Shown one piece after another: positions 1 to 8,938 of a stretch of DNA of 8,938 nt. The stretch is from a virus: the IMG/VR virus record IMGVR_UViG_3300009774_000005; one strand, 5' to 3'. The position numbers and the translations under genes were made by a program. Each line of letters opens with the position of its first letter. Positions within the stretch are counted from its first letter, which is position 1. The notes under the pieces were generated by a model. That model was given only the letters and a program-made list of their open reading frames with translations, made no database searches and had not been told where the DNA came from.

Positions 1-123
1 ATGAGGCGCAGAACTTTGCGCACACCATAGACGGCAGCGGCCATCGTGACCATGACGGCGAGAACGGCCAGCACGGCGGTTTGCGCATCAGCGATGCCAG
101 TGGTAGCAGCGGTAATGTCAACC
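1..123. repeat. Terminal overlap, copy 1 (identical to 8816-8938)
   Basis: Base-by-base comparison shows all 123 nt identical. This fits a circular genome written with an assembly overlap, or the start of a second tandem unit. Confidence 0.95.
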
Positions 124-194
124 ACAGCAAAAGCAGAACCACCAACCAGAGCAGCAGAAACCAGAGCCGATTTAACGAAGAGAGCTTTTTTCAT
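1..194 (-). CDS. Major coat protein (g8p-like), 3' end cut by the window start; same gene as 8809-8938
   Basis: Minus-strand ATG at 194-192; the ORF runs off the window start, which probably explains its absence from the track. Hand translation: MKKALFVKSALVSAALVGGSAFA/VVDITAATTGIADAQTAVLAVLAVMVTMAAAVYGVRKVLRL. The final IK* is supplied by 8809-8817. Total 66 aa: signal peptide with an AFA site, one hydrophobic helix and a basic C-tail, which is the classic inovirus coat architecture. The SD is weak (GAAAG about 9 nt upstream). Confidence 0.8.
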   Translation of the reverse strand, partial: MKKALFVKSALVSAALVGGSAFAVVDITAATTGIADAQTAVLAVLAVMVTMAAAVYGVRKVLRL

Positions 195-237
195 TTGAGA
201 ACTTTCAAACACCGAAACCAGAAGCAAACGCTTCCTA

Positions 238-297
238 AAAATCCCGGTCGGAAACTCACAGCACATCACTGCGTTAATGAGTTTCGGACTGAGATTT
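238..297 (-). repeat. 60-bp hairpin-containing direct repeat, copy 1 (terminator-like on the minus strand)
   Basis: 58/60 identical to 464-523 (mismatches at 268 and 293). Arms 243-258 and 278-293 pair: a perfect 8-bp core (gaaactca/tgagtttc) extended to about 12-14 bp with one G:G mismatch, and a 19-nt loop. On the minus strand the stem is followed by ATTTTTA. The element overlaps the TAA stop of the zinc-ribbon ORF. Confidence 0.85.
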
Positions 298-442
298 ATG
301 CAAAATCACCGGGCTCAACAATCACACCACAATCAGGACATTTCAGACCATCCTCGCGTGGATACCAAGATTGATAATCACTTTCAACGCCGCACTCAGG
401 GCATTCAAGAGACATATCAAACTCATCATTTTCAGTTTCCAT
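296..442 (-). CDS. 48-aa zinc-ribbon protein (CPxCG ... CPDCG), not in the ORF track
   Basis: Hand translation from ATG 442-440: METENDEFDMSLECPECGVESDYQSWYPREDGLKCPDCGVIVEPGDFA*, stop TAA 298-296. Strong SD AAGAGGGGG ends 3 nt before the ATG. Two CxxC knuckles lie 18 residues apart. Confidence 0.6.
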   Translation of the reverse strand: METENDEFDMSLECPECGVESDYQSWYPREDGLKCPDCGVIVEPGDFA

Positions 443-463
443 ATACCCCCTCTTACTAACCGG

Positions 464-523
464 AAAATCCCGGTCGGAAACTCACAGCACATCCCTGCGT
501 TAATGAGTTTCGGACTGAAATTT
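464..523 (-). repeat. 60-bp hairpin-containing direct repeat, copy 2
   Basis: 58/60 identical to 238-297 and offset by 226 bp. Same hairpin (arms 469-484 and 504-519). On the minus strand the stem is followed by ATTTTCC. Its last base is the first base of the TGA stop (525-523) of the 77-aa ORF. Confidence 0.85.
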
Positions 524-756
524 CAACCCATAGAAACCGGGTAATCGTGCACTGTGCCGAGCCGGTCCAAGTCGATCAAAACGGGCTGATCATCAAAATC
601 GCAGTTGTCGTGAACGAGTTGCATAGCCGTTTCCACGTCCGAAACCACACCGCCACCAGCTTCACGCAAGGAAGCAATCCAAACCGGTTCACCGCCTTCG
701 ATATCAGGGCACAGAAATTTGCCAGTTGTGAGGGATTGAACGAGGAAGCGGCTCAT
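523..756 (-). CDS. Hypothetical acidic 77-aa protein
   Basis: ATG at 756-754 lies one nt after the TGA of the upstream ORF (TGATATG), so the genes are tightly packed in an operon. I recognise no motif. Confidence 0.55.
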   Translation of the reverse strand: MSRFLVQSLTTGKFLCPDIEGGEPVWIASLREAGGGVVSDVETAMQLVHDNCDFDDQPVLIDLDRLGTVHDYPVSMG

Positions 757-757
757 A

Positions 758-1087
758 TCAGGCAGCTTTCGACTGGGGCGTTTGAGCAGCCGGCTTGACG
801 TCCAACAGCGTCAATTTGGTTTTTCCGTCAGCTGCGGCGACCACATCAAAAATGCAGTTCACCAAAATGCCAGCAGGCGGAAACGAGTTTTTCAGATGTT
901 CCCATTTTTTGAATTCGGAGGCATCACCGAAAGTAAAGGGGCGGCTTTCCTTGCCGAGGGAGCGGCCTGCAGTGTTGTCAGCAATGTCCACGACCAGATG
1001 AAATTTGGTAGAGCTAAACGCCTTGCCTTCCATGGAGCCTTGTGATTCTTTAATGCCGATGCAGGTAACTTGCGAATTCATTTGCAT
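758..1087 (-). CDS. Putative ssDNA-binding protein (gene V analog), called by position only
   Basis: ATG 1087-1085 with SD AAGGA about 9 nt upstream. 109 aa, immediately downstream of the replication initiator, where inoviruses place the ssDNA-binding protein. No diagnostic motif recognised. Confidence 0.5.
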   Translation of the reverse strand: MQMNSQVTCIGIKESQGSMEGKAFSSTKFHLVVDIADNTAGRSLGKESRPFTFGDASEFKKWEHLKNSFPPAGILVNCIFDVVAAADGKTKLTLLDVKPAAQTPQSKAA

Positions 1088-1118
1088 GATGTTTTTTCCT
1101 TATGCCCTTGATTGAGGT

Positions 1119-2465
1119 TTATGCGACAGCCGGGCAGCTATCAACCGAATAGGTGGCGTCAGTGCCGATGATTTTTTTCAGATTGAAAGAATTTTCAAAA
1201 CGCGTGAATGCAGCCGACATAGAACGTTTGATTTCGGCAGTAGAGAACTTACGCAAACGACCCGGGAGCTTTTGGTGTTCAAGGATTGACCACAGTTCGT
1301 CAAAGCCGAGAGATTGAATGGCAAGAGCCATAGTGGCCCCGGCAGTCTGACCAAACCAGCGCACGTTACGGGAGCATTCGGCCTCTACCGTTTCGATCTG
1401 GAGGCGTGGGATGCACTTGACGAGTTCAGGCATGACGATAGCGTCAGCCTTGAGCAGCATGGAGGCGTGCCAGTCAGAGGCACCGGCAAAGAAATCAGAC
1501 GGGCGACGCAGCATTTCAGACGACAAAACACGGTGTTTATTGCCGTAGCGCAATTCAATGCGGAGCCATTCCGAATTGAATGCTGCCCCGAAAAGTTGAT
1601 CACCTTTCTCATAAGCATTGGTGATTTTTCCCGACTCACGCGAGCCAATATAGATGGACCGATCATGGCCGTTTGCCCAGTCGCCAACCTGATTAAATTT
1701 CAGCTTTCGACCACCAACATTGCACAGACCATCGATGTAATCTTGCTTCATTTGCTCGACACCACCGACGACGCCATCAAAGAAATCAAGTGCCAAATCG
1801 CACCGGGTCAAGGTGCCGTCCAGATCATCACAAATATCGGCAATACGGATGCGCCAGCCAATATCCGCGAAGGTGCAGGCCATGCCGAAGAGGTTGACAT
1901 GAATGGAGTTCGCCTGCCCGTCCTGATGCGGGCTATTGCTGGAGGAAAGGTAACCAACCCAGCCGACTTCCTGCCCGTTGAGTTCAATCGACCAGCGAAA
2001 ACGGTAAAAATCAATGCCTTTTTTGGGTTCTGAGAAGACGGTAAAGCCTTTTCCAAGAGCGGTGGCAACCCGTTCCGCCAGTTCAAACGCTTCATTTCCG
2101 ACGATGAATTCTTCATCAGTTTGATCATAAATCGGCATGCGCCGAGCAGCATCCTGAAGCAAATATGACGGATCAAAAATCGATGCATCATGGTCCCGAT
2201 ACCGCGGATTGCGAATGTCCATGGCGAGGTTTTTCGGCAAGGGGAAAAGTGTGTCAATCGAGAGGGCAGCGACATTGCGCCGGATCACGCTAAAACGCAC
2301 CCAATCGATATGGACAGGGGTTTTAGAGGCTTGACGTTCAGCCAGTAAACGAAGCTTCACCACGTCACCGTCAACAACGAGAGCCGACCAGTAAGGCCGA
2401 TCAGGAGTGCCTTTTTGTTTAGCCACGGTGTGAAGCTCCAAAGAGGGCAGGAAGTGCCGCACCAT
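1119..2465 (-). CDS. Rolling-circle replication initiation protein (Rep_trans / RstA-like)
   Basis: Largest ORF in the window. Segments such as IDWVRFS, CDLALDFFDG, IYIGSRESGKITNAYEKG and WLRIELRYGNK resemble the phage/plasmid Rep_trans family as I recall it. The track start at 2507 is TTG. I use ATG 2465; GTG 2426 (GGAG 9 nt upstream, overlapping the stop of the 82-aa ORF) is an alternative. Confidence 0.8.
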   Translation of the reverse strand: MVRHFLPSLELHTVAKQKGTPDRPYWSALVVDGDVVKLRLLAERQASKTPVHIDWVRFSVIRRNVAALSIDTLFPLPKNLAMDIRNPRYRDHDASIFDPSYLLQDAARRMPIYDQTDEEFIVGNEAFELAERVATALGKGFTVFSEPKKGIDFYRFRWSIELNGQEVGWVGYLSSSNSPHQDGQANSIHVNLFGMACTFADIGWRIRIADICDDLDGTLTRCDLALDFFDGVVGGVEQMKQDYIDGLCNVGGRKLKFNQVGDWANGHDRSIYIGSRESGKITNAYEKGDQLFGAAFNSEWLRIELRYGNKHRVLSSEMLRRPSDFFAGASDWHASMLLKADAIVMPELVKCIPRLQIETVEAECSRNVRWFGQTAGATMALAIQSLGFDELWSILEHQKLPGRLRKFSTAEIKRSMSAAFTRFENSFNLKKIIGTDATYSVDSCPAVA

Positions 2466-2667
2466 GCCGAACGGGTAGAGGCTGAGAGGTTGTCCCCGTA
2501 TTACCAACGGGGTGCGCTTCGCGCGGACCAGCCGCCGCAGCCGCTACGCTTGCGCTCACGGCGGCTTGGGCCGCGCAAGCATTCATAGCCGCACAGCCAT
2601 TGCCGATAGATGAAATGAGCATGCCCATGCAATCAGGACGCGGAGTCGTGCAGAAAGAGCAGTTCAT
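2419..2667 (-). CDS. Doubtful 82-aa Cys/Ala-rich ORF overlapping a GC-rich hairpin region
   Basis: Its ATG 2667-2665 overlaps the TGA 2666-2664 of the upstream ORF (ATGA coupling), which favours coding. The product is low-complexity Ala-rich and the DNA carries nested GC hairpins (2530-2580), so it may be non-coding. Confidence 0.3.
   Translation of the reverse strand: MNCSFCTTPRPDCMGMLISSIGNGCAAMNACAAQAAVSASVAAAAAGPREAHPVGNTGTTSQPLPVRHGAALPALFGASHRG
2530..2580. other. GC-rich nested/alternative hairpins upstream of rep
   Basis: agccgccg (2530-2537) pairs perfectly with cggcggct (2559-2566). gcttg (2564-2568) pairs with caagc (2576-2580). Confidence 0.5.
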
Positions 2668-2867
2668 TCGACCACCTGAACAGAGTTGCAGCTAAAAAAA
2701 GCTGGCATATCGTGGTAACGACTGACATGCGAACGTGGATAACAAAGACCCAAACGAACCCTAGAAACCTGAAAACGCAGACCGTGCCACGACACCAGAG
2801 CGCCGCGTTTGACCAGCTTTGCGCCTGTCAGGTCGAAATTGCTTTTGCGAAGGGTTGCCATAGTCAT
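2664..2867 (-). CDS. Hypothetical basic 67-aa protein
   Basis: ATG 2867-2865 overlaps the TGA 2866-2864 of the MTase-like gene (ATGA). Product MTMATLRKSNFDLTGAKLVKRGALVSWHGLRFQVSRV... No motif recognised. Confidence 0.45.
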   Translation of the reverse strand: MTMATLRKSNFDLTGAKLVKRGALVSWHGLRFQVSRVRLGLCYPRSHVSRYHDMPAFFSCNSVQVVE

Positions 2868-3592
2868 GCACCAGCCCATGCGCGAAAAGCAGCACGTTTC
2901 GCACCGGCACCACTCACCAGCTCAGTGTTACACCGAGCCTGGGTCAACGTAACAGCAGCGACCGCTGGGTGTAACAACGGAGCCCGGCACTTGGCCGCAA
3001 TTTCAACCAAAAAACGGGCAAATCTTGGAGGGGTACGTTCCCGATCCGCAGGTGAAAGACGAAGGGTTCGACCTTCAGCTCGGTGTAACTGGACCGGAAT
3101 ATGAGGCACCTCAGAACAGGAAACGCCACAGATGTATAGCCAAGTGGGCTTGGGAGCTGCATGACCAAACCAACCCTGATCAACCAACAGCGTAAAACCG
3201 CCCCAAGCATCAACAGTGCCGACTGGAGGTAACAAAGCAGCAGCCCATAACTTTGAAGCAAACGGGTGTTCAAGCACACCGCCATAAGTGCGGATGCAAT
3301 CAACTGCGAAAAGACCTAATTCTTTTTCACCGACACGAGGCTTTGCCAGATGTGACAAACGACCCCAACCACGGCATGGAGGGTGCGCAACTACAGGATC
3401 AGGACCGATATAACTGCGGGCGTCACGAGGCGCATCCCACACGTCTGCTACCAGGTCGAAGTAACAAGAATCGGAACGAGCGAAAAGAACTGACACTCCA
3501 GGTCGGCGTAACTGAATGCCCCCCACCAGCCCCGCGCCGGAACCGCCAAGAACTGGCGCGGGTTTTTGTGCAGATGGAAAAAATTTGGACAT
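2864..3592 (-). CDS. Short C5-cytosine-methyltransferase-like protein (242 aa) with almost no target-recognition domain
   Basis: The track start 3643 is GTG; the first ATG is 3592-3590 (MSKFF...). Motifs appear in canonical C5-MTase order: Gly-rich loop GGSGAGLVGG; VVAHPPCRGWG (motif IV-like, Cys codon 3376-3374); LGLFAVDCIRTYGGVLEHP (V/VI-like, ENV replaced by EHP); GWFGHAAPKPTWLYICG (VIII-like, QxRxR arginines absent); LSPADRER (IX-like); TPPRFARFLVEIA (X-like). Confidence 0.6.
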   Translation of the reverse strand: MSKFFPSAQKPAPVLGGSGAGLVGGIQLRRPGVSVLFARSDSCYFDLVADVWDAPRDARSYIGPDPVVAHPPCRGWGRLSHLAKPRVGEKELGLFAVDCIRTYGGVLEHPFASKLWAAALLPPVGTVDAWGGFTLLVDQGWFGHAAPKPTWLYICGVSCSEVPHIPVQLHRAEGRTLRLSPADRERTPPRFARFLVEIAAKCRAPLLHPAVAAVTLTQARCNTELVSGAGAKRAAFRAWAGA

Positions 3593-3610
3593 TTGGCGGT
3601 TCTTAAATCG

Positions 3611-3714
3611 CCTACGTGTTGTAGGCAAACGAATAATAACCACACCTACAACGTGTAGTCAACTAGGTGCGTAAAATAAATACACCATGTAGGCATGAAT
3701 ACAACACGTAGGCA
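3611..3714. promoter_or_regulatory. Array of four operator-like sites, consensus (C/A)TAC-N5-GTAGG(CA)
   Basis: A 3611-3625 cctacgtgttgtagg. B 3645-3659 cctacaacgtgtagt. C 3679-3695 aatacaccatgtaggca. D 3698-3714 aatacaacacgtaggca. C and D are identical at 14/17 positions. All four lie in the 128-bp divergent intergenic region. Confidence 0.55.
3633..3662 (-). promoter_or_regulatory. Candidate sigma70-type promoter for the long minus-strand operon
   Basis: On the minus strand: TTGACT (3662-3657), an 18-nt spacer, then TATTAT (3638-3633). It lies about 40 nt upstream of the ATG at 3592. Operator-like site B fills the spacer and site A lies just downstream. Confidence 0.45.
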
Positions 3715-3720
3715 CCAAAT

Positions 3721-4047
3721 ATGCAAAACACAATGAATCTTTTGGATAGCGCACTTTCCCAAAAGCCCGCGCCGTTTTGGACAGAAAAATTAAAGCTATC
3801 AAGGAGTGCACTTCACACAGCAAAAACAAGAGGCCACCTAAGCCCAGCCATTGCCGGAGCGCTTGCCGAAGAACTTGGACAAGATTCGACCGAATGGATT
3901 GTGGTCGCCGCCCTGGAGTCAGAGCGGGACAGCGCCTGCAAAGAACGCATGATTAAAACGCTTGCAGGAAGGATCAAAAGCCGAATCGAATCACTTTACT
4001 TAATACTTGTTGACAGACGCCAACGACCCCGCTTTTCCACCCGGTGA
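3721..4047 (+). CDS. Candidate phage repressor (Cro/CI-type HTH-like), the only plus-strand gene
   Basis: ATG at 3721 (alternative 3733). The segment KLKLSRSALHTAKTRGHLSPAIAGALAEELG looks like a helix-turn-helix. The gene is transcribed divergently from the replication/structural operon, like rstR-type repressors. No clear SD. The last 52 nt overlap the recombinase 3' end. Confidence 0.5.
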   Translation: MQNTMNLLDSALSQKPAPFWTEKLKLSRSALHTAKTRGHLSPAIAGALAEELGQDSTEWIVVAALESERDSACKERMIKTLAGRIKSRIESLYLILVDRRQRPRFSTR

Positions 4048-4583
4048 ATCGAATCGCGCAACCCGGCTTCACTCATACCGAACATTTCACCCAAAATCTT
4101 GTGTTCAAACCCCCAACGCCACATTTTGGCAACTTCGATACATTCTTCAGGCGTTAAAGTCGGCTTTTTGCCCCAAGTCTGACCCCGAGCCCTTGCCGCA
4201 ATCTGCCCGGCCATGCAGCGCTCTCGGATCAATTCCCGCTCGAATTCAGCAAAAACCCCCAGTAGCTGGAGAAACATTCTGCCCTGCGGTGTGACCGTTT
4301 CAATTGATTCTGTCAACGATCTAAACCCGACATTCTTAGCCCGCAACTGTTCAAAAATACGGACGAAATGCGACATTGACCGGGCCAGTCGATCAATTTT
4401 GTAGACGCACAAAACATCCCCCGGCAACAAGACATTAGCTATCAAATGCTCCAAAACAGGACGCTTTTTAATGGCCGATTGTTTCTCTTCAAAAACCGAA
4501 TCAATCTCGTTTTTCCGAAAAGCGGCAAGCTGCAATTTTGTAGATTGTTCACTGGTGCTGACTCTGGCGTATCCGTAAATCAT
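3996..4583 (-). CDS. Small serine recombinase (resolvase/invertase family), 195 aa
   Basis: The track start 4625 is TTG. The true start is ATG 4583-4581, with SD AGGGGG 7 nt upstream. MIYGYARVSTSEQ contains the catalytic Ser motif. Also present: KIDRLARS, the E-helix-like VFAEFERELIRERCMAGQIAARARG, and a C-terminal HTH-like segment. Confidence 0.9.
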   Translation of the reverse strand: MIYGYARVSTSEQSTKLQLAAFRKNEIDSVFEEKQSAIKKRPVLEHLIANVLLPGDVLCVYKIDRLARSMSHFVRIFEQLRAKNVGFRSLTESIETVTPQGRMFLQLLGVFAEFERELIRERCMAGQIAARARGQTWGKKPTLTPEECIEVAKMWRWGFEHKILGEMFGMSEAGLRDSIHRVEKRGRWRLSTSIK

Positions 4584-4721
4584 TGTTTTACCCCCTGTTT
4601 TGAGGCTGAAATTTACATAATTCAAAAGGCGCTTAAGCCAAGAAATGGGAAATACCCCATGTTGCTAAATCGCTCAAATGTCACTGAAACAGATCCTGCG
4701 GCGACTATTGGCCTTCGGCAC

Positions 4722-4741
4722 ATGGGGGCGGCCACCCCCAT
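4722..4741. repeat. 20-bp GC-rich imperfect palindrome atgggggcggccacccccat
   Basis: 7-bp arms atggggg/cccccat around cggcca, in the 183-bp gap upstream of the recombinase gene. No T-run follows on either strand, so it is not a canonical terminator. Confidence 0.6.
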
Positions 4742-4808
4742 ACCCCCTAGCAGCCTCAAACCGGGTTAACGCTATTCGCTTCCCGGTCATCGTGAACAGC
4801 CGTATTTA

Positions 4809-5030
4809 TCAGGAAAGAGCTTTCCAGTTTTCAGCAAGTTCATGCAACCGATTCTCGAGTGCCACACGTACAGCACCCCACGGCTGCGACGAATCAAGCA
4901 AGTCAGGATTTTGGGAAATAAACAACTTGATCGTCGTGAAATCACACCACGTGAAATTTGCAATTTCCTCCTCTGACTCGTCTGAAGCCATAAGGGAAAT
5001 TTCAATTTCACGAAATTCTGAAGGTTTCAT
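4809..5030 (-). CDS. Hypothetical acidic 73-aa protein
   Basis: ATG 5030-5028, the first ORF after the AT-rich island and upstream of the recombinase. Weak SD (GAAAG). Preferred over the antisense 133-aa plus-strand ORF, whose Ser/Arg-rich composition looks like a shadow frame. Confidence 0.45.
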   Translation of the reverse strand: MKPSEFREIEISLMASDESEEEIANFTWCDFTTIKLFISQNPDLLDSSQPWGAVRVALENRLHELAENWKALS

Positions 5031-5085
5031 TTTTTGCTTTCAATCTGCTCTCGCATTGACTAAAGTTTCACCAAAATAACAAAAT

Positions 5086-5113
5086 CCAACCAGACACCAA
5101 CCACCCACCAACC
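5086..5113 (-). repeat. Three CCAACC (minus strand GGTTGG) repeats phased at exactly 11 bp
   Basis: CCAACC at 5086-5091, 5097-5102 and 5108-5113. The minus strand reads GGTTGGTGGGTGGTTGGTGTCTGGTTGG. Confidence 0.8.
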
Positions 5114-5230
5114 GGGTCTAAATAGGACTTTTTGCAACTTTCAAAATTAGGCAGAGAGTGGTTGACTAAATTAGTATGCTACTTATTTAGTAGCATCGAT
5201 AACAAAGATAACAACTTATGACTACAGTTA

Positions 5231-5253
5231 AATAAAAGATATTATCTTTTATT
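5231..5253 (-). terminator. AT-rich 23-bp palindrome just downstream of the RHH gene; possible operon-end terminator or protein-binding site
   Basis: aataaaagata-t-tatcttttatt has 11-nt arms. It lies 16 nt after the TAA at 5271-5269, at the end of the long minus-strand gene string. The stem is all A/T, so intrinsic-terminator strength is uncertain. Confidence 0.35.
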
Positions 5254-5268
5254 GTTAGTAGAAGTGAG

Positions 5269-5466
5269 TTAACGTTTTCTCAATAACTGAGAAGAAATGA
5301 GCTTAGAAATAACCTCGACTTTGGTCAGGTTCTTGAAACGCATAAACTCATTCAACGATTCAACCAGCTCACGCGGCAGATCGACAGACAGGGTTACCGT
5401 GTCGTTCTTAGCTCTGTGAGCAGCAACCCGCGCCGCTGGATCAGCATGTATTCGTTTGCGTGGCAT
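5269..5466 (-). CDS. Ribbon-helix-helix (CopG/Arc-like) DNA-binding protein, 65 aa
   Basis: ATG 5466-5464 with SD AAGGA 6 nt upstream. A basic N-tail is followed by a beta-strand-like VTLSVDL and two helix-like segments (PRELVESLNEFMRF, TKVEVISKLISSQL), matching the RHH layout. Confidence 0.65.
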   Translation of the reverse strand: MPRKRIHADPAARVAAHRAKNDTVTLSVDLPRELVESLNEFMRFKNLTKVEVISKLISSQLLRKR

Positions 5467-5509
5467 AAGGTCCTTGAATCGTTACGGGTAACGTTGCGGC
5501 CGCAGGGCA

Positions 5510-6568
5510 TCAACGATGCTTCGCCATGAAAGCGAAAACGTCAGCATCACCAGACGACCGCGACGGGTCAGGAAGTGAACGAATGCCGCTTATGTCGGCC
5601 TTTTGTCCTGGCACCGAGAAACCGAGAATATGGGACTCACAGAAACCGGCCTCCACCACCACCGCAACACCTTCAGAATCGAAGCAGCCGCATTTTTTCG
5701 GCGTGGAGATACATCCGGCCAACTTATGATCTAAAAGAGGCACAGAGGCCGACGCAGGCAACGGCGCGGAAGCAGCAGAAGCAGGAGGCAGCGCGGCAGA
5801 AACCACAACGACCGCAGGAGCAGACGCCACCGCTCGAGGTGCAGAGGCCGTAGAACTAATGCCCTTGCCCGTCATCGCGCCCTTCATGGTGCCGAAGGCA
5901 GCAGGTGCTACGAAAATCCCACCGATCACCGCCAGGACAGGGACCGCCAACCAGAGCGGAACCTTTTGCCTTTGCTTTGTGTGAAGCTGACTTGATTGGT
6001 AGAGCTTGTAAGCCGACTTGGGATAGAACCACTTGGACATGGTGGCGGTCCGGGTGCGGTTCACATCGACAGAGCAGCCATCCCAATCGTAGATAAGCGC
6101 AATCGCCATACCGAGCAAACGCCGGATGTTTTGATGCCGACCAACGAGCCGCCGAACATTCTGGTCGATCAACATGGGATTCTGCGTCAGGATGACGAAA
6201 TCAACGCCCATATGGCGATGAGTTTCGAGCGCCTGAATCATTTTTGGCGGCTTGGTTCCCATGCCACGCGGACGCCACCAGCGTTGAACTTCATCAATCA
6301 CGATCACGTCACCTGGGCGGCACCAGTCGAACCAGTTCCAGACGCCGTTACCTTCACCCGGAAGCCAAGCACCGTCTGATTGTTCGACACCTTCCGCCAT
6401 CAGTTCATGCGGAAGCAACAAGCCTGCGATGCCGTCAACGACCAAGCGCCGATTTAACTCTGATCCATCCTTTTGCTTGACCTTTTCAGCGACGAGCTTT
6501 TGAATGAGGGTTGACACCGCGTAGAGGCTTTTGCCGGAACCGGGAACGCCGGTAATGAGGTAAATCAT
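5510..6568 (-). CDS. Zot-like / pI-type morphogenesis ATPase, 352 aa
   Basis: MIYLITGVPGSGKS is a Walker A at the extreme N-terminus, as in the Zot family. VIVIDEVQ is Walker B-like. There is a mid-protein TM segment (VPLWLAVPVLAVIGGIFVAPAAF). The track start 6655 is GTG. ATG 6568-6566 overlaps the TAA of the upstream gene (TAATG). Confidence 0.9.
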   Translation of the reverse strand: MIYLITGVPGSGKSLYAVSTLIQKLVAEKVKQKDGSELNRRLVVDGIAGLLLPHELMAEGVEQSDGAWLPGEGNGVWNWFDWCRPGDVIVIDEVQRWWRPRGMGTKPPKMIQALETHRHMGVDFVILTQNPMLIDQNVRRLVGRHQNIRRLLGMAIALIYDWDGCSVDVNRTRTATMSKWFYPKSAYKLYQSSQLHTKQRQKVPLWLAVPVLAVIGGIFVAPAAFGTMKGAMTGKGISSTASAPRAVASAPAVVVVSAALPPASAASAPLPASASVPLLDHKLAGCISTPKKCGCFDSEGVAVVVEAGFCESHILGFSVPGQKADISGIRSLPDPSRSSGDADVFAFMAKHR

Positions 6569-6855
6569 TAGGAACCCACAATCCAACGCGTGGCACTTAC
6601 CGCAACCCACATGCCGACCCGCGCCACAAACGCACCAGCGATGATGCCGAGACACTGCGGAATAGCAGCAATAGAGGCCAGCGCGAGAACGTCAGAAGGC
6701 AGGCTAGACCAATTGGTAGTCGCCATATCAATCAGCGACTGCAAAGCCACAGTGACGCCGGTAAACGTCATGGTGCCAATGCCCAAAATCGTCAAGATGC
6801 GCAGGACCATAGGCCCAACCATCGTGAGTAAAAAAGAGGCAAGAGTAACGCCCAT
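6568..6855 (-). CDS. pVI-like minor coat/membrane protein, 95 aa
   Basis: ATG 6855-6853 lies 3 nt after the pIII-like stop, with AAGG upstream. The protein is strongly hydrophobic with several predicted TM stretches. It sits between the adsorption protein and Zot, as gene VI does. Confidence 0.6.
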   Translation of the reverse strand: MGVTLASFLLTMVGPMVLRILTILGIGTMTFTGVTVALQSLIDMATTNWSSLPSDVLALASIAAIPQCLGIIAGAFVARVGMWVAVSATRWIVGS

Positions 6856-6858
6856 GAT

Positions 6859-8163
6859 TTAGACCTTAAACAGTGAAGCCAGCATCCAAGCCGCAACAAA
6901 ACCAGCCATTGCCAAAAAGAGGTATTTCAACATCGCCAAACGATCACACATGGGTTGATACGACAAGCCATAACTGCGACCAATCACGGAAAATTGAAGC
7001 GGCGACGGGCACGCGCTCGAAGAGGCGAAGGCCACCGCCGTAATGGATACCACCGTTGTTTTTTTAACAAGAGGGTCAGCATCAGGCGCAACACCAAATT
7101 TCGCACATCCAAGAGTGTCGGGGTTTACTTGACAAGGGTCAGGAACAGGCTCAGGCGAAGCAATAGGTGTAGTTGTAGTTGTGGGACCCGTAGTTACAGC
7201 ACCAGTAGTATTGTTGACAATAGAAACACTCGTCACCGTAGTTGTAGTGACCTTAGCCCCCTCATAGGTGTAATTATTCGTGGTAGTTGAAGTAGAAGTT
7301 GTATTGGCAACAGGATCATTAACAACCTGTTTAACTGCGGGAGAAGAAGCAGGACCAGTTATAGAAGTTGGTGCAACTGTCACTGATTCCCCAGCTTTGA
7401 TAGCAGCATCCATTGTCTTGGCAAGAGCAGAGGTAGAAGGCCAACCGGACTTCGCGGCAACCGCATCAGCCAAATCCTGAGCGGTAGCAAAAGTAACAGA
7501 AACAGAAGAATAGGGAGGAATAGAACGTGAGGCGATACCCTCGTAATAATCCATAGTTACCCACGTTGGGTGGTCCAAAGGCCAATTCTGAATCTGGCAC
7601 TGAGAACCAGCCAAAACGCCAGAAGCACCAGCATTGCTATGGACAGAAGCCCACCAAGCCGCACCAGAAGCGCAAGCACCAGACTTAGATTTTTCCCAAG
7701 GCAAATTCGCATAGCCCGACCCGTTAGTCATTAAGTACTCAAAACAGCCAGACGCACAGCTTTCACCGATAGTCTCCTTTTGAAAAACGGGTTTCCCATC
7801 AGAACCAACCCGAGCATTAAAACCGAGTTCCTTCGCCAAATCATAGAGGGCCACCCCAACCATTAAGGGCCCTGAAACCTTTACTGCAAAACGACCAATA
7901 GCGGCAGCAACATTAACACCAGGTAACTCACCCAAAACATTTACGGGAATAGTTACCCCACCGGGTGCTACATAACGTTGTGCAGAAGCAAACGTGACAC
8001 CACCCGCCGAAGGTGAAGATGAGTAACGAGCCTGATTGATAGCATCAATCGCCATAGTATTGGCAGTACCAACATTACCCCATTGACTAAAAACAGATTG
8101 AGCAGAAGCCGAACCCATCAAGCAAAAAGTCAGAGCGAGCTCAAGAAGAACGAGTTTCATCAT
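6859..8163 (-). CDS. pIII-like adsorption / minor coat protein, 434 aa
   Basis: The track start 8178 is TTG; ATG 8163 (or 8160) gives MMKLVLLELALTFCLMGSASA/QS, a signal peptide. The globular Cys-containing N-domains are followed by a Thr-rich linker (NTTSTSTTTNN...TTTTTP) and a C-terminal hydrophobic anchor (YLFLAMAGFVAAWMLASLF). This is the g3p architecture. Confidence 0.7.
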   Translation of the reverse strand: MMKLVLLELALTFCLMGSASAQSVFSQWGNVGTANTMAIDAINQARYSSSPSAGGVTFASAQRYVAPGGVTIPVNVLGELPGVNVAAAIGRFAVKVSGPLMVGVALYDLAKELGFNARVGSDGKPVFQKETIGESCASGCFEYLMTNGSGYANLPWEKSKSGACASGAAWWASVHSNAGASGVLAGSQCQIQNWPLDHPTWVTMDYYEGIASRSIPPYSSVSVTFATAQDLADAVAAKSGWPSTSALAKTMDAAIKAGESVTVAPTSITGPASSPAVKQVVNDPVANTTSTSTTTNNYTYEGAKVTTTTVTSVSIVNNTTGAVTTGPTTTTTPIASPEPVPDPCQVNPDTLGCAKFGVAPDADPLVKKTTVVSITAVAFASSSACPSPLQFSVIGRSYGLSYQPMCDRLAMLKYLFLAMAGFVAAWMLASLFKV

Positions 8164-8228
8164 CCGAACACCATCCAAGTGATAAACGCCAGCCCAAACG
8201 CATAAGACATGAGATTGATATCAAACAT
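8160..8228 (-). CDS. 22-aa hydrophobic peptide (g7p/g9p-like candidate), not in the track
   Basis: Hand translation MFDINLMSYAFGLAFITWMVFG*. GAGG about 10 nt upstream. Its TGA (8162-8160) overlaps the pIII-like ATG (ATGATG context). Too short for confident calling. Confidence 0.35.
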   Translation of the reverse strand: MFDINLMSYAFGLAFITWMVFG

Positions 8229-8231
8229 GAT

Positions 8232-8411
8232 TTAAGCCTCAGGACGATCGCGGAAAAGTTTCAAAACTGCCTTAAGACCCCAGATCACACATGCAGTCGT
8301 CCAGATGGCCGCAAAGATCATAGAAACGGCGGTGTAGTCATCTTGCGTAGCAACATAAGGCGAGATAACCAGTGTGCAAGTTGACGTCGGACAACTAACA
8401 GTTGAACCCAT
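8232..8411 (-). CDS. 59-aa coat-like small membrane protein, not in the track
   Basis: ATG 8411-8409 with SD AAGGG 6 nt upstream. Hand translation MGSTVSCPTSTCTLVISPYVATQDDYTAVSMIFAAIWTTACVIWGLKAVLKLFRDRPEA*. It has an acidic patch, one TM helix and a basic tail. Confidence 0.55.
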   Translation of the reverse strand: MGSTVSCPTSTCTLVISPYVATQDDYTAVSMIFAAIWTTACVIWGLKAVLKLFRDRPEA

Positions 8412-8469
8412 AAAAACCCTTCAGAATTTCCCATAGACCCCGATGCACCAGGACCCATGCGAAATCCGA

Positions 8470-8802
8470 CTAATAACGCCAACGATCAACGTCAGCATCA
8501 CCAGTACCGGACGCATTCGACCACTCAGAACCCCATGAACCATCAGCACGACTTACCCGATCCGAATCGGCTAAAGCTTCCGAATATTCCCTATCCTGAA
8601 TGTCATGCGAAGAAGGCGAAGAAGCCAAGCCAGCCGTCGACGAGGACGGAACAAAGCCAAGCAACTGCGCCAACTTAAGGACGCCAAAATAAGCAGCAGC
8701 AGACGCCACCATCATTCCAAGAACCGCGAGAACTGCTACCTTTGCAGCATCAATCCCCGCAGAGGCCAGAACAGCCACCGCCGACGCAGCACCGGCAGCC
8801 AT
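8470..8802 (-). CDS. Coat-protein paralog with an acidic Ser/Asp/Trp-rich C-terminal extension, 110 aa
   Basis: ATG 8802-8800 lies 6 nt after the coat-gene stop codon. Residues 15-49 align without gaps to mature coat residues 32-66, with 18/35 identical (shared core AVLAVL..MV..AAA..GV.K). No signal peptide. The basic tail is replaced by about 60 acidic residues. Confidence 0.6.
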   Translation of the reverse strand: MAAGAASAVAVLASAGIDAAKVAVLAVLGMMVASAAAYFGVLKLAQLLGFVPSSSTAGLASSPSSHDIQDREYSEALADSDRVSRADGSWGSEWSNASGTGDADVDRWRY

Positions 8803-8808
8803 GACCGC

Positions 8809-8938
8809 TTACTTGATGAGGCGCAGAACTTTGCGCACACCATAGACGGCAGCGGCCATCGTGACCATGACGGCGAGAACGGCCAGCACGGCGGTTTGCG
8901 CATCAGCGATGCCAGTGGTAGCAGCGGTAATGTCAACC
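8809..8938 (-). CDS. Major coat protein, 5' end cut by the window end (same gene as 1-194)
   Basis: Stop TAA 8811-8809. The reading frame continues through the terminal overlap. The track ORF 8736-8936 is in a different frame. Confidence 0.8.
   Translation of the reverse strand, partial: VDITAATTGIADAQTAVLAVLAVMVTMAAAVYGVRKVLRLIK
8816..8938. repeat. Terminal overlap, copy 2 (identical to 1-123)
   Basis: Direct comparison: 123/123 identical. Confidence 0.95.

Follow-up and report, generated by a model that had tools for sequence, protein, structure and literature searches.

Ahead of the replication initiator gene rep, on the 8,938-nt stretch of filamentous-phage DNA analysed here (the window), lies a gene for a 242-residue protein that an earlier note, made from the letters alone, had read as a C5-methyltransferase (C5-MTase) with almost no target-recognition domain (TRD). 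The locus raises the question of what so small a relative of these enzymes might do, and why it would stand at the head of a replication operon. The reading favoured here, to which we give a probability of about one half, is a stand-alone, low-specificity DNA-modifying enzyme derived from C5 methylases and drastically reduced, with a core of about 165-170 residues.

A large phage gene family and its surroundings

The 242-aa open reading frame is a real gene: an identical protein is called on an 8956-nt metagenome contig, and 2767 homologues were found, 696 of them at E<=1e-30, which fall into 2177 clusters at 50% identity. Residues 33-174 match phrog_12600 (E=8e-56), a PHROG entry without annotation and of unknown function, to which fold, active-site residues, family size and context are added here. 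The family is a very large, unstudied and unnamed phage family whose members are a variant of a known enzyme kind; a search of the literature on inoviruses, microviruses and Casadabanvirus found a single earlier mention, the annotation "putative DNA methylase" in the microvirus Ebor. Searches with the protein and with 56- and 132-member alignments against Pfam, NCBIfam, PADLOC and PDB sequences returned nothing relevant, the only PDB sequence "hits" being designed helical-repeat proteins that matched the low-complexity tail alone, and the whole window, compared with 50,697 phage records by megablast, gave no match. Such silence in Pfam, NCBIfam, PADLOC and PDB sequences is what would be expected if the motifs were a chance resemblance or the frame not a gene, yet the chance of that is close to nil, as it is refuted by the number and spread of the homologues, by residues that are invariant across phage types, and by a confident fold, reproduced in a second model, whose matches are C5-MTases.

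The layout of the window (Table 1) supports the view that the gene heads a repressor-controlled early or replication operon. It had been described as the first gene after an operator-controlled promoter, and a promoter-like site, four operator-like palindromes and a divergent repressor gene are indeed present. The promoter scan returned one site against 0.9 expected, which is weak evidence when taken alone. The operator region holds direct (D1-D3) and inverted (I1-I6) repeat families, including a 14-nt pair that is 100% complementary, and the divergent 108-aa protein shows weaker matches to transcriptional repressor families. Downstream, translational coupling to two small frames leading into rep stands as far as the ATGA stop/start overlaps go (2867-2864 and 2667-2664), whereas the frames themselves lack support from relatives: 85 related loci contain no homologue of the 67-aa frame, which matches no PHROG either, and a homologue of the 82-aa frame was sought in related loci and none was found. 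The start of rep is ambiguous (TTG 2507, ATG 2465 or GTG 2426), the gene caller having taken a 435-aa version. No tRNA or Rfam element was found in the window, and GGTGTAACA is not enriched in it.

Table 1. Features of the methyltransferase-like gene and its surroundings, in window coordinates
Feature	Position	Strand	Basis or remark
Methyltransferase-like ORF	2864..3592	-	242 aa + stop; ORF list, complete
Disordered N-terminal extension with GGSGAGLVGG	3497..3592	-	residues 1-32; not conserved
Catalytic core, C5-MTase-like Rossmann fold, six strands (predicted)	2987..3496	-	residues 33-202; pLDDT >90, Foldseek, conservation
beta1 and motif I position, VSVLFARSDSCY, LFxRxDSxY	3461..3496	-	residues 33-44; no glycine
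Second strand, acidic/basic cluster VWDAPRDAR	3416..3442	-	residues 51-59
Motif IV, VVAHPPCRGWGRL, catalytic Pro-Cys (C73)	3356..3394	-	residues 67-79; conservation, hhalign
Motif VI equivalent GGVLEHPFAS on beta5	3254..3283	-	residues 104-113; strand 105-110
Motif VIII/beta7 equivalent, QGWFGHAAPKPTWLYICG	3125..3178	-	residues 139-156; hhalign
22-residue linker in TRD place	3059..3124	-	residues 157-178; spacing comparison
Merged motif IX/X equivalent, LSPADRERTPPRFARFLVEIAA	2993..3058	-	residues 179-200; short helix + C-terminal core helix
Subclade-specific C-terminal tail	2867..2986	-	residues 203-242; variable linker + conserved helix KRAAF(K/R)AWA
Small ORF, 67 aa, putative	2664..2867	-	ATGA-coupled; gene caller on identical contig
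Second small ORF, 82 aa, Ala-rich, putative	2419..2667	-	ATGA-coupled; overlaps rep start; gene caller on identical contig
Rep_trans rolling-circle replication initiator	1119..2507	-	PF02486 E=1e-20; phrog_453 E=4e-59
Four operator-like palindromic repeats, CCTACAACGTGTAGG family	3610..3713	.	between methyltransferase-like gene and divergent repressor gene
Sigma-70-like promoter, TTGACT-18-TATTAT	3633..3662	-	consensus scan, 10/12 matches; upstream of methyltransferase-like gene
Repressor-like DNA-binding protein, 108 aa, divergent	3721..4047	+	phrog_31301 DNA-binding protein E=7e-33

In inoviruses and microviruses the gene lies directly upstream of rep across five unrelated Rep families. In tailed phages it sits among early accessory genes, with N6_N4_Mtase, Dam, NinB/NinG, Tad2-like and NADAR genes among its neighbours. 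Rare fusions join the domain to a Dam-type N6-adenine DNA methylase (P0286, P0297) or to ParB (P0245), the fusion proteins matching phrog_12600 at E=1e-46 to 1e-67. Of 153 flanking ORFs 102 are singletons, and Rep_trans forms the largest cluster. A cognate restriction enzyme or partner subunit was considered and rejected: no restriction endonuclease lies beside the gene, either in the window or in any prophage or viral locus that was inspected, and the microvirus genomes of about 6.5 kb contain no candidate gene for the missing motifs. This differs from the split C5-methyltransferases of the M.AquI type, in which a conserved adjacent gene supplies motifs. Since neither a restriction enzyme nor a conserved partner is adjacent, the gene is an orphan and a self-sufficient unit.

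The same placement could mean that the product is a replication accessory factor, which would attach to phage DNA, perhaps by a covalent bond between Cys73 and the origin or single-stranded DNA, and assist or regulate the translationally coupled initiator. For such a role speak the abutment on rep, often with a 4-bp overlap, its persistence with Rep_trans, REP_ORF2-G2P, Phage_CRI and VP4/A initiators, the position upstream of a primase or prim-pol gene in some tailed phages, and the conserved C-terminal helix of one subclade, which could be a protein-protein contact. However, indifference to the Rep family speaks against a specific protein partner, many tailed-phage neighbours are terminase, NinG, methylase and anti-defence genes rather than replication genes, the abundance of singletons among the neighbours tells against it as well, and the invariant catalytic residues suggest turnover chemistry. 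As the family occurs only sporadically in microviruses (PMC11980548) and in inoviruses, the gene is accessory and not needed for replication. A replication factor is therefore improbable in our estimate, and the evidence leans away from a Rep-specific role and towards DNA modification or anti-restriction, because of the methylase and anti-defence neighbours in tailed phages, the fusions to Dam and ParB, and the lack of a partner or restriction gene.

Fold and active-site residues of the core

Two independent models support a C5-methyltransferase-like fold for the protein. The AlphaFold model of the 242-aa protein has a pLDDT of 86, with the core above 90; its top 50 Foldseek matches in the PDB are all C5 DNA methyltransferases (best E=4.5e-4, probability 1.0), and a search of a viral structure library with it returned many "cytosine-specific methyltransferase" matches. 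A separate model of a minimal member, Ebor Gp8 (P0121), reached pLDDT 94.8 and pTM 0.90 and matched only C5 methyltransferases in the PDB, M.HaeIII and M.HhaI included, with 22 matches at E<=1e-3 and TMq values of 0.42-0.53 for the 163-aa Gp8 model. For both models the top 50 PDB matches are DNMT3A/B, DNMT1, M.HaeIII or M.HhaI. The fold claimed earlier is thus upheld by structure prediction, while the PF00145 profile gave no match at E<=1 in the 242-aa protein or in any of 132 diverse members, so that by sequence criteria the protein is, as had been proposed, not a standard orphan methylase. Alignment of the family by hhalign to C5-MTase profiles of 8 and 81 sequences was marginal (E 0.06 and 0.044) and served solely to set the register, without being taken to prove homology; an hhalign comparison with a single Dcm sequence was discarded as meaningless.

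The motifs HPPC, LEHP, GWFGHAAPKPTWLYICG, LSPADRER and TPPRFARFLVEIA follow one another in the order given in the earlier note, and the family-wide counts put this far from chance, HPPC and E[HQ]PxxS each being found in 374/376 members, GHxAxKxT in 364/376 and RxxTP in 360/376. In motif IV, P71, P72 and C73 are invariant in the 132 diverse members, and hhalign places the Pro-Cys on GFPCQ of M.HhaI. In the motif VI equivalent, G105, E108, P110 and S113 are invariant and H109 is present in 129/132. The residues after E108 are H-P instead of the canonical N-V, so the change from ENV had been seen correctly, but the critical glutamate itself is unaltered. The segment FGHxAxKxTWLYIVG aligns with YGvPQxRERvFIVG (motif VIII/beta7), with K148 invariant and Q139, G143, H144 and T150 near-invariant. 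Motif VIII arginines normally hold the cytosine O2 and a phosphate. Both are replaced here, as had been noted, their positions being taken by P149/W151 or, in an alternative register, by K148/T150. In the merged motif IX/X equivalent, modelled as helices 181-185 and 189-200, R184, T187, P188, A192 and L195 are near-invariant; GN[SA]V, the canonical motif X, is found in only 2/376 members, its positional equivalent being R184-E185-x-T187-P188.

The N-terminal half departs further from the canonical layout. The glycine-rich GGSGAGLVGG (residues 16-25), proposed earlier as the SAM loop, precedes beta1 (residues 34-36) in a disordered extension with pLDDT block means of 59, 53 and 68 and values below 50 at residues 16-20. 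This extension is missing from about 100 of the 132 members; 78 of the 132 have <=12 residues ahead of beta1, many homologues start at the equivalent of V33, and GxGxG occurs upstream of beta1 in only 5/132. GGSGAGLVGG is thereby ruled out as motif I. The real motif I position carries L36 (130/132), F/Y37, S42 (118/132) and Y44 (130/132) with no conserved glycine, FxGxG being present in 25/376 members only; since this position lacks glycine, SAM binding cannot be assumed from the sequence. The following cluster VWDAPRDAR, with D53 in 122/132, R56 in 130/132 and A58 in 129/132, is a candidate remnant of the ribose- or adenine-binding acid of motif II/III, and a weak hhalign match puts D50 on the motif III residue D60 of M.HhaI. 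Between beta1 and beta4 both models have a single strand where canonical enzymes have two, and beta1 and the Pro-Cys are separated by 36 residues as against 68.

The near-absence of a TRD is borne out, although the 22 residues between the VIII-like and IX-like motifs replace an earlier count of 19. The family median spacing from motif VIII to X is 41, compared with a median of 183 and a minimum of 94 in 67 phage C5-MTases, and the core of about 165 aa compares with at least 269 aa in that set. Within the linker P163 (119/132) and P166 (101/132) are conserved. The C-terminal tail is found only in close inovirus relatives and ends in a helix (229-241) with pLDDT of about 71-79. Its coding region contains a DNA inverted repeat (2926-2938/2964-2976), which was rejected as a hairpin or origin, having no thermodynamic support (z = -0.38).

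From fold to function

If the favoured reading holds, the nucleophile acting on C6 of a flipped-out cytosine would be Cys73, in the PPCxxW(G/S) motif IV, while Glu108 of the motif VI equivalent would protonate N3. Because there is no TRD, the enzyme would be expected to bind DNA almost or entirely regardless of sequence, perhaps single-stranded or replicative-form (RF) DNA as well, and because the gene is the first of a repressor-controlled early operon, ahead of rep, its product should act at the onset of phage replication. The likeliest outcome would be C5 methylation of phage DNA with host SAM, which would shield both the replicative form and the progeny strands from restriction. We infer the DNA substrate, the SAM cofactor, the methyl transfer and the anti-restriction role alike.

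Of the substrates other than DNA, free deoxycytidine nucleotides or RNA may be considered, DNMT2 with its action on tRNA serving as the model. The missing DNA-recognition domain, the loss of those motif VIII arginines that contact phosphate and the very small size of some members (152-180 aa) would suit such a substrate, but the structural neighbours are all DNA enzymes, the fusion partners are a DNA methylase and the DNA-binding ParB, the ssDNA phages have no nucleotide kinase or other genes for channelling modified nucleotides, and the invariant basic residues R56, K148 and R184 could stand in for the lost DNA contacts. This makes a non-DNA substrate very improbable.

Several observations run against a methylase. 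PF00145 is silent in all 132 members and the hhalign values lie at E 0.04-0.06; the SAM-binding half is heavily altered, with motif X changed from GN(S/A)V to RExTP; both motif VIII arginines are lost; and the published HHpred match leaves out the N-terminal 36 residues of Ebor Gp8 (PMC11980548). Heavy non-specific C5 methylation is moreover unlikely, at least in Ebor, since 5mC amounts to only 1.58% there (PMC11980548).

The family might instead be a C5-MTase-derived enzyme that no longer uses SAM and applies covalent activation of pyrimidines by Cys and Glu to a different DNA reaction in a rebuilt polar pocket. This pocket would comprise R39, D41, S42, Y44, D53, R56, R184, E185 and the near-invariant H70, H109 and H144, and the reaction could be another group transfer, the use of another one-carbon donor, C5/C4 deamination or exchange, or a metal-assisted reaction. 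Even canonical C5-MTases, when deprived of SAM, deaminate cytosine and add or remove aldehydes at C5, which counts in favour of this idea. It would also account for the family-wide replacement of the SAM-contacting motifs I, II/III and X next to invariant base-activating residues, for an N-terminal half of half the normal length and minus one strand, for HHpred and hhalign homology that begins only at motif IV, and for the low 5mC in Ebor DNA (PMC11980548). On the other hand, LF of motif I is retained, the gene is fused to and flanked by ordinary DNA methylases that depend on SAM, and ssDNA phage genomes of 5-9 kb carry no biosynthetic genes for an alternative donor. After the second strand there is likewise still a near-invariant acid, D53, at the position that characteristically binds ribose in Rossmann methyltransferases, and we know of no natural SAM-independent member of the fold. 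On this evidence loss of SAM use is unlikely, although it deserves more weight than a role in replication or on a non-DNA substrate.

A more far-reaching proposal, which we put forward tentatively and consider possible but somewhat doubtful, is that the family, at ~160 residues, is the smallest known DNA enzyme to activate pyrimidines at C5 on its own, deployed by ssDNA phages at the onset of rolling-circle replication. It would be either a sequence-independent (or ssDNA/RF-directed) C5 methylase that holds SAM in a glycine-free pocket new to the superfamily, or a SAM-independent Cys/Glu enzyme that carries out a new DNA modification in a rebuilt pocket, polar or rich in His. An active protein would be a minimal C5-methylase-like catalyst without a recognition domain and would show how small the working core of this much-studied superfamily can be. 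A cytosine methylase lacking specificity would be useful, as a counterpart to M.EcoGII, in footprinting and in mapping chromatin accessibility, and a single gene of ~500 nt would explain how tiny ssDNA phages such as microviruses and inoviruses evade restriction. If SAM is not used, this would be the first natural case of the C5-MTase fold turned to other DNA chemistry. Either way, more than 2000 unannotated sequence clusters across phage types become annotatable and directly testable.

Comparison with known methyltransferases

With the C5-MTases of PF00145, such as M.HhaI and M.HaeIII, the family shares the predicted class I Rossmann-like fold of the catalytic domain, the order of motifs IV, VI, VIII and IX/X, and the catalytic Cys and Glu, but it lacks all three of FxGxG, the QxRxR arginines and GN(S/A)V. 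Its SAM-binding half is about half as long as in a normal C5-MTase and has one strand fewer, and about 22-41 residues stand in the place of a TRD of at least 94. Its PPCxxW(G/S) closely resembles the form of motif IV found in M.HaeIII and DNMT1.

Both models match the catalytic domains of DNMT3A and DNMT3B best (E 1e-4 to 5e-4, probability 1.0), at a sequence identity of only 12-18%; no kinship closer than the common superfamily fold is implied. Among the canonical enzymes, these two have the smallest TRD. The DNMT3 enzymes nevertheless have all ten motifs, bind SAM and form oligomers with DNMT3L or other DNMT3 subunits.

The closest described relative is Gp8 of the Rhodobacter microvirus Ebor (39% identity, tblastn E=1e-26), which has the same conserved residues and the same site directly upstream of the replication initiator. 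It consists of the bare 163-aa core; in the window protein this core is preceded by 32 disordered residues and followed by a tail of 40. UniProt entry Q67472 is, we assume, the DNA methyltransferase of frog virus 3. The annotation of Gp8 as "putative DNA methylase" goes back to one HHpred match to this entry, listed as "probable DNA methylase" (E=2.3e-8, residues 37-160; PMC11980548). In Ebor DNA 5mC made up 1.58% of cytosine calls, and the authors could attribute no methylation to Gp8 (PMC11980548).

Possible functional analogues are non-specific orphan methylases of phages or prophages such as M.EcoGII, an orphan enzyme of a mobile element with little or no sequence specificity (PMC5778455). 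M.EcoGII is an N6-adenine methyltransferase of the beta-class amino-methyltransferases with canonical SAM motifs, and is unrelated to the present family in structure and sequence.

The phrog_12600 family and its fold

Proteins of the phrog_12600 type form a real, very large and unnamed family. The window protein matches phrog_12600, whose function label is 'unknown' (E=8e-56), and has 2767 homologues in a set of 5.8 billion proteins; searching 1.84 billion representatives with a profile gave 2177 clusters (E<=1e-3), of which 696 reach E<=1e-30, and members are mostly 150-300 aa long (median 205). More than 580 IMG/VR contigs carry a member, and the hosts of the inoviruses, microviruses and tailed phages concerned include Pseudomonas, Caulobacter, Ralstonia and Xanthomonas. 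Searches of Pfam, NCBIfam, PADLOC and PDB sequences gave no match for the window protein or 132 diverse relatives, and neither did the PF00145 profile of DNA cytosine-5 methyltransferases (C5-MTases), even at E<=1. Only one annotation was found in the literature: Gp8 of the Rhodobacter microvirus Ebor is named a 'putative DNA methylase' on the strength of a single HHpred match (Q67472, E=2.3e-8, residues 37-160); the authors cannot tell whether Gp8 methylates anything, and 5mC calls in Ebor DNA stand at 1.58% (PMC11980548).

The central claim of the earlier note, a C5-MTase fold, finds no support in sequence profiles but is supported by the structure searches of two models, whose top PDB matches are C5-MTases only. 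An AlphaFold2 model of the window protein from a 56-sequence alignment has a pLDDT of 86, exceeding 90 in core residues 31-200, with two poorly ordered tails; its top 50 Foldseek matches in the PDB are all C5 DNA methyltransferase catalytic domains (DNMT3B, DNMT3A, DNMT1, DIM2, ZMET2; best E 4.5e-4, probability up to 1.0), and a viral structure library was likewise full of cytosine-specific methyltransferases. The second model, made independently for Ebor Gp8 (163 aa; pLDDT 94.8, pTM 0.90), has 22 matches at E<=1e-3 (TMq 0.42-0.53), M.HaeIII and M.HhaI among them.

A reduced core with a retained active site

Eight positions are invariant across the 132 diverse members (P71, P72, C73, G105, E108, P110, S113, K148) and a further ~27 are at least 90% conserved; a chance origin of the motifs is excluded. 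The Pro-Cys nucleophile is thus kept, as the earlier note had stated, and its proposed change of motif VI from ENV to EHP is borne out for the two following residues but not for the Glu itself, which is E108. An hhalign comparison with C5-MTases, statistically weak (E 0.04-0.06; M.HhaI numbering, sequence verified against the PDB), aligns HPPC with motif IV GFPCQ, and FGHxAxKxTWLYIVG with the motif VIII/beta7 segment YGvPQxRERvFIVG; the family's segment has lost both motif VIII arginines, in agreement with that note. Motif X GN(S/A)V is replaced by RExTP and occurs in just 2 of 376 members.

The protein is also short. Between beta1 and beta4 both models have a single strand, and 36 residues separate beta1 from Pro-Cys, where 67-81 phage C5-MTases have a median of 68. 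The near-absence of a target-recognition domain (TRD) holds up: in the family motifs VIII and X are a median of 41 residues apart, whereas in phage C5-MTases the median is 183 and the shortest spacing 94. The protein has lost both the TRD and one half of the lobe that binds the cofactor.

The peptide GGSGAGLVGG, formerly read as a SAM loop, was rejected as motif I: it occupies residues 16-25, before beta1, in a low-confidence segment, and is missing from ~100 of the 132 members. The real motif I position reads L36-F37-x-R-x-D-S42-x-Y44 and is glycine-free. The main rival explanation concerns the cofactor pocket, which, rebuilt as polar and His-rich, would no longer bind SAM and would serve another pyrimidine chemistry; we consider this unlikely. 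An acid after the second strand is the classic ribose-binding position, and the near-invariant D53 still stands there, so that SAM binding is neither excluded nor supported.

The fold and the retained active site are demonstrated; for substrate, cofactor and role the best-supported inference, with a probability of about one half, is an orphan enzyme of minimal C5-methylase type. It would use Cys73 and Glu108 to activate a flipped-out cytosine, the missing TRD would leave little sequence specificity, and early expression would shield replicative-form and progeny DNA from restriction.

Operon and genomic neighbourhood

By gene content the window is an inovirus-type genome (see table). All peptides previously quoted from the 242-aa ORF are found in its translation, and both its ATGA coupling through 67-aa and 82-aa ORFs to rep and the promoter-like match and operator-like sites 5' of the gene could be located. 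Neither of the two small ORFs has a homologue among 85 related loci or a PHROG match; in relatives the gene is joined straight to rep or separated from it by an unrelated 88-aa ORF.

Features of the window
Feature	Position	Strand
Rep_trans initiator	1119-2507	minus
67-aa and 82-aa ORFs	2419-2867	
Stop/start overlaps	2867-2864; 2667-2664	
C5-MTase-like ORF, 242 aa	2864-3592	minus
Helix KRAAF(K/R)AWA, residues 229-241	2867-2905	
13-nt inverted repeat	2926-2976	
Operator-like palindromes, 4 copies	3610-3713	
Promoter match TTGACT-18-TATTAT	3662..3633	
Repressor-like gene, divergent	3721-4047	plus
Serine recombinase	3996-4625	
Shared 3' ends, 52 nt	3996-4047	
AT-rich stretch, ~640 nt	4625-5269	
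Inverted repeats in AT-rich stretch	4950-4969/4993-5012; 5165-5176/5180-5191	
Zot/pI ATPase	5510-6655	minus
ssDNA-binding-like, coat, adsorption and DUF2523 proteins		minus

The operator-like copies (consensus ~CCTACAACGTGTAGG), which include a 14-nt perfectly complementary pair, occupy the gap separating the repressor-like gene from the early operon, a region that from its sequence is probably a compact genetic switch. The repressor-like and serine recombinase genes are convergent and overlap. The AT-rich stretch (GC ~0.40 versus 0.50-0.58 elsewhere) holds no convincing gene and matched no tRNA or Rfam element; it may serve as an attP, a packaging signal or an origin.

Within the ORF, the inverted repeat TGTTACACCGAGC / GCTGGGTGTAACA lies in the part coding for a variable C-terminal linker, where relatives carry varying numbers of 'AVT' units (GCn-GTn-ACn), suggesting that a repeat at the DNA level sits within the coding sequence; its predicted folding is not unusual (z = -0.38). 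The helix following this linker of very variable length is conserved in the inovirus subclade only and could contact another protein, such as Rep or a component of the virion machinery.

The survey of inovirus relatives proposed earlier shows the gene directly upstream of rep, mostly with a 4-bp overlap, in Acidovorax and Variovorax prophages, metagenomic inoviruses and Xanthomonas phage fSU1, the rep belonging to Rep_trans, REP_ORF2-G2P or Phage_CRI. In microviruses it precedes VP4/A, and its occurrence there is sporadic (PMC11980548). Tailed phages carry it in front of primase, prim-pol or terminase genes, and also amid NinB/NinG, N6_N4 and Dam methylase, Tad2-like and NADAR genes. Rare fusions join it to an N-terminal Dam-type N6-adenine methylase (P0286, P0297) or a C-terminal ParB-like domain (P0245). 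The loci examined show no restriction endonuclease next to it, and no flanking family is conserved: 102 of 153 neighbours are singletons. Independence of rep family, neighbours, fusions, the missing partner and sporadic spread, taken together, describe a gene that is accessory and self-sufficient, is expressed early and moves in the company of DNA-modification and anti-defence genes. This is not the picture of a cofactor dedicated to a single Rep family, and a Rep-accessory or covalent DNA-binding role, to which the gene's place beside rep might point, appears improbable; a non-DNA substrate seems more improbable still.

Comparison of the window's initiator with those of relatives (L014, L015, L016, L178, L001, L006) shows the methylase-like gene kept in its slot and the initiator differing (Rep_trans, REP_ORF2-G2P, Phage_CRI, microvirus VP4/A), a clear case among close relatives of modular Rep replacement beside a conserved accessory gene.

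Relation to known methyltransferases

The points of interest are a minimal catalytic core and the question of SAM or another cofactor; the protein may have value as a tool, and many unannotated phage genes would be explained. As a phrog_12600 member and Gp8 homologue, it belongs to an unusually reduced family that the literature notes a single time and that has never been characterised. Compared with C5 DNA methyltransferases, this family lacks five of the features that define them in sequence, namely the profile match, motifs I, VIII and X, and the TRD, and is therefore not filed as an ordinary member; it probably descends from these enzymes and putatively works like them.
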